Source: Candidatus Woesearchaeota archaeon (lineage in GTDB: Archaea; Nanobdellota; Nanobdellia; SCGC-AAA011-G17; CAYFGV01). Taken from it: a stretch of DNA of 64,000 nt. The notes beneath the pieces were generated by a model. That model was not told the origin of the DNA. It was given only the letters and a program-made list of their open reading frames with translations, and did not search any database. Every line of letters begins with the position of its first letter. The first letter of the stretch is position 1. Shown here one piece after another: positions 1 through 64,000 of this stretch. Both the position numbers and the translations under genes were made by a program. The stretch covers positions 32,543 through 96,542 of the forward strand of contig CAYVLZ010000004.1 in the NCBI GenBank assembly GCA_964452525.1, written 5' to 3'.

Positions 1-920
1 TCCATTATCGATACTAGAACATGGTTATCTTTGATTGTAGCTGCTCTAGAGGACTTCGGAAAGTAAAGAGTATAGTAATTTTTACCTTTAATTCTTTGAC
101 GTCTTATGGAAGCAATTTTATGATTTTTTAGACACAATAATTGGGCGAACATTGCTAAGTCTCTCTCTTTTGTTGTTACACTCATCCTACCAAACCGATC
201 GGTATGACCATCCGCTTCCATCCAACCTTTTAAAAACATATTAAATTGTTTATCCGAAATTCCATAAAACCAGTCTGGGAGCATCTTTCCTCTCCATTCT
301 CTCCTAAAATGCTTTGACATCCATTGTCTAAGAGGCTTGTCTCTCCAATGTATTGATAGGTACCCTCCTTTGGAATAATATTCAGATATTTTATCTATTC
401 TAAAATACTTCTTAATATTTTCTTTATAATAATCTGCTAATTTACGTTCCTTCTTACTATTAAACAATAATCCAACTCTTTCAGTATTATGGTAATTGTT
501 TGTGAAACCATCTCCCAACCAGAAACCTAGGAACCTGAAAAAGAATTGGTTGATTTTTATATTTTTTCTATATCCTGAAGTATTTTTTAACATTAATCTA
601 TTTTTGAGTAGGGATTCTTTATTTATTTTAGGTATTGGGAATACCGCTTTATCCGATTTTTTTACTTTTTCTACAGATATCCATCTTAATTTACCATTTC
701 TGAAAATTAAGATTTTGTGTTTCTCTGTTATTTTGAATTGATGCCCAAGAAAAGTTTGGACTTTGTATATTTTTTCATTCTTATCTACAGTTCTTTTATT
801 TACCGCCTTTATTTTCTTGAATTCCCCTTTATGCGTAAGAACATAATCTCCTGTTTGTATATCTCTTACAGACAATAAACCTTTATCTTTTATGTACAAA
901 GGAGTAGATCCTCCAATACA
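1..920 (-). mobile_element. Intein with LAGLIDADG homing endonuclease inside DNA ligase (C-terminal part outside window)
   Basis: After KIDGFR the frame reads CIGGSTPLYIKDKGLLSVRDIQTGDYVLTHKG (block A), ITEKHKIL (block B), FLGFWLGDG and FLKGWMEADG (LAGLIDADG motifs). Confidence 0.92.
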
Positions 921-1826
921 TCTAAATCCATCAATTTTTTGATCAAAAAAAGTTGGTTTTCCAACAGCATCAAATGCTTCTTTTATAGATTCTACTTTTA
1001 CCGCTAACATGGAGTTGATTGGATTTCCAGGTCTTATCTCTTGTTCTTTTGCTTTTAGTCCATGTTTTTGGAGCGATTCTACAACTAATACGAAGTCATT
1101 AGTTGTATCAAAAGTTTGTTGTGCAGTTTTTATGAAATAATTATATATATCTCTGTTGGTTTTTTCATTACCAGAATCTATTAATTTAATTTTATTTAGG
1201 TTCTTAGATTTAACGTCTTCTAGAGATTTTACTTTAAGAGTTTTTTTTGTTTTAATATCCTTATCATTAATGTTCTTGACTCTTGGTAAATATGTCCATG
1301 TTATGGCATCTCTTAATATTCCTGATGAGACACCCACCCTTAACTGTTCCATTATCGTTCTTACTATAAATTTTGCTTCATTTGGACTTGAAGATGTTAA
1401 GAGTTCTGTAACTAATCGTATTTTTTTGTTGACAGTTCCATGGCCTTCTAAGGTGGTTAACTTTCTTATATTATCAAATACTTTTTCAATATTTATATCT
1501 TTGGTTGATAGTGTTGTTTGTTTTTTACCCTTTATTAAATCTTCAGCAACTAGTCCAATATCACCTTTTTTAGCTAAATCTTTTTCCACCTTCTCTATTT
1601 GGGTGCCTGTGGCTGAGGATATTGCCTTAATCGCTAATCTTATAGAAAAACCTATCTTTCTTCTATCCCAGAGGGGGAAAACCTTTCCTTGTAATAGATA
1701 TATAACCTGTTTTATGTCCTCTCTTTTGGTTTTTTTAAGAAGATCTGAAATTATGTATGTTTTTTCTAATCTTTTAGATGTGGATTCTAGCTTTTCATAA
1801 CTTTTAACTAGCTCAGAGTACTTCAT
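1..1826 (-). CDS. lig: ATP-dependent DNA ligase, intein-containing, truncated by the left window edge
   Basis: Absent from the ORF track because it runs off the edge. Manual translation from ATG 1826 gives MKYSELVKSYEKLESTSKRLEKTYIISDLLKK..., later motif I KIDGFR, typical of archaeal ligases. Confidence 0.93.
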   Translation of the reverse strand, partial: MKYSELVKSYEKLESTSKRLEKTYIISDLLKKTKREDIKQVIYLLQGKVFPLWDRRKIGFSIRLAIKAISSATGTQIEKVEKDLAKKGDIGLVAEDLIKGKKQTTLSTKDINIEKVFDNIRKLTTLEGHGTVNKKIRLVTELLTSSSPNEAKFIVRTIMEQLRVGVSSGILRDAITWTYLPRVKNINDKDIKTKKTLKVKSLEDVKSKNLNKIKLIDSGNEKTNRDIYNYFIKTAQQTFDTTNDFVLVVESLQKHGLKAKEQEIRPGNPINSMLAVKVESIKEAFDAVGKPTFFDQKIDGFRCIGGSTPLYIKDKGLLSVRDIQTGDYVLTHKGEFKKIKAVNKRTVDKNEKIYKVQTFLGHQFKITEKHKILIFRNGKLRWISVEKVKKSDKAVFPIPKINKESLLKNRLMLKNTSGYRKNIKINQFFFRFLGFWLGDGFTNNYHNTERVGLLFNSKKERKLADYYKENIKKYFRIDKISEYYSKGGYLSIHWRDKPLRQWMSKHFRREWRGKMLPDWFYGISDKQFNMFLKGWMEADGHTDRFGRMSVTTKERDLAMFAQLLCLKNHKIASIRRQRIKGKNYYTLYFPKSSRAATIKDNHVLVSIM

Positions 1827-1866
1827 AAGAAGTTTTATATATATTGTTGAATAAAAGGTTTTTGGT

Positions 1867-2400
1867 ATGAATTTTGATAAGGTTGTCAAAGATAGAAGGT
1901 CTGTAAGGAGATATAAAGATACTAAAGTAAGTATGGAGAAGTTAAATAAAATATTAGATTCTGCAAGATTTGCTCCCAGTGCAGGCAACTTACAGAACTG
2001 GAGATTTGTTGTAATTGAAAATGAAAAGAAGAAGAAAGAGTTAGCAAAGGCGGCTTATGGACAGAATTTTGTTGAGCATGCGCCGATTGTTATAGTTGTA
2101 TGTAATGAACCAGAGGAGGTTGTTAGGTTCTATGGTAAAAGAGGTAAATTTTATGCTACGCAGAATTGCGCTGCTGTTGTGGAACATATATTATTAAAGG
2201 CAACTGATTTGGGACTGGGTAGCTGTTGGGTTGGTGCTTTTGATGAAGATGAGGTTGTAAATATCTTGAAGATTACGGATGATATAAAGCCAGAGGCCAT
2301 AATAACAATCGGTTACAGCGAGGAAGATTATGAAATGCCTACTAGATATGATTTAAATAATTTGGTTTATTTTGAAGAATATGGAAATAAAAAGAAATAA
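1867..2400 (+). CDS. Nitroreductase family protein
   Basis: RRSVRRY, APSAGNLQNWRF and LGLGSCWVGAF motifs. Confidence 0.93.
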   Translation: MNFDKVVKDRRSVRRYKDTKVSMEKLNKILDSARFAPSAGNLQNWRFVVIENEKKKKELAKAAYGQNFVEHAPIVIVVCNEPEEVVRFYGKRGKFYATQNCAAVVEHILLKATDLGLGSCWVGAFDEDEVVNILKITDDIKPEAIITIGYSEEDYEMPTRYDLNNLVYFEEYGNKKK

Positions 2401-2513
2401 TGTTAGTAGAATACAAACGCTTATGAGAGCTGAAAACAAAGGTTTAAAGTACCTAAAACCCGAGAATTCAAAAGAATCGGTTTAGCTCGTGTTCATTTCA
2501 ATTCAAGGCAACC

Positions 2514-2771
2514 TCAATAAATATTGTTGTGATGATCAAAGTCCTCAAAATAAATTTTGTATCTTAGGAATCTGAAGACTGGAACGAAGGAACCCACGTG
2601 AACGCGTTTATATTCCTTTAAATCATATTTGAGATTTTTATAATGATCCGGATCTGGAGAACTTATAACTTCTTCGATTTTCTTCATTAAAGCTTCATAT
2701 TTGACTCTATCCTTCTTACGTAATTTTTTAAGAATTCGTTTGAGATTTTCGCTTATTTCGAATTCAATCAT
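2514..2771 (-). CDS. RelE/YafQ-like type II toxin
   Basis: 85-aa basic protein with YKNLKYDLKEYKRVHVG and C-terminal HHNNIY; overlaps the upstream small gene. Confidence 0.8.
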   Translation of the reverse strand: MIEFEISENLKRILKKLRKKDRVKYEALMKKIEEVISSPDPDHYKNLKYDLKEYKRVHVGSFVPVFRFLRYKIYFEDFDHHNNIY

Positions 2772-2997
2772 TCTCTATTACTTTCCGTAGTTCAGATACA
2801 GTATTGAACTTGTGATGTTTGCCTTTTATTATCTTCTTGAGTTTCTTAAGATATTCAGGTTTAACTTCCTTTATATCTCCGATTTGAGATTCCATAAACA
2901 ACTCTATTTGTTTACTCATACTTATTCCATGTTTTCTACAAATTTCAGAAAATCTATTATAGGTATCTTCTTCTACATTAAAAGTTTTTAATACCAT
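2764..2997 (-). CDS. Ribbon-helix-helix antitoxin
   Basis: LKTFNVEEDTYNRFSEIC RHH-like N-terminus, directly upstream of the toxin. Confidence 0.75.
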   Translation of the reverse strand: MVLKTFNVEEDTYNRFSEICRKHGISMSKQIELFMESQIGDIKEVKPEYLKKLKKIIKGKHHKFNTVSELRKVIEND

Positions 2998-3120
2998 TTT
3001 GCATCACCATTAAATAAGATTATTTAATATTATTTAAATCTTTCGGTTCCAAAATATTTCTTTTAGCCCGAATTCTGAACTTAACTATTATTAGCGCATA
3101 ACATTCATTAAAGATAGATT

Positions 3121-3160
3121 TAAAATAAAAAGAAAAGCTAATGTGTGGAAAAACATTAGC
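3121..3160 (-). terminator. Hairpin plus U-tract downstream of ftsZ
   Basis: 8-bp stem GCTAATGT/ACATTAGC (3137-3160) followed on the minus strand by TTTTCTTTTTATTTT. Confidence 0.55.
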
Positions 3161-3226
3161 CAAAGCTTTTAACCACACAGCCACAAAATGAGTGGGTTAT
3201 AAGGGGGTTAAAGAACTTTAGCCCAC

Positions 3227-4297
3227 TCATTTGATCATGTCTATTCCGAGTTCTCTGCTCATAGTTACGGCAGCTTCCTCTCTTGCTTTTTGATGATCTA
3301 CCTTTCCAAGTATGTATGGGGATTTTACACCTGTAACTATTGTCATTACCCTTAACATACCCTTCATATCATCACTAATTCTTGCTCCCCAGATTACATT
3401 TGCGTCTGGATCAAGAGCCTCGGTAACCATCTCACCGACTTTGCTTACTTCGTCAAGCAATAAGTCGTCACCGCCGCTAATATGTATCAGAGCTCCACTA
3501 GCACCTTCATAACTTACATCCAGTAGGGGATTTGTAAGAGCTCTTTTAACAGCTTCTTCAACTCGGTGTTCTGATGTACTTTCGCCAATTCCAATTACAG
3601 AAACATCACCATTAGCCATTATTGCCTTAACGTCTGCATAGTCTAGGTTAACTAGACTTGGAACTGCGATAGTTTCTACTATTGCCTTAATCATAGTAGA
3701 GATTAACTCGTTGGCTACTGCAAAGGCTTGCTTAACAGGTAAGTTTCCAGCTATTTTTACTAGTAGATTGTTGTCTATTACAATAGCTGTGTCACAAACT
3801 TGCCTTAATTCCTGCAAACCAAATTCTGCTTTATCAACACGGGCTTTTTCTATATTGAAAGGCATTGTTACGGTGCCTATTACGATTGAGCCGACTTCTT
3901 TTGCTAATTGAGCAACAACTGGAGCAGCTCCGGTTCCAGTACCACCTCCCATTCCCGCACAGATGAAGACCATATCGGCCCCCTTCATAAATTCTTTTAG
4001 ATCATGAAGACTTTCTTTAGCGGCTTCTCTTCCTTTGTCAGCGAATCCACCACATCCAAGACCTCTTGTCAACTCTCTACCGATTAATATTTTTTTATCA
4101 GCAGAAATAACGTCTAGATGTTGTTTGTCTGTATTGATTGCACATACTTCTGCACCAATAATTCCTTTATTATGTAGCCAGTTTACTGCGTTTCCACCGC
4201 CGCCACCGACACCGATGACTTTAATATTTGCTTTTCCTACGTTAGAATCTGCAACATTCTCAGAGTTGTTTAATGCGTTTTGTATTAAGGTTTCCAT
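3227..4297 (-). CDS. ftsZ: Cell division protein FtsZ
   Basis: GVGGGGGNAV, GMGGGTGTG tubulin signature, NLDYAD. Confidence 0.98.
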   Translation of the reverse strand: METLIQNALNNSENVADSNVGKANIKVIGVGGGGGNAVNWLHNKGIIGAEVCAINTDKQHLDVISADKKILIGRELTRGLGCGGFADKGREAAKESLHDLKEFMKGADMVFICAGMGGGTGTGAAPVVAQLAKEVGSIVIGTVTMPFNIEKARVDKAEFGLQELRQVCDTAIVIDNNLLVKIAGNLPVKQAFAVANELISTMIKAIVETIAVPSLVNLDYADVKAIMANGDVSVIGIGESTSEHRVEEAVKRALTNPLLDVSYEGASGALIHISGGDDLLLDEVSKVGEMVTEALDPDANVIWGARISDDMKGMLRVMTIVTGVKSPYILGKVDHQKAREEAAVTMSRELGIDMIK

Positions 4298-4380
4298 TTT
4301 TGTGCTTTAATCCCCCTGTGTTTTTTATTATCAAAGTATATACTTAACCACAATAAATTTTATATTGTAGTTTATACCCT

Positions 4381-4518
4381 GATTCTTAGAAAGAGTTTAC
4401 ATTGCCCAAAGAACTCTTTTGATATAAGTTTAACTAAGAGAAATCTTAAGTTTATGCCCAAGAATCTGATTTATTTTGCCCGAATAAATCTAATTCTGAA
4501 TTTTTATTAGCCCAAAAT
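4381..4518. repeat. Four to five TTTA-N(1-4)-GCCC motifs, several in stem-loops
   Basis: GCCC at 4404, 4456, 4478, 4510; stems AAAGAGTT/AACTCTTT and GATTTATT/AATAAATC. Confidence 0.5.
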
Positions 4519-4621
4519 GTATCTTTCTATTAGTAAATATCTATATAAATATTATTGATATTCGACCTATAGTTTCTATAATATAAATTTTATTTAATCT
4601 TATTTTAGAGAAAGAGAAAAT

Positions 4622-5917
4622 ATGGAAAAAGGCATAAAGGAAGGTGATGTAGTAGAGGTTGTTACTTCTGATGAAAAGATAAAGGGGAGATATTTACCAT
4701 CGAAGGATAATGTTATCATCAAACTAGATTCTGGTTATAATATAGGGATCAGTAGAAACAAGATCAAAAAAATAAAATTAGTTAAAAGGCATAGGGTAAA
4801 GAATAAAAAGTTGGACAAGATAAAACGTAAGAAAGGACTTCCTATTATTTCGATATTGCATACTGGAGGAACTATAAGTAGTAGAGTTAGCTATGAAACT
4901 GGGGGCGTAAGTCCTAAATTTAAACCAGAAGAAATTGTTGAGATGTTCCCAGAGATAGAGAAAATAGCCAATGTTAAGTGTAAGTTCATCAGTAATATAT
5001 TCTCTGAGGATTTGAGGTTTGAGCATTATAATTTAATAGCTAAAGAAATTGAAAAAGAAATTAAAAGGGGTGTAGATGGAATAGTTGTTACGCACGGTAC
5101 TGATACTATGCATTACACTGCTGCTGCTTTAAGTTTTATGTTAGAAGATTTACCTATTCCAGTATTATTGGTGGGATCTCAGAGGAGTTCTGATAGGGGA
5201 AGCAGCGATGCTGCTTTAAACATCATAAGTGCTTTTCAGTTTATAGCTAAAAGTGATTTCTCTGAAGTTGGGATATGTATGCATAATAGTATGAGAGATG
5301 ATAACTGTGTTATATTACCTGGAACTAAGACTAGGAAAATGCATGCTAGTAGAAGAGATGCTTTTAGAGCAATAAATACCAAACCTTGGGCCTTGGTTAA
5401 CAGAGAAGGGAAAATTCAATATATTAAGACTGATTTTAAGAAAAAAGACAAAAGAAAGTTGAAATTGAAATTGTTCAAGAAAGTAAAAGTCGGGGTTCTT
5501 AAGATGCATCCTAATATGTTTGCTGAGGAAATAAGTAGGTATAGAAATTTCGATGGTTTGGTTCTGGAAGGGTCTGGAGTAGCAGGTAATTTTCCAATTA
5601 ATAAAACAGATAGATATACTGTAGAGAATAAGAAAATATACTTAGAATTAAAAAAATTGGTTAAAAAGATTCCTTTATTTGTTACTAGTCAGACCGTATT
5701 TGGAAGAATAAATATGAATGTTTACTCAACAGGAAGAAAGATGAAAGAGATCGGAATATTGGGAGATTATAATGATATGACCTCAGAAACAGCTTTTATT
5801 AAATTGGCTTGGTTACTAAGTAATTATAAAAAGGATAAAGTTAAAGCATTAATGTCCGAGAACTTAAGGGGGGAGATTCTTAAAAGAACTGAAGCTTATG
5901 ATGACTTCCTAGGATGA
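4622..5917 (+). CDS. gatD: Glu-tRNA(Gln) amidotransferase subunit D
   Basis: KLDSGYNIG, HTGGTISSR, THGTDTM, GSQRSSDRGSSD. Confidence 0.97.
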   Translation: MEKGIKEGDVVEVVTSDEKIKGRYLPSKDNVIIKLDSGYNIGISRNKIKKIKLVKRHRVKNKKLDKIKRKKGLPIISILHTGGTISSRVSYETGGVSPKFKPEEIVEMFPEIEKIANVKCKFISNIFSEDLRFEHYNLIAKEIEKEIKRGVDGIVVTHGTDTMHYTAAALSFMLEDLPIPVLLVGSQRSSDRGSSDAALNIISAFQFIAKSDFSEVGICMHNSMRDDNCVILPGTKTRKMHASRRDAFRAINTKPWALVNREGKIQYIKTDFKKKDKRKLKLKLFKKVKVGVLKMHPNMFAEEISRYRNFDGLVLEGSGVAGNFPINKTDRYTVENKKIYLELKKLVKKIPLFVTSQTVFGRINMNVYSTGRKMKEIGILGDYNDMTSETAFIKLAWLLSNYKKDKVKALMSENLRGEILKRTEAYDDFLG

Positions 5918-6141
5918 TTTCTATTAAAGATTTTTTAAACAAAATTATTTGGGATTCTAGAGAAAAACCAGAGGAATATATTGTTGTTTACTTTGACAGG
6001 ATAGAGAAAAAGAACATCGAGGTTAAATTTAATGACTTGATGTTGAGTGGGGATTTTTTAATTGTTGATGAAGCTAGTATTCCTTTACATAGAGTAAGAG
6101 AGGTTAGGAAAAAGGGCAAGGTTGTTTGGAAAAGATTATAA
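5914..6141 (+). CDS. DUF504/MJ1316-like RNA repair domain protein
   Basis: LNKIIWD and IPLHRVREVRKKGKVVWKR motifs. Confidence 0.8.
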   Translation: MISIKDFLNKIIWDSREKPEEYIVVYFDRIEKKNIEVKFNDLMLSGDFLIVDEASIPLHRVREVRKKGKVVWKRL

Positions 6142-6164
6142 ATATAAGATTTATAAAAAAGATT

Positions 6165-7592
6165 ATGGATTATAAAGAACTTGGATTGAAAGCCGGAGTA
6201 GAGATCCACAGACAATTATCAGGTCATAAATTATTCTGTAATTGTCCAGTTATTTTAAGAGAAGATAAACCTGATCTTAGAGTCAAAAGATATTTAAGGC
6301 CGGTTCTTAGTGAGATTGGAGAAAAAGATGTTGTAGCAGAATATGAGCAAGCTAAAGGAAGGTATGCTATATATGAAGCTTATGATGATAGTACATGTGA
6401 AGTGGAATTAGATGAAAGCCCTCCATTAAGTTTAAATGAAGAAGCCTTAGAGGTCGCTTTACAGATCGCTTTAATATTGAACTGTAAGATTGTGGATGAG
6501 ATACAGTTAATGAGAAAACAGGTTCTTGATTACAGCAATACAAGTTCTTTTCAAAGAACAATGTTAATCGCAAGAAAAGGATATTTTGAAGTGGATGGAG
6601 AGAAAATAGGAATTCAGAGTGTTTGTCTAGAAGAAGATGCTGCTAGGAAGATTAAAGAGGACAAAAAGCATATTGTTTATAGATTAGATAGACTAGGTAT
6701 TCCTTTAATAGAAATAGCAACAGAGCCCGATATTAAGACACCTGAACAAGCAAGGAGAGTTGCAGAGTATATTGGAATGATAATTAAATCTACAGGAAAG
6801 GCTAGATCTGGAATTGGAACAGTAAGGCAGGATGTAAATGTTTCCATCAGCAAGGGAGCAAGAGTAGAAATCAAGGGTGTACAAGATTTAAGAAGTATTC
6901 CTGATGTTATTAAAAAAGAGGTTGAAAGACAACTAAATTTAATAGAAAAAGGTAAAAAAATTAAGGAAGAAGTTAGAAAAGCAAATCTTGATAACACCAC
7001 TTCTTATTTAAGACCAATGCCTGGTTCTGCAAGAATGTATATAGAAACAGATGTACCGAGTATTAAGGTAAGTAAAAAAATGTTAAAGAAAATTAAATTA
7101 CCTGAATTAATAAGTGAAAAAGCGATTAATTTAGAGAAAAAATATAATATAAATGAAGTTTTGGCTAGAGAATTGATTAAGAAAAAAATAGATTTAGAAG
7201 CTTATGTAAATAAATTTAAGGACATAGATGTAGATTTCATTGCACATGTTTTGATAGAGATTCCTAAAGATATTAAAAGAAGGCATGGTTTGGATATGGG
7301 TAAGATAAAGAAAAAAGATTTCTTGGATATTTTGGGTTATCTAAATAAAAAAGAGATTAGCAGAGAAGCAGTTATGGAGATTCTAATTGAAATTGCTAAA
7401 GGTAAAAAGATTAATATCAATAAATACAAGAAGATTAATATAACTTCTATAGAAAAAGAGATTAAAGAGTTAATAGGGAAGAAGCAAAATTTAAGTGTGA
7501 ATGCTTTGATGGGGCTTGTAATGAAGAAGTATAGAGGTAAGATAGATGGCAAGGAAGCTATGAGGATTTTAAAAAAATATAAGAAAGATTAG
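6165..7592 (+). CDS. gatE: Glu-tRNA(Gln) amidotransferase subunit E, short form
   Basis: MDYKELGLKAGVEIHRQL, LEEDAAR, RLDRLGIPLIEI; start moved to ATG 6165. Confidence 0.95.
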   Translation: MDYKELGLKAGVEIHRQLSGHKLFCNCPVILREDKPDLRVKRYLRPVLSEIGEKDVVAEYEQAKGRYAIYEAYDDSTCEVELDESPPLSLNEEALEVALQIALILNCKIVDEIQLMRKQVLDYSNTSSFQRTMLIARKGYFEVDGEKIGIQSVCLEEDAARKIKEDKKHIVYRLDRLGIPLIEIATEPDIKTPEQARRVAEYIGMIIKSTGKARSGIGTVRQDVNVSISKGARVEIKGVQDLRSIPDVIKKEVERQLNLIEKGKKIKEEVRKANLDNTTSYLRPMPGSARMYIETDVPSIKVSKKMLKKIKLPELISEKAINLEKKYNINEVLARELIKKKIDLEAYVNKFKDIDVDFIAHVLIEIPKDIKRRHGLDMGKIKKKDFLDILGYLNKKEISREAVMEILIEIAKGKKININKYKKINITSIEKEIKELIGKKQNLSVNALMGLVMKKYRGKIDGKEAMRILKKYKKD

Positions 7593-7838
7593 CAATTGCT
7601 TTCACATTCAAAGGCCTTATCTCCGTCATCTGGAAATTGTTGTAAGCAATCTTCTACACAAGATTTACATTCTTCAAATTGCTGATTTTCAGCTAACTGG
7701 CATTCTCCGTTTATTATTTCGCAACTAGCAAAGTTTCTACATTTGTCTCCCAATTGATAAACCTCTGTGCAGAATTCTGTTATGTCTGGGCCGCATTCTA
7801 TTTCCAGACCATGGCAGTTTTCGATCTCGCATTCCTGG
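7589..7838 (-). pseudogene. 3' part of a Cys-rich secreted-protein gene interrupted by the transposon
   Basis: Joins in frame with the 5' part at 10437-10521 once the element and one target copy are removed (..LYKPDQECEIENCHG..). Confidence 0.8.
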
Positions 7839-7899
7839 TTCATTGGTGAGTTAGCGGTTGGTAGATAGCTTTTTAAGGATTAACCTATTTTACTTTTTT

Positions 7900-8436
7900 A
7901 TGGAATATCCACTAAGAGATGGGAAAGGTACAAAAGCAAAAGCGTTTAAGGAAATAAAAATGCCTGATGGAACTATAATTGGTGTTTTTGAGGGCAGTCG
8001 TGGAGCTAATCCAGATCACGATATTCTTCTTAAATATCAAGAAAGAGGTAAGAGAGTAAGAACCCCCAAACATATTCATTGGGTTATTGACCTATTGATT
8101 AAAAAAGAACATAATAAAAACCTCACTCTTAAATTTATGAAATATTTAAGAGAAATGTATGATAAGGTTGAAGGGTTTAAAAGTAAAGAAGATAGAGCTA
8201 AATGCGAAATAAAAGAAACAACTCATGAGAAATTAAAAGAATTTGATGAGTTAAATCAATATGGAGAGTATTCTGTTGAGTTTATAGGACATTTAATTGA
8301 ATTAATGATTAAAATGGAGAAGAATACGCCGCCAGAAAAACCTGCAAGAGTATTTAAGGAATTAATGGATGCCATGATTCAAGAAAAAGAAATATTTGTT
8401 ATAGTTTCAAAAGCTACCCAAATTAGTGGTAGATAG
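7900..8436 (+). CDS. Hypothetical cargo protein, possible restriction endonuclease partner
   Basis: 178-aa ORF from ATG 7900, convergent with and abutting the methyltransferase; no catalytic motif recognised. Confidence 0.55.
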   Translation: MEYPLRDGKGTKAKAFKEIKMPDGTIIGVFEGSRGANPDHDILLKYQERGKRVRTPKHIHWVIDLLIKKEHNKNLTLKFMKYLREMYDKVEGFKSKEDRAKCEIKETTHEKLKEFDELNQYGEYSVEFIGHLIELMIKMEKNTPPEKPARVFKELMDAMIQEKEIFVIVSKATQISGR

Positions 8437-9237
8437 TTATTCAAAAATAATTTCTGTTTCATCTTCAGAAAGCGTTTTTTGAGCTTTCTTTAATCTCTTT
8501 TTTATTATACTCATATTTTTCTTATCTTTTTCTATTCCTATAGAATTTCTACAATAATCTTTAGCCACTGCTGAAGTTGTGCCAGAACCTACAAAGGGAT
8601 CTAATACGGTATCGCCCTCAATTGTGCAAGATAAAATTATTCTTCTTAATAATTCTTCTGGTTTTTGAGTTGGGTGTGCTCCCGCCCATTTTTCTTTTTT
8701 TGGAGTTAGTGGGATATGCCAAACATTTCTTGCTTGTTTTCCCTTTGGATTAATTTCATCAGTAATATTGTCTTTTGTCCATTCATAATTAAATTTCCAC
8801 CTTTTCCCATTACCATTTTTAGAAGCCCAAATTAAATGTTCTGTACTTTCAGTGAACATCCTACAGCTTATATTAGGTTGTGCATTTGGCTTAAACCATA
8901 CAATACTATTATTTATTTTAACATCATTATAATGTTGCAGTATAAATCCAACCTGATAAATATTATGGAATGAACCAGAAATCCACAAACTTCCACCATG
9001 CTTTAGAATTCTTAGGGCTTCTTTAATCCACTGTTGGTTGAATTGAAAATAATCATCTTTAGAGAACATATCCCATTCTTCTTGCATAGTGATATGGTTA
9101 CTGTATTTCCATCCTAAACCCTTCTTTTTTGACATATTATAAGGTGGATCAGCAAAGATCAAATCTATTGATTCATCTGGGATTTTTTTCATTACTTTTA
9201 AGGCATCACCCAAAATAATTCTATGTGTAGTTTTCAT
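8437..9237 (-). CDS. Beta-class N6-A/N4-C DNA methyltransferase (DpnA-like)
   Basis: DLIFADPPYN precedes HPTQKP and LDPFVGSGTT. Confidence 0.95.
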   Translation of the reverse strand: MKTTHRIILGDALKVMKKIPDESIDLIFADPPYNMSKKKGLGWKYSNHITMQEEWDMFSKDDYFQFNQQWIKEALRILKHGGSLWISGSFHNIYQVGFILQHYNDVKINNSIVWFKPNAQPNISCRMFTESTEHLIWASKNGNGKRWKFNYEWTKDNITDEINPKGKQARNVWHIPLTPKKEKWAGAHPTQKPEELLRRIILSCTIEGDTVLDPFVGSGTTSAVAKDYCRNSIGIEKDKKNMSIIKKRLKKAQKTLSEDETEIIFE

Positions 9238-9386
9238 TTTTTCTTATTATCCCTACGGGGTTTATTCCAATAAGGGGATTTACATTTAGGGCATACTGTT
9301 GGCTCTACTTTAATATCATTAGGTATCCATTCATGCTCACACCTCTCACATTTAAAGCCTTTTTTTGTAACATCTACAATTCCCAT
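9234..9386 (-). CDS. 50-aa zinc-ribbon protein
   Basis: Below the ORF-track cutoff: MGIVDVTKKGFKCERCEHEWIPNDIKVEPTVCPKCKSPYWNKPRRDNKKK; ATGA overlap with the methyltransferase start. Confidence 0.85.
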   Translation of the reverse strand: MGIVDVTKKGFKCERCEHEWIPNDIKVEPTVCPKCKSPYWNKPRRDNKKK

Positions 9387-9495
9387 AAAATACCTATACT
9401 TTTGTAGTATATAAATCTTTCGTATATTATTTTAGAACCGAAACATTTAAATAGTATATATACTTCTATAATAATATAGTTTAAGAGTATATAAC

Positions 9496-10395
9496 ATGAC
9501 AAATAAAATAATTTGTTCGAAGTGTAAAAGCAAAAACACAATCAAATGGACTAAAAGGAAAACTAAAAATAGAGGTTTAATTCAAAGGTATAAGTGTAAA
9601 GATTGTAATAAAACTTTTACTATTGATGATGGATTTTTTAGAATGAGAAACCATCCTAAGAAGATAACTTGTGCTTTAGATTTATTTTACAGGGGGGTTT
9701 CAACTCGGAAAGTTCAAGAACACTTTAAAGCATTTTATCCTCATAACGCTGACCATTCTTCTGTTTTAAGATGGATTACAAAATACTCTTTAATGATTTC
9801 TAAATTTACAGATAATCTTAAATTACAAGTAGGAAAAGAAATACAAATAGATGAGATGGAATATCATAGAAGAAAACATCACAACAAAAAAGGAGTAGAT
9901 AAAAATTGGTTTATTGATATTGTGGATTGTAAAACTCGGTATATGGTTGCTTCTGAATATGTAAAGCATAGAGAACAAACAGAATTAAAATCTGTTTTGA
10001 ACAAAGCAAAGATAAAAACAGATATGCAGATTGAAATTGTAACCTCTGATGGGCTTCTTGCTTATCCAAAAGCAGTTCATAAATCCTTTACAATCAAAGA
10101 AAAGTCAAACACAAAACAATTCGGAGTTAAACATAATGTTGTCAATGCTTCAAAAGGAGAAGGTTTTAACATTATGATTGAAAGATTACATAACAACATA
10201 AGACAAAGAACAAAAACTTTTCGTGGATTTCATGGCTCTGTTGAGAGTGCAAACGCTATAATGAAAGGTTATGAAATATACTACAACTTCATAACAAAAC
10301 ATCAAGCATTAAACAGATGTCCTTATGAGTTAGCAACAGACTTAAAACTAAATTCAGGAAATAAATGGCTGGAGTTGATTAAAATGGCAAACTAA
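9496..10395 (+). CDS. DDE transposase (IS6-like core, N-terminal Zn ribbon)
   Basis: CSKC..RYKCKDC, IQIDE, IVTSDG, IERLHNNIRQRTKTFRGF. Confidence 0.9.
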   Translation: MTNKIICSKCKSKNTIKWTKRKTKNRGLIQRYKCKDCNKTFTIDDGFFRMRNHPKKITCALDLFYRGVSTRKVQEHFKAFYPHNADHSSVLRWITKYSLMISKFTDNLKLQVGKEIQIDEMEYHRRKHHNKKGVDKNWFIDIVDCKTRYMVASEYVKHREQTELKSVLNKAKIKTDMQIEIVTSDGLLAYPKAVHKSFTIKEKSNTKQFGVKHNVVNASKGEGFNIMIERLHNNIRQRTKTFRGFHGSVESANAIMKGYEIYYNFITKHQALNRCPYELATDLKLNSGNKWLELIKMAN

Positions 10396-10436
10396 ATTTT
10401 TTTGGTTGAATCACCAACCGTTAATGCACCAGAGAA

Positions 10437-10521
10437 CATTCCTGGTCAGGTTTATAAAGTATCATAATGATCAACAAGATTACAAAAAATATTATTAAAT
10501 ATGTTATTTTTTTTTTTTCAT
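10437..10521 (-). pseudogene. 5' part (signal/TM segment) of the interrupted Cys-rich gene
   Basis: ATG 10521, an A12 run that is out of frame, then ITYLIIFFVILLIIMILYKPDQEC. Confidence 0.7.
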
Positions 10522-11213
10522 TTTTTAAGATAATGTTTTCTTTTATTCTCATCGAATTTTTCAATTGAGTATCTTAACATGGTCCTTGGCATCCTTTTAT
10601 AATGTTTTCTAAGGAACTTCTCTTCTATTTCTTGATTCTTTTTTCCAACTTCTCTTAACATCCAACCCACTGCTTTATGGATTAAATCGTGATTGTCATT
10701 TAGAAGGATTTCAGCTATCTTTAATGTATCTTTGAATTGGTTATTTCTTATAAAATAAGCTGTTGAAAGTATTGAAATCCTTTTTTCCCATAAGTTGTTT
10801 GATTTTGCTAATTTGTAAAGTATTGTTCTATCTTTATCGAATAAATAATCTCCTACTATGTTTGGGGCAGATAAATCAATCAAGTCCCAATTATTAATAT
10901 TACTGGTGTTTTTTAGATAAAAATCAAAAATTTCCTTTTTCTCTTTTTTATCTGCTTTTTTGTATTTATTTGTCAATATAATTAGAGATATTAATCTATG
11001 TTCATGGATTTTACTTGAAAGTAATTTTTGTAATTCTTTTAGAGATAAGTCTGGATATTTTTTGGCTATTTCTCTTTGTTTTGGAACTGTTATTCCAAGA
11101 AATATGTCACCTTCTCCATATTGGCCCTTTCCTGTTTTAAAGAATCTTTGGAGCAACTCGGCTTTTTCTGGATTTTTAAGATTTAGTAAATCTTTTTCTA
11201 GTTGATTTAACAT
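10518..11213 (-). CDS. AlkD-like DNA alkylation repair protein
   Basis: FFKTGKGQYGEGD, NNWDLID, HKAVGWMLRE. Confidence 0.92.
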   Translation of the reverse strand: MLNQLEKDLLNLKNPEKAELLQRFFKTGKGQYGEGDIFLGITVPKQREIAKKYPDLSLKELQKLLSSKIHEHRLISLIILTNKYKKADKKEKKEIFDFYLKNTSNINNWDLIDLSAPNIVGDYLFDKDRTILYKLAKSNNLWEKRISILSTAYFIRNNQFKDTLKIAEILLNDNHDLIHKAVGWMLREVGKKNQEIEEKFLRKHYKRMPRTMLRYSIEKFDENKRKHYLKK

Positions 11214-11214
11214 A

Positions 11215-12513
11215 TTATATAGTTGGTCTAGTAATGTTGACGTTTTTAATTAGAACTTTTGGTGTTATTATTGGTGATTCTACGTCCCATGCTTTAATTT
11301 GTTCTTTTTCTTTACTAACTGTAGAAATATTCTTTAAAATATTAAGCATATTATCGCTGATTCTTAGATTTTTTAGTGGAGTTGTAATCTCTCCATCCTT
11401 TATTAAAAAAGCACCATCCCTTGGTATTGTTGAGAAATCTCCTAATGTATAATTCTGAAATCTCGTATACCATGTATTTGTGATATAGATTCCTTTTTTA
11501 ACATCGAAAGGGTTTCCAGTTTTTCCTTCTAAGACTGTATTCCAAGGACGGGGAGATATTATCCCTGCATTGGCAGTATTTTCTACGTTATAACGTTGAG
11601 CACTGGAAGTATTGTGTAAGAATGTCTTTAATATTCCTTTATCCATTATCGTATTCTTTTTGGTCGGATGACCTTCTTCATCAAAACTTGTTGATCCTAA
11701 ACCGTTTGGAAATGTGGCATCATCTATTAAAGTAAAGTTTCCAATTTTTTTATTGAGTTTATCGGTTAAGAAAGATAAACCAGCCTCTACTGAAAATATT
11801 GAAGCAGCATCTATTATGTAAGAGAATAAATTGGATATTGGTAAATGATCAAATACAACATTATATGAACCAGGATTTACATTTTCTGGATTTAAAGACA
11901 TTTTAGATATTTCTCCTGCTTTTCTTCCAGCTTTTTCAGGATCAAATTTATCTAGTACCCTAGAACAGGATACCTGGTGCCCAGAAGCTTCTTTAGCTGA
12001 AAAAGCCCTTATAGAGAAGTATAAAGAAGAGGATTTTTCATTAGCCTTTACATCGTTAGAAGAAACTAGATCACTCTCTACAATTTGTGACACGAAAGTT
12101 CCGGAAGTTCTTTTGGAATTTTCTAAAGCGGCATTAATTCCTTTTTTCACATAATCGATAGAATCGAAATCTTCAACTTTTTTGTCATAGGTATCTGGGA
12201 TATTTGGGTATTCGAAAGGACCTTTAGCTATTCCATTGTAATTTGGGTTGGGTTTAATATGTTTTATGAACGCCAATAATTTTTCTATAAGCTTTGATAT
12301 ATTCTTATCCGATATGTCCTTTACTGAAGTCGTAACGAGTTTTTTATCTTTGGCTATAAATATGGAGATGTTATTAGAATCGCTAAGAGTATTGTTAACT
12401 ATCTTATTGTTGACAAATTTTATTAAACTGTTTTTAACTTTGTTTTTGGTTAATGCAGTATCATCTGCTCCGCTTCTAATTATTTTTTGTTTTAATCTTT
12501 CTAATGATTCCAT
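11215..12513 (-). CDS. TldE/PmbA family protein
   Basis: FDEEG and STIPRDG motifs, paired with tldD; start moved to ATG 12513. Confidence 0.88.
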   Translation of the reverse strand: MESLERLKQKIIRSGADDTALTKNKVKNSLIKFVNNKIVNNTLSDSNNISIFIAKDKKLVTTSVKDISDKNISKLIEKLLAFIKHIKPNPNYNGIAKGPFEYPNIPDTYDKKVEDFDSIDYVKKGINAALENSKRTSGTFVSQIVESDLVSSNDVKANEKSSSLYFSIRAFSAKEASGHQVSCSRVLDKFDPEKAGRKAGEISKMSLNPENVNPGSYNVVFDHLPISNLFSYIIDAASIFSVEAGLSFLTDKLNKKIGNFTLIDDATFPNGLGSTSFDEEGHPTKKNTIMDKGILKTFLHNTSSAQRYNVENTANAGIISPRPWNTVLEGKTGNPFDVKKGIYITNTWYTRFQNYTLGDFSTIPRDGAFLIKDGEITTPLKNLRISDNMLNILKNISTVSKEKEQIKAWDVESPIITPKVLIKNVNITRPTI

Positions 12514-12515
12514 TT

Positions 12516-13916
12516 TTATGTTATGTGTACGTTTCTTAATCTTAATGACGGACCTCCGAACCAGACAGGAATTGCTTGCATCGGTTCTCCTTTCCCGCAA
12601 CTTCCAGTATTATAGTCGATATCTTTTCCAACAGCGTCGATACTTCTCCATAATGAAGGAGTAGTTATTTCTAATTTAGGATTCCTTATTGGTTTTACAA
12701 TTTTACCATTTTTAATTAGATATGCATCATTAGCAGTATATTTCTGGTTAAACCTTTTATCATCTATGTTCCATTCCATGAAGGTTTTCATGTATATTCC
12801 GAGTTTAATATCTTCTATTAACTCTTCTACAGTATGGTTTCCGGGAAGAGCAAAAGTATTTGACATTCTAATTATGGGCTCTACATTATAAGTATTAGCA
12901 CGGGCAGAACCATTACTTTTTGTATTCATAATGGAAGAAGTAGATCTATTGTGTAAGAACTCGCTTATTATTCCGTTCTTTATTAAATGTTTCTTCCTTG
13001 CTTTGACTCCTTCATCATCATATAGGTAGAAACCCGAACTATTTTCTAATGTAGGATCATCAACAACGTTTACTACATTGCTTCCTATTTTTGTGTTTAA
13101 CATATTTCTATTAACAAAAGACTCTCCAGCTTGTGCTCCTTCTCTTCCAAGAATTCTATCCGCTTCATAAGGATGGCCTACACTTTCATGTACGGCAATT
13201 CCGGTTATCTCTGGGCCAATCACAACATCAAGTTTCCCTTTTGGGGATTTAGAACCTTTTTTTAGATTATTCCTTATAGCGTCTATCTCTCCTTTAATAT
13301 TCTTTTCAAGTTGCCATTTTTTAATTACTTCATAACCCGAACTTGCTCCCATCTGTTTGTAGATCTGTGCAGATTTATTATTTTCAGTCACTGTTAAGTA
13401 AAAGACAATTCCTAATCTGGGTATTTCAGAGGTTATTTCAGAACCTTCAGAGTTGGTATAGTATTTTTTTGAGAGGGTGTCCGAGAAAGATATATATCTT
13501 CCTTGAGCATCTTTTAGTCCTTTATCAAGATTTAGTAAGAAGTTTAATTTTTCGGTAATGCTTTTGTCCTGTATTTTTTCAGATTGTTTAACATGGTAAG
13601 ATTTTTTTACTGCTTTATATTCTGAGAATCCGGTTTCATCGCTTATCTTAGAAGATTTCCGGGTAGTAGAAATGGCTTCTTCTATCAATCTCTTAATCTC
13701 TTCCTTATCTAATTCGTTGGTGGAAACTAAACCCAGAGATTTGTTTATTAAGAATCTTATTCCAATCCCCGTATTTATATCAAAACCCGAAACATCTAGA
13801 TTACTATTTTTAAGAAGGAATCCGCTACTTTCATTTTCTTCTAGTCTTGCTTCTGCATATGAAGCCCCTCTTTTTAATGCATATTTTACTGAAAAATCTG
13901 CTAATGCTTTATCCAT
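12516..13916 (-). CDS. tldD: TldD metalloprotease
   Basis: HESVGHPYEAD, YDDEGV, CGKGEPMQ. Confidence 0.92.
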   Translation of the reverse strand: MDKALADFSVKYALKRGASYAEARLEENESSGFLLKNSNLDVSGFDINTGIGIRFLINKSLGLVSTNELDKEEIKRLIEEAISTTRKSSKISDETGFSEYKAVKKSYHVKQSEKIQDKSITEKLNFLLNLDKGLKDAQGRYISFSDTLSKKYYTNSEGSEITSEIPRLGIVFYLTVTENNKSAQIYKQMGASSGYEVIKKWQLEKNIKGEIDAIRNNLKKGSKSPKGKLDVVIGPEITGIAVHESVGHPYEADRILGREGAQAGESFVNRNMLNTKIGSNVVNVVDDPTLENSSGFYLYDDEGVKARKKHLIKNGIISEFLHNRSTSSIMNTKSNGSARANTYNVEPIIRMSNTFALPGNHTVEELIEDIKLGIYMKTFMEWNIDDKRFNQKYTANDAYLIKNGKIVKPIRNPKLEITTPSLWRSIDAVGKDIDYNTGSCGKGEPMQAIPVWFGGPSLRLRNVHIT

Positions 13917-13990
13917 ATCTTTTGGGAGTATAAGCTCATATATATAGATTATGGAAAGTTTTAAATAATTGTCCAGAGATTTTATCTGGT

Positions 13991-15337
13991 ATGTTAAGAA
14001 GTCATACTTGCGGAGAATTAAATAAGAAAGATGTTGAAAAGAGTGTTACTTTGTGTGGTTTTGTTGATAGTTACAGAAAACATGGAAAGATTGGTTTTTT
14101 AAATTTAAGAGATAGATATGGAATAACTCAGTTATTTCTTGATAAAAATGTTAATAAACCGTTGTCTAGGGAATCTGTCGTTTTAGTTAAAGGTAAAGTT
14201 AAATCACGACCAAGGAAAGAAGTGAACAAAAAAATGAAAACTGGAGATATAGAGGTCGCTGTTTCTCAACTAGAGATTCTTAACGACGTTAAAGAGCTGC
14301 CTTTTGAACTAGATGAAGATATAGAAAGTACTGAAGAAACCAGGTTAAAGTATAGATATTTAGATTTGAGAAAAGAAAGAATGCAAAAGAATCTTATTAT
14401 GAGGTACAAGTTAATAAAAGGGATGAGAGATTTCTTAGATAAAGAAAATTTTGTTGAGATAGAAACACCAATTTTAGCCAAGTCTACCCCGGAGGGGGCT
14501 AGAGATTATTTAGTTCCTAGTAGGATTCATAAAGGAAAATTCTATGCTTTACCACAATCACCACAGCTATTTAAGCAGTTATTGATGATTGCTGGTTTCG
14601 ACAAATACTTTCAGATTGCTAGGTGTCTAAGAGATGAAGATTTAAGAGCGGATAGACAACCTGAATTTACCCAGATGGATTTAGAGATGAGTTTTGTTGA
14701 AGAAGAAGACGTCTTCTCTATAATAGAAAGGATGTTAAAGGAAGTTTGGAAAAAAGTTTTGAATAAGGACTTGAAGATCCCGTTTCAGAGAATGACTTAT
14801 GATCAAGCGATGAAGAAGTATAAAAGTGATAAGCCAGATTTAAGAAAGAATAAAAATGAACATAAATTTTTATGGGTAACTGATTTTCCATTATTAGAAT
14901 ATTGCGAAACTCAGAAGAGATATGTGGCTGCACATCATCCTTTCACGGGAGTTACCAAGAAAGATTTACAATTACTGGATAAGGATCCGAAAAAAGCAAA
15001 ATCCAGGGCTTATGATCTTGTATTTAATGGATATGAAATAGCAAGTGGTTCTATAAGAATTCATGATAGAGAATTACAGAGAAAAATCTTTAAAGCTTTA
15101 AAAATAAGTGATAAGGAAGCAAGAGATAGATTTGGTTTCTTTTTGGATGCTTTGGAATATGCAGTCCCTCATGGTGGGATTGCTATAGGTTTAGATAGGG
15201 TTATAGCTATTATTGCGAAGGAAAACTCAATAAGAGAGGTCATCGCTTTTCCAAAGAATAAAGAAGCAAAAGATTTAATGTTGGATAGCCCTTCAGAAGT
15301 AAGTAAGGTTCAGTTGAAAGAGCTTGGTTTAAAATGA
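13991..15337 (+). CDS. aspS: Aspartyl-tRNA synthetase, bacterial type, lacking the GAD insert
   Basis: RSHTCGEL, STPEGARDYLVPSR, LPQSPQLFKQLLM, RDEDLRADRQPEFTQ. Confidence 0.95.
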   Translation: MLRSHTCGELNKKDVEKSVTLCGFVDSYRKHGKIGFLNLRDRYGITQLFLDKNVNKPLSRESVVLVKGKVKSRPRKEVNKKMKTGDIEVAVSQLEILNDVKELPFELDEDIESTEETRLKYRYLDLRKERMQKNLIMRYKLIKGMRDFLDKENFVEIETPILAKSTPEGARDYLVPSRIHKGKFYALPQSPQLFKQLLMIAGFDKYFQIARCLRDEDLRADRQPEFTQMDLEMSFVEEEDVFSIIERMLKEVWKKVLNKDLKIPFQRMTYDQAMKKYKSDKPDLRKNKNEHKFLWVTDFPLLEYCETQKRYVAAHHPFTGVTKKDLQLLDKDPKKAKSRAYDLVFNGYEIASGSIRIHDRELQRKIFKALKISDKEARDRFGFFLDALEYAVPHGGIAIGLDRVIAIIAKENSIREVIAFPKNKEAKDLMLDSPSEVSKVQLKELGLK

Positions 15338-16629
15338 GGTTTTTACCTATAGAAAAAGCTTTGAAGAAAAAAAGAGGAAAAGTTAATTTGAGGGGTTGGA
15401 TTTATAGAGAAAGAAAGTTAAAAGATAAAATATTTCTTGTAATAAGAGATTCTAGCGATATAGTTCAGTGTGTTGTTAAGAAAGAGAAAGTTAGTAAGAA
15501 AGTTTGGGAAGATGCTAATAAATTATTAATAGAAAGTTCTGTTGAGGTTTCTGGAGATTTGTATAGAGATAAAAGAGCCCCAACAGGCTACGAAGTCAAT
15601 GTTAAAGGTTTGAATGTAATACATTTTGCTGAGAAGTTTCCGATAACTAAGGATCAGAGTACGGAATTTCTTTTAGATAAAAGACATCTCTGGATTAGAA
15701 GTAAGAAAATGGTATCCATCTTAAAGATAAGGAGTACTGTTTTTAGTGCTATACATGAATACTTCAGGAAAAATGATTTTCATGAATTTCACAGCCCTTC
15801 TTTAACGCCGGGGGTAGCAGAAGAAGGGCCCATATTATTTGAAGTTAATTACTTTGGAAAGAAGATGTATTTAACACAGACCTGGCAGTTATATGCAGAG
15901 GCTGCAATATTTGCTTTAGAAAAGATTTATACTATTGCTCCATCCTTTAGAGCAGAAAAATCTAAGACATCTAGACATTTAACAGAGTATTGGCATGCGG
16001 AGGTTGAAGCTGCTTGGATTGATTTAAACGATTTAATGGACATTGGAGAAGGGTTGATTAAACATGTTGTTAATAAAGTTCTAAAAGAAAATAAGAAAGA
16101 TCTAGAAGTTTTGAGTAGAGATGTTAAAAAGTTGAAACCAATAGTAACTAAAAAGTTCCCAAGAATTACTTATACGAAAGCTTTAGATCTGTTGAAGAAA
16201 AAGAAGAAAATAGATATTCCTTGGGGGAAGGATTTAAGGACTGTTGAAGAAGACATGTTAAGTGAATTGTACGATGTCCCAATATTTGTTACTCATTATC
16301 CAAAAGAGATAATGGCTTTCTATAAACCAAGAGATCCTAGTAACCCAAAAGTTGCTTTATGTTTCGATACAATAGCTCCAGAGGGTTATGGGGAGTTGAT
16401 TGGTGGAAGTGAAAGAGATATTAACATTAAAGAATTAGAAAAAGCTTTGAGGAAATCTGGGGAGAATATAAAAAATTATGGGTGGTATTTGGAATTAAGG
16501 AAGTATGGAAGCGTTCCTCATGCTGGATTCGGTATGGGTGTTGAGAGGTTGGTTGCATGGATTTGCGGTTTGGATAACATCAAAGATGCAATCGGATTCC
16601 CTAGAACAATGTTTAGACATAGTCCTTAG
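15334..16629 (+). CDS. asnS: Asparaginyl-tRNA synthetase
   Basis: FRAEKSKTSRHLTEYW, GYGELIGGSER, YGSVPHAGFGMGVER. Confidence 0.95.
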   Translation: MRFLPIEKALKKKRGKVNLRGWIYRERKLKDKIFLVIRDSSDIVQCVVKKEKVSKKVWEDANKLLIESSVEVSGDLYRDKRAPTGYEVNVKGLNVIHFAEKFPITKDQSTEFLLDKRHLWIRSKKMVSILKIRSTVFSAIHEYFRKNDFHEFHSPSLTPGVAEEGPILFEVNYFGKKMYLTQTWQLYAEAAIFALEKIYTIAPSFRAEKSKTSRHLTEYWHAEVEAAWIDLNDLMDIGEGLIKHVVNKVLKENKKDLEVLSRDVKKLKPIVTKKFPRITYTKALDLLKKKKKIDIPWGKDLRTVEEDMLSELYDVPIFVTHYPKEIMAFYKPRDPSNPKVALCFDTIAPEGYGELIGGSERDINIKELEKALRKSGENIKNYGWYLELRKYGSVPHAGFGMGVERLVAWICGLDNIKDAIGFPRTMFRHSP

Positions 16630-17160
16630 TTACCATCTAACATCCCTAATTTTCAGATAATAACCTATATGATTGCTTATAATATGTAAGAAGAATGTTA
16701 ATATTAAAACAGTTATTATTATTTCTGGGGTCGGGATGTAAACTAACGATATGAATAATAGACTTCCGATTACAAAGTCTAATTGGTCAAATGGTATAAA
16801 TCTAGAACCTGGTTTTATATTGAATCTTCTTTTAAAAAAGCTCTTTATTAAATCTCCGAACATTGCACCAAACCCAAATAAGAAACCAAAAGCTATGAAA
16901 TTTATATCGTTATAGTTGAGAATACTAATTGAATTAAAAAAAAATATTGAACTTAGTTGTGTTTGTAGAAAAGTTACTATCACGGCAGCGACTATTGCTG
17001 AAATAAATCCTTGATAAGTTTTATGGCTTCCGAATAGAGGTTTGTTGTTGAATTTTTTCCCCAGATCTACTGGAGTTTTACCTTTAACAAATACGGGGAC
17101 CATATTAGCTATGTAAGATGGTAACATGAAATATATACTTTGCAATATTATGTATAGCAT
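16630..17160 (-). CDS. carS: CDP-archaeol synthase
   Basis: PSYIAN, GDLIKSFFKRR, FDQLDF; multi-pass membrane protein. Confidence 0.88.
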   Translation of the reverse strand: MLYIILQSIYFMLPSYIANMVPVFVKGKTPVDLGKKFNNKPLFGSHKTYQGFISAIVAAVIVTFLQTQLSSIFFFNSISILNYNDINFIAFGFLFGFGAMFGDLIKSFFKRRFNIKPGSRFIPFDQLDFVIGSLLFISLVYIPTPEIIITVLILTFFLHIISNHIGYYLKIRDVRW

Positions 17161-17229
17161 TTTTATTCTTGAATATATGGGATTCTTTTAATAAAAGTTT
17201 ATAAAGTTAATTGATTTTAGGGTCGTGAG

Positions 17230-17481
17230 ATGTATCGGATAGCTTTAAGTAATGACCCTTTATTCCCACAAGATTTTTACTATGGGACTGGAAACTTTTT
17301 GAAAATTGCAAAGAGATTTCCTAGAAACGGATTTGAAAGAAAAATAATCAGGGAATTTCATAGGTCTGGTGAATATTTTTCAAATAATGTTTCTAATTTT
17401 AGATTTGTAAATCATTCTCCCTATTTTAGACCTGGAACATATAAGAAAAGTACGAGGATTATTAGTAATAAAAAGGGTTAA
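17230..17481 (+). CDS. Hypothetical protein
   Basis: 83-aa ORF filling an intergenic gap. Confidence 0.45.
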   Translation: MYRIALSNDPLFPQDFYYGTGNFLKIAKRFPRNGFERKIIREFHRSGEYFSNNVSNFRFVNHSPYFRPGTYKKSTRIISNKKG

Positions 17482-17525
17482 TCTCTAAACAACATTTATA
17501 TAAATGAAGATTTCTTTTTCGTATT

Positions 17526-17609
17526 GGGCCTATGGTGTAATGGATATCATTATCGGCTTCGGTTTTTAGGAGAAACCGATCGATTCCGGTTCGAATCCGG
17601 ATAGGCCCA
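17526..17609 (+). tRNA. tRNA-Arg(UCG) with 12-nt intron at 37/38 (17563-17574)
   Basis: Acceptor GGGCCTA/TAGGCCC, anticodon stem ATCGG/CCGAT, T-loop GTTCGAATC; CTTC/GGAG central helix. Confidence 0.92.
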
Positions 17610-17614
17610 TTAAA

Positions 17615-18322
17615 ATGACTGGATTACTGTATTTGGAAGATGCTTATTTGAAAGAAGTTGAGGCTAAGGTTGTTAAGGTAGATGGTAAGTTTGTTGTTTT
17701 AGATAGAACTATTTTTTATCCTATTGGAGGAGGTCAAAATTGTGATAAAGGAAAGTTAATTAGAGATGGTGAAGAATTTAATGTGGTTTATGTTAGGAAA
17801 ATTGGAAATGATGTAAGTCATGAGGTTGATAAAGAAGGTCTGAAAGTTGGTGATAAGGTTAAAGAAGTTCTTGACTGGGATAGAAGATATTTGTTTATGA
17901 GGGATCATACTGCTGCTCATGTTCTTTCCGCTGTATTTCATAGAGAAACCGGCGCTTTAATTACAGGAAATCAGAAAGGAGAAGATAAATCAAGAATAGA
18001 TTTTGATTTAGAGAACTTTGATAGAGAAAAGATATCTGAGTATATTGAAAAAGCTAATGAGATTTTAAAAAGGGGTTTAGAAGTTAAAGCTTATTATTTG
18101 CCTAAAGACGAAGCCTTGAAAGATCCTGCTATGTTCAAATTGAAAAATGTTTTACCTAAGAATTTAGAAGAACTGAGAATAGTGGAGATAGGAGATGTAG
18201 ATAAACAAGCAGATGGTGGAACTCATGTTAAAAATACTAAAGAGGTTGGAGAGATAGAGTTTATTAAGGCGGAGAATAAAGGTAAAAATAATAGAAGGGT
18301 TTACTTTAGATTGAAAGAGTAA
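17615..18322 (+). CDS. alaX: AlaX trans-editing protein
   Basis: RTIFYPIGGGQ, HTAAH, DGGTH. Confidence 0.92.
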   Translation: MTGLLYLEDAYLKEVEAKVVKVDGKFVVLDRTIFYPIGGGQNCDKGKLIRDGEEFNVVYVRKIGNDVSHEVDKEGLKVGDKVKEVLDWDRRYLFMRDHTAAHVLSAVFHRETGALITGNQKGEDKSRIDFDLENFDREKISEYIEKANEILKRGLEVKAYYLPKDEALKDPAMFKLKNVLPKNLEELRIVEIGDVDKQADGGTHVKNTKEVGEIEFIKAENKGKNNRRVYFRLKE

Positions 18323-18353
18323 TATTTATAAATAATGTAAAGAGGTTTCTTAT

Positions 18354-19787
18354 ATGGCTAAAGAAGATATTGGCATTACTGTAAAGAAAGATAAGAATTT
18401 CTCAGAATGGTATCCCCAGGTTGTACAGAAATCTGAGTTAGCAGATTACTCTCCTGTAAAAGGTTCCATGATTATAAGACCGAATGCTTATAGCATATGG
18501 GAGACTATAAGAGATTATTTTAATTCAAGATTAAAAAGATTGATGGTTAAGAATGCTTACTTTCCCTTGTTCATTCCAGAATCATTTTTCAAGAAGGAAG
18601 CGGAACATGCAAAGGGATTTAACCCTGAGGTAGCCTGGATATCTAATACAGAAGAAGGAGAAAGATTGGCTATAAGGCCTACTTCTGAAACTATAATGTA
18701 TGATTCGTATTCAAGATGGATTAGAAGTCATAGAGATTTACCATTAAGAATAAACCAGTGGGGTAACGTGGTACGTTGGGAGACTAAAGCTACTAGATTG
18801 TTCTTAAGAACCAGAGAATTCTTATGGCAAGAAGGTCATTGTGTTTATGAGACTGAAAAAGAGTGTGATAGGGAAACATTGATTTATTTAAAAGAATATA
18901 AGAAATTGTGTGAAGATTTGTTAGCTATTCCTGTGATAATTGGAAAGAAAAGTGATAAAGAAAAATTTGCTGGTGCTTTGTATACAATAAGTGTTGAAGC
19001 ATTTATGCCTGATGGAAAAGCTTTGCAAATGGGTACTTCTCATAATCTTGGACAGGGTTTTGCTAAATCTTTTGATATTAGATATCTTGGAAAAGATGAA
19101 AAAGAGCATATTCCTTGGCAAAACTCTTGGGGGGTTTCTACTAGATTGATAGGGGCAATGGTCATGGTTCACGGAGATGATAAAGGTATTATTGTCCCAC
19201 CAAAAGTTGCTAATAATAAAGTTGTTATAGTTCCTATTCTGTTTGACAAAACTAAAAATAAGGTATTGAAAAAAGCTAAGGAGATCAAGAATAAATTGAA
19301 GAAATTTAATGTCATTTTTGATGATAGAGAAGAGTATAGTGCTGGTTGGAAGTTTAACGAATGGGAGTTGAAGGGGATCCCGATAAGGATAGAAATTGGA
19401 CCCAAGGATGTAGCTAAGAAACAGGTAGTTTTGGTAAGAAGAGATACCAATAAAAAAGAAATAGTTAAGATAACAAAGGTGGATAGAGTAGTCAGGAAGA
19501 CTTTAGAGGATATTCAAGAAAGTTTATATAATAAAGCTAAAAGATTTTTGAATTCTAGTATTATTAATGTGAAAAATTGGGGTGAGTTTAAGAGGGCTAT
19601 AAAAGATAAAAAATTGGTAAAGGCAAATTGGTGCGGATCTATTGAATGTGAAGATCATATAAAAGATAAGACTGGGGGGGTCAAAAGTTTAAACATGCCT
19701 TTTGATCAACCTAAGATTATTAAAGGAAGATGTGTGCACTGTGATAAAGAAGCAAAAGTTGTGTGTTATTTTTCTAAAAGTTACTAA
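18354..19787 (+). CDS. proS: Prolyl-tRNA synthetase (archaeal/eukaryotic type)
   Basis: IRPTSET, FLRTREFLWQEGH, C-terminal SY. Confidence 0.97.
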   Translation: MAKEDIGITVKKDKNFSEWYPQVVQKSELADYSPVKGSMIIRPNAYSIWETIRDYFNSRLKRLMVKNAYFPLFIPESFFKKEAEHAKGFNPEVAWISNTEEGERLAIRPTSETIMYDSYSRWIRSHRDLPLRINQWGNVVRWETKATRLFLRTREFLWQEGHCVYETEKECDRETLIYLKEYKKLCEDLLAIPVIIGKKSDKEKFAGALYTISVEAFMPDGKALQMGTSHNLGQGFAKSFDIRYLGKDEKEHIPWQNSWGVSTRLIGAMVMVHGDDKGIIVPPKVANNKVVIVPILFDKTKNKVLKKAKEIKNKLKKFNVIFDDREEYSAGWKFNEWELKGIPIRIEIGPKDVAKKQVVLVRRDTNKKEIVKITKVDRVVRKTLEDIQESLYNKAKRFLNSSIINVKNWGEFKRAIKDKKLVKANWCGSIECEDHIKDKTGGVKSLNMPFDQPKIIKGRCVHCDKEAKVVCYFSKSY

Positions 19788-21742
19788 ATCTTGGCTATCA
19801 AAAGTTTAAAAACTCTTAAAATTCTAGCATACCACGGAAGATTTGTTACTAGAATATCAAAGGTTTCAGTAAGTTGATATTCTTTACCGTTTTCATCTTT
19901 GTAGTCTACTTTAATGTCTAATCTGTTATTTATGAAATGGTTTGAGTTTGTTTCTAGTTTTATTGTTTTAGTTCCTTGAGATTGTTCAACTATTAGAGGG
20001 TCTAGATTATCTATTTTTATCTCTAAGTCTTTTACAATAACGTCTGAGTCTAGATCAAAAGTTATTGTTAATGGTTGATTGTAATCTACTTGTTTAGGAT
20101 AGTCGATACTTTCTACTTTTAAATCTGGTTCTCTTAAGACTCTTAGATTTAGAAAGCTGTTTACCTCAACTTGTGAATTCTTTGCTGTTACTAATGGGGT
20201 CGGGGAAAGAGAAGATACCTTCTTAGAGAATTCAAAAAATTTTTTCTCTCCAATTCTTAAATCTGTTCTTTTACAGTCTTCTTTAAAACATAGTTCTATA
20301 TTGCTTAAAAAAGTATTTCCAATGTTAGTTAAAGAGCACTCGATATAGGCATCTTCATAAGTATAATAATATGGTTTTTTAGGTTCGCATTTTAAAGACA
20401 GTTGATCTGAGAATGTTTTTTCTTGTTGCTCTTCTAATTCATCCACTAAGTCTTGAGCTTGTTTTAGAGTGAATATCTCGTAATTGTTTGCATATTCTAT
20501 ATTTATAGAATCTGAAGAACCAAAAGTGTCTATGACTTTAACTTTTGTTGTATAAACATAGTCTTGTAGCCCTTCATCCGGTAGTTTTACTATCCAGAAA
20601 ACTGTAGTATGTTCTAATGGTCTTAATAAAAGATGTTTGATATTTCTATTAACTCTTTCACCGAAAATCTCTGGTGCGATGGTTATTATTGCTGTTGTAG
20701 AGCTATAATAACTTTGAGGATTCTCTACAGAAACTTTTATTGGGACATAGCTTCCAGTTTTAACCTTATCTACTAAAGGCTCTACATTTAAGTCATATCT
20801 GGGATCTATTTGATCTCCTGTGGAAATTATTGAAGAAGATAAATCCAAAGGTTCAGTTTCTATTTCCACACCATTGGAACGCCAGGTGTATCTTACTGAA
20901 GGACTTCCGGAATCCGGAGAGTCAGTTAACTTTACGTGACTAGGATCTATCCAGCCATATTGTCCGAATGTAGGGTCAAAAGGAACCCATCCTGTTTCTG
21001 GAAAATATACTTCTGCCCATCCGTGAGCTCCGAAATCTTCGTTTACATTAGAGTAGACCATGCCTGAAACGAATCTTGCTGGGACGCCAACAGATCTTAG
21101 TAAAGAAATGAATAATCCGGTTATCTCATCACACACTCCTTGTCTATTTTCCATGACCCAGCTTGATTTTTGTACAGCATCTGCTGTTAAAGTATTAAGA
21201 TCGTATGGAATGTTTTCTCTAGTCCATTCCGCTGTATTGTATACTGCTGTGAATAAATCTTTTTCTCCAGAAACTATTTCATTAGCTTGATCTATTATAT
21301 CTTGATTGATATCTATCATTTCTGTGGCCTCTGTATATTTTTCTAAGTTAGGATCTAAATCTAATATTGGAAATTTTTGTGGATAAACTTGATAAATTCT
21401 ATTTATTGTTTTCACTGTAGAATCTAAACTATAAGAGAATGTTCCAGTAGTTTGATGTTCCCATGTGTATAGTATTTCATTATTCAATTGTGTAATTTCT
21501 GCATTGGGCGATGCAGATGTATCTATGTCTATTATTTCTGTCATAGAATCGTCCCTTGGGAATAAAGAAAGATTTGCTATTAGAGACTCTAATGTTGGAT
21601 TTGGTTTTGTTGGACGTGCTTTTACTTCAGAATCTAGAGTGAAAGAGATTTCTAATTCAGAATAAGTATTATAATTTTCTTCCTGAGCATGAGCTAAAGG
21701 AAATAATAGAAGAAATATAATTAAGATAGATAATTTTTTCAT
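19784..21742 (-). CDS. Secreted transglutaminase-like domain protein
   Basis: Signal peptide; GVCDE, HGWAEVY and WVPFDPT triad motifs. Confidence 0.88.
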   Translation of the reverse strand: MKKLSILIIFLLLFPLAHAQEENYNTYSELEISFTLDSEVKARPTKPNPTLESLIANLSLFPRDDSMTEIIDIDTSASPNAEITQLNNEILYTWEHQTTGTFSYSLDSTVKTINRIYQVYPQKFPILDLDPNLEKYTEATEMIDINQDIIDQANEIVSGEKDLFTAVYNTAEWTRENIPYDLNTLTADAVQKSSWVMENRQGVCDEITGLFISLLRSVGVPARFVSGMVYSNVNEDFGAHGWAEVYFPETGWVPFDPTFGQYGWIDPSHVKLTDSPDSGSPSVRYTWRSNGVEIETEPLDLSSSIISTGDQIDPRYDLNVEPLVDKVKTGSYVPIKVSVENPQSYYSSTTAIITIAPEIFGERVNRNIKHLLLRPLEHTTVFWIVKLPDEGLQDYVYTTKVKVIDTFGSSDSINIEYANNYEIFTLKQAQDLVDELEEQQEKTFSDQLSLKCEPKKPYYYTYEDAYIECSLTNIGNTFLSNIELCFKEDCKRTDLRIGEKKFFEFSKKVSSLSPTPLVTAKNSQVEVNSFLNLRVLREPDLKVESIDYPKQVDYNQPLTITFDLDSDVIVKDLEIKIDNLDPLIVEQSQGTKTIKLETNSNHFINNRLDIKVDYKDENGKEYQLTETFDILVTNLPWYARILRVFKLLIAKI

Positions 21743-21766
21743 AACCTTTGAATTTAAGAAGTTAGT

Positions 21767-22804
21767 TTATATCTTTTTCTGTTTTATTTTATCTTTAAAT
21801 CTTTTTAAAAATATTGGAAAATCTTCCTTCAGAATATTTCCACCGCAAGCAAACTCATGTCCACCTGCATACCCTCTAATATTTGACATACAATCTTTTG
21901 TTACTTTACTAATGTCAATATTCGAACTTCTAATACTTAATTTTATTCTATCATCTTTTTCTCTTCCTACGATTATTATCTTACTCGGGTGTTTGTGTAA
22001 TAAATCTGTTGCTAATTCACTTGTAAAAGAATTCTTAGATGTAGCATATGAAAAAAAGAATACTTTTTCTTTTGGCACTTCAGCTAATGCTTTCTTGAGA
22101 AGTTTTTCATATTCAGAATATAGACCTTTAATTCTTCTTACAATATATTTTCCTTTTGGAGTTGTCTGGTCTAAGATTTCATAAGGAGATTCTATTTTTG
22201 ATATTATGTTTACTGCTTTGTTTACTTCACTAGTTCTTCCTTTCGGAGTAAAAGAGAAAATTTCTACTAATTTTCCTATTCTAGAATTATAAATAGCTTT
22301 TTTAATACTTGCATCTTCATCTAATAAATCTGGGTACTCTTTTATAAAGTCTTTAGTAAACTCTGGCAATAATCCATCTCCAAGACAACCAATCATAGCT
22401 AACCATATGTTTTGTTTCGTTACTTTATAACAATAATATGTAGCTGGTTTTTTGTCTTTTGGTTCATTTAATCTAGGATTGTAATAATGTACTCCTTTTA
22501 ATTTTACCGGGGGGTGATGATCTATCCATACTACTGGAACGTTTACAGAGTCTATGAATTCTTGTGTTACGATAGGTATGTCTACGATAAAGATGTAATC
22601 TGGGGAATATTCTTCCACTTTTCTTAAAAGTGTGCTGTCTAAGATAGGAGCCATCTTAACCATTGTTCCTTTGCCTTTGTCTATGTATTTTTTTAACAAC
22701 AAATAAGAACATATTCCGTCGGGGTCATCGTCATGGAAAAAAAGAGGGTTTTCTGTTTTTTTTAAGTAGTCTCTTATCTCTTGTAATTGTTTTTCTGGTA
22801 TCAT
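21767..22804 (-). CDS. DHH/DHHA1 phosphoesterase
   Basis: DDDPDG, IDHH, GGHEFACG. Confidence 0.9.
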   Translation of the reverse strand: MIPEKQLQEIRDYLKKTENPLFFHDDDPDGICSYLLLKKYIDKGKGTMVKMAPILDSTLLRKVEEYSPDYIFIVDIPIVTQEFIDSVNVPVVWIDHHPPVKLKGVHYYNPRLNEPKDKKPATYYCYKVTKQNIWLAMIGCLGDGLLPEFTKDFIKEYPDLLDEDASIKKAIYNSRIGKLVEIFSFTPKGRTSEVNKAVNIISKIESPYEILDQTTPKGKYIVRRIKGLYSEYEKLLKKALAEVPKEKVFFFSYATSKNSFTSELATDLLHKHPSKIIIVGREKDDRIKLSIRSSNIDISKVTKDCMSNIRGYAGGHEFACGGNILKEDFPIFLKRFKDKIKQKKI

Positions 22805-22838
22805 TTAGAAAGGTTTATATTGAAGGTTTATAACGCTT

Positions 22839-23093
22839 TTGATTATGTGGGTTGAAATTATATTTTATGTATTCATTTTGGTAGCTCTTTTTATATTTGT
22901 CAAGGTGGGGGAGATGGAAGTAAATGGAAAGAAGGTGGTCAGTTTAAAGTATAGAATATTGATAGCTTTGATATTCCCTTTATTAATAGTTTTATTTTTG
23001 TTTATTGGTGCTTTTATTTTATTTATATTGGCTATTGTTATAGTAACATTTATTGTATTCTATTTATTTAACAGATTTAAAAGAATTAATTAG
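22839..23093 (+). CDS. Small membrane protein
   Basis: Strongly hydrophobic 84-aa ORF. Confidence 0.65.
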   Translation: MIMWVEIIFYVFILVALFIFVKVGEMEVNGKKVVSLKYRILIALIFPLLIVLFLFIGAFILFILAIVIVTFIVFYLFNRFKRIN

Positions 23094-23667
23094 TTCCTCT
23101 TCTTCTATGAGATCTTAAGCTAGGTCTTAATTTTTCTGCTCCCTTACCTTTCTTTCTAAGACCTCTAGATTTTCTCGCTGAACTGGTTTTTCCTCTGAAA
23201 ACTCTCCTTCTATGTTGGGGTTCTGTAATCCAGTTTATATTTTTGTCTGCTTTAATTTGTGGATGTTTAGGATCAACCAATATTATTTCGTAAAAGTAAT
23301 ATTTGCCGTCTTTTGCTATCTTATAACTTCCAAGTACTTCTAGGTTTGGGAATTTCTTTGCTGTTCTTTCTTCTGCTATAGATTGATAGCTTTTAGATAA
23401 TATTTTTTTCCTTCTTCTGTGTTTAGATCTTCTGCCTTTTTTTATCAAGGGTCTTGTTCTTCCACCCTTAAGGACTTTTGTTCTTGTAAGTACAAAACCT
23501 TGTTTAGCTTTATAACCTAGACTTCTAGCCCTGTCTAATCTTGTAGGTTTTTCTATTCTAAGTATTGAGGGCTCTCTTCTCCATCCTATTAACCTTTGTT
23601 TATAAAACTCTTTATTGGTTGATTTAGGTTTCTTCCAAGCTTCCCTTATGTATTTGTACAATCCCAT
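23086..23667 (-). CDS. rpl15e: 50S ribosomal protein L15e
   Basis: MGLYKYIREAWKKP, RLDRARSLGYKAKQG. Confidence 0.97.
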   Translation of the reverse strand: MGLYKYIREAWKKPKSTNKEFYKQRLIGWRREPSILRIEKPTRLDRARSLGYKAKQGFVLTRTKVLKGGRTRPLIKKGRRSKHRRRKKILSKSYQSIAEERTAKKFPNLEVLGSYKIAKDGKYYFYEIILVDPKHPQIKADKNINWITEPQHRRRVFRGKTSSARKSRGLRKKGKGAEKLRPSLRSHRRRGTN

Positions 23668-23717
23668 TTTATTGAAGTTTTAAAACTGGGAAGTGTTTAT
23701 AAAAGTTTCTAATTATG

Positions 23718-24566
23718 TTAGAAGATTTGTCTTAATAATTGGTTGATATACTCCATAGAAGAATCATTAAGGATTATAACATCGTAGGCATCCTTATATT
23801 GTTCTAGGTTGCCTTCTATATTTTCATTTAGGAATCCTATTTTTATTAAATTGTCATAATTGAAACCTTCAACCATTCCAATGTCCCCTAAACTGTCTCC
23901 TAGTAGCAGAACATTCTTCCTGTCTTTTATGATTTTAAAAACTGGGAAATTCTGAATTGTGGTTTCACTTTTGTTCATACAGTGGATGATTGGTTTCTTA
24001 ATAGAAATTGCATCACCTTTTTCGTTCCATTCATATGAATTAGAGATGATATGGATGTTATTGTGGAGTATGCCTTCTTTCTTTAAATAAACAGAAATAG
24101 AATCTCCACCCAATCCACTGGAAGACATAATTACTAATGGAATATTATTTTTATTTAAAAAATCAATAAACTCTTTTGTACCTTCTCTTAGTTTTATTCT
24201 TCCTGTGTCTACAACTTTTTCTAAATCTTTCTTATTTAATTTAGATTTAATTAGAAGATCGAAATGCAGTGTCCACCATTCTTTCATCGCTTTTTTCTTT
24301 TCTTCAATTGGTATTTCTGGGTTAATCTCTATAGTATGATATTTGTCAGCAAGTGCAGTAGCTTTTTTTGCGTAATCGGAGGTTAAATAGTCCCCGTTAC
24401 GTAAGATAGAGATTACGGATGGGATCTTTTCCCCATTTACAAAAGCTTTTGTCAAAGTTCTATCAAAATCTGCAATGACGTGGAATTTATTTTTACCTTG
24501 TTTAGAAATTTGTTTTTTAATTCTTTCTAATGATCTTTGATTCGCTATGACTGTATTTTTTAACAT
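23718..24566 (-). CDS. HAD hydrolase, pyrimidine 5'-nucleotidase (UMPH-1/NT5C3-like)
   Basis: DFDRTLT, MKEWW, NVLLLGDSLGDIGM, KIGFLN. Confidence 0.85.
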   Translation of the reverse strand: MLKNTVIANQRSLERIKKQISKQGKNKFHVIADFDRTLTKAFVNGEKIPSVISILRNGDYLTSDYAKKATALADKYHTIEINPEIPIEEKKKAMKEWWTLHFDLLIKSKLNKKDLEKVVDTGRIKLREGTKEFIDFLNKNNIPLVIMSSSGLGGDSISVYLKKEGILHNNIHIISNSYEWNEKGDAISIKKPIIHCMNKSETTIQNFPVFKIIKDRKNVLLLGDSLGDIGMVEGFNYDNLIKIGFLNENIEGNLEQYKDAYDVIILNDSSMEYINQLLRQIF

Positions 24567-24720
24567 AAAATATTTATGTGGAGTGTGCTTATTAACTTAT
24601 CTAAATTGGATAGGGGGGGGACGAAATTTTATATTGTATGAGCTTCTCAGATGAAGCTTAGTAATTGAAATAATTAGTAATGGTGGTAGAATTTCTCTTT
24701 CTGCATGAAGGTTAAATGAT

Positions 24721-25077
24721 TTATTCCATGAAGGTATATCTATCTTTTTCTTTATAGACAACTGCTCCTCTAAAAGATTCTTCATCTTCATACAAGGGGG
24801 TTTGATAAGCTTGATTTAAAATAGATACTGTTTCATCTGCAGCTTCTTTATTAGTAACTCCGGGATACATTGTTTCCAATACCCACCTAATCCCCTGATA
24901 TGTAGCATCTCTAGCAATAGACATTAATTCTTCATCACCTTTTAAATTATCCATATCTTCAATTAAAGAAAGCTCCAATTCAGATGGAGTTTTAGATAAT
25001 TCTCTAATTCTAGGTAATTCTGCTTCAATCTCTTCTTTTGAAGCTCTACAATCAAAAAATCCATATGCTTTTCCCAT
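24721..25077 (-). CDS. Hypothetical acidic protein
   Basis: 118-aa ORF with plausible composition and an upstream TATA-like sequence. Confidence 0.7.
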   Translation of the reverse strand: MGKAYGFFDCRASKEEIEAELPRIRELSKTPSELELSLIEDMDNLKGDEELMSIARDATYQGIRWVLETMYPGVTNKEAADETVSILNQAYQTPLYEDEESFRGAVVYKEKDRYTFME

Positions 25078-25260
25078 TTTTTACATATTATAATAGATTT
25101 ACTTCCTTATAAACCTTTCTATTTGTAACCACTGCTTGGGGGTTATATATCCTTATTAATCTATAGTTTCTGATGGGAATAAAGCATCTCATAGGATTGT
25201 CTTTATATTTTTATATTGTTTAAAAGAAAAGTTTAAATAAATCTTTTTCAAATTAAACAT

Positions 25261-26100
25261 ATGATTACTGCTTCTATACTAAAGAAAGTATATAAGAAAA
25301 GGAAAAAAGATGTGCATAAAGGAGATGCTGGTAAGGTACTAATTATTGGTGGAAGTGAGATTTATACTGGAGCAAGTGTTTTAGTTGCAAAAAGTGCACT
25401 AGCTTCTCTAAAATCTGGGGTTGATATTGCTTTCATTGCTGCTCCTAGGAGAGCTGCTGATATAGCTGCTTCTTATTCTCCGGAGTTGATAACATATCCT
25501 TTAGAAGGCAAATTCTTACAAAGAAAACATGTGAGAAATTTACTGGAGTTTAGTAAAGGCAAAGATACTGTTGTGATTGGTAATGGTCTTGGGAGGAATC
25601 AAGAAACCCTAAAAGCAGTAGAATCTTTCTTAAAAAAAGTTAATTTGCCTTGCGTTGTGGATGCTGATGGAATTCATGGTTTGAAGAATATTAAGAATAA
25701 AGATTTTATTGTTACCCCGCATGCTTATGAATTTTATATCCTTACAAAACAAAAATTAAGTGACAACTTTAATGATAGGAAAAAGCAAGTAAAAACTGCT
25801 GCTAAAAAACTAGGAATGACGATTTTGTTGAAAGGTGTTAAAGATATTGTTTCAGATGGTGAAAATCTCGAAGTAAACAACACCGGTGTGTCTGAAATGA
25901 CGGCGGGGGGAACCGGAGACGTATTAGCTGGAATAGCTGGAGGTTTATTAGCCAGGGGTAATAGTTGTTTTGATTCTGCCTGTGCTGCTGCCTACATTAA
26001 TGGAAAAGCTGGGGAATTGGCAGCAAGAAAGCTTAAAGATTCTATGATTGCTGGAGATTTAATAGAAATGCTTCCAAGAGTGATAACGAAAGCTTTTTAA
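25261..26100 (+). CDS. nnrD: ADP/ATP-dependent NAD(P)HX dehydratase
   Basis: HKGDAGKVLIIGGS, VVDADG, TPHAYEF, GGTGDVLAG. Confidence 0.93.
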   Translation: MITASILKKVYKKRKKDVHKGDAGKVLIIGGSEIYTGASVLVAKSALASLKSGVDIAFIAAPRRAADIAASYSPELITYPLEGKFLQRKHVRNLLEFSKGKDTVVIGNGLGRNQETLKAVESFLKKVNLPCVVDADGIHGLKNIKNKDFIVTPHAYEFYILTKQKLSDNFNDRKKQVKTAAKKLGMTILLKGVKDIVSDGENLEVNNTGVSEMTAGGTGDVLAGIAGGLLARGNSCFDSACAAAYINGKAGELAARKLKDSMIAGDLIEMLPRVITKAF

Positions 26101-26142
26101 ATGAGTGTTGTATCTCATAAATGATTACAAGGGGGTAAAAAA

Positions 26143-26343
26143 ATGCATGGATCTATGAAATTAATTATTGGTTTATTATTGATGATTGCAGGAATATATG
26201 CTTACTTATCTGGATGGTTCGATGGCTTTTTCGCAACACAGTTAAAGATGTTGTTTTGGCTAGTGATCGGTAATATTCCAGGTCTAATAGCATTAATTGG
26301 ATTGATAATGTTCCTTTTGGGGGTTAGTGATATTAAAGGTTAA
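26143..26343 (+). CDS. Small two-TM membrane protein
   Basis: GGGGGT SD-like site; hydrophobic. Confidence 0.7.
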   Translation: MHGSMKLIIGLLLMIAGIYAYLSGWFDGFFATQLKMLFWLVIGNIPGLIALIGLIMFLLGVSDIKG

Positions 26344-26811
26344 AATTCATAAGGGTTTTTAGGAAAATGGATAATTATGGTCAGAAGTGGTACGAAAGTT
26401 TGTTAGCAACCCTTCCTTGTCAGGTATTATCTATTTTTGGAATAGGTGCGATAAAAATTGGGGGGGCTCTTTTTGGCTCAGGACTTATTGTGTCTGGGTT
26501 AATTGATTATTTTACTCCATCTGATCTTGAAAAAAAATTTCTCGAATCAGAAACAATTATTAATGTTGAAAGGATAGAATCCAAAAATATAGGTTCCTTG
26601 CTTGAATATGTGGTAGATTTATCCCCTTCACAAGTTGATTCCGTTAAGCGGTATATTGACTCAAAAAAACAAAGGCGATCTAAAGGTTCTGAAGAAATAC
26701 GGTGGGCGGTCTTGGCTTTTGGATTACTTGCTCTAGAACTGTATGGAGAGTCAAAAATGGATAATGTTCCCGGATGGGACGATGAGTAATTAAAAATTCA
26801 TAAGGGTTTTT
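26342..26811. repeat. 19-bp direct repeat AAAATTCATAAGGGTTTTT flanking one gene
   Basis: Copies at 26342-26360 and 26793-26811. Confidence 0.85.
26367..26789 (+). CDS. Hypothetical membrane protein between the direct repeats
   Basis: 140-aa ORF with hydrophobic segments. Confidence 0.65.
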   Translation: MDNYGQKWYESLLATLPCQVLSIFGIGAIKIGGALFGSGLIVSGLIDYFTPSDLEKKFLESETIINVERIESKNIGSLLEYVVDLSPSQVDSVKRYIDSKKQRRSKGSEEIRWAVLAFGLLALELYGESKMDNVPGWDDE

Positions 26812-26823
26812 TGTTGATTTTTG

Positions 26824-27978
26824 TTAATTTTTTATTATTATACTTTTTTTAACATAATTGTTAATCGGGATATTAAGTCTTCTTTCTATATTTGTTAATG
26901 CTTCTTTAACATTAGAGAATTTTTGTGATCTAGATTTGAAAGCATTTCTTGTAAGTTCTCTTAGTATTCCTACGCCACATGGAAAGAAATATTCATCTTT
27001 AATCTCTCTCATTACTAAAACAGATGCTTGTCTTCTCACTTTTGCCAAATATTCGAGAATTGCTAGATGGTTAGCATAGTAAGCGCCGGTTACATTGGAA
27101 GCATAAGATTTTCTTTTAAAATTAGTTTCGTAATCGTGCCACGAACCCATATTTGAGAATTTTTTAGTTATTTCTATAACTTCAAAAGACCATTGCCTTG
27201 GCAATAACAATATTTCATAATGGTTTCCTAGATATTCATCGTGAAAAACTTGTATATCATTTATCCATGGATAATCCTTGATTTCTTTAATGAGATTTTT
27301 GGATATTGTAGAGTCGACACTTGTAATACTCCAACGAGTTGGGACTAGTTTTCTTTGTATTTTTATTCCTAGCAATCCGGAGCTTAGAATTTTGCTCATA
27401 GAAGTAGACGTGGATCCTGATTTGTATAATGTCATTAAAGCAGATTCCGCTTTTAGATCTGTATCAGAAACCACATAATCAACTTTTCTTGGAACTTTTG
27501 GATTTTCTTCTAGTCTAGCTTTTCTTAATGGAGCAGGATTTCCTATTGGAGGATTTCTAGAATTTAGGTCTATAGTAATTGAAGGCCTCTTTTTAAGATT
27601 GAATTCCATAGAGCAGGGTTTTTTGGCCATTGATACTTCTTGCATTGTTTCTAGAAGTCTCCCTCTCGGTTTTTTTATATTGGAAACAAATCGGGAATAC
27701 ACCATAGAAGCTCTTAAAGTTATTATATCTGCTATTGTCAATCTCTCTTTAAACCATTCTTCTGGACTTCCCATTCTTGATACCCCATTGTGTGATGGGG
27801 GGGCTAAGATTCCGGTATAAACATTGGGATAGAAATTATAACCGATGAAAGTGTCGGGTGGGGAAGATCCTGAAAAGTCTAGATTTATTTTTCTTGGACT
27901 AGCTTGATTTATCTTTTCTTTTATTATGCATTTTCCAGAGCAGAGATTTCTATATTTACATTTGAAACAGATGTTCAT
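26824..27978 (-). CDS. nreA: Nre-family DNA repair protein
   Basis: N-terminal Cys cluster, GSSPP, RKLVPTRWSITSVD; PIP-like QKTLMNF out of frame just past the stop. Confidence 0.88.
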   Translation of the reverse strand: MNICFKCKYRNLCSGKCIIKEKINQASPRKINLDFSGSSPPDTFIGYNFYPNVYTGILAPPSHNGVSRMGSPEEWFKERLTIADIITLRASMVYSRFVSNIKKPRGRLLETMQEVSMAKKPCSMEFNLKKRPSITIDLNSRNPPIGNPAPLRKARLEENPKVPRKVDYVVSDTDLKAESALMTLYKSGSTSTSMSKILSSGLLGIKIQRKLVPTRWSITSVDSTISKNLIKEIKDYPWINDIQVFHDEYLGNHYEILLLPRQWSFEVIEITKKFSNMGSWHDYETNFKRKSYASNVTGAYYANHLAILEYLAKVRRQASVLVMREIKDEYFFPCGVGILRELTRNAFKSRSQKFSNVKEALTNIERRLNIPINNYVKKSIIIKN

Positions 27979-28069
27979 TTTAGTAGAAAGTCATTGAAGT
28001 TTATAAATTCTGCGCGAGTATTTGAAATGCAACGAAAGTATTTTAAAGTAAATAGCTTTTTTTTTGAAT

Positions 28070-28627
28070 ATGGCCCTAATAACTTTTACTGAAATATTGT
28101 ATTTTGTCATATTGACCTTGGTAATTGGGTACATCTTTAGTGGAAAATTTGTTAGAAGGCCTAAGACAGTGTATGATATGATGCACCCTAAAAGATTTAA
28201 CTTAGATGATTTTAAATTTGCTATTTTAGTAACTGCTCCTGCTATTATTTTACATGAGCTTGCACATAAGTTTGTTGCAATGGCTTACGGTTTAAGTGCA
28301 ACTTTTAAATTATTTCCACTTGGTCTCGGTATAGGTGTTTTTCTTAAATTGATTAATTCGCCTTTTATATTAATAGCACCAGGTTATGTTGAGATTCCTC
28401 CCATAGGTGATGCTTTTGCTTATAGGTTAATAGCTTTTGCAGGCCCTGCTATTAATTTAGTATTGTGGCTAGGATCCGCTTTTATTTTGAAGAGAGCAAA
28501 GAATTTAACTAGAGCTCAGAGTTCTGCACTTGGATTGACTAAATACATTAATATGATACTATTTTTCTTTAATATGATACCTTTTGGTCCTTTTGATGGT
28601 GCAAAAGTTTTATTTGGTCCTAATTAA
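28070..28627 (+). CDS. M50 site-2 metallopeptidase
   Basis: HELAH, AGPAIN, NMIPFGPFDG. Confidence 0.9.
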   Translation: MALITFTEILYFVILTLVIGYIFSGKFVRRPKTVYDMMHPKRFNLDDFKFAILVTAPAIILHELAHKFVAMAYGLSATFKLFPLGLGIGVFLKLINSPFILIAPGYVEIPPIGDAFAYRLIAFAGPAINLVLWLGSAFILKRAKNLTRAQSSALGLTKYINMILFFFNMIPFGPFDGAKVLFGPN

Positions 28628-29151
28628 ACTTCTACTTGTTCAGGACCTTCTTCTATTAGTTCCTGTTCTATTGCTGAAATTTCTTTTTTAATTAACTCAA
28701 TTTCTTTTTCTTTATTAGTCTCTTTTAATAATTTATTACACTCTGGACATTTAAAGTTATAATCCATTGCTGTCTCTAAATCTAGTTTGACACAATTTTT
28801 GGAACAAGAATAAGTATTTTCACTTTCTTCTCTTTCAAGCCTTTTCCTAAGTTTAGATAACTTATTTTGTTTAAGTGAGGAAAATAATGATCTTGCATGA
28901 TTAAAGTTAAAAGTCCAGTAGTAAATATACCAACCTTTCTTTTTGTCCTTTTTCCTTATAGATCTAACTAGATTATATTTCTGAAGCCTATAAAGCATGT
29001 TCCTTATCTGATTAATGCTTAATCCTAAATCTTCAGCTAACTTAAACTCTGATACGTTCTCTTTTCCTTCTATAATAAGCCTTGCTAACTGGACACAGTC
29101 AGGTCCGGATACTTCTGACACAAGCTTATCTATCTGTTTAAGTGATAGCAT
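28624..29151 (-). CDS. tfe: Transcription factor E
   Basis: wHTH with GWYIYYW, Zn ribbon FKCPEC; GGAGGT before ATG 29151. Confidence 0.92.
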   Translation of the reverse strand: MLSLKQIDKLVSEVSGPDCVQLARLIIEGKENVSEFKLAEDLGLSINQIRNMLYRLQKYNLVRSIRKKDKKKGWYIYYWTFNFNHARSLFSSLKQNKLSKLRKRLEREESENTYSCSKNCVKLDLETAMDYNFKCPECNKLLKETNKEKEIELIKKEISAIEQELIEEGPEQVEV

Positions 29152-29277
29152 TTCAACCTCCAAATATAGTAATTTATTGGTTTTTGGGTTTATAAAGCTT
29201 TTGGTTTTTTTGTCCTTTTTATCACTCGAGAATAATAAGAAATCTTTTAATATGGTAAATTCTAAGGTATAATTAAT

Positions 29278-29778
29278 ATGAGTTTCTTAGGGATAGGCAA
29301 AAAAAAGGGGAAAAAGGGGGATTTTCAAAAACTACCTTTTGATAAGGATTTACCGCCTTTGCCGCCTGCTACTGAGATGTCAAGACTTCCGGATATTCCT
29401 TCTTATGACAGTGAACTCCCAGACCTTGATGTTATTAAGAAAGAGGTAACTAGACCTTCCATTTCTAAACCTTTAAACATTCCAAAAAGGAATAAATCTG
29501 TTAAACCTTTAACAACAGCAGCTCCTGTAATAGCAGCTCCGGAAAAAATCGAGAAAAGCCTTGAATCCGGACACGTATTTGTAGAGATTGATAGGTACAA
29601 GGATGCTGTTAACAGAATAGATTCCATAAGAGAAAAGTTGAGAAAAGCAGATCAGATATTGGATGAACTAACAAGATTGAAGCAAGAAGAAGACAGGGAA
29701 TTAAATTCTTGGAGAAGTGAAATAGACTCTATAAAAGAGAAACTTCTGGAAGTAGATAAGAAATTATTTGAAGTATAA
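29278..29778 (+). CDS. Hypothetical Pro-rich/coiled-coil protein
   Basis: 166-aa ORF with C-terminal coiled coil. Confidence 0.7.
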   Translation: MSFLGIGKKKGKKGDFQKLPFDKDLPPLPPATEMSRLPDIPSYDSELPDLDVIKKEVTRPSISKPLNIPKRNKSVKPLTTAAPVIAAPEKIEKSLESGHVFVEIDRYKDAVNRIDSIREKLRKADQILDELTRLKQEEDRELNSWRSEIDSIKEKLLEVDKKLFEV

Positions 29779-30129
29779 ATGGTTAAAAAAGAATCATCAC
29801 ATTTAAGAGTTAAACTTGAAGAACCTCGTTGGATTAGAAAAGATATTCTTGAGGGTGCTATGAATTCTGGTCAACTTTTAAAATCTTATAAGATATATAA
29901 AAGCAATAGGGAGAAAAAAATTGATAAGATGTATAATCTTAGGAAGGTCATTAAAGAATTAAAACTAGAGATGGGCAAGTTAAAGAATAAAGATCTTCCA
30001 AAGGTTGTAGAAAGGAAAAAAATTCTTAAGCCAATTCCCGAAAAGGAAGATAAAAGAACAGAAGTTGTTTCTGAGTTAGATAGAGAATTAGAAGATTTAA
30101 GAGACAAATTAAAAAATTTAGATATCTAA
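29779..30129 (+). CDS. Hypothetical coiled-coil protein
   Basis: Abuts the previous gene. Confidence 0.7.
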   Translation: MVKKESSHLRVKLEEPRWIRKDILEGAMNSGQLLKSYKIYKSNREKKIDKMYNLRKVIKELKLEMGKLKNKDLPKVVERKKILKPIPEKEDKRTEVVSELDRELEDLRDKLKNLDI

Positions 30130-31508
30130 CGTTTTCTTAACGTTTGTCCAAAGGTTGGATAATTTGCTTGTTTTTTAAGATTCTTTGGTTTTATTTTTGG
30201 TCCTTTCTTTCTGTATTTGAATATTAATATTATAGCTATGGCAACTATAGCTATACTTGGAATTAATACAAACCATATAGTACTTTGTCTTTCTTCTTCA
30301 GATATTGTATCTCCATTTTGATCTCCTGTTCCATAATCTGGGATTTCTCCTTCGCTTTCGGATTCTGCCTCTGCTTCAGCTTCTGATTCTCCTTCTCCTC
30401 CTCCACCTCCGTTACCATCATCTCCTTCTCCTTCACCCTCTCCCGTACCATATACTTCAAAGTACACTGAATCTGAATATAGTAGAACGCTCCCAAGGTC
30501 TTCGCTTTGTTTAAGCTGCATTGTTAGTGTGTATTGTCCTGGTGAACTTGGAGCCTTAACATCAAAATAAGGTATGCTTGTTGTGTATCTGTTATTCCAG
30601 TTTTCACATGAATAAGAATTGACACAACAGATAAGTTCTCCTTCTGCTGGGAAATCTCCTTCACAACTTAGAGATGAGTCTTCATGATAACCCGAAATAC
30701 ATTCTTCAGTACAAACTCCATTAGATAATTCACATTCTGTATCGTATTCATTATGTATACAACAAACAGTTGTTGGTTCCCCTTCGCTTTCTGATTCTCC
30801 TTCAGTACCAAAGTCTGGCGGAGATTGCATCATGTCTCCTGGTTGGTTTGTTGAAATACATGAAAAAGTTGTATCTTGGTGGAAACCTGGATTACAAGAA
30901 GTTGCGCATGTTCCTCCTACAAGGCTGCATTCTGAATATGAAGAAGGGCAACCACTAAAACCATGACCATTGCCCACAGGATTATTTCCGTCTACATTAT
31001 TATAATAGCCTATTCTATAATCTCCTTTTCCAGCATTATTAGAATCTGCAATGAAATCTACCAGAGAAAGGGTTTTAATTTCTGAGCAAGAAGACCAACA
31101 TTCTGTGTAAGGATGAACGCAATCTAAGTTGCCATAATCTGTTCCAAGACCTGTTCCGGGATAACAACATTGACCTCCTGATGCTATACAATCTTCTCCT
31201 TCCCCTTCCTCTTGTGGAGGCGGAGGAGAGTATTCTACTTCATCATCATCTTCAGGTATTACTTCTGATTCATATTGTTCTATTAAAAGATGTACTACGC
31301 TTGTCCTTGGTATTAAATCAGCATCATCAAATTTCAAAGATACGCTTCCGAATATTAGTTCTTCGGGTTCATAAACACTTTTATCTAATGTTACTATTTC
31401 CGAAATAACTTCACCCGTAAGTGTTGGTTTATTTGCAAGGAATAAGCTGATTAGAATGACGAGAAATGCTACTAAGACTATCAACCCCTTTTCTGTCTTT
31501 GAAAGCAT
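30126..31508 (-). CDS. Cell-surface protein with Cys-rich modules and acidic GE repeats
   Basis: N- and C-terminal TM segments, three CxxxxGxC modules, GEGEGE linkers. Confidence 0.8.
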   Translation of the reverse strand: MLSKTEKGLIVLVAFLVILISLFLANKPTLTGEVISEIVTLDKSVYEPEELIFGSVSLKFDDADLIPRTSVVHLLIEQYESEVIPEDDDEVEYSPPPPQEEGEGEDCIASGGQCCYPGTGLGTDYGNLDCVHPYTECWSSCSEIKTLSLVDFIADSNNAGKGDYRIGYYNNVDGNNPVGNGHGFSGCPSSYSECSLVGGTCATSCNPGFHQDTTFSCISTNQPGDMMQSPPDFGTEGESESEGEPTTVCCIHNEYDTECELSNGVCTEECISGYHEDSSLSCEGDFPAEGELICCVNSYSCENWNNRYTTSIPYFDVKAPSSPGQYTLTMQLKQSEDLGSVLLYSDSVYFEVYGTGEGEGEGDDGNGGGGGEGESEAEAEAESESEGEIPDYGTGDQNGDTISEEERQSTIWFVLIPSIAIVAIAIILIFKYRKKGPKIKPKNLKKQANYPTFGQTLRKR

Positions 31509-31542
31509 AAGTTTTATTTTGATTTATGATTCAAATATCTTT

Positions 31543-31998
31543 CTATAAATTTAATTCCTTATAGAATCCTTCTAGTTCTTCTTTGTAGCTATCATTTTTT
31601 ACGTTTTTATCGATTATTCTCATTGTTGCTATTGGTTTCTTACTTAATTCTTGCATGTCTGAGAAAACATTCTTTTCACTACCACCGTAAGTTATGAAGA
31701 AAGCTACTTCTTTGAATTTGTTTATTGTCAAATAGGTTCTTACTGCTGGAGACATTGTGAATGCCCAGATCGGAGTTCCTATTATAACTAACTCATATTT
31801 AGAAGGATCTTTTTGATAAGCTATATCAGTTAGCTTTTTACGCATAGCATCTTTTCCTGCGAGAATCCATCTTATAGGACCATGTCTTTTTTTAGCATCT
31901 ATTATTTCATCTGTATCTGATTCTATTTTCTTTGCTATTTCTTCTCCTATCTTTCTGGTGTTTTCTGTTCTTGAATAAAATGTAACAAGGGTTTTCAT
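31543..31998 (-). CDS. Flavodoxin-like protein
   Basis: FYSRTENT, IIGTPIWA. Confidence 0.85.
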   Translation of the reverse strand: MKTLVTFYSRTENTRKIGEEIAKKIESDTDEIIDAKKRHGPIRWILAGKDAMRKKLTDIAYQKDPSKYELVIIGTPIWAFTMSPAVRTYLTINKFKEVAFFITYGGSEKNVFSDMQELSKKPIATMRIIDKNVKNDSYKEELEGFYKELNL

Positions 31999-32075
31999 AA
32001 ATATTTCTTAGCTGGTGATTTTATAAATATATTGTATTAGAAAGGTTTATAACTTTTCTTGATATCTCTATCTTT

Positions 32076-32813
32076 ATGCGGAATACAAGGAAGATAAACT
32101 TGGGTAGAAGTAGATATCTGGTAATTGATCTTACAGAACCTTTGAAAGAGGATACAAAAGTTTATCCGGGAGATCCTAAACCCGAAAAGAAGATTTTTAG
32201 CGACATCCATAAGACAGGTTATCAACATCACATTTATAAGATTGGAGATCATCAATTTCATCCACATGGAGATGCACCAAAACACCAGAATATAGATTTA
32301 CAAAATAGGGGGTTTGAGTTTTTTGGTCTAGATTATTGTTTTAACCATGCATGTTTAGTGGATCTTTCGACTTGTGATGATGCAAAAAGGTTTGGTGGTA
32401 TTGAGTATGTTATCGAAGTAAAAGAAAAGCATCTTGAACCTTTTAAGGAATTAGTTTCTAATCGGGGGGCGGTTATAATACGCACTGGATATGATAGGTG
32501 GTTAGAAGAAAATAAAGATCATATTCCTAGGAATATTCCCTATTTAAATAAAACTGCAGCAAAATTCCTTTCAGACTTTGATAACCTTAAGGTAATAGGA
32601 ATAGACTCTTTAACAATAGACCCTTGTGGAAAAAGTAAACCAGTACATTTTTCGCATCAAACATTAAGAGATAAATTAATTGTAGAGTCCATGGTTAATC
32701 TTCACCAGATTCCAATAAATGATAGGGATGGTTTTGATCTGCAGACCAGCCCTGTAAGGATAGTCGGTGCAACGGGCGGGCCTATTGTAGCTTATGCATT
32801 TATTGAATTGTAA
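32076..32813 (+). CDS. Cyclase/kynurenine formamidase family protein
   Basis: VYPGDP, HxHPHGDAPKH, IGIDSLTID. Confidence 0.82.
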   Translation: MRNTRKINLGRSRYLVIDLTEPLKEDTKVYPGDPKPEKKIFSDIHKTGYQHHIYKIGDHQFHPHGDAPKHQNIDLQNRGFEFFGLDYCFNHACLVDLSTCDDAKRFGGIEYVIEVKEKHLEPFKELVSNRGAVIIRTGYDRWLEENKDHIPRNIPYLNKTAAKFLSDFDNLKVIGIDSLTIDPCGKSKPVHFSHQTLRDKLIVESMVNLHQIPINDRDGFDLQTSPVRIVGATGGPIVAYAFIEL

Positions 32814-33715
32814 TACTTTCTTATTAGGTAACCGAAAGAGATCAATGTTACGGTGGATGGGATTTGATACAATGTTACTAATAGTAAGGTTTCTGAACTG
32901 AAGAATTCTGCTGCAATAACTATTGCTAGAGTTGAATTCATATACGCTATTGATAGGGAAGAAGTAATCTTGGATTCTTTGTTTCCTTTATGTGCAGCAA
33001 GATATCCAACAAGAAATAACAAAGTAGATAGAACGAATAAAAGGAAGAAAGGGAATATTATTGATAATCCCTTGTTACTTATGATCTGTGTAACTTCTAC
33101 TTTTGCTATAGCTCCAATTATTATAAAAGTAATGGCTATTATCGATATAGATGAATAATATTTTTTGGTATTGTAAATAAATTTCTTTAAAAATTTTCTA
33201 AATATCGTAGACGATAAAAATGGGATAAAGATAACTGTGCTTAAAGTGATGAAGAGCTTGAAGAAATTTATATCTGTTTCAATCCCGGATAATAAATATA
33301 TCAATATTGGTATGGTCAATGGGCATAACAACGATGTTAATGTTGTAATTATAAGCGCTAATTCCTTGTCTCCCTTAAAAATTGTTGCATAGACTGGTAC
33401 GGCCATGCCTGCCGGCATTACGAGTAAGATGAGTATAGCAAGGCCATATTCCTGTTCAACAAGAGGTTTAAAGATATAATAAAGCAATAGCGGAGATATT
33501 ACTAATATCAATGATATCAAATAAAGAACTAGTTTTAGATTTTTTATTCTTTCAAAGATTTTCTTTAGGTCTATTTTTAGTGAAGTAAGAAAAAGAACAA
33601 ACATTAAGATGTAAAGGATATAGGGAGTTAATAGTGATGAATATGGGAAAAATGTTCCTATCAAGATTCCCAGCATAAAAAATATCCAAAAGTGTTTTGT
33701 AATAAATTCGAACAT
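32792..33715 (-). CDS. Bile acid:sodium symporter family transporter
   Basis: About 10 TM segments; MPAG, FKGDKELAL, MNSTLA. Confidence 0.82.
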   Translation of the reverse strand: MFEFITKHFWIFFMLGILIGTFFPYSSLLTPYILYILMFVLFLTSLKIDLKKIFERIKNLKLVLYLISLILVISPLLLYYIFKPLVEQEYGLAILILLVMPAGMAVPVYATIFKGDKELALIITTLTSLLCPLTIPILIYLLSGIETDINFFKLFITLSTVIFIPFLSSTIFRKFLKKFIYNTKKYYSSISIIAITFIIIGAIAKVEVTQIISNKGLSIIFPFFLLFVLSTLLFLVGYLAAHKGNKESKITSSLSIAYMNSTLAIVIAAEFFSSETLLLVTLYQIPSTVTLISFGYLIRKYYNSINA

Positions 33716-33798
33716 ATTGTTTTTTATTGGAACCGATTTATAAAATTGTCCTTTTTTAATTTAGAAAGGTTTATAAGAATTAATTATAGATTAGGGCT

Positions 33799-36306
33799 AT
33801 GAATGATAAAGAAATAAAGAAAAAGTTTAAGATTAAAGCTCAAAAAGAATATAAGAAATATTATCCTGTTAATGCCTTGAACAAATTAGGGTTTGAAAGA
33901 AATAAATGTAGAAAATGTGGAACTTATTTCTGGAGCACTGGAAAAAGAAATATTTGTGATAATGCTCCTTGCTCTGGTGGTTTTAGGTTCATTAATGATA
34001 GCCCGGCTAAAAAAAAGATGGGCTATATTGAAACATGGAAATCTTTTTCTAGACTATTTAAGAAACTTGGATATAAAGAAATTAAGAGATATCCGGTAGT
34101 TAGTAGATGGAATCCAAATACTGATTTTACTATTGCTTCCATAGCAGCATTTCAGCCTTTTGTTGTAAGCGGAGAAGTTGAACCTCCTGCTAACCCATTA
34201 ATAATTCCACAATTATGTTTTAGAACTGTCGATATAGATAATGTTGGCATCTCTGGGGGGGCACATTACACTTTATTCTGTATGGTTGGGCAGCATACTT
34301 TTATGCCTCCAAAAAAATATGATATGAATAAATATCTAGAAGATATTCATACTTGGCTTAGTAAGGGCCTTGGTCTAAAGAATAGAGAGATTACTTATCA
34401 TGAAGATGCTTGGGCCGGTGGTGGAAACTTTGGGAGTAGTATGGAATTCTTCTCTAGAGGGTTGGAACTTGGAAATCAGGTGTATATGCAGTTTGAAAAG
34501 GTAAATGCAAAAGAGAGAGAATTACCAATAAAAGTTTTGGATATGGGTATGGGTCTTGAAAGAAATGCTTGGTTCAGTCAAGGTTCTTCAACTAGTTATG
34601 AAAGTACATTTCCAAATGTTGTTAAGAAGTTAAAAGAGATAAGTGGGATTAAAGTTGATAATAATTTGATGAAGAGGTTTTTACCATATTCTTCTTATTT
34701 GAATATTGATGAAGTAGATAATATAGATAAGACTTGGAAATTTGTAGCTGGAAAAGTAAGTATGGATGTTAAAGAGTTAAAAGAAAATGTTTTACCTTTA
34801 GCTGCTCTATATTCTATAGCAGAACATAGTAGAGCTTTATTAGTTACAATAAATGATGGTGCTTTACCTTCCAATGTTGGAGGATTTTATAATTTAAGGG
34901 CTTTGTTAAGAAGAACTTTAAGTTTCATTGATCAATATGAATGGAATGTTGATTTAGCTGAAATATGTAAATTACATGCTGCTTATTTGAAGCCATTGTT
35001 TCCGGAATTGAATAAAAACTTAGATGAGGTAGTTAAGATTTTGAACGTGGAGAAAAGCAAGTATAATAGTACTAAGCAAAAGACAAGACATATCTTGAAA
35101 GGTTTGTTGAAAAAAGAAATAACTGGAAATAAGTTATTAGAGTTATATGATAGTCAAGGAATTTCTCCAGAAATTGTTAGAGAACAAGCTGAGAAGTTTG
35201 GTAAGGAAGTAAAGGTTCCTGAAAATTTTTATGTAAGAGTTTCTAATTTACATGAGAAAAAAGAAAAAAAGAAATGGGAAGAAAGACGGGAGTTGAATTT
35301 AAGAGGTGTAAAAGAGACTGAAGCTTTGTATTTTGGTAATTATAAGAAAAGTGAAGTTGTTGCTAGTGTTTTGAAGGTTATTGGAAAGAATGTTGTTTTA
35401 GATAAAACAATTGCTTACCCTACAAGCGGAGGACAGATACATGATATTGGAAGTATTAAAGGAAATAAGATTTTGGAGGTGTTTAAGCAGGGTAATGTTA
35501 TAATTCATTTGTTAAAAGATAAGCCGAAGTTTAAGGTTGGAGATAAAGTTAAGATTAAGATAGATTTAGAAAGAAGGAAGCAATTGGCTCAGAATCATAC
35601 CGCTACACATATTGTAAATGCAGCTGCTAGAAAAGTTCTTGGAAATCATATTAATCAAGCAGGAGCTAAGAAGAATGTTGAAAAGGCGCATATTGATTTA
35701 ACACATTATCAGAGTTTGAGTAATGATGAATTAAGTAAGATAGAGAAAGAAGCAAATAAGATTGTTTCTAGGAAGATAGCAATTAAGAAATCTTTTATGC
35801 CAAGAAATAAAGCAGAGAAGAGATACGGATTTTCTATTTATCAGGGCGGAGTTCCTATTGGGAAGGATTTAAGGATAGTTGATATTAAGAATTTAGATGT
35901 AGAGTGTTGTGGTGGAACTCATTTAGATAATACAAAAGAAGTTGGAAAGATTAAAATTTTGAAAAGCAGTAAGATTTCTGATTCTGTTATTAGGATAGAA
36001 TTTGTTGCTGGAAGGGCTGCTTTAAAAGAAATTAGTAAGGAAAGTGTTTTGTTGAAAGATGTTGCTTCTTTGTTGAAAGTTAGTAAGAATCAAGTGCCTG
36101 GTAGAGCTGAAGAAATATTTTTATTATGGAAGAAAGTTGTTAAGAAGAAGAAAGATATGGTAATTGAGTTTAAGTCTACTAAGAAAGAGAAAGGTTCTGA
36201 TATGGAGTTGTTAGAGAAAACAGCTACAGTTTTGAAAACACAGCCAGAGTTTGTTATAAATACTTTAAGAAGGTTTTTGAAAGAATTAAAAGAAAAGAAA
36301 AATTAA
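33799..36306 (+). CDS. alaS: Alanyl-tRNA synthetase (archaeal type)
   Basis: YPVVSRW, ASIAAFQP, GLELGNQV, HTATH, CGGTH. Confidence 0.97.
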   Translation: MNDKEIKKKFKIKAQKEYKKYYPVNALNKLGFERNKCRKCGTYFWSTGKRNICDNAPCSGGFRFINDSPAKKKMGYIETWKSFSRLFKKLGYKEIKRYPVVSRWNPNTDFTIASIAAFQPFVVSGEVEPPANPLIIPQLCFRTVDIDNVGISGGAHYTLFCMVGQHTFMPPKKYDMNKYLEDIHTWLSKGLGLKNREITYHEDAWAGGGNFGSSMEFFSRGLELGNQVYMQFEKVNAKERELPIKVLDMGMGLERNAWFSQGSSTSYESTFPNVVKKLKEISGIKVDNNLMKRFLPYSSYLNIDEVDNIDKTWKFVAGKVSMDVKELKENVLPLAALYSIAEHSRALLVTINDGALPSNVGGFYNLRALLRRTLSFIDQYEWNVDLAEICKLHAAYLKPLFPELNKNLDEVVKILNVEKSKYNSTKQKTRHILKGLLKKEITGNKLLELYDSQGISPEIVREQAEKFGKEVKVPENFYVRVSNLHEKKEKKKWEERRELNLRGVKETEALYFGNYKKSEVVASVLKVIGKNVVLDKTIAYPTSGGQIHDIGSIKGNKILEVFKQGNVIIHLLKDKPKFKVGDKVKIKIDLERRKQLAQNHTATHIVNAAARKVLGNHINQAGAKKNVEKAHIDLTHYQSLSNDELSKIEKEANKIVSRKIAIKKSFMPRNKAEKRYGFSIYQGGVPIGKDLRIVDIKNLDVECCGGTHLDNTKEVGKIKILKSSKISDSVIRIEFVAGRAALKEISKESVLLKDVASLLKVSKNQVPGRAEEIFLLWKKVVKKKKDMVIEFKSTKKEKGSDMELLEKTATVLKTQPEFVINTLRRFLKELKEKKN

Positions 36307-36309
36307 CGT

Positions 36310-37110
36310 TTATTTTCTTTTAGCTAAGAAAAGATTTAGAAATAAAAGGAATACTGCCAATGCTACTAAGGCTATAGTTGCATGTAATTGGTAAAGTAAA
36401 ACTTTGTATTCTGAATAAGAGCCTTTTACATGGAAACTTTCCCAGGGGTCTAAGCCGTAGGCTGTTTCTGTGTATTCTCCTCTGTTTCCTATGTATACGG
36501 AATGTTCTGCTATATCTTCTGAAGCTGCACTCATGGCCTTACCAAGTGCCGCAAAGTTCTCTCTGTAATCAATATCTGTTTTTCCTTCTTTTAGATGTAA
36601 ACCGCTGTTAACATTTATTGCTACTCTGACTTCATTAACATCGTATTCAGTCATGATAGTTTTGAAGTCAAATTTGTAAAGACCTAGAGATTCGTCTACA
36701 TAGCCGTTTGCTTTATAATAAAGTATTAATGTAGTTTGTTCAAGTGGCTCGAGTTTTTGGCTTAAAGTAAATGTGTAAAGTGTAGAGTCTGCTAATTGTT
36801 GAGCTGTGTAATCTGGTTTTTTGTATTCTAATCTTGGGTAGTAGTATTCTACACAGAAATGTTCACACTCTTGAAAGTATTCTTCTACAGCATAAATCAT
36901 TCTAACAGATTCTCCTGGAATTTGCAAGAGTATTTTGTCTATAGCATTGTCTTCTAGATTTTGAATAGTTATTTTAGCAACTACTGTAGCTTCCCCTTCA
37001 CCGTCAAACATTACTGAGTAAGATTGTTCTTGACCCATTATTATTTCTGGACTAGCGTTTACTGGTAAAACTAACAAAATAAAACTTAAAGCGAGTATTA
37101 ATTTTTTCAT
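36310..37110 (-). CDS. Secreted, membrane-anchored hypothetical protein
   Basis: Signal peptide and C-terminal TM with basic tail. Confidence 0.75.
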   Translation of the reverse strand: MKKLILALSFILLVLPVNASPEIIMGQEQSYSVMFDGEGEATVVAKITIQNLEDNAIDKILLQIPGESVRMIYAVEEYFQECEHFCVEYYYPRLEYKKPDYTAQQLADSTLYTFTLSQKLEPLEQTTLILYYKANGYVDESLGLYKFDFKTIMTEYDVNEVRVAINVNSGLHLKEGKTDIDYRENFAALGKAMSAASEDIAEHSVYIGNRGEYTETAYGLDPWESFHVKGSYSEYKVLLYQLHATIALVALAVFLLFLNLFLAKRK

Positions 37111-37174
37111 TTTTTATTCCTCCTTAAGGTGATGTAGTAATTAGGATTAGAATCTATATAAACATTTTTTAGGT

Positions 37175-37190
37175 TTCAAGTTAATTTGGA
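37175..37190. promoter_or_regulatory. Putative operator TTCAAGTTAATTTGGA
   Basis: Imperfect palindrome 12 bp upstream of a minus-strand TATA box; twin site at 37808. Confidence 0.6.
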
Positions 37191-37217
37191 CTTATAGATA
37201 GGTTTTTAAAAGAAATT

Positions 37218-37766
37218 TTATTTTTTGACTATTCTCCAGATGAAAAGGAGTAGTGAAGCGAATAGAGCTCCTATTAAAAACCATAGAGCGTAGTTAGGAA
37301 TTGTTGTTATTATTTCTGGTGCTTCTTGAGTATCTGCAACTTTTTCCACTAAACCAGTTGCAAAAGCATTGGATCTTGTGTAGAAGAAATGCCCTATGCC
37401 TACAAAGGCTGCACTTATTAAAGCTACAGGTAAGATGTTTTTTAATTCTTTTTTAATATTAGTTTTTGACGGAGAGATTACGATTAGTTTTTTTGCTATT
37501 TTGTAAAGGTACATTTCTCTGCCTTTTGGACTCCACATAAATTCTTTAGCTTCTATCAATCCGCTTTTTATTAATTGTTTAATGTTATAATCTACTGTTG
37601 AAATAGGAACTTTTAGAGCTTTAGATAATTGAGATGCGGAAGCTTCTTGGTTCTTTCCAAGATAGTCTAAAATTTTTCTTGAAGTTTCATTAGAAATGGC
37701 ATGAGCTAGTTGTTTAGATTTTTCTTCTTCTAGTGAAACCATCAAGTAAGTTTCTTCTTTTGCCAT
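37218..37766 (-). CDS. Membrane-tethered ArsR-like wHTH regulator
   Basis: ISNETSRKILDYL..ISTVDYNIKQL plus two C-terminal TM helices. Confidence 0.85.
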   Translation of the reverse strand: MAKEETYLMVSLEEEKSKQLAHAISNETSRKILDYLGKNQEASASQLSKALKVPISTVDYNIKQLIKSGLIEAKEFMWSPKGREMYLYKIAKKLIVISPSKTNIKKELKNILPVALISAAFVGIGHFFYTRSNAFATGLVEKVADTQEAPEIITTIPNYALWFLIGALFASLLLFIWRIVKK

Positions 37767-37807
37767 GTATTAGTTGTAGAATTAGTGTTTATAAAGGTTT
37801 TTTAAGG

Positions 37808-37823
37808 TTCAAATTAGTTTGAA
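37808..37823. promoter_or_regulatory. Putative operator TTCAAATTAGTTTGAA
   Basis: 6-4-6 palindrome 12 bp upstream of TTTATAAA. Confidence 0.6.
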
Positions 37824-37824
37824 G

Positions 37825-37890
37825 TTATCCAAGGTAGATAGCTGGTTTTCCTGGTTTGGCTTTTTTAGTTTTATCTTGTAAATCTGGGTT
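37825..37890 (-). pseudogene. Displaced remnant of the leuS 3' end
   Basis: Translates NPDLQDKTKKAKPGKPAIYLG*, versus the current LeuRS end YDPSNKAKKARKNKPALYLE*. Confidence 0.8.
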
Positions 37891-37951
37891 TTAGTGTTTC
37901 GTGTTTCAAACGCCCGCGTAAGATATATAAATGATGTTTCCTTTATAATGA

Positions 37952-39253
37952 ATGATACATTTTTGGGACTTACCAAATAAAAATTGGGTGATTCTAGATG
38001 AAGATTTTAAAAAGAATTTAATGCTTAAATTTCTTAATAAATCTAAGAACGTAGATAAATCCTTGGGGATATTGGAAGTTTCTAAAAGTACATTTCTTAG
38101 GATGATTGGTGTAAATAATTACAAGATTAGAACCGATGTTTTAACTAAAGTAGTTAAATATCTGAACTGTAGAGAGTTTAGTTTGGAAAAAATAGAGGAA
38201 AATATAATCTGGATAGGTCATAAAAACAGCCAAGGAATTCTGAATCCCAAACTGCCTTTTAATTTTAATACTAAGCCTGCAATCAGAGTTCTGGCGGCTA
38301 TCTTTAATGAAGGTTGGGTAAGTAAAGGTATGTATTATTCTAATAGTGACGACTCTCTAAGAAATTCTGTTAAATTAGATGCTTTGGAAGCCTTCGGTGG
38401 AAACCAGGATTCTATTAAAGAATATCTTAAAAAGAATGATAAAGTTCTGGCTTTTCCTTCTATTATGAGGGACTTGATTTTAGCTTATGTGGATCTCGGT
38501 GGTTTTAAAGTAGATAATGATCCTATGCTTCCTAAAGATATTTTGTTTAACAGTGATTTAATGTGTGCTTGGATAGAACAAACTATAGCAGATGAAGGAG
38601 ATGTTAAATTTACACCACATATGCCAAAATCAGAGAAGTATAGGAAATCTATAAATTGGAAAAGATCAGTCGATTTGTCAAAAGATGAATTTATCAAAAA
38701 TAAAGTTAAAAAGAAAACTTCTTTTAGAAAATTGTCTAAAGATATCCAATTATATTTAATAAAGAAAACAAATAATGTTGTAGACATGGAATTTAGGATA
38801 TTGAATAAGCTCAGAATTGCCTTCTCTTCTTATTGTTCGGGGATATATTTCACGGATAGAGGGAAGATTAGAACAAGAAAAATATTCAACATAACTAGAA
38901 GAGACAATTTACTTAGATTAAGAAAACTGATTAAAATCCCTCATGTTGGAAAGGAGTCAAGATTTAGAGAGATGTTTAAAGATTACAAGAGGTATAAGGA
39001 ATCATCGATTGTGAAGGATTCTGTGATAAGGATATGTAAGAGAAAAGGTAAGATTACTTCTAGAGATTTAAAATATGATAGGGGTTATAAGAACGTTTCC
39101 TGTGCTATACGGTGGCTGAGAAGATTTGAAAGAGAAGGTTTGGTTAAATGTATAAAAAACCATAGTTACGGAGACTCTTTAGGAAGAAAACCTGGAGAAT
39201 TTATTCTAAATAAAGGGCTGGCTTATTCTTACGGGCCTTCTTCGCCTTGTTAG
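37952..39253 (+). CDS. Free-standing LAGLIDADG-like endonuclease with HTH domains
   Basis: VLAAIFNEG and WIEQTIADEG motifs; very basic; overlaps the leuS 3' end antisense. Confidence 0.75.
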   Translation: MIHFWDLPNKNWVILDEDFKKNLMLKFLNKSKNVDKSLGILEVSKSTFLRMIGVNNYKIRTDVLTKVVKYLNCREFSLEKIEENIIWIGHKNSQGILNPKLPFNFNTKPAIRVLAAIFNEGWVSKGMYYSNSDDSLRNSVKLDALEAFGGNQDSIKEYLKKNDKVLAFPSIMRDLILAYVDLGGFKVDNDPMLPKDILFNSDLMCAWIEQTIADEGDVKFTPHMPKSEKYRKSINWKRSVDLSKDEFIKNKVKKKTSFRKLSKDIQLYLIKKTNNVVDMEFRILNKLRIAFSSYCSGIYFTDRGKIRTRKIFNITRRDNLLRLRKLIKIPHVGKESRFREMFKDYKRYKESSIVKDSVIRICKRKGKITSRDLKYDRGYKNVSCAIRWLRRFEREGLVKCIKNHSYGDSLGRKPGEFILNKGLAYSYGPSSPC

Positions 39254-41654
39254 AAGGATCATAAATTTCTTTTTGATTAGTTGGTATGATTACTACCTTA
39301 TCAGAACCTGTAGAAGTTTTTATATGATCCTGGTTTTCTTTGAATAAATTTACTTCATTAGGAATAGTATAAATATATGTTTTTGGATTATTTATTTTCA
39401 ATATTTTTTTAATGCTTATTATATCGTCTGAAGTCTTTTTAATTATTCTTTCTTCTTCTTCTAACTTTTTATCTATCTTAGTTTTATCAGCTTCTGGCCA
39501 TTTTTGTAAACTTATAAAAGATTTGTTGCGTAATTTCTTCCATAATTCTTCTGCTATATGCGGACAGAAAGGGGATAGAAGTTTTATAAATGATTCCAGG
39601 TCTTTTTTTCTTATCTCCTTTTCTAAAGACTCAAATAAAGATCTTATTTTTATTACAGCAAGATTGTATTTAAATTGTTCAATGTCTTCTGTAACCTCTT
39701 TTATTGTTTTATGCAACTTGCTTTCAAATTTTTTGCTTGATTTTCCTAGTTTAACTTTGTTGATGTAATTAAATAGCTTATTGATAAATTTAAAACTTCC
39801 TTGTACTCCTTTGTCACTCCACTCTATATCTTTATCGGGGCTTGCGATTGATACTAGGAATAATCTAGCTGTATCAATACCATATTTTTTGGAAACTTCC
39901 TCTGGTAGAACTACATTTCCACGGGATTTAGACATTACAAATCCATCTTTGTGTAACATCCCTTGATTAAATAACCTAATAAATGGCTCACTAATCTTCA
40001 CAAATCCGAGATCTCTTAGTGATTTAGTAAAAAATCTTGCATAAATTAAATGCATGCAAGCATGTTCTGCTCCTCCGATGTACTGATCAACAGGCATCCA
40101 ATAATTAACTTTCTTTTTATCAAAAGGTTTTTTATTATTTTTATTATCACAATATCTTAAAAAATACCAAGAGCTATCAAAGAAGGTGTCCATAGTGTCT
40201 GTTTCTCTTTTTGCTTTATTTTTGCATTTGGGGCATTTTACATTAACAAAGGTATTACTGGTTGTTAATGGATTTCCTTTCCCGAATTTTACTTTTTCAG
40301 GTAGTTTAACTGGCAGGTCTTTTTCTGGAACAGGAACAATACCACAACTTTCACAGTGAATCATTGGTATCGGAGTCCCCCAGTATCTTTGTCTTGAAAT
40401 AAGCCAGTCTCTTAGTTTAAATTGGGTATCTGGGTGACCGAAATTTTTCTTTTTTAGATATTCTGTTATCTCATACGTAGCTTTTTTACTATTTAATCCT
40501 GAGAACTTATCTGAATTAACTAGAATTCCTTCTCCAGTATAAGCTTCCTTTAACTTTTCTTCATTTAGGCTTTTATCTTTGTTCTGGATAACTACCCTTA
40601 TAGGAATCTTATACTTCTTAGCAAAATCAAAATCTCTCTGATCGTGTGCTGGGACTGCCATCACGACCCCGCTAGCATAATCTGCAACAACAAAATTAGA
40701 AGCATAAATAGGAATTTCTTCTTTCGTTAAGGGGTGAATAGCGTATCTTCCAGTGAATATGCCTTGTTTCTCTTTTTGTTCTTTAGTTTGTTTTGGTAAA
40801 TTTTTAAAGAATTTTTCAACATCTTTTTCTTTTTTTGTTCCTTTTGCTAATTCTCTAACCTCAGGGTGTTGGATTGAATATACTAAGAATGTAACCCCGT
40901 ATAAGGTATCGGGTCTTGTCGTAAAAACTTCTATTGTTTTTTTTGAATCTTTAATTTTGAATTTAACTTTTGTTCCTTTACTTTTTCCTATCCAGTTTTC
41001 TTGCATTATCTTAATTCTTTCTGGCCATTTAAGTTTAGGAATTTCTTTTAATAATTCATCAGCGTATTTAGTTATTTTGATAAACCACTGTTCTAGATTC
41101 TTTTCAATAACCTCTGTATCTTCGTGTCTCCAGCATTTCCCATTATGTACCTGTTCGTTAGCCAGTACGGTATTACATTTTTGACACCAATTAACTAAAG
41201 CTTTTTTTCTGTACACCAAATTTTTTTCAAAGAATTTTAAAAAGAAATACTGATTCCATTTATAGTATTGTGGATCTGATGTATGAAGTATTCTGGACCA
41301 GTCATAACTTAAACCTAGAGACTTTTGTTGTTTTATGAATTTTTTAATGGCTTTTTCTGTGTATTTTTTTGGATGTGTTTTTGCTTTGATAGCTGCGTTT
41401 TCTGCCGGCAAACCAAAGCTGTCATAACCCATAGGGTAAAGAACATTAAAACCTTGCATTCTTTTGAATCTTGTGTATATGTCACCTATTATGTAATTTA
41501 GAGCGTGGCCCATATGAAGGCCTTCTCCTGAGCTATATGGAAACATTTCTACAATTGATTGTTTTTCCTTTTTAGGATTCTCTTTGACTTGGAATATTTT
41601 TGATTTTTCCCATTTAGACTGCCATTTCTTTTCAATTTTATTAAAATCAACCAT
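39201..41654 (-). CDS. leuS: Leucyl-tRNA synthetase, bacterial-type core
   Basis: MFPYSSGEGLHMGH, TVLANEQV, DWLISRQRYWGTPIP, MHLIYARF, VMSKS. Confidence 0.97.
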   Translation of the reverse strand: MVDFNKIEKKWQSKWEKSKIFQVKENPKKEKQSIVEMFPYSSGEGLHMGHALNYIIGDIYTRFKRMQGFNVLYPMGYDSFGLPAENAAIKAKTHPKKYTEKAIKKFIKQQKSLGLSYDWSRILHTSDPQYYKWNQYFFLKFFEKNLVYRKKALVNWCQKCNTVLANEQVHNGKCWRHEDTEVIEKNLEQWFIKITKYADELLKEIPKLKWPERIKIMQENWIGKSKGTKVKFKIKDSKKTIEVFTTRPDTLYGVTFLVYSIQHPEVRELAKGTKKEKDVEKFFKNLPKQTKEQKEKQGIFTGRYAIHPLTKEEIPIYASNFVVADYASGVVMAVPAHDQRDFDFAKKYKIPIRVVIQNKDKSLNEEKLKEAYTGEGILVNSDKFSGLNSKKATYEITEYLKKKNFGHPDTQFKLRDWLISRQRYWGTPIPMIHCESCGIVPVPEKDLPVKLPEKVKFGKGNPLTTSNTFVNVKCPKCKNKAKRETDTMDTFFDSSWYFLRYCDNKNNKKPFDKKKVNYWMPVDQYIGGAEHACMHLIYARFFTKSLRDLGFVKISEPFIRLFNQGMLHKDGFVMSKSRGNVVLPEEVSKKYGIDTARLFLVSIASPDKDIEWSDKGVQGSFKFINKLFNYINKVKLGKSSKKFESKLHKTIKEVTEDIEQFKYNLAVIKIRSLFESLEKEIRKKDLESFIKLLSPFCPHIAEELWKKLRNKSFISLQKWPEADKTKIDKKLEEEERIIKKTSDDIISIKKILKINNPKTYIYTIPNEVNLFKENQDHIKTSTGSDKVVIIPTNQKEIYDPSNKAKKARKNKPALYLE

Positions 41655-41730
41655 AATTTAGAAATTGTTGGAAGAGACTATTTAAAGTTTTTGAAAACAT
41701 TTAAATATTAATGAAAAGTTGTTTTTGTAG

Positions 41731-41824
41731 GGGCCCGTAGCCTAGCCTGGATAAGGCGTCTGAACAAGAGTTCCGCCAAAGCCTTCTAAGCTGAAGATCG
41801 TGGGTTCAAATCCCATCGGGCCCA
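41731..41824 (+). tRNA. tRNA-Arg(UCU) with 19-nt intron at 28/29 (41761-41779)
   Basis: Removing the intron restores stem TCAGC/GCTGA around CTTCTAA; GGCG/CGCC central helix. Confidence 0.9.
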
Positions 41825-41869
41825 TTCTAATGAATAATTTTATAAAGTTAGGTCGTTAATCAGTAATAA

Positions 41870-41975
41870 GCGTCCGTGGCCAAATCTGGTAAGGCAACCG
41901 ATTCTCTAAGAGAAGTTGAACCTGCAGAACCAGATTAGAAAGCGGTGATTGGGGGTTCAAATCCCCCCGGGCGCT
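41870..41975 (+). tRNA. tRNA-Cys(GCA) with two introns: 30/31 (41901-41920) and 37/38 (41928-41940)
   Basis: Spliced form has stem ACCGC/GCGGT, loop CTGCAGA, short variable loop and U73. Confidence 0.85.
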
Positions 41976-41980
41976 TTTAT

Positions 41981-42812
41981 TTATTTCTCAATAAATTTTC
42001 CTTCAACTAATTCACCGAATCTTATTATTTTTCCTCTTTTAATCAATTCTTTTACAGTTACATTAAGATCATTTGCGTTTAAATAAGATAGAAGAGATGC
42101 ACAGCCATCTCCTATTAACTCTGAACTTATATAAGTATCTAGTATAAACTGTGGAAGATTTTTTTCAGGCACACCAATTAATTCTGTAATATAATCTCCA
42201 TTAGCTCTACGTGCTATCTCTTTGAAAGTTTTTGATGTTTCGAATTTATATGTAACTTGTATGCTTGCATAATTCATAGATCTGTGTACGCCTGTTAATG
42301 AAAGATTTACAATATCTCTTAATGGTAGATTAAGTTCTATATTAATTTTTTCTAGAATAGATTCTCTAAAATTTAATTCGGTCCCTGTAACAGAACACAT
42401 TCCGGATGCAGAAGAATCTAATTTTCCTGCTGCAAACACTCTATTGCTTCTACGTTGGACTGCTATTATATTGTCCTTAGTCTTCAATATGGCACTCACG
42501 CCAGAGGCTCTAGCTAATTCATACAGCTCTTGGCGGAATGGCATCTCGTCCTATCCAAATAAGAAGAAAGAGTATCATGCAGTCTGTAACTCATTGAAAT
42601 AAATTTTAGACAATCATTTTGTGTATCCCACAGAAATCCAATGGTAGAATCAAAGAAGCCCTTTTCTAATCTTTTTTTTTCCAATTTTCCTCAGTTAATT
42701 CTTCTTCTTTTTGTATAAGAATTGTGTCCAAAGATATGTTAGGATCGTATTCTATGCTGAATTGATTAAAGGTATTATTTCCTTCTCTATTATAAAACCT
42801 TATTTCTTCCAT
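41981..42812 (-). pseudogene. Nudix-like hydrolase gene with two frameshifts
   Basis: Frame from ATG 42812 breaks at an A9 run (42672-42680) and again near 42550 before joining ORF 41981-42544 (VQRRSNRVFAAGKLDSSASG). Confidence 0.6.
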
Positions 42813-42912
42813 TAATGGAAGATTTTGTTATTACTTATAAATACTGTGATTTATAAAAAAGTTTATATAATCCTTTTTCCATATATTGATCTTAGTACAA
42901 AGGTGGAAAAAA

Positions 42913-43026
42913 ATGAGACTCAAAACAATGTTGATATTATTAATAATTGTAATAGTTTTATTATTTCTTTTTAGAAGAGAATTATTAATGCAGATAATAG
43001 ATAGTGTTAGAAATCTCTTAGGTTGA
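42913..43026 (+). CDS. 37-aa single-TM protein
   Basis: AGGTGG SD and upstream TTTATATA; MRLKTMLILLIIVIVLLFLFRRELLMQIIDSVRNLLG. Confidence 0.6.
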   Translation: MRLKTMLILLIIVIVLLFLFRRELLMQIIDSVRNLLG

Positions 43027-43056
43027 TTTTTGAATAAATAAGAAAAAGAGAAAAAG

Positions 43057-44979
43057 TTATTTCTTAGTTAAAATCATCTTCAAGAAGAAAATGATTATTA
43101 CCACAAGCACAAGGTCTGCCAAAACAAAGAATACGGTCTTTGATGTGCTTTCGCCACCACCGAAGATGCTGTCAACAAAAGATGTAAATCCTGTTACTGT
43201 TGGGGTGATTGTTACGCCGTCTCTTTCAACAGTTATTGACATTGTTTCAGTATCTAATACTGTACCGTCTTCTTTAACTCTTAATGTTAAAGTATAAGTT
43301 CCGGGTGTAGTATCGGAGTCTATTTCTAATGAGACAAAGGCTTTACTTGAGTCTCCCGAATCTATATTCTCAGAAGGTTGGTCAATACCTGCTAGTATAG
43401 CAAAGTCTTCATAACCTGAAGCCTCCAAAACATAATCATTGGTGTCGTCTCCATTATTCTTAATATCTAGGCTTATGCTTATTGAATCTCCTTGGTCTAC
43501 GCTCATTGAAGTGGTATCAAGAATTATCTCTGCATCTCCGCTTGAAGTGGTTGATTCACAATCTCCACTAACTATGAATTCCTGGACATCAAGTTCCCTT
43601 GTTCTTATGAAGTCATTATCTTCATTGTAAGCAGCTACACCTATGAAGTATGTTCCTTCTTCAGCATCAGAAGGTATTCTAGCAGTAAATGATCTTGTAT
43701 CTTCTCTGTCATCATAATCATCGCTGTCTAAATCAAATCTACTTGAAGTCAAGACAACATCAACACCTTCAAGAGTTACTTCAAGGTACATATCATCTTG
43801 ATCATCAGTTCCTACGTTAACTGCTCTAACATCTATATCCATACTTTGCCCGCATCTTATTGTTTCTGGAGAGATAGATACGGATTCTATAGCTATTTCG
43901 TCATCTTCGGGTTTTTGAACATCTATTTCATCCATGAAGATTTGTGTTACTTCAAAATTATCTCCATTTTCGTCTTCCCCATCTACAATAACTATTATGT
44001 TATATGTTCCTTCATCAACGTTTAAAGGAATTTCAAATTCAAAAGTAAGATCTTCATTATCTCCTTCGTCTAAATCGAATTCGTCACTTTCTTCTTCCAA
44101 ATCGTCATTATCATCAATATCTTCAATCTTTACCTCTACCTTGATATCTTCTAAATCTAAATCGCCAATGTTATCTATTTCTACATCAATATCAATATTT
44201 TCTCCAGGTTCTGGTTCATCTTCACTTACATCTTCAATGTCAATGATTATGAATTCGCTTTCAACATCTACAGTCAATTCAAAAGAGTCAGAAACTGTTC
44301 CGTCTGAAACTTCAACTGTCCCAGTATACTCTCCAAGGAATAGGTCTTCTGGAATGGTTGCGTATACGGAAACAACCTCAGACAGTCCTTCATTTATTGT
44401 GTAAGGTCCTGTTGGGTTAAATGTAAATGTTATCTGATCTCCACTAGGGTCTTGAAAATCATCTGCAGTAAAAGATATCTCTACATTGGTTAAATCTGTG
44501 TTTCCAGTATTTTCGATCTCAAAAGTTAATGTATTTGTATCATTTCCTGGAGTTCCATCTAAAGAAATAGAAGACTCAACAACATCTATACCTGGATTTT
44601 CATTAACAGTTACTACAATATTAACAGAGTCTGTTTCAGCTCCAGATTCTGCTGTTATAGTTTCGGTATAATCGTCTGCTGATAATCCGCTAGGTATTAT
44701 TATATCAAATGTTATTTCCTGTTGTTCATCAGGATCTAGATCAACAGGTTCTGGATCAAAATTATTTATGGTTATATCAGCATTTGTAGCTGAAAAACTA
44801 ATTCCGGTTATAGTAGAACCACCAGTATTCTCTATTGTCATTTGTCCTTGAACTGTTGTTCCAGGATTACCTGAAGCAGTTAAGGAATTTTCAACAATGT
44901 TTAGGTCTTGTGGAACTGCCACTACCAATGCAATTATAGCTAATAAAATTGGTATTCCTAAAAAATATAGCTTTTTCAT
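43057..44979 (-). CDS. Putative S-layer/cell-surface protein with Ig-like (CARDB-like) repeats
   Basis: Signal peptide, repeated IENTG units, very acidic, Thr-rich linker, C-terminal TM. Confidence 0.8.
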   Translation of the reverse strand: MKKLYFLGIPILLAIIALVVAVPQDLNIVENSLTASGNPGTTVQGQMTIENTGGSTITGISFSATNADITINNFDPEPVDLDPDEQQEITFDIIIPSGLSADDYTETITAESGAETDSVNIVVTVNENPGIDVVESSISLDGTPGNDTNTLTFEIENTGNTDLTNVEISFTADDFQDPSGDQITFTFNPTGPYTINEGLSEVVSVYATIPEDLFLGEYTGTVEVSDGTVSDSFELTVDVESEFIIIDIEDVSEDEPEPGENIDIDVEIDNIGDLDLEDIKVEVKIEDIDDNDDLEEESDEFDLDEGDNEDLTFEFEIPLNVDEGTYNIIVIVDGEDENGDNFEVTQIFMDEIDVQKPEDDEIAIESVSISPETIRCGQSMDIDVRAVNVGTDDQDDMYLEVTLEGVDVVLTSSRFDLDSDDYDDREDTRSFTARIPSDAEEGTYFIGVAAYNEDNDFIRTRELDVQEFIVSGDCESTTSSGDAEIILDTTSMSVDQGDSISISLDIKNNGDDTNDYVLEASGYEDFAILAGIDQPSENIDSGDSSKAFVSLEIDSDTTPGTYTLTLRVKEDGTVLDTETMSITVERDGVTITPTVTGFTSFVDSIFGGGESTSKTVFFVLADLVLVVIIIFFLKMILTKK

Positions 44980-45048
44980 TTAAAACCCCCCAATTGTAAT
45001 ATAATGATATGACTTCGGAGTAGTCAAGCTCGTTTATAAAGGTTTCGC

Positions 45049-45663
45049 TTAACTCATTTCTTTAAGTTTAGAAAGAATCTCTTCTTCTTCAGGATCTTTT
45101 GTTTTTGGAGTTAAACTGTGTATTATCCCTACTAGTATAAATAATCCTATGAGTATTGCTAGAAATGCTGAGATAGTTATTTCATCTAAAGGAATATTTG
45201 TATAAACCAAGATTATTGATACGTATGCTAAGAAGTTTAATGGAATTTTCGAGGATATGCCGAATGCTAGATTTTTAGGTAGTAAATGGAAGAAATCCAC
45301 TAAAGTTATGACTAAACCAAATGTGATTAATGTAGCTATTACTGTTAACTTTAATTTATCTCCTAGTAGATTATTAGTGTATAGATATCTTGCCAGGTAT
45401 ACTGAAACAAAGATTAAGACAAGGCTATTACCGAAGGCAGTATTCCAACCAAGCTCTTCTTCTTTGTATCTACCAAAGTAAAATTCTAGAAGTACCATGG
45501 TTAGTATTAAAGGTATTAATATCCAGAGCATATCAACATCGTTGAGAGGTGCTTGAAGAATGGTGATTGTTCTTTCTTTTGTTGCAAAGTAGAACTCTCT
45601 AAGATGTTGCTCTATTATAGGCAGGTAGTAAGATACTGTTGCTGAAAAGTTTTCTAGTGCCAT
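45049..45663 (-). CDS. Membrane protein
   Basis: Multi-TM; EELGWNTAFGNSLVL. Confidence 0.75.
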   Translation of the reverse strand: MALENFSATVSYYLPIIEQHLREFYFATKERTITILQAPLNDVDMLWILIPLILTMVLLEFYFGRYKEEELGWNTAFGNSLVLIFVSVYLARYLYTNNLLGDKLKLTVIATLITFGLVITLVDFFHLLPKNLAFGISSKIPLNFLAYVSIILVYTNIPLDEITISAFLAILIGLFILVGIIHSLTPKTKDPEEEEILSKLKEMS

Positions 45664-46178
45664 TTTTTATTTAAGTGTATGAATAATGTACTTATTGAAT
45701 AGCCAATTACAGCTCCAAAAACAACATCAGTAAGATGATGTGTTCCTAGGTAAATTCTGGAAAAGGCTATCATTAAAACTATCGCTAACCATAAGAATTT
45801 AAATTTTTTGTAATTCTTTAAGAAAGGTAACGGAACAAGGGCTGTAGAAGTGTGGCCGCTTGGAAAAGAAGATGTTGATTTCTGTATTAGAGATTCTAAA
45901 GGCCTTGGTCTTGATATTGTAAATTTTAATAAATATGTTATTGCTATTGTAGTTAAGAAACTTAAAAGTAGTACTGGAATTTTTTCTTTTTTCTTGAATA
46001 GGAAGATTAGAAAGAATAGAACAACTATAAACACTTCAAAGGTTATAAAATCTAAGGATATGAAGAACTGGTTTAATTCTTGTACTCTATGAGAAATAAT
46101 AAAAGATGTTATTTGGTTATCGAAAATAATTGATAATATTAACAATGTTGAAATGAGGATTATCTTTCTGAGATTCAT
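45654..46178 (-). CDS. PAP2 family phosphatase
   Basis: KxxxxRPRP, SFPSGH, SRIYLGTHHLTDV. Confidence 0.92.
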   Translation of the reverse strand: MNLRKIILISTLLILSIIFDNQITSFIISHRVQELNQFFISLDFITFEVFIVVLFFLIFLFKKKEKIPVLLLSFLTTIAITYLLKFTISRPRPLESLIQKSTSSFPSGHTSTALVPLPFLKNYKKFKFLWLAIVLMIAFSRIYLGTHHLTDVVFGAVIGYSISTLFIHLNKKWH

Positions 46179-46211
46179 ATCTATAACTTAGGATTTTGGT
46201 TTATAATATTT

Positions 46212-46796
46212 TTGAAACGAAAAGATTATAAACGAAAATTAACGGATTTGTTTATGAAATATGAGTACAGACTTATTGTAAGAATATTTCTTGCTTTGAT
46301 AATCCCGTATAAAATATTTTATCCGCTGTTTACCTTTATTACTATATATCCTTCGTTTTTAATTACTAAGTTATTGTATCCCGGAGCAGTTCTATATTAT
46401 TCTGAAAAGATTATTTCCCTTTGTAGTCGTACTCTGGATTTTGTTCCTGCTTGTATAGCTGCGTCTGCGTATTATCTTTTATTATTGTTGATTCTTTTGA
46501 CTAAGGACATAAAACTTAAAGATAGAGTTTATATGTTCTTGATAGGGGCTGCATTAATATTGGCTATGAATATAGTTAGAATAGAAATTTTAATAATTGC
46601 ATTATTAGAATTTGGAAAGTCTTGGTTTGATTCTGTACATTTGTTGTTTTGGAGATTTTTATCTAGCGTATATGTTTTCTTAGTATGGATATATTTAGTT
46701 AAGAAATTTAAAGTTAAAAGTATACCTGTATATAGTGATTTAAAAGACCTATATAAGAAAAGTTCATTAAAAAAGAAGAAGAGAAAAAGAAGATAG
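46212..46796 (+). CDS. Archaeosortase/exosortase-family protein (pacearchaeosortase-like)
   Basis: PACIA (Cys), NIVRI (Arg), VHL (His) in a multi-TM protein. Confidence 0.78.
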   Translation: MKRKDYKRKLTDLFMKYEYRLIVRIFLALIIPYKIFYPLFTFITIYPSFLITKLLYPGAVLYYSEKIISLCSRTLDFVPACIAASAYYLLLLLILLTKDIKLKDRVYMFLIGAALILAMNIVRIEILIIALLEFGKSWFDSVHLLFWRFLSSVYVFLVWIYLVKKFKVKSIPVYSDLKDLYKKSSLKKKKRKRR

Positions 46797-47375
46797 TTAT
46801 ATTTTTTTAGATTTTCTATAAAGAATAAATACTATTGTAAGTATTGCTACAACCAATAATGTCAGTAAGCCAAAGTAAGTATCTATGAAATTTACAATCA
46901 TCTCTCCAAACAACATTACCAGTAAGGCTATAATGAAAAATCTTAGACCCCTTCCGATAAGTGATGCTAGAATAAATTTCTTTATATTTATGTAAAAAAC
47001 TCCTGCTGCAATTGTAATTATCTTAAATGGTATTGGTGTAAAGGCTGCTATAAAAACCCCCCAAGGACCGTACTTGTTAAATAAGTTATGGACTCTATCA
47101 ATCTTATTTTCAGATACAAATTTTTTTAGTATGGCTATCTTTCCTATATAACCGATTAAATAACCAAGTAATGCTCCAAGTACGCTTCCGAGGGTACATA
47201 TTAATGCGAATAAAAAGGCTTTATCTGGTTCTGCTAATGTTAATACTACTAGTAAAATGTCGGGAGGTACAGGAAAGAAAGAAGCTTCCATAAATGCCAA
47301 AATAAACAAACCAATAGGACCGAGAGGAGTAAATGTATTTTGTGTCCAGGTTATTAAAGATGTAATGAAACTCAT
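46797..47375 (-). CDS. YqaA/DedA (VTT) membrane protein
   Basis: EASFFPVPPD, FTPIPFK, GRGLRFF. Confidence 0.9.
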   Translation of the reverse strand: MSFITSLITWTQNTFTPLGPIGLFILAFMEASFFPVPPDILLVVLTLAEPDKAFLFALICTLGSVLGALLGYLIGYIGKIAILKKFVSENKIDRVHNLFNKYGPWGVFIAAFTPIPFKIITIAAGVFYINIKKFILASLIGRGLRFFIIALLVMLFGEMIVNFIDTYFGLLTLLVVAILTIVFILYRKSKKI

Positions 47376-48235
47376 TTTTTGCCTTGGAAAGCTAAGAGAT
47401 CTTCTGTTGTTATTTTTTGTTTTTTCTTAAGTTTCTCCTCTACTTCCATGGCTTTTTTATTTATTATTTCTTTATCAATTAGTTCTCTTGTTAGCTTTTC
47501 GGTATTATCTACCGCTTTGATTTTATCTTTTATTTTGTTAGCTCTTAGGAGTTTATCCCTTAATTCATTATTGATATCCATGAACTCCCTTTTAAATTCT
47601 AAGAATTTTGAGAATGCTTTTTCTTGCTCTTCCTTTAGTTTATGTATCTCTCTAGAAAGTTCTGCGAAATTATCATAATCTTTTCTACTTTTCTGTACTT
47701 CTTCTCTTAGTTTATTATGGGCTTCTTCTGCTTTTTGTTTGGAATCGTTTAGATTTTGGGATATTTCTTTTGATCTCTTTACGAAAGATGATGTCTCATC
47801 ATAGATTTTCTTTAACTGTTTTATTTGTTTCATTACTTTTTGTTCGGATTCAGGAGAAAGAGCTTCAGTTTCTATACGCTCTTCTAGTCTTTTAATCTTT
47901 TCTTCTAGTTTAGTAGGGTCAAACTTGATTTTGTGTTTTTTTAATATTTGTCTTTTTTCTTTGTCTGCATCTTTAATTTCTTTTATTAGGTCCTTTACTT
48001 TTTTGTTATATTCATCTCTCTGTTTCTTCATCCTTTGAACATATTCATTAGACTTATCTTTCTTAGATTTTAATTGTTTAATTTTTCTTATAGAATCCAT
48101 AACATATTTTCTAAGTTCCTCTTTTTTGTTAAACCATTTCTCTTTTTCTTGGTTTACCTCATTAAGTTTACCTCTTAATTCAGAGATTTCCTTATTGGTT
48201 GTTTGGAACTTATTTTTAAGATTCTTCTTTTCCAT
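47372..48235 (-). CDS. Archaeal coiled-coil protein
   Basis: Continuous coiled coil ending KITTEDLLAFQ. Confidence 0.8.
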   Translation of the reverse strand: MEKKNLKNKFQTTNKEISELRGKLNEVNQEKEKWFNKKEELRKYVMDSIRKIKQLKSKKDKSNEYVQRMKKQRDEYNKKVKDLIKEIKDADKEKRQILKKHKIKFDPTKLEEKIKRLEERIETEALSPESEQKVMKQIKQLKKIYDETSSFVKRSKEISQNLNDSKQKAEEAHNKLREEVQKSRKDYDNFAELSREIHKLKEEQEKAFSKFLEFKREFMDINNELRDKLLRANKIKDKIKAVDNTEKLTRELIDKEIINKKAMEVEEKLKKKQKITTEDLLAFQGKK

Positions 48236-48274
48236 TTTTTAAAGGCAATACAAAAAATAAAAAAATAGTTTTAA

Positions 48275-48574
48275 TTAACCGAATAAGCTACCTAGTCCTG
48301 CGGCTGCGGATTCTTCTGATTTCTCGTCATTCTTCTCTTCCTCTTTCTTCTCTTCTTTAGACTCTTTAGCCTCAGCCTGTGGTGCAGTAGTAGCAACTGG
48401 AGCAGCTTCTTTAATTGCCTTCTCAATATCAACGCCGTCTAATGCTGCTATTAATGCTTTTATTTTAGCATCTTCAACTTTTATTTCTGCTGCTTCAAGA
48501 ATCTTTTTGATAGCTGATTCTTCTATCTTTTTACCTGATTTGTGTAATAGCAATGCTGCATATATTAATTCCAT
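48275..48574 (-). CDS. rpl12p: Ribosomal stalk protein P1/L12p
   Basis: MELIYAALLLH...AAAGLGSLFG; start at ATG 48574. Confidence 0.96.
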   Translation of the reverse strand: MELIYAALLLHKSGKKIEESAIKKILEAAEIKVEDAKIKALIAALDGVDIEKAIKEAAPVATTAPQAEAKESKEEKKEEEKNDEKSEESAAAGLGSLFG

Positions 48575-48593
48575 TTTGATACCTCCATGAACA

Positions 48594-49703
48594 TTATTTT
48601 TTATCACCTATTGCTTTATCTACCATATTATCTATTATCTTCTTGGCATCCGATTCTGCTTCTTTTGAATACGGCAGGGGTGGTTTCTTCTTTTCTTTAG
48701 ATTCTTGCTTTTCTGTTTTCGGTGTTGCTTTATTCTCTTGTTCTTTTATATCTTCTTTTCCATCTTCTGTTTTATCTTGTTTAGTTACTTCTTTCTTTTC
48801 TTCCTTTTTAGGTTCTTCTTCCTTCTCTGTAGTTTCTTTTGGCTTTTCTTCGATATTTAGCTTGTTCTTAAGGTTTTCTGAAACCGTTTCTGCTTGTGCC
48901 AATATTGGTTTTACATCATCTGATGTAAGAATGTCTGCTGATTTTGTTAATGCTTTCGTCTCTGAGTCTGCTTTCTGTAGTAATTCTTTGATTGTTTCTT
49001 TTGTTACGTATGAAGAATATATAGCTAAGTTAAACGCTTCCATATATGCTTGTTGTAATCTATTTTTGTACCCTTCTTCGTCTATAGATAGTACATTTTT
49101 ATCATAAATTTGGCCTTTTTCATATACTGCTGTAAGATTTAAACCGATTTCTATTGGCTCTATTCCAAATCTAGCTAGAATATCTGCAGTTCTCGGATTT
49201 ATGTATTCTCCTTCTTTAACTATTGTTGTGTCATTTTTGACTATGATTTTTCCTGCTTCTATTCCTGTAGCTATTCCGGCCTGTCCAAGTTCTCCGATCA
49301 CCGGACCTGGAGCAAATGGTGTTGGACCAGCAGGTATTACTATGTCACTTGGAGAAGTTTGTCCGGCTTTTGCAGGAGCCCTTGATTTATTTTTATTTAA
49401 GATGCTAGAAAGTTTAAATGGATCTTGATTTGTAAATATTATTGCCGGCATGCATTTCTCTAAAAATGGCTCTAATTTTGAGATACCTTTCTTGTCTTTT
49501 TCTAAATCTTTTAAAGCTATCCTCATTAACCTTTTTTTGCTTACCTTGATTAATAAAGAATCTTTTAGTTTTGCTTTTATCTTTTGGAATTGTGCAGAAG
49601 GAAGTCCTGTTAAGTCTACTATTCCGATTACATCATACTTTTTAGTCAAATCTATTATTTTCTTTACTTCTACTTTCTTTGCATCTGAAACATGTGCTTT
49701 CAT
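48594..49703 (-). CDS. rplP0: Ribosomal protein uL10/P0
   Basis: APAKAG, GPTPFAPGP; charged C-terminal extension. Confidence 0.95.
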   Translation of the reverse strand: MKAHVSDAKKVEVKKIIDLTKKYDVIGIVDLTGLPSAQFQKIKAKLKDSLLIKVSKKRLMRIALKDLEKDKKGISKLEPFLEKCMPAIIFTNQDPFKLSSILNKNKSRAPAKAGQTSPSDIVIPAGPTPFAPGPVIGELGQAGIATGIEAGKIIVKNDTTIVKEGEYINPRTADILARFGIEPIEIGLNLTAVYEKGQIYDKNVLSIDEEGYKNRLQQAYMEAFNLAIYSSYVTKETIKELLQKADSETKALTKSADILTSDDVKPILAQAETVSENLKNKLNIEEKPKETTEKEEEPKKEEKKEVTKQDKTEDGKEDIKEQENKATPKTEKQESKEKKKPPLPYSKEAESDAKKIIDNMVDKAIGDKK

Positions 49704-50494
49704 TTTTTATCTTTTTCTTTTTTAGATTCCTTGTCTTCTTCCTTTTTCGGTTCTTTATTTTCTTTACTAGTTTCTTTTCTTGTTTCTTGTTTTTTAATTT
49801 CCGGTTTATCTATCTTTTTTTCTTCTTTAACCACAGGACCTTTGTTGGTTATTTTTAGTGGTTTGTTCATTGTTAATTTTAGATAAACAGAACCTATATT
49901 TCCTTCTTCACGAGGTAAGGAATGGGCAATATTATTGTAAATTGTTAGAATATTTTGTTGTATTTCTTCGTCTTTCATAGATTCTTTACCTACTGCACAT
50001 TTTAATATGGGTTCATTTTTTGTTTGCAATCTTACGGATCCTTCTAATTTGGCCGCCAAGGGTTTAAGATCTGCTGTAGGAGGAACTACGCAACCAAACT
50101 TGGGATTTGGCATTTTTTGTTTTGGACCTAGTACTTTACCAAAGGTCGTAGCTACGTTTGGCATTATATTTGCTTGTGCAATGAAATAATCAAATTGTGA
50201 TGCTAATTGTTTGATTAATTTTTTATCAGAATATTTAGGAAATTCTTCGGTAAGAATTGTTTTATCAAATAAAGCTTTAGCAGATGTTTGTAATTCTGGA
50301 CCTACAAAAGCGCATACCTTTGGTTTTTTTCCTTTTGGAAAGGGTAATGGAATAAGGGTGTTTATGTTTTCCTCTGATTTTTTTAAATCTATTTCTTTTA
50401 GATTTATGACTAAGTCGAAAGTTTGATCGAAGTTTCTCTTTTTAGAAAGCTCTCTTACCTTTTTAATAGAATTTATTATTGCTTCTTTGTTCAT
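49700..50494 (-). CDS. rpl1: Ribosomal protein uL1
   Basis: KKRNFDQTFDL, GKVLGPKQKMPNPK, LKLTM. Confidence 0.95.
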   Translation of the reverse strand: MNKEAIINSIKKVRELSKKRNFDQTFDLVINLKEIDLKKSEENINTLIPLPFPKGKKPKVCAFVGPELQTSAKALFDKTILTEEFPKYSDKKLIKQLASQFDYFIAQANIMPNVATTFGKVLGPKQKMPNPKFGCVVPPTADLKPLAAKLEGSVRLQTKNEPILKCAVGKESMKDEEIQQNILTIYNNIAHSLPREEGNIGSVYLKLTMNKPLKITNKGPVVKEEKKIDKPEIKKQETRKETSKENKEPKKEEDKESKKEKDKK

Positions 50495-50564
50495 CTTCCC
50501 TCCTACGTCAAGTAGTAAACGGGTTTAGTTAATGTGTTAGGTCTTGATTTATAAGTTTTTTGTT

Positions 50565-52772
50565 TTATAGCTTTTTCTTTCTGAGTAAGTTGGCGTTAGT
50601 TACAACTGTTATTGAAGATAATGCCATAGCTAATTCGGCAATTGCTGGATGCAGTAAACCAGCGATAGCTACTGGAATGGCTATTGTATTATAAAAGAAT
50701 GCAAAGAATAGGTTTTGTTTTATTTTTCTAAAAGTTACTTTACTCAAATTGATAGCTTGTACAACCCCTATTAAAGAACTTTTAGACAATACGATATCTC
50801 CTGCTTCTATTGCTATGTCTGTTCCTGAGCCCATTGCAATCCCTACATTACTTTGTTTTAATGCGGGTGCATCGTTAATGCCATCTCCAACAAATGCAAC
50901 CATTCCTTTCTTCTGTACTTTTTTTACTTCTTCGGTTTTTTCCTCTGGTAATACGTTAGCGATTACTTCTCTTATTCCAACTTCTTTTGCAATCGCTTTG
51001 GCAGTTCTCTCGTTGTCTCCAGTTATCATTATAATCTCGAATCCATATTTTTTTAATCTTTTTATTGCTTTTTTTGAATCATCCTTTAAAGAGTCTGCAA
51101 TACCTATTACTCCTATCGGTTTTTTGTTTTCAGATACAATTATAGTTGTATATCCTTTGTTCTCGAAACTTAATATTTTCTTTTCTAGATCTTTGTAATC
51201 AATTTTATTTTCTTTCATTAAGTTCGAGTTACCAATTATTACTTCTTTTGATCTTATGAATCCCTTAACGCCTCTTCCCCTTAGGATTTTGAAATTTTTA
51301 ACTGATTCGAATTTATTCAGGTTAGCTCTATTTACTATGGCTTTTGAAAGTGGATGTTCGCTATTTTTTTCTAAACTAGAAGCTATCTTTAATAAATATG
51401 ATTCTTTAACCTTGCTATAAATCTCTCTTACTTCTGGTTTTCCTTTAGTTATGGTTCCTGTCTTATCCAACATTATATATCTTATATCTTTCATAGTTTG
51501 GATAGCTTCTCCCTTTCTTATCAGTATTCCATTTTTAGCACCCATTCCAGAACCCACCGTTAATGCTGTTGGAGTAGCTAAACCTAGTGCGCAAGGGCAG
51601 GCAATAACAAGAACTGCTATCGCTACTCCTATAGATAGTCCAAGATTTGAACTAAAATACAACCATCCAAGAAAAGTCAGAAGAGTTATAATAAGAACAA
51701 CTGGCACAAAGATATTTGTAACCTTATCAGCGAATGCTTGTATGGGAATCTTAGATCCTTGTGCCTTTTCTACTAGCTTTATTATGTTTGATAAGAATGT
51801 GTTTTTACCTATTTTTTCTGCTTTTACATATAAGATCCCGTCTTGATTGACTGTTGCTCCCATTACCTTATCGTTTACACTTTTGTCAACGGGTATACTT
51901 TCTCCAGAAACCATAGACTCGTCTACACTACTTTCACCCTTTATAACAACGCCGTCGGTAGGAATCTTTTCTCCGGGCTTTATGACCATCACATCTCCTA
52001 TCTGAACTTGAGAAATGGCAACTTCAATTTCTTTATTTTTTCTTAAGACTATAGCCTTTTTAGCTTCTAATTCTAAAAGTTTTTTAATTTCTTGTCCTGC
52101 TTTTCCTCTGGCCTTGCTTTCTATAAATTTTCCCGTAAGAAATATAGACATTATCATTGCAGAGACGCCAGAGTAATCCCTTACAGGAAGAAAAAATGTA
52201 GCAATTCCTGATAGATATGCAGTGATTGTTCCTAGTGCAATCAATAGATCCATATTAAAGTAAAGACGCGATAAACCTTTGAACCCTCCTTTTATTGTAT
52301 TCCAACCAAGTATGAAAACAACCGGAAAGCTAATTAATAATAGGAGTATGGATGTTGTTTGGCTGGAAAAAATTTCAAGGTCAAATAATCTTTCCGAGAA
52401 CATCAAAAATGCTGCAGGAATAGTTAAACTCCATGCTAAAACCATTTTCCTCTTCCAGGATGATATTTCTGAATCTTTAGCCTTTACACCATGATGTATA
52501 TCTTGATTCATGTTTGTATTTTTATTGGGGACGGTGTCTGCGTTAGGTCCGTCATCTGTTTTTATGCTACTAATTGTGTAATTTCCAACGCTTTCTATAG
52601 CCTTTTTGATATCTTCTTTAGGCAATTCTTTTTCATATTTTATAAAAGCCTTTTTTGACATTATTTGGACATCTACTTCTTTTACGACTTTAATTTTTTT
52701 TAATGCTTTTGTGATGTTTGCCTGACAATATGCACAATGCATTCCTTCAATCTTTATTTCCGCTTTTTTCAT
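50565..52772 (-). CDS. copA: Cu(I)-transporting P1B-type ATPase
   Basis: [32 protein letters not shown] and MALSS. Confidence 0.95.
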
Positions 52773-52791
52773 ATGATTGTGTGCCTCCTCC

Positions 52792-53046
52792 TTACTTTCT
52801 TTTCCTTTTTGATGGTTCTTGTATCTTTTTAATCAACCAAGTAATTAACAGTACCAATGCTACTATCGCTAAAATACAGAATATTAACCAAAAAAGTCCT
52901 ATTCCAAACATATGGCCCCCAAAATATCCCATCATGTCGTGATGATAAAGATCATTTTCGTCTACATGAGCAAAAACTGTGGTCATTGATAAAAATACAA
53001 ATGAAAAAAAAGTTAAGAGGGTTATTATCTTCTTAATTTTTATCAC
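52792..53046 (-). CDS. Small His/Met-rich membrane protein
   Basis: Signal peptide, HHDMMG..GHMFG, TM segment. Confidence 0.7.
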
Positions 53047-53404
53047 CTCCCTTGCCTGCTCTTAAGATGTGTATGCAATATCTAGACATATGTTTCTCTA
53101 TTATCGCCATTAGAGGCTTGATTGTTTCTTCATTTAATCTATAGTATCTAAATTTTTTATTAATTTGTGAAGTAACAAAACCACACCTCTTTAGTCTAGC
53201 GAGATTATGGGAAACAGAGGTTTGATCCATATCTAACTCTTCCACAATTTCTGAGACATTCTTTTTTCCTTTTCTTAGGATATTGATTATCTTTAATCTA
53301 GGTTCACTTACCAATGTTCCAAAGAATATCTTATAAGCTCCGTATAGTTCTTCCTGATCATACCCTTCTTTATGACAAGATTTTAATATGTTTTTATTTA
53401 TCAT
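53033..53404 (-). CDS. ArsR/SmtB metalloregulator
   Basis: RLKII..SVSHNLARLKRCG..YYRL. Confidence 0.9.
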   Translation of the reverse strand: MINKNILKSCHKEGYDQEELYGAYKIFFGTLVSEPRLKIINILRKGKKNVSEIVEELDMDQTSVSHNLARLKRCGFVTSQINKKFRYYRLNEETIKPLMAIIEKHMSRYCIHILRAGKGGDKN

Positions 53405-53512
53405 ATGACTATGGGATACATAATACTATTTAAAACTTCCGTTTTTTAAAGACTTATTAAATTAAACGTTCTTACTATGTTCGGAACAGTAAATCTCTAG
53501 AAATGTATTACT

Positions 53513-53968
53513 CTATATCTGTTCTTCTATGGGAACTCCATATTTCTCATACATCATTTGTTTTAAAGTTTCCAAATGTTGTTCTCCCATTTCCTCAGCA
53601 ATTGATGTTGCAAAATATTTTGCAAGGAATTTGTTTCCATGACCTTCCATTATTTCTCCTATACATTCGCCACAAGGATGGACTCCTTCCATTACATCTT
53701 TCAAACAGTTACAAGTTGCCCCTTCTCCATGTTTAGGATCTTTTTCAATACAATATGTACAAGGTTTTTCTAAGCAACATGCATAGTCTCCTTGAACAAT
53801 TTGTTCTTCTATTATTGTTTCTTTTTCTTCAAGGAAGTGTTGCCTTTTTTCTTCAATATCCATGTCTTTGAAATCTCCTTGCGCATTAGTATTAAAATTC
53901 AAAAAAACACCAATTAAGATTCCAATTATGAGTACTGGAATAATTTTTAACCATATTTTCTTTCTCAT
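53513..53968 (-). CDS. Cys-rich membrane-anchored protein
   Basis: CCLEKPCTYC, CNC, CGEC. Confidence 0.75.
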   Translation of the reverse strand: MRKKIWLKIIPVLIIGILIGVFLNFNTNAQGDFKDMDIEEKRQHFLEEKETIIEEQIVQGDYACCLEKPCTYCIEKDPKHGEGATCNCLKDVMEGVHPCGECIGEIMEGHGNKFLAKYFATSIAEEMGEQHLETLKQMMYEKYGVPIEEQI

Positions 53969-53970
53969 TA

Positions 53971-54426
53971 TTATATCTCCATGAAATCAGAATAAACACC
54001 TTCTTTTAATGAATATATTTTGAAAAGTTCTCTTTTTGGACCAGGCATTCCTGGAGATCCAGAAGGCATTTCTGGCAAGGATATTCCGTCTATGTCAGGT
54101 TTTTCGCTTAGGAGTTTATTAATGGCTTCAATAGGAACATGGCCTTCTACAAAGTAACCTTCGATAATGGAAGTGTGACAACTTTGCATGTTATAAGGAA
54201 TTTGATAATCTTTTTTGATCTCATTCATACCGGTATTTATAGATTCTACTTCAAAACCATTTTTTTTCAAGTATGGAATATATTTAACACAACACCCACA
54301 ATTTGGAGATTTGTACATAAGTACTTTTATATCGGATGGGTCTTGAGATCTTGATTGGCTAGCTAATAAGAATCCTGGGATTAATAAAGCAATAAAAATT
54401 AAAGAAAATAAAGTTATTTTCTTCAT
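53971..54426 (-). CDS. DUF411/CopG-like metal-binding protein
   Basis: YKSPNCGCC, SCHT, EGHVP, MPSGSPGM. Confidence 0.9.
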   Translation of the reverse strand: MKKITLFSLIFIALLIPGFLLASQSRSQDPSDIKVLMYKSPNCGCCVKYIPYLKKNGFEVESINTGMNEIKKDYQIPYNMQSCHTSIIEGYFVEGHVPIEAINKLLSEKPDIDGISLPEMPSGSPGMPGPKRELFKIYSLKEGVYSDFMEI

Positions 54427-54427
54427 A

Positions 54428-54625
54428 TCAACATCCCCCTACCATTCCACCATACCCTGGATTTGAACTAGTGCTTCCACCACCAGAACTTGTTTTAGTT
54501 GGTGAGGCTCCTGCTGTGTTTCCTTCTTCAACATTTTCCCTTAAATCACTAAGTTGGAAAGCCTGCACAGTTGAAACAATTACAAGAGTTACTAAAACTA
54601 TCAATAGTATTACTTCTTTTTTCAT
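54428..54625 (-). CDS. Small membrane-anchored protein ending GGMVGGC
   Basis: TM, Ser/Gly linker, terminal motif shared with 54920-55588. Confidence 0.75.
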   Translation of the reverse strand: MKKEVILLIVLVTLVIVSTVQAFQLSDLRENVEEGNTAGASPTKTSSGGGSTSSNPGYGGMVGGC

Positions 54626-54626
54626 T

Positions 54627-54926
54627 TTAATGCATGCCTCCCATCATATTTCTATGCATCCTTTCATGATGACTTTCCATGTTTTCATGCATATTACTCA
54701 TATGACACATATCTTCCATACCTTCACAGGCTTCTACTTCCATACCGCAGTAATCGCATATTCCGTCTTCATCTAGGTCCATATGCTCTTCATCTTCCAT
54801 CATGTAGTTGTCATCAGTAACGTAATCACTATGGCCGCTAACTAAAGTTGACCAAGCTATAGTCAATACTAGCAATCCGATTCCCAATCCCAATAATAAT
54901 GTATTTTTATTTTCCACTTTTAACAA
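54627..54926 (-). CDS. His/Met-rich membrane-anchored protein
   Basis: TM, CDYC, MHENMESHHERMH. Confidence 0.75.
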   Translation of the reverse strand: MLKVENKNTLLLGLGIGLLVLTIAWSTLVSGHSDYVTDDNYMMEDEEHMDLDEDGICDYCGMEVEACEGMEDMCHMSNMHENMESHHERMHRNMMGGMH

Positions 54927-55588
54927 CCTCCTACCATTCCTCCTCCAGCAGTTCCCTTTTCAATTCCCCTGTATTGGTTTGAAGCTAGAGAAATGTAATT
55001 AACATCTATTCCATTTTCTTGTAAGATCCTGGCTTTAGCTGTTAATTGTCCTGGGAAGAATAGTGTTTTCCACTTTCCTAGTTCTTCTAGGATTTGTTCG
55101 TCTGTAAATTCGTCTCCATGGTTTTGTATTAAGTATTTAGCCAAGCCCCTCATAGCATAACTATGTGCACATCCGCAAGCAGGCTCTCCGTTACTGAATA
55201 TTATTGCATTTGCTCCGCAGCAATATTCGCATGAAATGCTTCCTGCAACTCTAATATATCTTTCTAAATCCTCTCCAGTCAAAGTCATTGTTCTATCGTA
55301 TTCTGATAAAGTCTCTATAGTTTGATCGGCAAGTACTGGGTCACTAGGTGATACGTCATCGAAACTAATTCCTAGTTCTTGTCCATAGCTTTCAGGAACG
55401 CCTGTTGGAATAACATTAGCTTCTAAAGTTACTGAATCGTCACTATAAGCAGTTACTAAACCTCCCCCATTTGCGCTGGATATTTGATATTGATTGTATA
55501 GCACTATAACTGCTAGAGCGATTACTAATATCATGTTTAATCTGTTTATGTTAAATTTTTGTTTCTTTTCTGATTTTATTTCTTCCAT
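54920..55588 (-). CDS. Cys-motif membrane-anchored protein ending GGMVGGC
   Basis: CEYCCG, CGCAH. Confidence 0.8.
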   Translation of the reverse strand: MEEIKSEKKQKFNINRLNMILVIALAVIVLYNQYQISSANGGGLVTAYSDDSVTLEANVIPTGVPESYGQELGISFDDVSPSDPVLADQTIETLSEYDRTMTLTGEDLERYIRVAGSISCEYCCGANAIIFSNGEPACGCAHSYAMRGLAKYLIQNHGDEFTDEQILEELGKWKTLFFPGQLTAKARILQENGIDVNYISLASNQYRGIEKGTAGGGMVGGC

Positions 55589-55650
55589 TTTGATTTCTCC
55601 AAATTTTTTGTTAGAATTAGTTAAATGAAACGCCTTAAAAGCGTTTGTTG

Positions 55651-55662
55651 GAAACTAGTTTC
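55651..55662. promoter_or_regulatory. Palindrome GAAACTAGTTTC upstream of the copper-cluster promoter
   Basis: Perfect 12-bp palindrome about 10 bp upstream of a minus-strand TTTTAAG. Confidence 0.45.
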
Positions 55663-55663
55663 A

Positions 55664-56158
55664 CTAAGAGTTTCTGGGTTTTAAGATCACTACGTTAGTC
55701 ATTCCTCTTCTTTTCCTTTCAATTAAGCCTCTGCCTTCTAGTTTATCAAGAATTCTTGTAACCTTGACTTTGTTTAATCCGGATTTCTCTACTAAATCCG
55801 ACTGTAAAGCTGATCCTTCATTTTCTTGGATTATATTTAAGATTGAAGACTCGTCTTTTGATAACTTAGAAATAATATTTTGCACTTTTAATTTTTCTTT
55901 TCTATCTCTTGGAAGGATTAGGTATATAGAAATTACAAGTAACATGACAAGGGAAATTGATATGAGTAAAGTTGGCCAGAATAATTTATTTATCTCATCG
56001 TAAGGACATCCCTCTCCAGTGTGCTTACATTCTCCACCTACTTCAGATATTATTTGTTCTTTATAGCTTTGTTCTAATCGGATTCTGAAGTATAGGAATA
56101 GTGAAGATAGTACAATAGCTATTACTAAAAGCAGGATTCCGATTTTTTTAAGTTCCAT
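55664..56158 (-). CDS. Membrane-tethered wHTH regulator
   Basis: Two TM helices flanking CKHTGEGCP; C-terminal KVKVTRILDKLEGRGLIERKRRGMTN. Confidence 0.85.
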   Translation of the reverse strand: MELKKIGILLLVIAIVLSSLFLYFRIRLEQSYKEQIISEVGGECKHTGEGCPYDEINKLFWPTLLISISLVMLLVISIYLILPRDRKEKLKVQNIISKLSKDESSILNIIQENEGSALQSDLVEKSGLNKVKVTRILDKLEGRGLIERKRRGMTNVVILKPRNS

Positions 56159-56202
56159 TTTTGATTAATATTCTTTAGTTTTATTTAAACCTTGTGTTTA
56201 AA

Positions 56203-56718
56203 TTAATTAATGTTTTGGATTATATATACATACAATGTTTCGAAGAATAAACTTTTTTCTGATAATTTTTTATATTTATAATTGTATTTTTCAATAATCT
56301 TATCTATGTCTGGTGTTAATGAACTAAATACCATTAAGATTTTTCCATCTTTTTTTAAATAGTTTTTAGCTTGTTTTAAGAATCTTTCAATTATTTCGTT
56401 ACCCTTCTCTCCCCCAGCAGTAGATATTGAAGAATCTTTTGGCTCTCTTTTGTCTTTTGGCAAGTAAGGCGGGTTAAATATTATTAAATCAAATTTTCCC
56501 TTAATATTTGAGAAAAGATCTGATTCTATTGCTTTGATGCCTTTTTTCTTTAGATAAGAAACAACTTCTGGATTAATGTCTGCTGCTAATACGTCTGAAT
56601 TTTTTGCTGCTTCAGATTGTATTCCAGAACCTGCTCCCATGTCTAGAACTTTTCCTTTAGCATATTTTTTAACTTGCTCTTCTAATAAAAAAGAGTCTTC
56701 AGCTGGTTCGTATATCAT
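56203..56718 (-). CDS. HemK2/PrmC-like methyltransferase
   Basis: YEPAEDSFLL, LDMGAGSG, FNPPY. Confidence 0.92.
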   Translation of the reverse strand: MIYEPAEDSFLLEEQVKKYAKGKVLDMGAGSGIQSEAAKNSDVLAADINPEVVSYLKKKGIKAIESDLFSNIKGKFDLIIFNPPYLPKDKREPKDSSISTAGGEKGNEIIERFLKQAKNYLKKDGKILMVFSSLTPDIDKIIEKYNYKYKKLSEKSLFFETLYVYIIQNIN

Positions 56719-56766
56719 AGAAAAGAGAAAGAAAAATTATTTAAAAGAGTATCTAAAAATAAGTAT

Positions 56767-57711
56767 ATGGATAAAAAATTATTTTTATTAGCAATAATAC
56801 CTGTTGTTATTTTAATTTACTTTAGTTTTGGGTTTGATGATGTTAATGAAAAAGATGACTTCAAGATTATTGATGCACATGAGCATGTTCAGGATTTTGA
56901 AAGGGGATTGAATTTGCTTCAAGCTATGGAGAATAATGGGATAAAACAAGTATGGTTGATGGGAAGTCCGGAAGCTACCATTTACATCAATAGAGAAGGT
57001 TTTGGAGGTTATGATGTTAATAATGAAGAGCTTTTAAAATTAGTAGAAGCTTATCCTGATAGGTTCGTTGCTTTTTGTACTGTTAAGCCTGAAGATCCTG
57101 AAAAACTTAATAAATTTAAATCCTGTATAGAAAGGGGTGGAAAAGGTTTGAAATTATATACTGGCCATTCTATGTTCTATACTTTACCTTTAGACGATCC
57201 TGTAATGGATGAAATTTATTCTTATGTTGAAGAGAATAGGATTCCTATAATGTTTCATGTCAATGCTGGTAAATATGTAGAAGAATTTGAAAATGTTTTA
57301 AAAAAATATCCAGATATGAAAGTAATATGTCCTCATTTCTGTTTATCTTCTATTAGAATTAGCAGATTACAACGTTTATTGGATACTTATGAGAATCTTT
57401 ACACAGATATTTCATTTGGTGCTTTTGCTATGGAAGGTTTAGAAAGAATATCTAAAGATACTGAAAAATATAAGGATTTTATTAATTCTTACTCTGATAG
57501 AGTTTTATTTGGATCTGATATGGTTGTTACTAATAATCCGATTAAGACAGTTGAATGGTTAACTGGAAAATCTAAGTGTTATGTTGACCTTTTAGAGAAT
57601 GGAGAATATATATGTAGTTTAGCCCCTGATAAGACTTTAAATGGATTAGATTTAAGCAATGAAGTATTGAGAAAGATATATATTGAGAATCCCAAGAAGA
57701 TATTTAGTTAA
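56767..57711 (+). CDS. Amidohydrolase family protein, membrane-anchored
   Basis: IDAHEH, MFH, PHF, FGSD. Confidence 0.85.
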   Translation: MDKKLFLLAIIPVVILIYFSFGFDDVNEKDDFKIIDAHEHVQDFERGLNLLQAMENNGIKQVWLMGSPEATIYINREGFGGYDVNNEELLKLVEAYPDRFVAFCTVKPEDPEKLNKFKSCIERGGKGLKLYTGHSMFYTLPLDDPVMDEIYSYVEENRIPIMFHVNAGKYVEEFENVLKKYPDMKVICPHFCLSSIRISRLQRLLDTYENLYTDISFGAFAMEGLERISKDTEKYKDFINSYSDRVLFGSDMVVTNNPIKTVEWLTGKSKCYVDLLENGEYICSLAPDKTLNGLDLSNEVLRKIYIENPKKIFS

Positions 57712-58159
57712 TAGCATCAAAGTATTCTCTTACTCTTTCTAGAATACTTTTAAGGTAGAAATCTTTTATTTTTTTGTCAAATATTACTGAAGGATTTTCA
57801 AATTCTGTAATTCTGTATTTGTTTTTTATTGTTTCTACTAGATAAATATCTTTTAATCTTCTTAACTGTCTTCTTACATTGGATGAAGCAATACCTTTTA
57901 ATGGAAGCTTTTGTCTTTTTCTTAGTTTTATAGCAGAGTCTTTTATTTCTTCTGAAGTCAAGAATTTTTTTTGTTTTTTAGCATTTAATAGGACTTGTAA
58001 GATGTCTACTATTATGTCTCTGCTGTCTCCTGGTTGTAATAAACCAGTGGATAAACATAATTTTCTTGTTAGTTCTCTTTTTTTAGAGGTATAAGGTTTT
58101 TCGTATCTTCTTAGTGTGATTTCTGATAATGGGGTGTCTTTTGATATTGTTTTTGGCAT
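57704..58159 (-). CDS. Hypothetical wHTH protein
   Basis: ITLRRYEKP, LLQPGDSRD; start moved to ATG 58159. Confidence 0.75.
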   Translation of the reverse strand: MPKTISKDTPLSEITLRRYEKPYTSKKRELTRKLCLSTGLLQPGDSRDIIVDILQVLLNAKKQKKFLTSEEIKDSAIKLRKRQKLPLKGIASSNVRRQLRRLKDIYLVETIKNKYRITEFENPSVIFDKKIKDFYLKSILERVREYFDAIN

Positions 58160-58287
58160 TACTAAAATTATATTATTTTGATTTAAATAATTTTGGTTTT
58201 TCTTATAATAGAAAGTGTACATAATATTTCTCGTAAAGTTTATATTTAAGTAGATTATCCTTGTTATGGGGTGAAGGAGGGATTAAA

Positions 58288-58584
58288 ATGACACATCCGA
58301 AAGTAGATTCTTATAGTGTGCTTGAAGTAAAAACAAAGAGGGGTAAAGAATATGAAATTTTTGTTGGAGAGATTGATGGAGAATTGCACCTGTTAGGTTA
58401 TAGACCTTCTGATATAGCCTATCTATTTTCTGAAAATGAATGTTCTTCACTAGATTTGGGAATAGTTAGGCTACCTGAAAACAAAAAATCACTTAGTGAT
58501 TTAGTTAAGGGGGATATACTCAGTGTGGAGAAGGAAGGAAAAGTAGGGGAACTAAACGGAATAATTTATTTAGGAAGAGGATAA
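58288..58584 (+). CDS. Hypothetical protein
   Basis: GGAGG SD before ATG 58288. Confidence 0.6.
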   Translation: MTHPKVDSYSVLEVKTKRGKEYEIFVGEIDGELHLLGYRPSDIAYLFSENECSSLDLGIVRLPENKKSLSDLVKGDILSVEKEGKVGELNGIIYLGRG

Positions 58585-58651
58585 TCAAGTCTTAGAAAAC
58601 TCTCTTCGAGAATACAATAAGTTTTATATAGATGTTATAGTTGGTTTAGTT

Positions 58652-59008
58652 ATGACAGAATTAATAGCTTGTTTAAGTACGGGAAAGGGGACGTGGGGGC
58701 ATGTTTCTAGGTTAATTAGCGAAGAAAAATGGGATAAAGTTTTCTTAATAACAAATGATTATGGGAAAGAAAACTTTAATGCTGATGAAAAGACAGAACT
58801 AATAGCAATGAATATGAACCAAGGATTGAGGGAATTAAGAGATAATATTAAAGAAGCATTAAAAGGAAAGATAAAAGGTACAGAGGTAGCTGTTAATTTT
58901 ATTTCTGGTAGTGGAAGAGAGCATATGGCTTTGATCTCTGCTTTACTTAGTTTAGGTATAGGGTTAAGATTAGTTGCTTTGACTAAAGAAGGTGTGGAAG
59001 TTATTTAA
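58652..59008 (+). CDS. Hypothetical Rossmann-like (possibly CARF-like) protein
   Basis: LIACLSTG, DKVFLIT, VAVNFISGSGRE. Confidence 0.7.
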   Translation: MTELIACLSTGKGTWGHVSRLISEEKWDKVFLITNDYGKENFNADEKTELIAMNMNQGLRELRDNIKEALKGKIKGTEVAVNFISGSGREHMALISALLSLGIGLRLVALTKEGVEVI

Positions 59009-59071
59009 TTACTTGTTATTGGTAACCAATAAAGGTAACCTTTATATACTTCTTTTATTTTGTTCTCAATT

Positions 59072-59620
59072 ATGAAAGATATGAATGAAAAAATTATGGA
59101 TACTATAAGTAAATCTGAACATGGTATATCTTCTGGAGACATAGCTAAGAAATTAAACATAGACAGGCATACAGTATCTAAATACCTAGAAGTAATGAAA
59201 ACGATGGGTTTGATTAATTTCAGAAAAGCTGGAATGACAAAGTTGTGGTATGTTAATGATTCCCCTTTGCTTTCTACATTAAAAGATGAGAATCATATTG
59301 GTAAGAATATTAGAAACTTGCTTAATTCACTTGGTGGAATGGTAAATGTTTTGGATAAAGATAAAAAAATAGTATTCAGAAGCAAGAATAATTTTATGAA
59401 ATGCAGTAAGGTACATAAGAAAGGAGAGAAGTGCTGTAAAGAATGTTCTGTAGATAAAACTTTTAAGACTGGAAAAAGAGGACAGGGTGTTGGTTTAGCT
59501 AAAGATCAAGATGGCAATAGAGCCTTATTTGAGGTGATTACAGTACCAATTAAAGATCATAAGAATGAGACAGTGGCTGTAATGGAATTTGTTAAGTCTC
59601 TAAAGGAAATTAAAAGATGA
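59072..59620 (+). CDS. HTH plus PAS-like regulator with Cys cluster
   Basis: IDRHTVSKYL HTH; C-x8-CCKEC; VPIKD PAS tail. Confidence 0.78.
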   Translation: MKDMNEKIMDTISKSEHGISSGDIAKKLNIDRHTVSKYLEVMKTMGLINFRKAGMTKLWYVNDSPLLSTLKDENHIGKNIRNLLNSLGGMVNVLDKDKKIVFRSKNNFMKCSKVHKKGEKCCKECSVDKTFKTGKRGQGVGLAKDQDGNRALFEVITVPIKDHKNETVAVMEFVKSLKEIKR

Positions 59621-60780
59621 AAAAAATATACTTAGATCATAGTGCAACAACTTACGTAGATGCAAGAGCAAAAAAAGAGATGGATAAATATTTTTCAGAA
59701 GAATTTGGTAATCCTAGCAGTTTTAATGATATGGGATTAGAAGCAAGAGATGTGGTAGAAAATGCAAGAAACAAGGTTGCTAGGATTTTAAATGCTAAAT
59801 CTAAAGAGATAATATTTACTGGAAGCGGAACAGAGAGTATTAATCTTGCAATTAAAGGGGTAGCAAGAGCCAATAAAAATAAAGGAAAACATATTATAAC
59901 AAGTAAGATTGAGCATCATGCTGTCTTAGATAGTTGTGATTATTTAGAAAAGAAAGAAGGGTTTAAGATTACTTATCTAGATGTTGATAAAGATGGTTTA
60001 GTAAATTTAGAAGATTTAAAAAAAGCTATAAAGAAAGATACTATTTTAGTATCAATTATGTATGCCAATAATGAAATTGGAACTGTTCAAGATATTAAAG
60101 AAATAGGAGATGTTTGTAAGAGAAAAGGGGTTTACTTTCATACTGATGCTTGTCAAGCTGCTAATTATTTAAATCTAGATGTTAATCACTTAAATGTAGA
60201 TTTGTTAACTTTAAATGGAAGTAAAATATACGGGCCTAAGGGTACTGGAATTTTATATGTCAAAGAAGGTACTGTTTTGGATGCAATAATTCATGGTGGG
60301 GGGCAGGAATTTGGTTTAAGAAGCGGAACAGAAAATGTTCCTGGTATTGTGGGTTTTGCAAAAGCATTAGACATAGCAGAAGAAGAAAAGAATAAAGAAG
60401 TTGAAAGGTTGACTATGTTGAGGGATGGTTTTATTAAAAAGACATTAAAAATTTCTAAGAGTCTTTTAAATGGGCATGCAAGTAAAAGACTGCCTAATAA
60501 TATTAATATATCATTTTTAGATATTGAAGGGGAGGCATTATTACTTTATTTAAATGAAAAGGGAGTTTATGCTTCTACAGGATCTGCTTGTACTTCAAAT
60601 AGTTTAGAACCCAGTCATGTTATATTGGCAATTGGCTTGCCTTATGAAGCAGCTCATGGAAGTTTAAGAATTACTCTTGGAAGAAAGACTGGTAAGGAAG
60701 ATCTAGATTATGTTGCTGAGATATTACCAGAAATAGTTGAGAAATTAAGACAAATATCTCCTGTTAGAGTTGAAATATGA
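59617..60780 (+). CDS. iscS: Cysteine desulfurase
   Basis: YLDHSATT, HTDACQ, KIYGPKG, STGSAC. Confidence 0.96.
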   Translation: MKKIYLDHSATTYVDARAKKEMDKYFSEEFGNPSSFNDMGLEARDVVENARNKVARILNAKSKEIIFTGSGTESINLAIKGVARANKNKGKHIITSKIEHHAVLDSCDYLEKKEGFKITYLDVDKDGLVNLEDLKKAIKKDTILVSIMYANNEIGTVQDIKEIGDVCKRKGVYFHTDACQAANYLNLDVNHLNVDLLTLNGSKIYGPKGTGILYVKEGTVLDAIIHGGGQEFGLRSGTENVPGIVGFAKALDIAEEEKNKEVERLTMLRDGFIKKTLKISKSLLNGHASKRLPNNINISFLDIEGEALLLYLNEKGVYASTGSACTSNSLEPSHVILAIGLPYEAAHGSLRITLGRKTGKEDLDYVAEILPEIVEKLRQISPVRVEI

Positions 60781-61430
60781 AAAGATATGATATTAAGTCG
60801 GAGAGGGGAAGAGGGTGGTTTTATTCTGATGTTGTTAAAGACCATTTCTTTAAACCTAGAAATTTATTGTTAAGTAAAGACGCTAAAAAGTATAAGGCAG
60901 ACGGTGTTGGTACTGTTGGGAGTCCTGCGTGCGGAGATGTAATGAAGATGTGGATTAAAGTTGATAGGGAAAATGATAAGATTGAAGAATGTAAATGGGA
61001 AACTTTTGGATGTGCCTCGGCTTTGGCTTCTACATCTGTGTTAAGTGAAATGGTTACTGAAAAGGATGGAATGAAATTAGATAAAGCATTAAAATTAACT
61101 CCAAACGATATATTAAAAAGACTTGGAGGACTACCTGAGAGAAAGGTTCATTGTTCTGTTCTAGGTGATAAGGCTTTAAGAGCTGCAATAAATGATTATT
61201 TTAGAAAAAGTAAGCAATATAATAGAATTAAAGTACAAGGTGTAAAGGTTGTAGACAAATATCTAAAGGTAACTGATCAGGATATAGAAGATGCAGTTGT
61301 AGAAGGAGCTAAGACTTTTGAGGAAGTTCAAAGAAAAACTAAAGTTGGAATATATGATAAGAACTGTATGCCTGAGGTGAAAAGATTAATTAAAAAATAT
61401 AGAGATAAACATTTTGGAACTGTAAAATAG
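60777..61430 (+). CDS. iscU: NifU/IscU scaffold with degenerate BFD-like domain
   Basis: GSPACGD, FGCASA, KVHCSVL. Confidence 0.9.
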   Translation: MKRYDIKSERGRGWFYSDVVKDHFFKPRNLLLSKDAKKYKADGVGTVGSPACGDVMKMWIKVDRENDKIEECKWETFGCASALASTSVLSEMVTEKDGMKLDKALKLTPNDILKRLGGLPERKVHCSVLGDKALRAAINDYFRKSKQYNRIKVQGVKVVDKYLKVTDQDIEDAVVEGAKTFEEVQRKTKVGIYDKNCMPEVKRLIKKYRDKHFGTVK

Positions 61431-61433
61431 TTT

Positions 61434-62542
61434 TTATAAATATTTTAGATATCTATTTATCTCAGTACTAGAAAATTGATCAGGAAACTTTTCTTCTATT
61501 TGTTTTGTTAAATCTATTCTAAACTTATAAGTATTGGCATGCTTCATATAAGCAAAGGTTCCTTGTGCGCTATCGTAGATTTTATCATAAGTGATCCTAT
61601 TCTCTGAATGCAAGAAATAAAACTTTTTTAATCTGTTTTGAATATTCTTTCTATTGAATTTCTTTAATAACTTATAATGATAAAATACCCTAAAACCAAC
61701 AAAGTTAATTGGTTTATTCAATGGGATTATCTTAGATTTATCTGGATGTAGTTTTATCTTCAGCTCTTTTATCAAGAATTGATTGATTTCTTCTTTCCAT
61801 ATCTGTAGTTGTTCTTTAGAGTGATGAAGGATTACAAAATCATCTACATATCTTATATAATATTTAGCCTTCAATTTATGTTTCACAAATTTATCTAATT
61901 CATTTAAGTAGATATTAGCAAAGAACTGGGATGTTAAATTTCCTAGAGGCATTCCTTTTTTATTACTATCTTCATTTAGGCGGTTGTGCAAAATTTTTTT
62001 TACCAACCATATAGTTTTATTGCACTTTATTTTCTTTTTTATGGCTTTTATTAAAATCACATGATTAATTTCCTCAAAATAATGTTTTATATCAGCTTTT
62101 AATACATAACCTTTAACTTGATTATTATTAAACCAACCATTAATTTTGCCATTTCTGCTTACTTTTTTTTAAATTGATCAAACCTTTGTAAGGCAGATAA
62201 GGTTCCTTTACCTTTCCTGTTTGCATAAGAGTCATGGATAAAAGACTTTTCAAGAATAGGTTCTATTGTGTTGCATAATGCATGATGTACAATTCTGTCT
62301 TTGAAATCGGATTTGCTTATTTTCCTTGTTTTAGGATCTCTGATGATAAATGTTTCTAGCGGTTTTGGTTTGTAAGAATGTAATAGTAGTTCTGTTCTTA
62401 GTTTTGAAATATTATCTTCTAAATCCCTTTCAAATTCTTTTACATAATTTTTCTTTGTTTTTCCTTTTCTTGCTTTTTTATAAGCTAAATACAGATTTTC
62501 CTCTGAGCATATTCTAAGATATAGATAATTATAAGTTTTCAT
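61434..62542 (-). CDS. DGR reverse transcriptase, split by a -1 frameshift at 62162-62170
   Basis: KDRIVHHAL and HDSYANRKGKG; -1 frame continues VSRNG..GYVLKADIKHYF, GMPLGNLTSQ, YIRYVDDF. Confidence 0.93.
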
Positions 62543-62565
62543 AGGAATTCCTGGAAAAGGATAGG

Positions 62566-62652
62566 CTATTCGACCATTCGAGTTAGAGTTATCCAAGTTG
62601 TTCCAGTTGGAGTTGAGATTCAAGTTCCTGTTGAGGTTCAGCCTAGAAAGGC
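62566..62652 (-). ncRNA. DGR template repeat (TR)
   Basis: 87 nt, 28 adenines, 11 AAY codons, immediately upstream of the RT ATG. Confidence 0.95.
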
Positions 62653-62804
62653 TTTTTCGTAGCTTGTTAATTGAAAGTAAATCACCACCACTTCATCTTT
62701 CTCATAAAGATACTAAATGTTGTAGTTGAATTTTATTATTAACAAACTTGTAGCCTAGCCTTTTGGGCCAGGATAAAAAATAAAGAGATAATAGTTTTTA
62801 TACT

Positions 62805-63599
62805 TTACTGCTCTTTTTTAGGCGCAGTGGCTTCGCCACTTAAAACAACTACCCGACCATCCGAGTCAGAGTTACCCAAGTCGTTCCAGCCGGAGCCGAG
62901 ATCCAAGCCCCTGCCGAGGTCCAGCCTAGAAAGGCCAGAATCTCTTGTATAGAAAGTTCTTGAACCTTTGTTCTTATCTAGATTTGTTGGCAAACCCATT
63001 TCATCAACGTTATTGAATCTGTAACCATTCCATTTATTATTTAATCTATCGTCATGATGTACTGTAAAATTATCACTAGGAACAACTAATAAACCATAAC
63101 CTTCTTTTGATTCATCTAATTTTAAATCAAAACCGTATATTAAAGCTGGTTCTCTTTCTAATCTTGATAAATCCACACCTTCTTGTTCTGCTAAGAATCT
63201 AGCTAAAGGATCATTTTTTGAATTATAAGAATCTGTAGTGCCTCTTAGAACTAAAGCTTGAGAATCAATATAATATTTTCCTCTTACCATTTCAAGAACT
63301 TCTGGATTGCTTAAATCAGCTGGCAAGGGAGTTCTAGGATTGCCTTGAACATTTCCCTGTCTTAATAATTGATTTATTAAAACAGCATCAAAGAAATTTG
63401 ATCCAGTAACAACGCCATCTTGCAATTGTAATCTTAAATTAGGATTTCCATTATAAGTAGAATCTCTTCCTTGTTGGTATGCGTCATAAATTGATTGTCC
63501 AAACCTTCCATTTAAAAAAGAGGGAGATTTAACTAAATTATCTGGAACATTTTCTGTAACTACAAAATCTGATAAATCTCTTGATATTTTAATAGCCAT
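62805..63599 (-). CDS. DGR target protein 1 (probable C-type-lectin-like fold)
   Basis: C-terminal VR ending GRVV; the fold is inferred from known DGR targets. Confidence 0.9.
   Translation of the reverse strand: MAIKISRDLSDFVVTENVPDNLVKSPSFLNGRFGQSIYDAYQQGRDSTYNGNPNLRLQLQDGVVTGSNFFDAVLINQLLRQGNVQGNPRTPLPADLSNPEVLEMVRGKYYIDSQALVLRGTTDSYNSKNDPLARFLAEQEGVDLSRLEREPALIYGFDLKLDESKEGYGLLVVPSDNFTVHHDDRLNNKWNGYRFNNVDEMGLPTNLDKNKGSRTFYTRDSGLSRLDLGRGLDLGSGWNDLGNSDSDGRVVVLSGEATAPKKEQ
62826..62840 (-). other. DGR homing hairpin AGTGGC-GAA-GCCACT
   Basis: 6-bp stem with GAA triloop 8 nt downstream of VR1. Confidence 0.8.
62849..62935 (-). repeat. Variable repeat VR1
   Basis: 16 mismatches to TR, all A-to-G. 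Confidence 0.96.
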
Positions 63600-63601
63600 T
63601 T

Positions 63602-64000
63602 TTATTTATCTCCTAGCATTATATCTCTTGCAGCTTTTAATGCTTTTTGTTTTTTCGAGTTTAATTCTTCAAATTCTGTATTATACATTAATTCAATTTC
63701 GTGTTCTAAATTGTCACCAGCGGTTGCGCTGCGAACAGCAACTACCCGACCACTCGAGTTAGAGCCATCCAAGTCGTCCCAGCCGGAGTAGAGATCCAAG
63801 CCCCCGTTGAGGTCCAGCCTAGAAAGGCCAGAATCTCTTGTATAGAAAGTTCTTGAACCATTAGTGTCAAATATAGGCAATCCATTTTCATCAGTATCAG
63901 AAAATCTTTTGCCATTATTTCTATTATCTAATTTCACCGAGTAAATTAATTCGGCATCTTCTTTTAACTTAAATGATAAGCCATGCGGGCTTTCTTGATC
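63602..64000 (-). CDS. DGR target protein 2 (5' end beyond window)
   Basis: Frame is open to 64000; paralog of target 1 (RTFYTRDSGLSRL). Confidence 0.9.
   Translation of the reverse strand, partial: DQESPHGLSFKLKEDAELIYSVKLDNRNNGKRFSDTDENGLPIFDTNGSRTFYTRDSGLSRLDLNGGLDLYSGWDDLDGSNSSGRVVAVRSATAGDNLEHEIELMYNTEFEELNSKKQKALKAARDIMLGDK
63742..63828 (-). repeat. Variable repeat VR2
   Basis: 15 mismatches to TR: 14 A-to-G and 1 A-to-T. Confidence 0.96.

Follow-up and report, generated by a model that had tools for sequence, protein, structure and literature searches.

Results

In a 64,000-nucleotide stretch of a Candidatus Woesearchaeota genome (contig CAYVLZ010000004.1; hereafter the window), a free-standing gene has been inserted at the 3' end of leuS, and the leuS terminus is duplicated, with one copy on either side of the gene. 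Insertion with replacement of the leuS tail is well supported. We consider it probable, from sequence comparisons, that the ORF encodes a free-standing homing endonuclease of intein type (LAGLIDADG_3) and that its gene entered as a cassette and replaced the resident leuS tail.

Two leuS termini flank the putative endonuclease gene

The features of the locus are as follows.

39201–41654, minus strand: leuS, bacterial-type leucine--tRNA ligase, 817 aa (ORF; TIGR00396, Pfam)
39201–39260, minus strand: incoming leuS terminus, DPSNKAKKARKNKPALYLE plus stop, 19 codons; the duplicated part now in use
37952–39253, plus strand: free-standing putative endonuclease gene, 433 aa, with HTH, two LAGLIDADG motifs and winged HTH
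39014–39196 (limits approximate), plus strand: C-terminal winged helix-turn-helix (wHTH; profile match to 6o5c, a metal-dependent regulator wHTH, E 3e-4, and to other wHTH chains)
38564–38605, plus strand: LAGLIDADG motif 2, CAWIEQTIADEGDV, acidic residue E215, aligning with V-ATPase intein endonuclease motif 2
38285–38320, plus strand: LAGLIDADG motif 1, RVLAAIFNEGWV, acidic residue E120, aligning with V-ATPase intein endonuclease motif 1
38039–38191 (limits approximate), plus strand: N-terminal Xre/HipB-like helix-turn-helix (weak profile matches to HipB and Xre chains, E 0.002–0.03)
37923–37932, plus strand: probable TATA box ATATATAAAT of the endonuclease gene, inside the insert and ~25 nt upstream of the ATG, recognised by reading the sequence
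37825–37890, minus strand: relic end of the resident leuS, NPDLQDKTKKAKPGKPAIYLG and a stop, beyond the endonuclease ORF
37767–37824, minus strand: original leuS 3' flank, palindrome TTCAAACTAATTTGAA followed by BRE/TATA CCTTTATAAA of the wHTH gene
37218–37766, minus strand: membrane-anchored wHTH (ArsR/MarR-like) gene, conserved downstream neighbour of leuS (Pfam HTH_20, E 1e-10)

The window LeuRS matches TIGR00396 (leuS_bact) at E 7.7e-282 as well as Pfam tRNA-synt_1_2 and Anticodon_1, and it is the only leuS match across its own genome. Its working C-terminus reads IYDPSNKAKKARKNKPALYLE before the stop. The ORF and leuS are convergent and overlap antisense by 53 nt (39201–39253), and the final ~11 residues of the ORF protein (LAYSYGPSSPC) are unconserved read-through into leuS. 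On the far side of the ORF, the relic lacks a start codon and upstream stops close its frame; it contains KAKPGKPAIYL, a string also present in leuS of relatives without the endonuclease gene. The locus runs from the leuS core (41654–39261) through the foreign C-terminus (39260–39201) and the ORF (37952–39253) to the native relic (37890–37825), the same order as in mobile-ORF (mORF) hybrid genes.

All five lysine codons of the working tail are AAG, and GCG, GCC and CGT are also used there; all five lysine codons of the relic are AAA. The body of leuS has 103 AAA and 22 AAG among 125 lysine codons, with GCG, GCC and CGT used zero, one and one times, and the codon usage of the working tail is atypical for leuS. 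The initial annotation had described both an AAG/GCG/CGT tail overlapping the ORF and a second terminus in AAA codons abutting the next gene's operator, and both descriptions hold. What was called the "operator" is TTCAA-N6-TTGAA, a conserved palindrome that separates the stop of the relic from the TATA box of the gene that follows.

The duplication was examined by tblastn with the last 26 aa of LeuRS from an ORF-free relative against six frames of the whole 755-kb genome. The best match was the working end, at 38.5 bits (E 2e-7); the relic followed with 30.8 bits (E 1e-4) over a short alignment of 18 residues. No third terminus was found in the 755-kb genome, the next match being at 18.5 bits (E 3). 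Contigs of a second sample (X2) cover both junctions, 37796–38560 and 39066–39404, with zero differences, and no empty allele was seen in contigs of three sequencing runs. Co-conversion past the last 20 codons of the window leuS is weakly indicated; LeuRS residues 746–817 match genome G001 best (69.7 bits, next 63.9 bits).

Relatives have the empty-site structure. Eight relatives without the endonuclease gene have a homologue of the wHTH gene following leuS, and in four of them (L043, L051, L063 and L065) the leuS stop is followed by the palindrome, the TATA box and the wHTH gene, alignable with the flank of the relic. Empty alleles ending in KPGKPAIYLE next to the wHTH gene had been predicted; the gene order is as predicted in these eight relatives, but the gene-free alleles beside the wHTH gene end in long-type tails such as AMPSKPSIKIE. 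The closest complete leuS ends of relatives read KSKPGRPAIFVE and KAKLGKPAIYLE. Among relatives, 25 complete leuS ends were read, and the RKNKPALYLE end, which the initial annotation did not expect in gene-free relatives, is absent from all of them.

The ORF belongs to a LAGLIDADG_3-related family

The window protein itself matches no Pfam model and has no LAGLIDADG match in Pfam (E up to 1, PF14528 included), NCBIfam or PHROGs, and its assignment comes from its relatives. Of 77 family members, 20 match PF14528 (LAGLIDADG_3) with E-values of 0.01 or lower, the best being 2.9e-9, and a distant paralogue reaches 35.9 bits where the cut-off is 22.5. Four PDB entries are matched by the family profile, 7qsu (E 3.7e-7), 7qss (5.2e-7), PI-PfuI 1dq3 (7e-6) and PI-PkoII 2cw7 (2e-3); all four are intein endonucleases, and both LAGLIDADG motifs lie within the alignment. 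Position 120 in motif 1 is D in 66/77 members and E in 11/77, followed by G121 in 77/77. In motif 2, position 215 is E in 67/77 and D in 10/77, with D214 in 76/77 and G216 in 73/77. The pattern is that of two LAGLIDADG helices in a single chain, both ending in a conserved acidic residue and then Gly. The Atlas model of a homologue, P0007 (~43% identical to the ORF; pLDDT 0.82), aligns with the V-ATPase subunit A intein region with a TM of 0.64 over 294 residues, and with intein regions of several proteins at a TM by query of 0.50–0.64. At the family level, and as judged from sequence, these comparisons establish a LAGLIDADG_3-type ancestry with both motif acidic residues retained. The LAGLIDADG identity given by the initial annotation is thus upheld for the family by profiles, PF14528 and the acidic residues, and has no Pfam match behind it for the window protein.

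Among the 77 members, the N-terminal HTH is matched by Pfam HTH_3 in 10 and HTH_26 in 7, and the wHTH Pfam families (HTH_24, Fe_dep_repress and others) each match a few. The gene is single-copy in its own genome, and inspection by eye showed no splicing blocks in its protein. At the spot corresponding to the TATA-like box, loci L025, L026, L027 and L015 read (Y)KC(F/I)(C/Y)CV on the opposite strand, equivalent to TTTATA on the gene strand. The 36 close members have a mean column identity of 51%, and every copy seen is an intact ORF. Databases annotate the protein as an HTH or transcriptional regulator.

The family is patchily distributed and linked to leuS

Strong matches to the gene were found in 5/61 genomes of the order, its own genome included, and distant paralogues in 4 more (9/61 in total), while leuS was found in 60/61. 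The distribution is patchy. In 21 of 22 public loci (genome contigs) the gene adjoins leuS, and the 22nd locus stops at a contig edge; the best explanation is that the family belongs to DPANN archaea and lives only beside leuS. The gene is on the 5' side of leuS in 14/22 loci and divergent in 2, and 5'-side copies are often in an apparent operon, 8–74 nt upstream of leuS. No convincing duplication was found at the 14 5'-side loci when scored against 30 shuffles; two of them barely exceeded the shuffles (L017, 37 vs 36; L036, 47 vs 39), in both cases via stops or K-rich runs. The 5'-side loci count against the homing reading and qualify that of the initial annotation.

Six loci, the window counted, have the gene at the leuS 3' end. 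The gene ends overlap in all six, by 17–53 nt, and a relic tail lies beyond the gene in four (the window, L025, L026 and L027); the duplicated terminus is possible in a fifth and absent from the sixth. A second leuS-like tail was found in 0/16 other gene-bearing loci and 0/29 leuS loci fetched regardless of the gene, where extra regex matches lacked tail context. Duplicated host termini at other loci had been anticipated, and the computable checks that the initial annotation proposed all turned out as predicted.

Presence and absence of the gene at the same locus were seen in three congener pairs, the polymorphism expected of a mobile gene. G057 is occupied on the 5' side and G015 empty, with the same flanking genes and LeuRS 70–78% identical. 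G041 carries an archaeal-type leuS with the gene and a relic, and its congeners G016 and G058 a bacterial-type leuS; the upstream genes are 53–87% identical, and the G041 relic is identical to the G016 leuS end at 54/66 nt (82%, counted by hand on the alignment). Occupied G050 shares its downstream gene with G031 and, like G041, has an archaeal-type leuS and a congener with the bacterial type. The endonuclease and LeuRS identities are 56% and 35% between the window and G001, and 61–63% and 42–45% between G050 and L026/L027, and the endonuclease gene tree disagrees with partner leuS identity. The signs of co-conversion are thus a foreign working tail with a native relic in 4/6 3'-end loci, a G041 relic that fits its congener, and these discordant identities.

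Insertion model and alternatives

In the model that we favor, the cassette would comprise its own promoter, the endonuclease gene and, overlapping the 3' end of the gene, the antisense last codons of a donor leuS. It would have been copied into a resident bacterial-type leuS ~20 codons before the stop. leuS would now finish with the donor tail, and the resident tail, stop, palindrome and wHTH gene would have been displaced by 1.37 kb, the tail decaying as a relic. We infer that the protein cuts leuS alleles without the gene near their 3' end, that double-strand-break repair on the occupied allele copies the cassette (intronless homing), and that the occupied allele escapes cleavage owing to its incoming tail or its disrupted junction.

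Sequence hints of a cut empty allele and an immune occupied allele are ambiguous. The lysine codon bias is reversed in L026 and L027, where AAG predominates in the relic and AAA in the working tail, so the tail codon difference looks like foreign origin rather than designed immunity; the recoding proposed initially describes the atypical codons of the window leuS and is not a general rule. PGKPAI codons are kept by 4/4 relics. As the target, they would leave the relics cuttable in their own genome, so either the site must be elsewhere (e.g. across the relic 5' junction) or the relics must be otherwise protected. Deviations from PGKPAI occur in 6/11 short-type leuS ends without the endonuclease gene at the 3' end, and such deviation is not special to occupied alleles.

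The intact PGKPAI codons, the common tail polymorphism and the flip of codon bias between loci would also fit an active mobile endonuclease whose target is outside the terminal leuS codons, elsewhere in or beside leuS, much as free-standing phage endonucleases cut a neighbouring gene, with the new tail as co-converted donor DNA instead of an immunity device. We regard this as a serious but rather unlikely alternative. The 5'-side and divergent loci fit it, and with overlapping ends in 6/6 3'-end loci the tail must travel with the gene anyway. In four loci, however, the 5' boundaries of the relics cluster ~20–35 codons before the stop. This clustering points to a zone of breakage or insertion in the tail of leuS, and no other shared candidate site was identified.

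It seems improbable to us that the protein is a domesticated, WhiA-like LAGLIDADG DNA-binding protein that serves or regulates leuS and moves with it by ordinary horizontal transfer, the relics being scars of exchange. Such a protein could explain the two additional HTH-type domains, the strict leuS linkage with its frequent apparent operons, the intact, conserved copies and the regulator annotation in the source databases, but not readily the retention of both catalytic-position acidic residues in 77/77 members, the occurrence in 5/61 genomes against 60/61 for leuS, the lack of the gene in G015 with a LeuRS orthologous to that of G057, or the conflict between gene tree and partner leuS. The intactness, good conservation and HTH-regulator annotation of the copies also fit a host function and count against homing.

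An origin of the second terminus in chance K-rich similarity or an assembly chimera, which an AT-rich genome (GC 0.32), a lysine-rich tail and the short relic match might suggest, has a negligible chance of being right and is contradicted by the genome-wide tblastn (relic E 1e-4, next match E 3), by the position of the relic, which is on the same strand, has its own stop and is followed by the conserved 3' flank and neighbour of leuS, by the same arrangement in three other genomes and by both junctions in the second-sample contigs.

Returning to the insertion model, co-conversion of flanking donor DNA implies that the same process could exchange anything from the tail up to the whole leuS gene. 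The family may even act in nature as a "cut-and-rescue" drive against an essential gene in cellular chromosomes, causing xenologous LeuRS displacement in DPANN archaea, an extension that we hold only tentatively and think somewhat doubtful. The resident leuS would be cleaved and repaired with as much donor leuS as recombination allows. The outcome would be a chimeric tail in the window genome and, in G041 and G050, an archaeal-type leuS in place of the bacterial type. Promiscuous horizontal replacement of aminoacyl-tRNA synthetase genes has long been noted; if the extension is true, homing by a linked endonuclease would give this replacement a concrete mechanism.

Comparison with known systems

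The initial annotation had taken its logic from phage free-standing endonucleases. The closest precedent is instead the mORF hybrid genes of fungal mitochondria, described for Allomyces macrogynus atp6 and for Glomus sp. atp6, atp9, cox2 and nad3 (PMC3630166), and the leuS case would be a variant of this known phenomenon. By that account, both have an endonuclease ORF (LAGLIDADG or GIY-YIG in fungi) inside the 3' part of a host gene, an in-frame foreign C-terminus that completes the gene and, downstream, a surviving duplicate of the native C-terminus; close relatives resemble the native copy but not the inserted one, and the length of the replaced stretch varies. In the fungal cases described there, the insert and mORF share the transcription of the host gene and, in atp6 and nad3, are in phase with it (PMC3630166), whereas the leuS-linked ORF is antisense and convergent, has its own TATA-like promoter and overlaps the new tail. 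Compared with that account, the leuS case also differs in its setting (a cellular archaeal chromosome, not an organelle), its host gene (an aminoacyl-tRNA synthetase), the added HTH and wHTH domains, the 5'-side loci without duplication, and the association with whole-gene displacement between bacterial- and archaeal-type leuS.

Intein endonucleases (7qsu/7qss, PI-PfuI 1dq3, PI-PkoII 2cw7) are closest by sequence profile and by the predicted fold of a homologue, and share the double-motif single chain with conserved acidic residues. Unlike them, the leuS-linked protein has no surrounding host protein and carries HTH and wHTH domains, and its gene stands apart, having a start, a stop and a promoter of its own. 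The bacterial regulator WhiA, a domesticated LAGLIDADG and HTH protein, is described as having lost its catalytic acidic residues and as universal and vertically inherited. The leuS-linked family has the same LAGLIDADG core followed by a C-terminal helix-turn-helix, and PF14527 is present at 12% in two Atlas clusters; unlike WhiA, it keeps both acidic residues, is sporadic (9/61 genomes, distant paralogues included) and leaves insertion scars.

Intronless homing is carried out by free-standing endonucleases of T-even phages and cyanophages such as SegB, MobE and F-CphI. SegF is another such phage enzyme. As far as the phage accounts drawn on here extend, the likeness lies in a free-standing gene without intron or intein, insertion beside a conserved gene, spread with co-conversion of flanking markers and patchiness among relatives. 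The phage enzymes, of GIY-YIG, HNH or EndoVII-like type, work between phage genomes that meet by co-infection, whereas a LAGLIDADG_3-type protein is encoded here in a cellular genome. Unlike the insertions in that phage material, the one at leuS replaces the end of a coding sequence and leaves it in duplicate. In synthetic gene drives of the cleave-and-rescue and home-and-rescue types, a nuclease directed at an essential gene is paired with a linked, differently coded copy that rescues the targeted part. The leuS arrangement resembles them in logic, and with a nuclease presumed to target leuS it would be a natural, prokaryotic and protein-guided counterpart.

A second leuS terminus beyond the endonuclease ORF

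The leuS gene of the window converges on a plus-strand ORF, and a second, stop-terminated leuS terminus (the relic) lies on the far side of this ORF:

39201-41654, minus strand: leuS, 817 aa (TIGR00396 leuS_bact, E 7.7e-282)
37952-39253, plus strand: endonuclease ORF, 433 aa, tail-to-tail with leuS
37825-37890, minus strand: relic tail, NPDLQDKTKKAKPGKPAIYLG followed by a stop, beyond the 5' end of the 433-aa ORF

The 3' end of leuS and the ORF have 53 nt in common. The leuS terminus now in use (the working tail) is IYDPSNKAKKARKNKPALYLE, followed by the stop, and is identical to the relic at 31 of 66 nt. The relic frame has stops upstream and no start codon. When the C-terminal 26 residues of LeuRS from a relative lacking the ORF were searched in six frames against the entire 755-kb genome, the working tail (E 2e-7) and the relic (E 1e-4) were the only matches, the next one standing at E 3. 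Both insertion junctions were covered with zero differences in contigs of a second sample from the same study, which indicates that the arrangement is not an assembly artefact. The overlap and the second terminus, both described in the initial annotation, are therefore present in the sequence, and chance or artefact is excluded as the source of the second tail.

All five Lys codons of the working tail are AAG, and GCG, GCC and CGT are also used; the remainder of leuS has 103 AAA, 22 AAG, no GCG, one GCC and one CGT, and the Lys codons of the relic are all AAA (5/5). The unusual codons are real. The initial annotation took them as part of a recoded, cleavage-resistant replacement of the leuS end. 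Since the Lys codon bias is opposite in L026 and L027, two loci from relatives, we read the codons as a probable mark of foreign origin rather than of purposeful recoding.

A predicted LAGLIDADG family with accessory HTH domains

The 433-aa product alone gave no usable match in Pfam, NCBIfam or PHROGs. In a clustered database, 71 proteins were related to it at E <= 0.01; the full-length ones are ~400 aa long, 36-55% identical, come from Nanoarchaeota or Woesearchaeota and, where they have a name, are called 'helix-turn-helix transcriptional regulator' or 'hypothetical'. An exhaustive search at E <= 1e-3 returned 166 related cluster representatives. A family profile built on 77 members matched V-ATPase intein endonuclease structures (7qsu, E 3.7e-7; 7qss, E 5.2e-7), PI-PfuI (1dq3, E 7e-6) and PI-PkoII (2cw7, E 2e-3), with the alignment to intein endonucleases spanning both LAGLIDADG motifs. 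Weaker profile matches related the N-terminal part of the family to HTH domains of Xre/HipB type and its C-terminal part to winged-HTH regulators. Scanned singly, 20 of the 77 members matched Pfam LAGLIDADG_3 (best E 2.9e-9), and fewer matched HTH_3, HTH_26 and wHTH families. The Atlas model of the homologue P0007 (pLDDT 0.82) aligned to the V-ATPase subunit A intein region (TM 0.64 over 294 residues) and to further intein-bearing proteins. Every one of the 77 members has an acidic residue at the end of each motif, D (66) or E (11) at position 120 in motif 1 and E (67) or D (10) at position 215 in motif 2, and the following residue is Gly in 77/77 and 73/77, respectively. The predicted membership of the ORF product in the LAGLIDADG fold rests on the profile, the Pfam matches of individual members and the model of the homologue.

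The family is tied to leuS

The window's genome carries one copy of the endonuclease gene. Strong matches occurred in 5 of 61 genomes of the order, its own included (G000, G001, G041, G050 and G057), and distant paralogues in four further genomes; leuS was detected in 60 of the 61. We then scanned one genome per species with a narrow family alignment. Among the 22 loci with the endonuclease gene, leuS was the immediate neighbour in 21, and the 22nd stops at a contig edge. The gene lies upstream of leuS on the same strand in 14 loci (gaps of 8-74 nt), converges on the leuS 3' end in the window and five other loci, and diverges from the leuS 5' end in two. Both types of leuS, bacterial and archaeal, occur as its partner.

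A quick maximum-likelihood tree grouped the leuS-linked proteins in a single clade (SH-aLRT 99) apart from the paralogues found upstream of a PHP-like gene. The window protein paired with that of G001 (support 100), and four other 3'-end loci grouped with one divergent locus in another clade (support 100).

Three loci with distant paralogues (L006, L007 and L009, from G047, G044 and G013) have the paralogue directly upstream of, and overlapping, the PHP-like gene, whose product starts DLHIH; the L007 paralogue matched LAGLIDADG_3 (35.9 bits) and HTH_3. No host-gene duplication was found near the paralogue in these three loci. They seem to represent a second subfamily dedicated to another host gene. 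A separate free-standing LAGLIDADG_3 gene of 267 aa (E 5e-7) is present in G050 (locus L015, 838-1638, minus strand), ~1.1 kb upstream of the same leuS that adjoins the endonuclease gene. The title 'uncultured Methanosarcinales archaeon' on several contigs with the DPANN-type locus (L018, L020, L030 and L034-L036) is probably a mislabelling that arose in automated binning.

Duplicated leuS tails recur at 3'-end loci

In all six 3'-end loci the endonuclease and leuS ends overlap, by 17-53 nt. The end of the endonuclease gene thus physically includes the final leuS codons, which must travel with it. A second stop-terminated leuS tail past the endonuclease gene was found in four of the six, so that duplicated host termini, which the initial annotation proposed to look for elsewhere, do occur at other loci: besides the window, these are L025 (from G041; TLSDRSKEQKAKQALPGKPAILVE, stop), L026 (VNDKEKCDPTNKSKNAKPGKPAIYLE, stop) and L027 (VSDKKKHDPENKAGRAKPGKPAIYLEQ, stop). 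The G050 locus has a possible second tail, badly eroded, and none was found at the 3'-end locus of G001. A loose tail pattern run in six frames on 52 sources confined the second tail to the window, L025, L026 and L027; it was seen in 0/16 other loci with the endonuclease gene and in 0/29 leuS loci fetched irrespective of it, where surplus pattern matches lacked the tail context. The 14 upstream-type loci showed no convincing leuS 5' duplicate upstream of the gene, and two marginal scores among them were rejected as K-rich or stop-containing alignments.

Empty sites

Four loci without the endonuclease gene (L043, L051, L063 and L065) show the empty allele: CTTCAA-N6-TTGAAC directly follows the leuS stop, and after ~12 nt come a TATA box (CCTTTATAAA) and a membrane-anchored wHTH gene. 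A wHTH homologue lies downstream of leuS in eight genomes without the endonuclease gene. In the window, the same palindrome-TATA string (37767-37824) trails the relic stop, not the working stop, which argues that the resident leuS once ran directly into the palindrome and the wHTH gene. The ~1.37 kb now separating the leuS body from them consists of the new tail, the endonuclease gene and its likely promoter. Among 25 complete leuS ends read in relatives, none has the window's ARKNKPALYLE and many have KAKPGKPAIY[LI]E; the RKNKPALYLE end was thus not already in place in these relatives.

A metagenome scan with the wHTH protein, aimed at an empty allele in exactly the context of the window, returned six loci at 38-45% identity, none with leuS or the endonuclease gene in the retrieved DNA, and contigs of three runs from one study contained no joint that would mark an empty allele across 37000-40200. 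The palindrome core, TTCAA-N6-TTGAA, which precedes the TATA box of the wHTH gene by ~12 nt, is conserved in at least three families of the order and is probably the operator of that gene.

Congener comparisons and leuS type

The endonuclease gene of G057 has leuS on one side and a divergent small gene on the other. In the congener G015 the same neighbours are present, with a leuS that is orthologous (70-78% identity), and the endonuclease gene is absent. G041 combines an archaeal-type leuS with a relic and the endonuclease gene. In the congeners G016 and G058, the leuS that follows the shared block of four or five upstream genes (53-87% identical) is of bacterial type and only 27-30% identical to that of G041. 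At the DNA level, the relic of G041 agrees with the 3' end of the bacterial-type leuS of G016 at 54 of 66 positions, counted on the alignment. This indicates that in the G041 lineage the bacterial-type leuS came first and was then replaced in place. Similarly, G050 has an archaeal-type leuS with the endonuclease gene, and G031 a bacterial-type leuS whose stop overlaps the start of the next gene, which is the same in both genomes (58% identity).

The endonuclease and its neighbour do not always match in sequence identity between loci. The values are concordant among G041, L026 and L027 (endonuclease 57-65%, LeuRS 60-71%) and disagree between the window and G001 (56% versus 35%) and between G050 and L026/L027 (61-63% versus 42-45%). 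The element therefore appears to move at times with leuS and at times onto a different leuS. In a sliding comparison made to test for a G001-like archaeal-type donor of the last 70-90 residues of the window's LeuRS, the nearest neighbour switched. G001 was best for the C-terminal part by a small margin (69.7 versus 63.9 bits), with the closest relative, L023, cut at residue 744. Donor sequence may thus extend beyond the last 20 codons of the window's leuS, as weakly indicated by these scores.

Across L016-L067, short and long bacterial-type and archaeal-type LeuRS of the order share a terminus of the form KAK(xx)PGKPAI[YLI][LVI]E, and the short bacterial-type and archaeal-type proteins have a homologous C-terminal domain in common, which suggests a chimeric origin or a strong common constraint such as tRNA-Leu recognition. 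In-frame inserted domains are present in some of the bacterial-type leuS genes, of ~150 aa near residue 366 in L080 (G007:C1:427700-431000) and of ~180 aa near residue 240 in L081 (G006:C4:28600-31900), the latter with an HSLGG motif resembling that of an alpha/beta hydrolase. Comparable split leuS matches were seen in G002, G034, G059, G015, G012, G018 and G021. Inteins are an unlikely reason for the split matches in G007 and G006, where the inserts appeared by eye to be ordinary inserted domains.

Proposed mechanism of insertion

That a free-standing LAGLIDADG-type gene was inserted and the leuS tail replaced is real and well supported. The cassette is an insertion with a foreign gene end, the resident end persists as the relic, and the family, which occurs sporadically and in linkage with leuS, retains the LAGLIDADG catalytic positions. 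We propose that the protein would make a double-strand break in leuS alleles lacking the endonuclease gene, that repair on an occupied allele would copy the cassette, and that co-conversion would swap from ~20 codons, as in the window, up to the whole of leuS, as in G041 and G050.

Relics start 20-35 codons ahead of the stop, which suggests a break zone in this stretch. The conserved PGKPAI codons would make an attractive cleavage target, an idea that meets two problems: these codons are kept in all four relics, and deviations from PGKPAI also occur in 6 of 11 short-type leuS ends that lack an endonuclease gene on their 3' side. This same variation weakens the loss of PGKPAI as a mark of occupied alleles. 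An active endonuclease whose target would lie elsewhere in or beside leuS is a serious variant of the proposed scheme. A WhiA-like domesticated regulator hitch-hiking with leuS would explain part of the data, namely that HTH domains are present, that the gene is placed as in an operon and that the ORFs are intact; however, it leaves unexplained the fully conserved acidic residues, the 5/61 occupancy and the congeners that have an orthologous leuS without the endonuclease gene.

Implications and comparison with known systems

To our knowledge, invasion of essential genes by homing endonucleases is known only by way of introns or inteins, or through a spare gene end in fungal mitochondria. The leuS case brings the spare-end strategy to a cellular archaeal chromosome and to an aminoacyl-tRNA synthetase gene, with a family dedicated to one host gene over many DPANN lineages. 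In two congener comparisons the element is linked to the exchange, in place, of one leuS type (bacterial or archaeal) for the other, and through this link the long-standing question of frequent synthetase gene exchange between distant lineages becomes directly testable. The family proteins would be a new addition to the long-site LAGLIDADG enzymes, equipped with HTH and wHTH domains as accessories, and their candidate natural targets are easily guessed and tested. For annotation, such genes now go under 'HTH transcriptional regulator' or 'hypothetical'. We believe that the wider pattern of a leuS-dedicated family, relics and in-place leuS type switches most deserves follow-up.

Within the literature covered, mostly main texts in open access and including that of PMC8204110, there was no account of this endonuclease family, of LAGLIDADG genes that stand alone in DPANN genomes or of synthetase replacement linked to an endonuclease. 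Phage intronless homing has its logic in common with the leuS case and differs in enzyme class and in the gene-end duplication. Among described systems, the mobile-ORF hybrid genes of fungal mitochondria come closest, with examples in Allomyces (atp6) and Glomus (atp6, atp9, cox2 and nad3); in these, the order is gene core, inserted C-terminus, endonuclease ORF and native C-terminus, the last matching close relatives (PMC3630166). Compared with the hybrids as described there, the leuS case lies in a cellular archaeal chromosome, its host is a synthetase gene, and its ORF is antisense, probably self-promoted and overlaps the new tail. The leuS-linked protein also has accessory HTH and wHTH domains, and its family, unlike the fungal elements in that description, is found at the leuS 5' side as well and is associated with whole-gene displacement between leuS types.

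What the first reader, a model, noticed from the sequence alone, without database searches (positions are those of the whole stretch)
61434..64000. Multi-target diversity-generating retroelement in a DPANN-type archaeon
Seen: order target2, target1, TR, RT on the minus strand. One TR matches two VRs with all 31 mismatches at TR adenines, and VR1 has a GAA-triloop hairpin. Target 1 has no signal peptide. No avd gene lies between target and TR or after RT. Known: this is the signature of mutagenic retrohoming. Inference: two paralogous, probably cytoplasmic binding proteins are being diversified; more targets or avd may lie beyond the window.
Basis: partly seen in the sequence, partly recalled or inferred. 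Interest (0 to 1): 0.88.

Follow-up and report, generated by a model that had tools for sequence, protein, structure and literature searches.

The report
Archaeal DGR with frameshifted reverse transcriptase

Summary
On the minus strand lie target 2, target 1, TR and RT. One 87-nt TR matches two VRs with 16 and 15 mismatches, all 31 at TR adenines. No other copy, no Avd and no second RT were found in the 755-kb genome, which is 92.6% complete.

An orthologous cassette in genome G211 differs at five non-adenine TR positions. Both VRs in each genome follow their own TR, so retrohoming occurred after the two diverged.

- **Frameshift.** The RT gene is split by a one-base deletion in an A8 run. Contigs of two runs show the same A8.
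- **RT-16 RNA.** Rfam family RT-16 abuts the TR's 5' end. Among 60 relatives it occurs in 27 of 29 genomes with this RT and in 0 of 31 without. Its first 23 nt pair with the stretch just after the TR.
- **Target fold.** The targets belong to a large family with no Pfam match that models as a C-type-lectin fold.

DPANN DGRs, several targets and Avd-less cassettes are all in print. This is a new member of a known kind, and it is probably switched off or leaky in this genome.

The parts
63602..64000 (-). Target gene 2, 3' part. The full gene is 301 aa and runs to window-equivalent 64507 (L001:2645-3550). It has a roughly 40-aa tail after the VR.
   Evidence: ORF list. 40% identical to target 1. 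Matches the target profile at E 3.1e-86.
63742..63828 (-). VR2. Its last 11 nt (63742-63752, TGGTCGGGTAG) are the IMH-like end.
   Evidence: 15 mismatches to the TR, all at TR adenines. The same end sequence occurs in VRs of relatives, against TGGTCGAATAG in TRs.
63718..63731 (-). Hairpin after VR2 (CAGCG-CAAC-CGCTG).
   Evidence: Sequence and DNA fold. Not significant on its own (z -1.09).
62805..63599 (-). Target gene 1, 264 aa. C-type-lectin-like fold, no Pfam family, no cysteine, no hydrophobic leader.
62849..62935 (-). VR1. Its last 11 nt (62849-62859) are the IMH-like end.
   Evidence: 16 mismatches to the TR, all A>G at TR adenines.
62826..62840 (-). GAA-triloop hairpin after VR1 (AGTGGC-GAA-GCCACT). 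It encodes the conserved residues SGEAT.
   Evidence: The same GGC-GAA-GCC core follows VRs in relatives, and SGEAT is conserved in the family alignment.
62654..62772 (-). RT-16 RNA (Rfam RF03019). It fills the spacer between target 1 and the TR.
   Evidence: 89.4 bits against a gathering score of 50, E 9e-13, full model 1-158. Found in 18 of 20 relatives' RT loci. Co-occurs with the RT across 60 relatives.
62566..62652 (-). Template repeat (TR), 87 nt with 28 adenines, 26 of them in codon positions 1-2 of the VR frame. Its last 11 nt (TGGTCGAATAG) are IMH*-like.
62550..62568 (-). Post-TR element (UAGCCUAUCCUUUUCCAGG), complementary to RT-16 nt 1-23. It ends 7 nt before the RT start codon.
   Evidence: RNAduplex -24.6 kcal/mol, 18 bp. 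Pairing within a locus is stronger than pairing between loci in 17 loci.
62162..62542 (-). RT gene, N-terminal part (127 codons). Frame 0 ends at TAA 62159-62161.
   Evidence: Matches 8ub7_A residues 7-117, E 1.5e-17. Aligns to the N-terminal third of full-length homologues.
62163..62170 (-). A8 run holding the one-base deletion. With G62162 it reads A_AAA_AAG, directly followed by the frame-0 stop.
   Evidence: Sequence. The orthologue reads TTT AAA AGA AAA GTA. 7 relatives are in frame at this site. The X2 contig spanning 62015-62236 shows no difference.
61434..62162 (-). RT gene, C-terminal part in the -1 frame (242 codons plus stop). It carries GNLTSQ and YVDD.
   Evidence: RVT_1 E 1.2e-19. 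Matches 8ub7_A residues 133-293, E 3.7e-22. 74% identical to 365-378-aa homologues.

Best explanation
This is a chromosomal diversity-generating retroelement of the accessory-gene-less type (target2-target1-[RT-16 RNA]-TR-RT) in a DPANN-type archaeon.

Inferred mechanism, by analogy with the Bordetella phage DGR: a transcript holding RT-16, the TR and the start of the RT gene folds so that the first 23 nt of RT-16 pair with the 19 nt just after the TR, closing the TR into a loop. The RT copies the TR into cDNA and misreads adenines. The cDNA then replaces the last ~87 nt before the C-terminal tails of two paralogous C-type-lectin-fold proteins. It is guided there by the IMH-like VR end (TGGTCGGGTAG) and a GC-rich hairpin a few bases further on.

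Shown here:
- the repeats and their adenine-only differences;
- transfer of TR changes into both VRs since the split from an orthologous cassette;
- the DGR-type RT;
- the RT-16 RNA and its locus-specific pairing;
- the target fold.

In this genome the RT gene has lost one base in an A-rich stretch, which leaves an A8 run and a stop codon. The element was active in the recent past but is now most likely off, or at most leaky through slippage on the A run.
For: **Repeats.** Three copies of 87 nt. All 31 of 31 mismatches lie at TR adenines, and there are 0 mismatches at the 59 non-A positions of either VR. 26 of 28 TR adenines sit in codon positions 1-2, and the TR reads as a run of AAC codons in the VR frame.

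**Transfer.** The own TR and the G211 TR differ at 6 positions. At all 5 non-A positions both VRs of each genome carry their own TR's base. The G211 VRs have 15 and 17 mismatches, all at A.

**RT.**
- Both halves match 8ub7_A best (E 1.5e-17 and 3.7e-22), collinearly. The next best are 9.5e-5 (5hhj_A) and 1.1e-15 (LtrA).
- GNLTSQ and YVDD are present.
- It is the only RVT_1 match in the genome.

**IMH and hairpin** (14 sites).
- 9 of 11 VR-type sites end in TGGTCGGGTAG (2 end -GGTGG, 1 -GGATAG). All 3 TR sites end in TGGTCGAATAG.
- By my reading of that output, 9 of 11 VR ends are followed by a GC-rich stem of 5 bp or more with a GAA or GCA loop. One has a 4-nt loop and one has none. 0 of 3 TR ends have such a stem.

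**RT-16.**
- 89.4 bits here.
- Present in 18 of 20 relatives' RT loci; the two misses are cut by contig ends.
- In 13 of 13 loci where both were located, its 3' end lies within 0-4 nt of the TR start or overlaps it.
- Among 60 relatives, 27 have it, and all 27 are among the 29 with the RT. 0 of 31 RT-less genomes and 0 of 14 control genomes have it.

**Closing duplex.**
- The own duplex is -24.6 kcal/mol.
- Mean within-locus energy is -21.4 against -16.5 between loci; 0 of 5000 permutations reach it.
- The within-locus pair ranks 1-3 of 17 in 12 of 17 loci.
- A Watson-Crick run of 5 or more occurs in 11 of 17 loci.

**Targets.** The model has pLDDT 95.1 and pTM 0.90. Of the top 50 solved chains, I recognise 46 by their titles as C-type lectin domains or DGR variable proteins (TaqVP Z 7.0, TvpA 5.6, AvpA 5.2).

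**Frameshift.**
- Sequence.
- Homologues read FKRKVSRNG without a break.
- The orthologue has one more base at the site.
- 7 of 7 relatives found at this site are in frame.
- The X2 contig spans the run with no difference.
Against: - No reads were available, only Logan contigs at about 4x from one study, which may be the assembly's own source. So the A8 run is not independently proven, and VR polymorphism could not be tested.
- The hairpins are not significant when folded alone (z -0.7 and -1.1).
- The fold match is moderate (best Z 7.0, rmsd 5.5 A). Foldseek gave nothing at E<=0.001.
- 5 of 17 loci show no better upstream-downstream pairing than cross-locus controls. The RT-16 5' arm also has a partner inside RT-16 (Rfam's P1 helix), so the long-range helix is an alternative, not a proven fold.
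- Related loci are kin, so the permutation figures overstate independence.
- Priming, the cDNA and retrohoming are all inferred from the Bordetella system, which needs Avd: per PMC6182149 (passages read), its RT alone is inactive.
Confidence: 0.72

Rival explanations
1. The DGR is currently on. Either the A8 run is an assembly or sequencing error for A9, or the break is bypassed. Bypass could be by -1 ribosomal frameshifting on A_AAA_AAG next to the stop, by RNA polymerase slippage adding one A, or by reversible A8/A9 slippage in the population acting as an on/off switch for hypermutation.
For: - The break sits exactly in a homopolymer. One extra A would restore FKKKVSRNG, the same length as the homologues.
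- The 0-frame heptamer A_AAA_AAG followed by a stop is a classic slippery arrangement (recalled from E. coli dnaX; no call).
- Both halves are otherwise intact and 72-74% identical to full-length homologues.
- There are no non-A mismatches between the TR and either VR.
- Sequencing depth was only about 4x.
Against: - Contigs of two runs agree with A8.
- No stable structure lies downstream of the site (z -0.62).
- 7 of 7 relatives found at this site are in frame there. Broken RTs in relatives (G047, G059) break at other places, so the shift is not a conserved feature.
- Efficient frameshifting at this site in archaea is not shown.
Confidence: 0.25
2. It is not a DGR. The three repeats are ordinary paralogous sequence kept alike by recombination, and the RT belongs to a group II intron, a retron or a defence RT.
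For: - NCBIfam's nearest model is the group II intron RT/maturase, well below its cut-off (52.6 and 113.3 bits against 300).
- Drt3a scores 76 bits against a cut-off of 200.
Against: - All 31 of 31 differences are at TR adenines in codon positions 1-2.
- The TR lies outside any target gene and next to the RT.
- No group II intron RNA family reached Rfam's gathering score in the window.
- Pfam found only RVT_1, with no maturase domain.
- The best solved relative of both halves is 8ub7_A, with retron RTs far weaker.
Confidence: 0.02

Closest known systems
Bordetella phage BPP-1 DGR (mtd-avd-TR-Sp-brt)
   Same: - One TR with adenine-only differences to a VR at the 3' end of a C-type-lectin-fold gene.
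- IMH versus IMH* ends, and a GC-rich hairpin after the VR.
- An RT whose best solved match here is 8ub7_A. Its identity as bRT is recalled; the entry is titled only 'Reverse transcriptase'.
- Pairing between RNA upstream and downstream of the TR, like the 'cPRT Stop duplex' of bioRxiv 10.1101/2023.10.23.563531 (abstract and sections 10-11 read).
   Different: - No Avd.
- The structured RNA (RT-16, 119 nt) lies upstream of the TR. In BPP-1 the RT-10/Sp RNA lies between TR and RT. Here only 23 nt separate the TR from the RT start.
- Two targets.
- Chromosomal, among housekeeping genes.
- The RT gene is frameshifted.
Accessory-less DGRs, 'Architecture A1' (TR-RT) of Wu et al. 2018, PMC5758913
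   Same: Core TR-RT with no accessory gene. That paper counts 75 of 372 DGRs of this type, found no avd elsewhere in those genomes, and proposes Avd-independent homing (passages read).
   Different: The same paper says the TR-(avd)-RT layout makes up 90% of its CPR/DPANN set. In the order studied here, PF05635 passed its cut-off in only 4 of 60 relatives, while 29 of 60 have this RT.
Archaeal DGR variable protein AvpA (PDB 5IOO) and TaqVP (5VF4), TvpA (2Y3C)
   Same: C-type-lectin fold with the VR near the C-terminus. VIA-align Z is 5.2, 7.0 and 5.6 over 142, 172 and 133 aligned residues.
   Different: - No detectable sequence similarity: the best E of the family profile against all PDB chains is 0.69.
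- No Pfam or NCBIfam family.
- No cysteines.
Rfam RF03019 RT-16 RNA (Weinberg et al. 2017, PMC5737381)
   Same: Full-length match above the gathering score. That paper describes RT-1 to RT-19 as RNAs near RT genes and guesses that some serve DGRs (section read through 'find').
   Different: Its main text gives RT-16 no role. Here it is placed precisely, abutting the TR's 5' end of an archaeal DGR lineage. The paper's supplements, which may say more, were closed.

Membership tests
Diversity-generating retroelement | TR/VR repeat pair whose differences fall at TR adenines | tested here: met
   31 of 31 mismatches at TR A in two VRs. 32 of 32 in the orthologous cassette.
Diversity-generating retroelement | RT of the DGR clade next to the TR | tested here: met
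   Both halves match 8ub7_A best (E 1.5e-17 and 3.7e-22), ahead of intron and retron RTs. GNLTSQ is present. No tree was built.
Diversity-generating retroelement | Intact RT reading frame | tested here: not met
   One-base deletion in the A8 run with stop TAA at 62159-62161. The same A8 appears in contigs of runs X1 and X2.
Diversity-generating retroelement | VR in the 3' part of a target ORF, with TR adenines in codon positions 1-2 | tested here: met
   26 of 28 adenines are in positions 1-2. 14 variable codons.
Diversity-generating retroelement | IMH at the VR end differing from IMH* at the TR end, plus a downstream hairpin | tested here: met
   TGGTCGGGTAG in VRs against TGGTCGAATAG in TRs, in three genomes. 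Hairpins follow 10 of 11 VR ends and 0 of 3 TR ends (read by eye). Folding energies alone are not significant.
Diversity-generating retroelement | Directional TR-to-VR information transfer | tested here: met
   5 of 5 non-A TR differences between two orthologous cassettes are mirrored in both VRs of each genome.
Diversity-generating retroelement | Ongoing VR diversification within a population | tested here: inconclusive
   Only contigs at about 4x were available. No variants were listed, and contigs drop rare variants.
Avd-dependent DGRs (Bordetella type) | avd (PF05635) gene in the cassette or genome | tested here: not met
   0 matches at E<=10 in a 92.6% complete genome. tblastn with 4 relatives' Avd gave a best E of 0.9. 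No small ORF lies in the cassette.
C-type-lectin-fold DGR variable proteins | CLec fold carrying the VR | tested here: met
   Model pLDDT 95.1. 46 of the top 50 chains are recognisable by title as CLec or DGR variable proteins, best Z 7.0. Z is moderate and Foldseek found nothing at E<=0.001.
Rfam RF03019 (RT-16 RNA) | Covariance-model score at or above the gathering score | tested here: met
   89.4 bits against 50, model positions 1-158.
Group II intron | Intron RNA domains around the RT ORF and a maturase domain | tested here: not met
   No group II RNA family reached the gathering score in the window. Pfam gave only RVT_1. TIGR04416 scored far below its cut-off.
Retron | msr/msd RNA with inverted repeats next to a retron-clade RT | not tested
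   Only indirect evidence: retron RTs are much weaker PDB matches (Ec83 RT, E 4.7e-5).

The most novel reading that the evidence does not exclude
In this archaeal DGR lineage the RT-16 RNA, placed upstream of the TR and clamped to the post-TR segment by an ~18-bp helix, does the jobs that Avd and the downstream spacer RNA do in the Bordetella element: holding the RT, setting the start and stop of cDNA synthesis, and perhaps priming. That would make it a DGR whose only protein is the RT. In addition, the A8/A9 tract in the RT gene could act as a heritable on/off switch for hypermutation.
Probability: 0.2. Interest if true: 0.7.

Novelty: new member of a known kind. Interest (0 to 1): 0.4.

Why it matters
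DGRs in DPANN archaea are known, so the element itself adds little. Three points are useful:

1. **RT-16 gets a place.** It is an orphan Rfam family. Here it has a precise position (directly 5' of the TR) and a testable role. It is tied to a DGR-type RT in 27 of 29 related genomes that have that RT, and those genomes mostly lack a detectable Avd. This offers a compact system (RT plus roughly 250 nt of RNA) for asking how Avd-independent mutagenic reverse transcription works.

2. **A large unannotated target family.** The targets define a family of ~260-aa C-type-lectin-fold proteins with no Pfam match: 824 representative clusters at E<=0.001. They have no leader peptide. This bears on what DPANN cells diversify and where.

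3. **A caution for surveys.** A perfect TR/VR signature does not show present activity. Here the RT frame is broken.

Tried and rejected
**First structure model.** I did not read this as a new fold. A 147-sequence alignment gave a confident model.

**Foldseek on the good model.** It listed nothing at E<=0.001. The fold call therefore rests on VIA-align.

**Related loci.** The search for related loci in genome contigs found no relative of target 1. The genome search over the order did.

**ESM Atlas.** It returned only unnamed Nanobdellota clusters.

**Sequencing runs.** Three runs of one microbial-mat study were offered, all as contigs. Run X3 holds next to none of the stretch. Gaps in contig cover over VR1 coincide with the 48 nt that VR1 and VR2 share upstream, so I do not read them as polymorphism.

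**Programmed frameshift.** No downstream structure was found, and the shift is not conserved in relatives.

**Substitution spectrum.** I did not find the Bordetella spectrum in the passages I read, so no claim of difference is made.

**Literature.**
- The Paul et al. 2017 DPANN/CPR DGR survey is not held, so I could not check whether this RT lineage, target family or Avd-less layout is described there.
- Roux et al. 2021 was not looked up.
- Searches for 'RT-16'/'RF03019' and for DGR plus frameshift/slippage terms found no paper that gives RT-16 a DGR role or describes a slippery site in a DGR RT. This covers only the held library, and supplements were closed.

Full report
**What is there.** On the minus strand the window holds two adjacent ORFs, then a 152-nt spacer, an 87-nt repeat, and a reverse-transcriptase gene that starts 23 nt after the repeat. 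The two ORFs are target 2 (63602 to beyond the window end) and target 1 (62805-63599).
- The window is G000:C4:32543-96542, in a genome of 755 kb, 18 contigs and 32% G+C, 92.6% complete.
- Reading on in the contig shows that target 2 is 301 aa. Upstream of it lies a divergent AP-endonuclease-2 gene, then Orc1/Cdc6-like, IF5A-like and FtsZ genes.
- Downstream of the RT lie convergent NifU and class-V aminotransferase genes.
- So the cassette is chromosomal and complete, in an archaeon. The nearest RT and target homologues carry the source names Woesearchaeota, Nanoarchaeota and Pacearchaeota. The ESM Atlas neighbours are Nanobdellota clusters.

**The repeats.** The repeat finder gives three 87-nt copies.
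- TR (62566-62652) against VR1 (62849-62935) has 16 mismatches. Against VR2 (63742-63828) it has 15.
- All 31 lie at TR adenines (28 A in 87 nt): 30 are A>G and one is A>T. There is no mismatch at any of the 59 other positions.
- 26 of 28 adenines are in codon positions 1-2. In the VR frame the TR reads LSRLNLNRNLNLNSNWNNLDNSNSNGRI.
- A degenerate TR pattern finds only these three places in the genome.
- The last two A>G differences (GAA to GGG) recur in every VR examined, in three genomes, while TRs keep GAA. I read them as the fixed IMH/IMH* difference rather than mutagenesis. That leaves 27 mutagenic differences.

**Proof of transfer.** Genome G211 (same order, another family) carries the same cassette, with two targets of 287 and 258 aa, a TR and an intact RT, in a different neighbourhood.
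- Its TR differs from the TR here at six positions.
- At all five non-adenine positions, both VRs of each genome carry the base of their own TR. At the sixth (G here, A there) the G211 VRs show T and A.
- This concerted change is what TR-to-VR retrohoming predicts. It dates activity to after the two lineages split.

**The RT.** Pfam finds RVT_1 in the C-terminal part (E 1.2e-19).
- Against all PDB chains, both parts match the 328-aa chain 8ub7_A best and collinearly: residues 7-117 at E 1.5e-17, and 133-293 at E 3.7e-22. Group II intron RTs (1.1e-15 for LtrA) and a retron RT (4.7e-5) score lower.
- The entry is titled only 'Reverse transcriptase'. That it is the Bordetella phage bRT is my recollection.
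- GNLTSQ and YVDD are present.
- It is the only RVT_1 match in the genome.

**The frameshift.** The gene is in two frames.
- Frame 0 runs from ATG 62542 to TAA 62161-62159.
- The rest is read in the -1 frame from GTA 62162-62160, whose first base G62162 is also the last base of the frame-0 AAG codon.
- Full-length homologues (365-378 aa, 72-74% identical) read ...RFDxFKRKVSRNGK... straight through the junction.
- The G211 orthologue has TTT AAA AGA AAA GTA where this genome has TTT AAA AAA AAG TAA, one base fewer.
- Seven relatives found at this site are all in frame.
- Contigs of two public runs from one microbial-mat study agree with A8. The X2 contig spans the run with more than 31 nt on each side and no difference. 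However, depth is about 4x and the runs may be the assembly's source.
- The site reads A_AAA_AAG plus a stop, but nothing stable lies downstream (z -0.62).
- Broken RTs in relatives break elsewhere.
- I therefore treat it as a real, recent, non-programmed deletion. Low-level rescue by slippage on the A run, or reversion to A9, stays possible.

**No Avd.**
- PF05635 finds nothing at E<=10 in this genome.
- Four Avd proteins from relatives find nothing better than E 0.9 by tblastn.
- There is no small ORF in the cassette.
- Among 60 relatives of the order, 29 have this RT but only 4 have PF05635 above its cut-off. Only one of those (G021:C28) has it within ~2 kb of an RT.
- Accessory-less DGRs are known: 75 of 372 in PMC5758913, which also proposes Avd-independent homing.

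**RT-16 RNA.** The spacer between target 1 and the TR is a full-length match to Rfam RF03019, RT-16 (62654-62772, 89.4 bits, gathering score 50).
- It is present in 18 of 20 relatives' RT loci. The two misses are cut by contig ends.
- In 13 of 13 loci where a TR was also located, its 3' end lies 0-4 nt from the TR start or overlaps it.
- Among the 60 relatives it occurs in 27, all among the 29 with the RT. It occurs in none of the 31 without, and in none of 14 control genomes.
- The paper that defined the RT motifs assigns RT-10 to the Bordetella TR-RT spacer and only guesses that others serve DGRs (PMC5737381). My two searches found no later assignment for RT-16.

**Closing duplex.** The first 23 nt of RT-16 are complementary to the 19 nt that begin with the last three bases of the TR and end 7 nt before the RT start codon. 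This gives 18 bp at -24.6 kcal/mol.
- Across 17 loci, within-locus pairing is stronger than between-locus pairing: mean -21.4 against -16.5 kcal/mol, with 0 of 5000 permutations reaching it. The within-locus pair ranks in the top 3 of 17 in 12 loci. Five loci show nothing special.
- The arms covary, for example CCTGG/CCAGG, TCTTGGT/ACCAAGA and TCAGCAT/ATGCTGA.
- This resembles the upstream-downstream 'cPRT Stop duplex' reported for 207 of 278 Avd-bearing DGRs (bioRxiv 10.1101/2023.10.23.563531, sections 10-11).
- It competes with Rfam's P1 hairpin, so it is an alternative fold, not a shown one.

**Targets.**
- Target 1 and target 2 are 40% identical over 242 aa.
- They have no Pfam or NCBIfam family and no PDB sequence match.
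- A word-based search found 13 relatives. A profile search found 824 representative clusters at E<=0.001, of which 199 are at E<=1e-30. 40 of 239 other genomes of the order have a match.
- With 147 sequences AlphaFold gives pLDDT 95.1. The best solved matches are C-type-lectin folds led by the DGR variable protein TaqVP (Z 7.0, 172 aligned). TvpA and the nanoarchaeal AvpA are also listed.
- There is no hydrophobic leader or membrane segment, and there are no cysteines.
- The conserved SGEAT after the VR is encoded by the GGC-GAA-GCC hairpin. That protein motif may therefore be a DNA-level constraint.

**Verdict.** This is a genuine, recently active, Avd-less, two-target DGR of a lineage common in this archaeal order, and it is already a known kind of element. 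Its RT gene is frameshifted in this genome. The useful additions are the placement of RT-16 as the TR-flanking RNA of this lineage, the upstream-downstream clamp, and an unannotated C-type-lectin-fold target family.

Noticed in passing
window 62849-62935 and 63742-63828; L051; 17 relatives' loci: The substitutions at TR adenines are skewed. Here 30 of 31 are A>G. In G211, 25 are A>G and 7 A>T. In 18 TR-VR pairs of relatives there are 149 A>G, 57 A>T and only 4 A>C, plus 4 non-A changes. This could be selection on the protein or a bias of this RT lineage. Two A>G per VR are the fixed IMH difference.
   Followed up: partly
L051 (G211:C29:86500-94500) versus window 61434-64000: The orthologous two-target cassette (RT 74% and target 69% identical) sits between different genes in G211, of 494 and 532 aa. 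Here it lies between NifU and an AP endonuclease. So the whole cassette has moved, or the neighbourhoods have been rearranged.
   Followed up: partly
L052 (G190:C39) and L053 (G066:C51): Close target homologues (E 6e-122 and 1e-116 to the profile) have no RT among the ORFs of 80 aa or more listed in the stretch fetched. They may be remote or orphaned targets. L052 ends at a contig end.
   Followed up: no
G059 (C5:142658-143348, C6:138182-138861) and G047 (C10:37863-38542): Several DGR-type RT genes in relatives are split or carry internal stops, at sites different from the one here. Decay of these RTs seems common in the order.
   Followed up: no
window 41731-41824 and 41870-41975 (+): Two neighbouring tRNA matches span 94 and 106 nt, longer than the 71-position model. 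This suggests intron-bearing tRNA genes, as is usual in archaea.
   Followed up: no
window 62654-62772 (-): The RT-16 match contains AGUA...GAA in an internal loop. A 2026 survey lists an RT-16 loop as sarcin-ricin-like, alongside RT-10, RT-14 and RT-17 to RT-19 (PMC13085918, passages read).
   Followed up: no
G021:C28:22879-26608: One relative has RT-16, a DGR-type RT and a PF05635 Avd gene within about 4 kb on one contig. RT-16 and Avd are therefore not strictly exclusive.
   Followed up: no

What the first reader, a model, noticed from the sequence alone, without database searches (positions are those of the whole stretch)
62566..63828. Near-exclusive A-to-G mutagenesis: a DGR writing in an N/D/S/G alphabet
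Seen: VR1 has 16/16 and VR2 14/15 substitutions A-to-G; counting the 9 shared ones once, 21 of 22. AAY codons therefore yield almost only Asn, Asp, Ser or Gly (one Tyr). Known: model DGRs change A to any base. Inference: a transition-restricted RT, adenosine deamination of the TR RNA before reverse transcription, or strong selection for small polar residues. The synonymous CGA-to-CGG change leans toward a mechanistic bias but may be an IMH difference.
Basis: partly seen in the sequence, partly recalled or inferred. Interest (0 to 1): 0.85.

Follow-up and report, generated by a model that had tools for sequence, protein, structure and literature searches.

The report
Archaeal DGR with strong A-to-G skew
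This is an ordinary diversity-generating retroelement of a tiny DPANN-type archaeon, and its almost pure A-to-G pattern is the upper end of a bias shared by its whole family of elements, not a new way of mutating.

Summary
All 31 TR/VR mismatches lie at template adenines: 30 are A-to-G and 1 is A-to-T.

Two A-to-G changes in each VR are not mutagenesis. They are the fixed 3' boundary that tells VR (..GGGT) from TR (..GAAT). It recurs in the related pairs and is published for Nanoarchaeota DGRs. That leaves 19 of 20 distinct events.

Among 66 TR/VR pairs from related RTs the spectrum is G 603, T 247, C 27. The nearest relatives give 160 of 211 G, and 7 of 66 related VRs are at least 90% G. The window sits in the upper tail: beta-binomial P 0.05, binomial against nearest relatives P 0.03.

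The closest relative, L002, has a TR of the same lineage and an intact RT. It writes 21 G and 7 T.

G>T>C is already published for DGRs.

A transition-only RT or RNA editing is therefore not needed.

The RT here is split by a frameshift in an A8 run.

Side finding: in 22 of 74 related RT lineages the gene is out of frame exactly at a poly-G, poly-C or (GA)n tract.

The parts
63602..64000 (-). 3' part of target gene 2. The gene runs off the window; the full frame in contig C4 has a 302-codon open segment. It is a paralogue of target 1 and VR2 lies near its C-terminus.
   Evidence: ORF list; continuation read from the laid genome; no Pfam family.
63742..63828 (-). VR2: 15 differences from TR, 14 A>G and 1 A>T (AAC>TAC, Tyr). 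Two of the A>G (63746, 63745) belong to the fixed IMH-type boundary.
63718..63731 (-). Short inverted repeat just 3' of VR2: 5-bp stem with a 4-nt loop CAAC. It is not the GRA-loop form.
   Evidence: DNA fold, -5.4 kcal/mol, z -0.54
62805..63599 (-). Target gene 1 (264 aa), with VR1 at the C-terminus. It belongs to a small family of 14 proteins without a Pfam or NCBIfam name.
62849..62935 (-). VR1: 16 differences from TR, all A>G. Two of them (62853, 62852) belong to the fixed IMH-type boundary.
62826..62840 (-). Hairpin AGTGGC-GAA-GCCACT just 3' of VR1, inside the target gene. This is the GRA-triloop hairpin type described for Nanoarchaeota DGRs.
   Evidence: DNA fold, -5.9 kcal/mol, z -1.79; Paul 2015 passage
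62654..62772 (-). RT-16 RNA motif (Rfam RF03019), abutting the 5' end of TR.
   Evidence: 89.4 bits against a gathering score of 50. The same motif directly 5' of TR was found in 16 of 18 related loci searched and in 0 of 2 distant-RT loci.
62566..62652 (-). TR (template repeat), 87 nt with 28 A. It holds 11 AAY codons in the VR frame and ends in the IMH*-type ..TCGAATAG.
62159..62542 (-). RT gene, N-terminal part: ATG at 62542, ending ..FDQFKKK then TAA at 62161-62159.
   Evidence: NCBIfam group II RT model positions 2-117, below cut-off
62162..62170 (-). A8 run (T8 on the + strand, 62163-62170) followed by G. The zero frame reads AAA AAA AAG TAA. Moving back one base gives ..FKKKVSRNGKINGW, which matches relatives' FKRKVSRNGKINGW. 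Compared with relatives, one base is missing.
   Evidence: Logan contigs of two runs carry the same T8 (X2 record 11 at 62015-62236 and X1 record 3 at 62157-62526, 0 differences each).
61434..62162 (-). RT gene, C-terminal part in the -1 frame. It carries LKADIKHYF, GMPLGNLTSQ and YVDD with no further stop.
   Evidence: Pfam RVT_1 E 6.1e-15; (69-74% identity to the intact L002 RT in both halves)

Best explanation
This is a typical Avd-less DGR of a small (755 kb, 32% GC) DPANN-type archaeon. The cassette on the minus strand is: two paralogous target genes with C-terminal VRs, then the RT-16 RNA, then the TR, then the RT.

The TR transcript is copied by the RT, which misreads only adenines, and the cDNA replaces the VRs. 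In this RT clade the enzyme puts C opposite template A far more often than A, and almost never G. The VRs of the clade therefore show about 70% A>G, 28% A>T and 3% A>C.

Two A>G in each VR are not mutagenesis. They are the fixed IMH (VR ..GGGT) versus IMH* (TR ..GAAT) boundary. The remaining 19 of 20 A>G events are the upper tail of the clade's distribution, explained by sampling and perhaps some selection for D/S/G/N on this surface.

The RT gene carries a one-base frameshift in an A8 run, so the element is now off or nearly off and the VRs are probably frozen.

Shown here: the anatomy, the counts and the clade spectrum. Inferred: that the spectrum is a property of the RT rather than of selection, and that the element is currently inactive.
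For: Counts.

Fixed boundary: the AAT/GGT pair at the TR/VR 3' end recurs in the 68 related pairs listed, either inside or just past the aligned block. Paul 2015 (passages read) report IMH TGGGGT against IMH* TGGAAT and GRA-loop hairpins in Nanoarchaeota DGRs. VR1 has such a hairpin.

Clade spectrum: 66 related pairs give G 603, T 247, C 27. Nearest relatives (>=63% identity, 14 pairs) give 160 of 211 G. 7 of 66 VRs are at least 90% G, for example L104 20 of 21 and L017 14 of 15.

Tail probabilities for 19 of 20: 0.006 (pooled binomial), 0.03 (nearest relatives), 0.05 (beta-binomial fitted to the 66).

Same TR lineage, intact RT: L002 gives 8 of 13 and 13 of 15 G.

VRs of one lineage vary widely, for example L016 6 of 14, L101 2 of 6 and L108 11 of 12.

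The G share is similar at AAC position 1 and 2 (0.73, 0.73), AAT position 1 and 2 (0.67, 0.58) and other positions 1 and 2 (0.64, 0.76), despite very different amino-acid outcomes.

A>C is 27 of 877 events in the clade against 35 of 149 in the distant-RT outgroup, Fisher P 1e-15.

Close relatives are active: L056 and L057 differ at 15 positions in 4537 nt, all inside the VR; L103 and L104 differ at 11 in 1900 nt, all inside the VR.

Literature.

RT frameshift.
Against: Under a single pooled proportion the window is nominally unusual (26 of 27 summed over both VRs, P 0.0005). The two VRs are not independent of each other in selection.

Within-lineage similarity of the G share is weakly suggested (permutation P 0.064), so some heritable difference between elements is not excluded.

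The test that would best separate mutation from selection, fourfold-degenerate TR adenines, is underpowered. Only 10 changed sites were found in the clade (G4 T6 C0), and 5 of them come from one short-contig locus whose frame is doubtful.

All spectra are read from assembled consensus VRs after selection, not from cDNA.

Some near-duplicate VRs were counted separately (for example L001 and L053). The 68 pairs fall into 48 TR lineages.
Confidence: 0.72

Rival explanations
1. This particular RT is intrinsically more transition-restricted than its relatives. Its true A>G share would be 90% or more, so the element really writes an N/D/S/G alphabet.
For: 19 of 20 events against 76% in the nearest relatives, P 0.03. 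Both VRs are high. The G share is heterogeneous among related VRs (chi-square P 4e-7) and weakly similar within lineages (P 0.064). The RT is only 69-74% identical to the nearest intact relative.
Against: VR2 has an A>T. 7 of 66 related VRs are equally skewed. VRs served by one and the same RT lineage range from 2 of 6 to 11 of 12 G, so a per-VR share is a poor readout of the enzyme. There is no correlation between G share and RT identity to the window (Spearman rho 0.16, P 0.20). The beta-binomial tail is 0.05.
Confidence: 0.12
2. Selection on the two paralogous binding surfaces removed variants with aromatic or hydrophobic residues (Y, I, F, V from A>T). Only D/S/G/N variants were left from an ordinary clade-type spectrum.
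For: A>T makes Y, I, F and V, while A>G makes D, S and G. Both VRs belong to paralogues that may see similar ligands. The deficit is only about 5 expected T events (hand arithmetic from the clade frequencies). With the RT out of frame, the VRs seen are fixed variants rather than a fresh draw (inference).
Against: Homologues of the target (54-69% identical) carry Y, V, I, C and L at the VR positions (alignment A1). The G share in the clade does not depend on codon position. VRs next to out-of-frame RTs are not more G-rich than those next to in-frame RTs (181 of 250 against 407 of 591, P 0.32).
Confidence: 0.12
3. Adenosines of the TR RNA are deaminated to inosine before reverse transcription, so a faithful RT writes G.
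For: It would give pure A>G (reasoning only; no call supports it).
Against: Deamination cannot give the A>T in VR2 or the 28% A>T in 66 related VRs that share the RT-16/TR/RT architecture. No deaminase is seen among the ORFs flanking the cassette (inspection only, no dedicated search). The adenine specificity is what the DGR RT itself produces in the model system.
Confidence: 0.02
4. It is not mutagenesis at all: three decaying paralogous repeats, with the non-coding copy drifting to A under AT pressure.
For: The genome is 32% GC.
Against: AT pressure would also turn C into T, yet 0 of the 59 non-A TR positions (22 C among them) differ in either VR. The repeat sits in a complete DGR cassette with a DGR-type RT, the RT-16 RNA, an IMH/IMH*-type boundary and a hairpin.
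Confidence: 0.01

Closest known systems
DUSEL4 Nanoarchaeota DGRs (Paul et al. 2015, Nat Commun, PMC4372165; passages read)
   Same: Archaeal host. VR at the C-terminus of the target. IMH TGGGGT against IMH* TGGAAT (here TCGGGT against TCGAAT). A GRA-triloop hairpin inside the target gene 3' of the VR (VR1: GAA loop). Several targets per TR.
   Different: No small Avd-like ORF lies between the target and the RT here, and there is no PF05635 match in the 92.6%-complete genome. The RT is frameshifted. The VR2 hairpin has a CAAC loop. The substitution spectrum was not found in the passages I read.
L002, DGR on record JBDRML010000029.1 (MAG titled Candidatus Woesearchaeota)
   Same: TR of the same lineage. 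RT 69-74% identical. Two VRs. RT-16 RNA 5' of TR (51.3 bits). Target 69% identical (P0122, on a contig of the same length, 112262).
   Different: The RT is intact (378 aa, one frame). Its VRs show 8 of 13 and 13 of 15 A>G, with 7 A>T.
Bordetella phage BPP-1 DGR (model system; Handa 2020 PMC7826257 and PLoS Genet 2026 PMC12875486; passages and one section read)
   Same: Adenine-specific misincorporation by the RT, AAY-rich TR, IMH/IMH*, hairpin after the VR. In E. coli, C misincorporation (giving A>G) predominates at 59.3%.
   Different: BPP-1 needs Avd, and its TR-to-RT spacer holds the RT-10 motif. Here the RT-16 RNA lies 5' of the TR and the RT starts 24 nt after it. bRT makes many A>C changes in the NAC context (26.8% G misincorporation), whereas this clade shows 2% A>C at AAC position 2. 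In vitro, bRT prefers A over C over G.

Membership tests
Diversity-generating retroelement (DGR) | TR/VR repeat pair whose mismatches fall almost only at TR adenines | tested here: met
   31 of 31 mismatches lie at A; 0 of 59 non-A positions differ
Diversity-generating retroelement (DGR) | Adjacent reverse transcriptase of the DGR clade (RT motifs including YxDD; the motif-4 signature ..GxxxSQ is recalled, not from a call) | tested here: met
   Pfam RVT_1 E 6.1e-15. GMPLGNLTSQ and YVDD are seen in the translation. Relatives of this RT sit next to adenine-specific TR/VR pairs (79 unique pairs found in 133 sources, window included).
Diversity-generating retroelement (DGR) | RT gene intact | tested here: not met
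   The frame switches at the A8 run 62163-62170. The same run is present in contigs of two runs. There is no other stop in either half.
Diversity-generating retroelement (DGR) | VR at the 3' end of a protein-coding target, with TR adenines at codon positions 1 and 2 | tested here: met
   VR1 ends 44 nt before the stop of ORF 62805-63599. 11 AAY codons per VR.
Diversity-generating retroelement (DGR) | IMH in VR against IMH* in TR, and an inverted repeat 3' of the VR | tested here: met
   ..CGGGTAG against ..CGAATAG. VR1 has a GAA-loop hairpin; VR2 has a weaker 5-bp stem. The motif is as published.
Diversity-generating retroelement (DGR) | Accessory gene avd (BPP-1 type; not universal) | tested here: not met
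   No PF05635 match in the own genome, which is 92.56% complete. No ORF of 50 aa or more lies between VR1 and TR. A divergent Avd would be missed.
Diversity-generating retroelement (DGR) | Variable protein with a C-type lectin (or Ig) fold | tested here: inconclusive
   AF2 model mean pLDDT 70.3, with the VR residues 229-264 below 50. Foldseek found nothing at E<=0.001. VIA-align wide gave 16 chains with Z>=2, best 2.6, of which 13 are C-type-lectin-like domains; that is far below a reliable score.
   1 A>T in VR2. 19 of 20 lies within the clade's spread (beta-binomial P 0.05). 7 of 66 related VRs are at least 90% G.
RT-16 RNA (Rfam RF03019) | Match to the covariance model above the gathering score, next to an RT gene | tested here: met
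   89.4 bits against 50, model positions 1-158, at 62654-62772(-)

The most novel reading that the evidence does not exclude
The RT of this element is a true transition-only writer, the extreme of a DPANN RT clade that puts C, sometimes A, and almost never G opposite template adenine. These archaea would then explore a deliberately small, polar alphabet (N/D/S/G). RT expression would be gated by slippage at the A8 run (A AAA AAG followed by a stop), much as relatives appear to gate theirs with poly-G, poly-C or (GA)n tracts.
Probability: 0.1. Interest if true: 0.55.

Novelty: new member of a known kind. Interest (0 to 1): 0.3.

Why it matters
For the finding as given, little changes. It adds one more DGR to a known archaeal clade, and it shows that a striking single-locus spectrum should be read against its relatives and against the fixed IMH/IMH* positions.

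Two clade-level points may be worth a specialist's time.

First, across 66 related VRs A>C is almost absent (3%, against 23% in distant-RT DGRs found by the same scan), and the G share does not depend on codon position. This suggests that these RTs have a narrower misincorporation repertoire than the Bordetella enzyme. That would cut the real sequence space of these elements well below the usual 4^n estimates.

Second, about four in ten related RT lineages carry a hypermutable simple repeat inside the RT gene, and three quarters of those are out of frame. This looks like a stochastic on/off switch for the mutator itself.

Tried and rejected
Population reads. Only Logan contigs of three runs from one study were on offer, and one of them may be the window's own source. 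They show no variant letters anywhere. VR2 is covered without difference (X1 63445-63859, X2 63552-63816). No listed piece spans VR1 from 62867-62936 (X1) or 62910-62936 (X2), and 6 pieces were not shown. VR1 and VR2 share an identical stretch longer than the assembler's word, so these breaks say nothing about VR heterogeneity.

Fourfold-degenerate TR adenines as a selection-free readout. After fixing both, only 10 changed sites remained, which is too few.

G share against RT identity to the window, against RT in-frame or out-of-frame state and within TR lineages: no significant relation (P 0.20, 0.32 and 0.064).

Stimulatory RNA structure after the A AAA AAG site: none (z -0.16). Programmed frameshifting therefore stays a bare possibility.

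Target identity: Pfam, NCBIfam and PDB sequence searches found nothing. Foldseek found nothing. VIA-align gave only Z 2.0-2.6.

Print search for simple repeats or phase variation in DGR RT genes: the paper search with 'diversity-generating retroelement', 'phase variation' and 'homopolymeric' listed no paper on it among the 15 shown. The 'frameshift' passages found in Paul 2015 and Wu 2018 did not concern RT genes. This is one search of an incomplete library. Paul et al. 2017 (Nat Microbiol) is not held and may bear on both side findings.

The per-DGR spectra in the supplements of Schillinger 2012, Wu 2018 and Handa 2020 were not seen.

Full report
WHAT IS THERE

The last 2.6 kb of the window holds a DGR on the minus strand.

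The repeat finder gives three 87-nt copies at 62566-62652, 62849-62935 and 63742-63828.

The copy at 62566-62652 lies 24 nt upstream of the ATG (62542) of a reverse-transcriptase gene. The other two copies lie near the 3' ends of two paralogous ORFs. These are 62805-63599 (264 aa) and 63602 onwards, which runs off the window.

The RT carries LKADIKHYF, GMPLGNLTSQ and YVDD and matches Pfam RVT_1 with E 6.1e-15.

Rfam's RT-16 RNA (RF03019) matches at 62654-62772(-) with 89.4 bits, ending where the TR begins.

The host genome as held has 755 kb in 18 contigs at 32% GC. The window's two tRNA matches are 94 and 106 nt long, which I read as intron-bearing archaeal tRNAs. This is an inference.

The RT's relatives are named Nanoarchaeota, Woesearchaeota, Pacearchaeota and the like wherever a source names them.

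A blastn of the TR against the whole genome finds only these two VRs.

THE OBSERVATION

On the minus strand the TR has 28 A. VR1 differs at 16 positions, all A>G. VR2 differs at 15, of which 14 are A>G and one is A>T. No non-A position differs. Nine changes are shared, giving 21 of 22 distinct events.

The 22 AAY codons of the two VRs read Gly 7, Asp 9, Asn 4, Ser 1 and Tyr 1.

The overlap between the two VRs is what independent draws would give. After the boundary sites are removed, 8 sites are changed in both VRs, against 14 x 13 / 26 = 7 expected. This is my arithmetic from the table.

THE TWO 3'-MOST CHANGES ARE NOT MUTAGENESIS

I printed the 3' ends of all 68 related TR/VR pairs. The TR reads ..G AAT(A/G) where the VR reads ..G GGT(A/G), either inside or just beyond the aligned block.

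Paul et al. 2015 describe exactly this for Nanoarchaeota DGRs: IMH TGGGGT against IMH* TGGAAT, plus a GRA-triloop hairpin inside the target gene (passages read).

The window has TCGGGT against TCGAAT. It also has an AGTGGC-GAA-GCCACT hairpin after VR1 and a weaker 5-bp stem after VR2.

Without these sites VR1 is 14 of 14 and VR2 is 12 of 13, or 19 of 20 distinct events.

HOW UNUSUAL IS 19 OF 20?

I fetched 52 loci from genome contigs and 80 of 152 matching loci from metagenome contigs, using the C-terminal RT half as query.

Each locus, and the window as a control, was scanned with a self-blastn. The filter kept ungapped repeats of at least 40 nt with at least 5 mismatches, of which at least 80% lie at A (or T) of one copy. 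This filter is blind to the substituted base. It gave 86 pairs, 79 of them unique.

One pair (L043) had no open frame and was dropped. The remaining 78 pairs divide as follows:
- 2 from the window.
- 66 from loci whose RT is at least 44% identical to the window's. I call these the clade. Where records have titles, these are DPANN archaea.
- 10 from loci L038-L050 with distant RTs (at most 43% identical to the L002 RT). Their titles are Saccharibacteria, Melainabacteria, Elusimicrobia, Cyanobacteria, Bacilli, Patescibacteria and Alphaproteobacteria, plus one MAG titled Woesearchaeota (L038).

After the boundary pair was trimmed where the alignment included it (18 of 78 pairs), the spectra are:

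| Group | G | T | C | Shares (G/T/C) |
|---|---|---|---|---|
| Clade (66 pairs) | 603 | 247 | 27 | 69 / 28 / 3% |
| Outgroup (10 pairs) | 65 | 49 | 35 | 44 / 33 / 23% |
| Window (2 pairs) | 26 | 1 | 0 | 96 / 4 / 0% |

The 14 pairs from the nearest relatives (at least 63% identity) give 160 of 211 G, or 76%.

The G share is heterogeneous among clade VRs (chi-square P 4e-7; beta-binomial mean 0.68, rho 0.08). Seven of 66 VRs are at least 90% G: L104 20 of 21, L017 14 of 15, L056 14 of 15, L020 13 of 14, L121 12 of 13, L108 11 of 12 and L012 9 of 10.

The tail probability of 19 of 20 depends on the null:
- 1.2e-8 under an even A-to-N model.
- 0.006 under the pooled clade proportion.
- 0.03 against the nearest relatives.
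- 0.05 under the beta-binomial.

The window is at the top of a continuous distribution, not outside it.

The most telling single comparison is L002. Its TR is of the same lineage and its RT is intact and 69-74% identical. Its VRs show 8 of 13 and 13 of 15 A>G, with 7 A>T.

VRs served by one RT lineage can differ greatly: L016 6 of 14, L101 2 of 6 and L108 11 of 12. The within-lineage likeness of the G share is only weakly suggested (permutation P 0.064).

MECHANISM OR SELECTION?

In the clade the G share is much the same at every class of site:
- AAC position 1: 0.73.
- AAC position 2: 0.73.
- AAT position 1: 0.67.
- AAT position 2: 0.58.
- Other first positions: 0.64.
- Other second positions: 0.76.

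At these sites the alternatives are Asp against Tyr, Ser against Ile, and so on. A>C is 0-6% at each of these first- and second-position classes. The two small third-position classes are too sparse to read.

Thr, Ala, His and Pro are almost absent from recoded AAY codons. Among 603 codons there is no His, Ala or Pro and only 2 Thr, although nothing obvious forbids them on a binding surface.

Homologues of the target carry Y, V, I, C and L at VR positions.

I therefore take the clade spectrum to be mainly a property of the RT or of its nucleotide pools: C is placed opposite A, A less often, G hardly ever. This is an inference. The selection-free test on fourfold sites is underpowered, with 10 events.

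WHAT IS ALREADY IN PRINT

A skew of this kind is published.
- Schillinger et al. 2012 found guanine most common and C rarest over 155 DGRs, with 'widely varying ratios' in single VRs (passages read).
- A 2024 MAG survey gives medians of 7 A>G, 5 A>T and 2 A>C per pair.
- The BPP-1 RT in E. coli misincorporates C 59.3%, G 26.4% and A 14.3% (section read).
- In vitro the same RT misincorporates A 22%, C 18% and G 12%.

What I did not find in the passages I read is the near-absence of A>C in the archaeal clade. In bRT the NAC context even raises it.

A-to-I editing is not needed and cannot make the clade's A>T.

Decay of the TR under AT pressure is excluded. None of the 22 C of the TR differs in either VR.

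IS THE ELEMENT ACTIVE?

The RT is in two frames. The zero frame reads ..FDQFKKK and stops at TAA. One base back it reads ..KKVSRNGKINGW.., as in the relatives' FKRKVSRNGKINGW.

The break is an A8 run (T8 on the + strand, 62163-62170). Compared with relatives, one base is missing.

Contigs built independently from two runs of one study carry the same run without difference. One of these runs may be the window's own source.

Neither half has another lesion. The site happens to be A AAA AAG followed by a stop, a classic -1 slippery pattern (recalled, not from a call). No structure follows it (z -0.16).

VR2 is identical in both runs.

I conclude that the element is off or nearly off and that its VRs are frozen.

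Close relatives are active. L056/L057 and L103/L104 are identical over 4.5 and 1.9 kb except for 15 and 11 positions, all inside the VR.

THE TARGETS

The targets belong to a family of 14 proteins without a name.

The AF2 model has mean pLDDT 70 but is poor over the VR. Foldseek finds nothing. In the wide VIA-align search, 13 of the 16 chains with Z of 2 or more are C-type-lectin-like, but the best Z is 2.6. The fold is therefore undecided.

No Avd (PF05635) is found in the 92.6%-complete genome.

NOTICED ON THE WAY

tblastn with the intact L002 RT shows that many related RT genes change frame at two recurrent loops, about residues 130-143 and 177-194 of L002. The change falls exactly at G8-11, C10-11 or (GA)5-20 tracts.

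By lineage (at least 97% DNA identity), the 74 RT lineages divide as follows:

| Frame | Tract present | Lineages |
|---|---|---|
| In frame | No | 44 |
| In frame | Yes | 7 |
| Out of frame | Yes | 22 |
| Out of frame | No | 1 (the window, with its A8) |

Sister contigs add direct evidence.
- L061 and L062 are identical over 1745 nt except for three GA units.
- The only indel between L120 and L121 is GGG in the tract.
- L020 and L111 share an identical out-of-frame RT but differ at 14 VR positions.

This is the signature of slipped-strand contingency loci, that is, a stochastic switch on the mutator. Recoding or assembly error at repeats remain alternatives.

VERDICT

The locus is a new member of a known kind. 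Its 'N/D/S/G alphabet' is the tail of a clade-wide G>T>>C spectrum, plus two fixed boundary positions.

Noticed in passing
Related loci: L008, L011, L018, L020, L022, L024, L025, L031, L035, L037, L061-L065, L070, L074, L076, L080, L088, L093, L099, L111, L116, L120, L121, L124, L126, L127, L129, L132. In the window only the A8 run at 62163-62170.: RT genes of this DGR clade often carry poly-G, poly-C (8-11) or (GA)5-20 tracts in two loops of the RT and are out of frame exactly there. Of 74 lineages, 22 are out of frame with a tract, 7 in frame with a tract, 44 in frame without one and 1 out of frame without one (the window). Sister contigs differ only in tract length (L061/L062, L120/L121). 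L020 and L111 have the same out-of-frame RT but different VRs. This looks like phase-variable switching of the mutator. I found no report of it in one literature search.
   Followed up: partly
66 related TR/VR pairs in L001-L132: A>C is almost absent in this archaeal DGR clade (27 of 877 events, 3%), against 35 of 149 (23%) in distant-RT DGRs found by the same scan. The G share is nearly the same at all codon positions. This suggests an RT that seldom puts G opposite template A, unlike the Bordetella enzyme in the NAC context.
   Followed up: partly
window 62654-62772(-); L001, L002, L004, L006, L015, L017, L020, L056, L059, L063, L067, L103, L104, L108, L121, L130: The Rfam RT-16 RNA motif, of unknown role (Weinberg 2017 speculated that some RT motifs belong to DGRs), ends directly at the 5' end of the TR. 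This holds in the window and in 16 of 18 related loci searched, and in none of 2 distant-RT loci. It is evidently the 5' part of the template RNA of this DGR clade.
   Followed up: partly
window 41731-41824 and 41870-41975 (+): Two tRNA matches of 94 and 106 nt against a 71-position model. ARAGORN calls only one of them, with an undefined anticodon. They are probably intron-bearing archaeal tRNAs.
   Followed up: no
L003 about 4515-4580, compared with L058: L003 and L058 are identical over 1650 nt except for a 19-nt tandem duplication near the 5' end of the RT gene in L003, which breaks the frame.
   Followed up: no
window 53971-55588 (-): A run of small ORFs, two of which end in ..GGMVGGC. 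One is Cys-, His- and Met-rich, next to a thioredoxin-like CxxC protein. This may be a metal-handling or secreted-peptide cluster.
   Followed up: no
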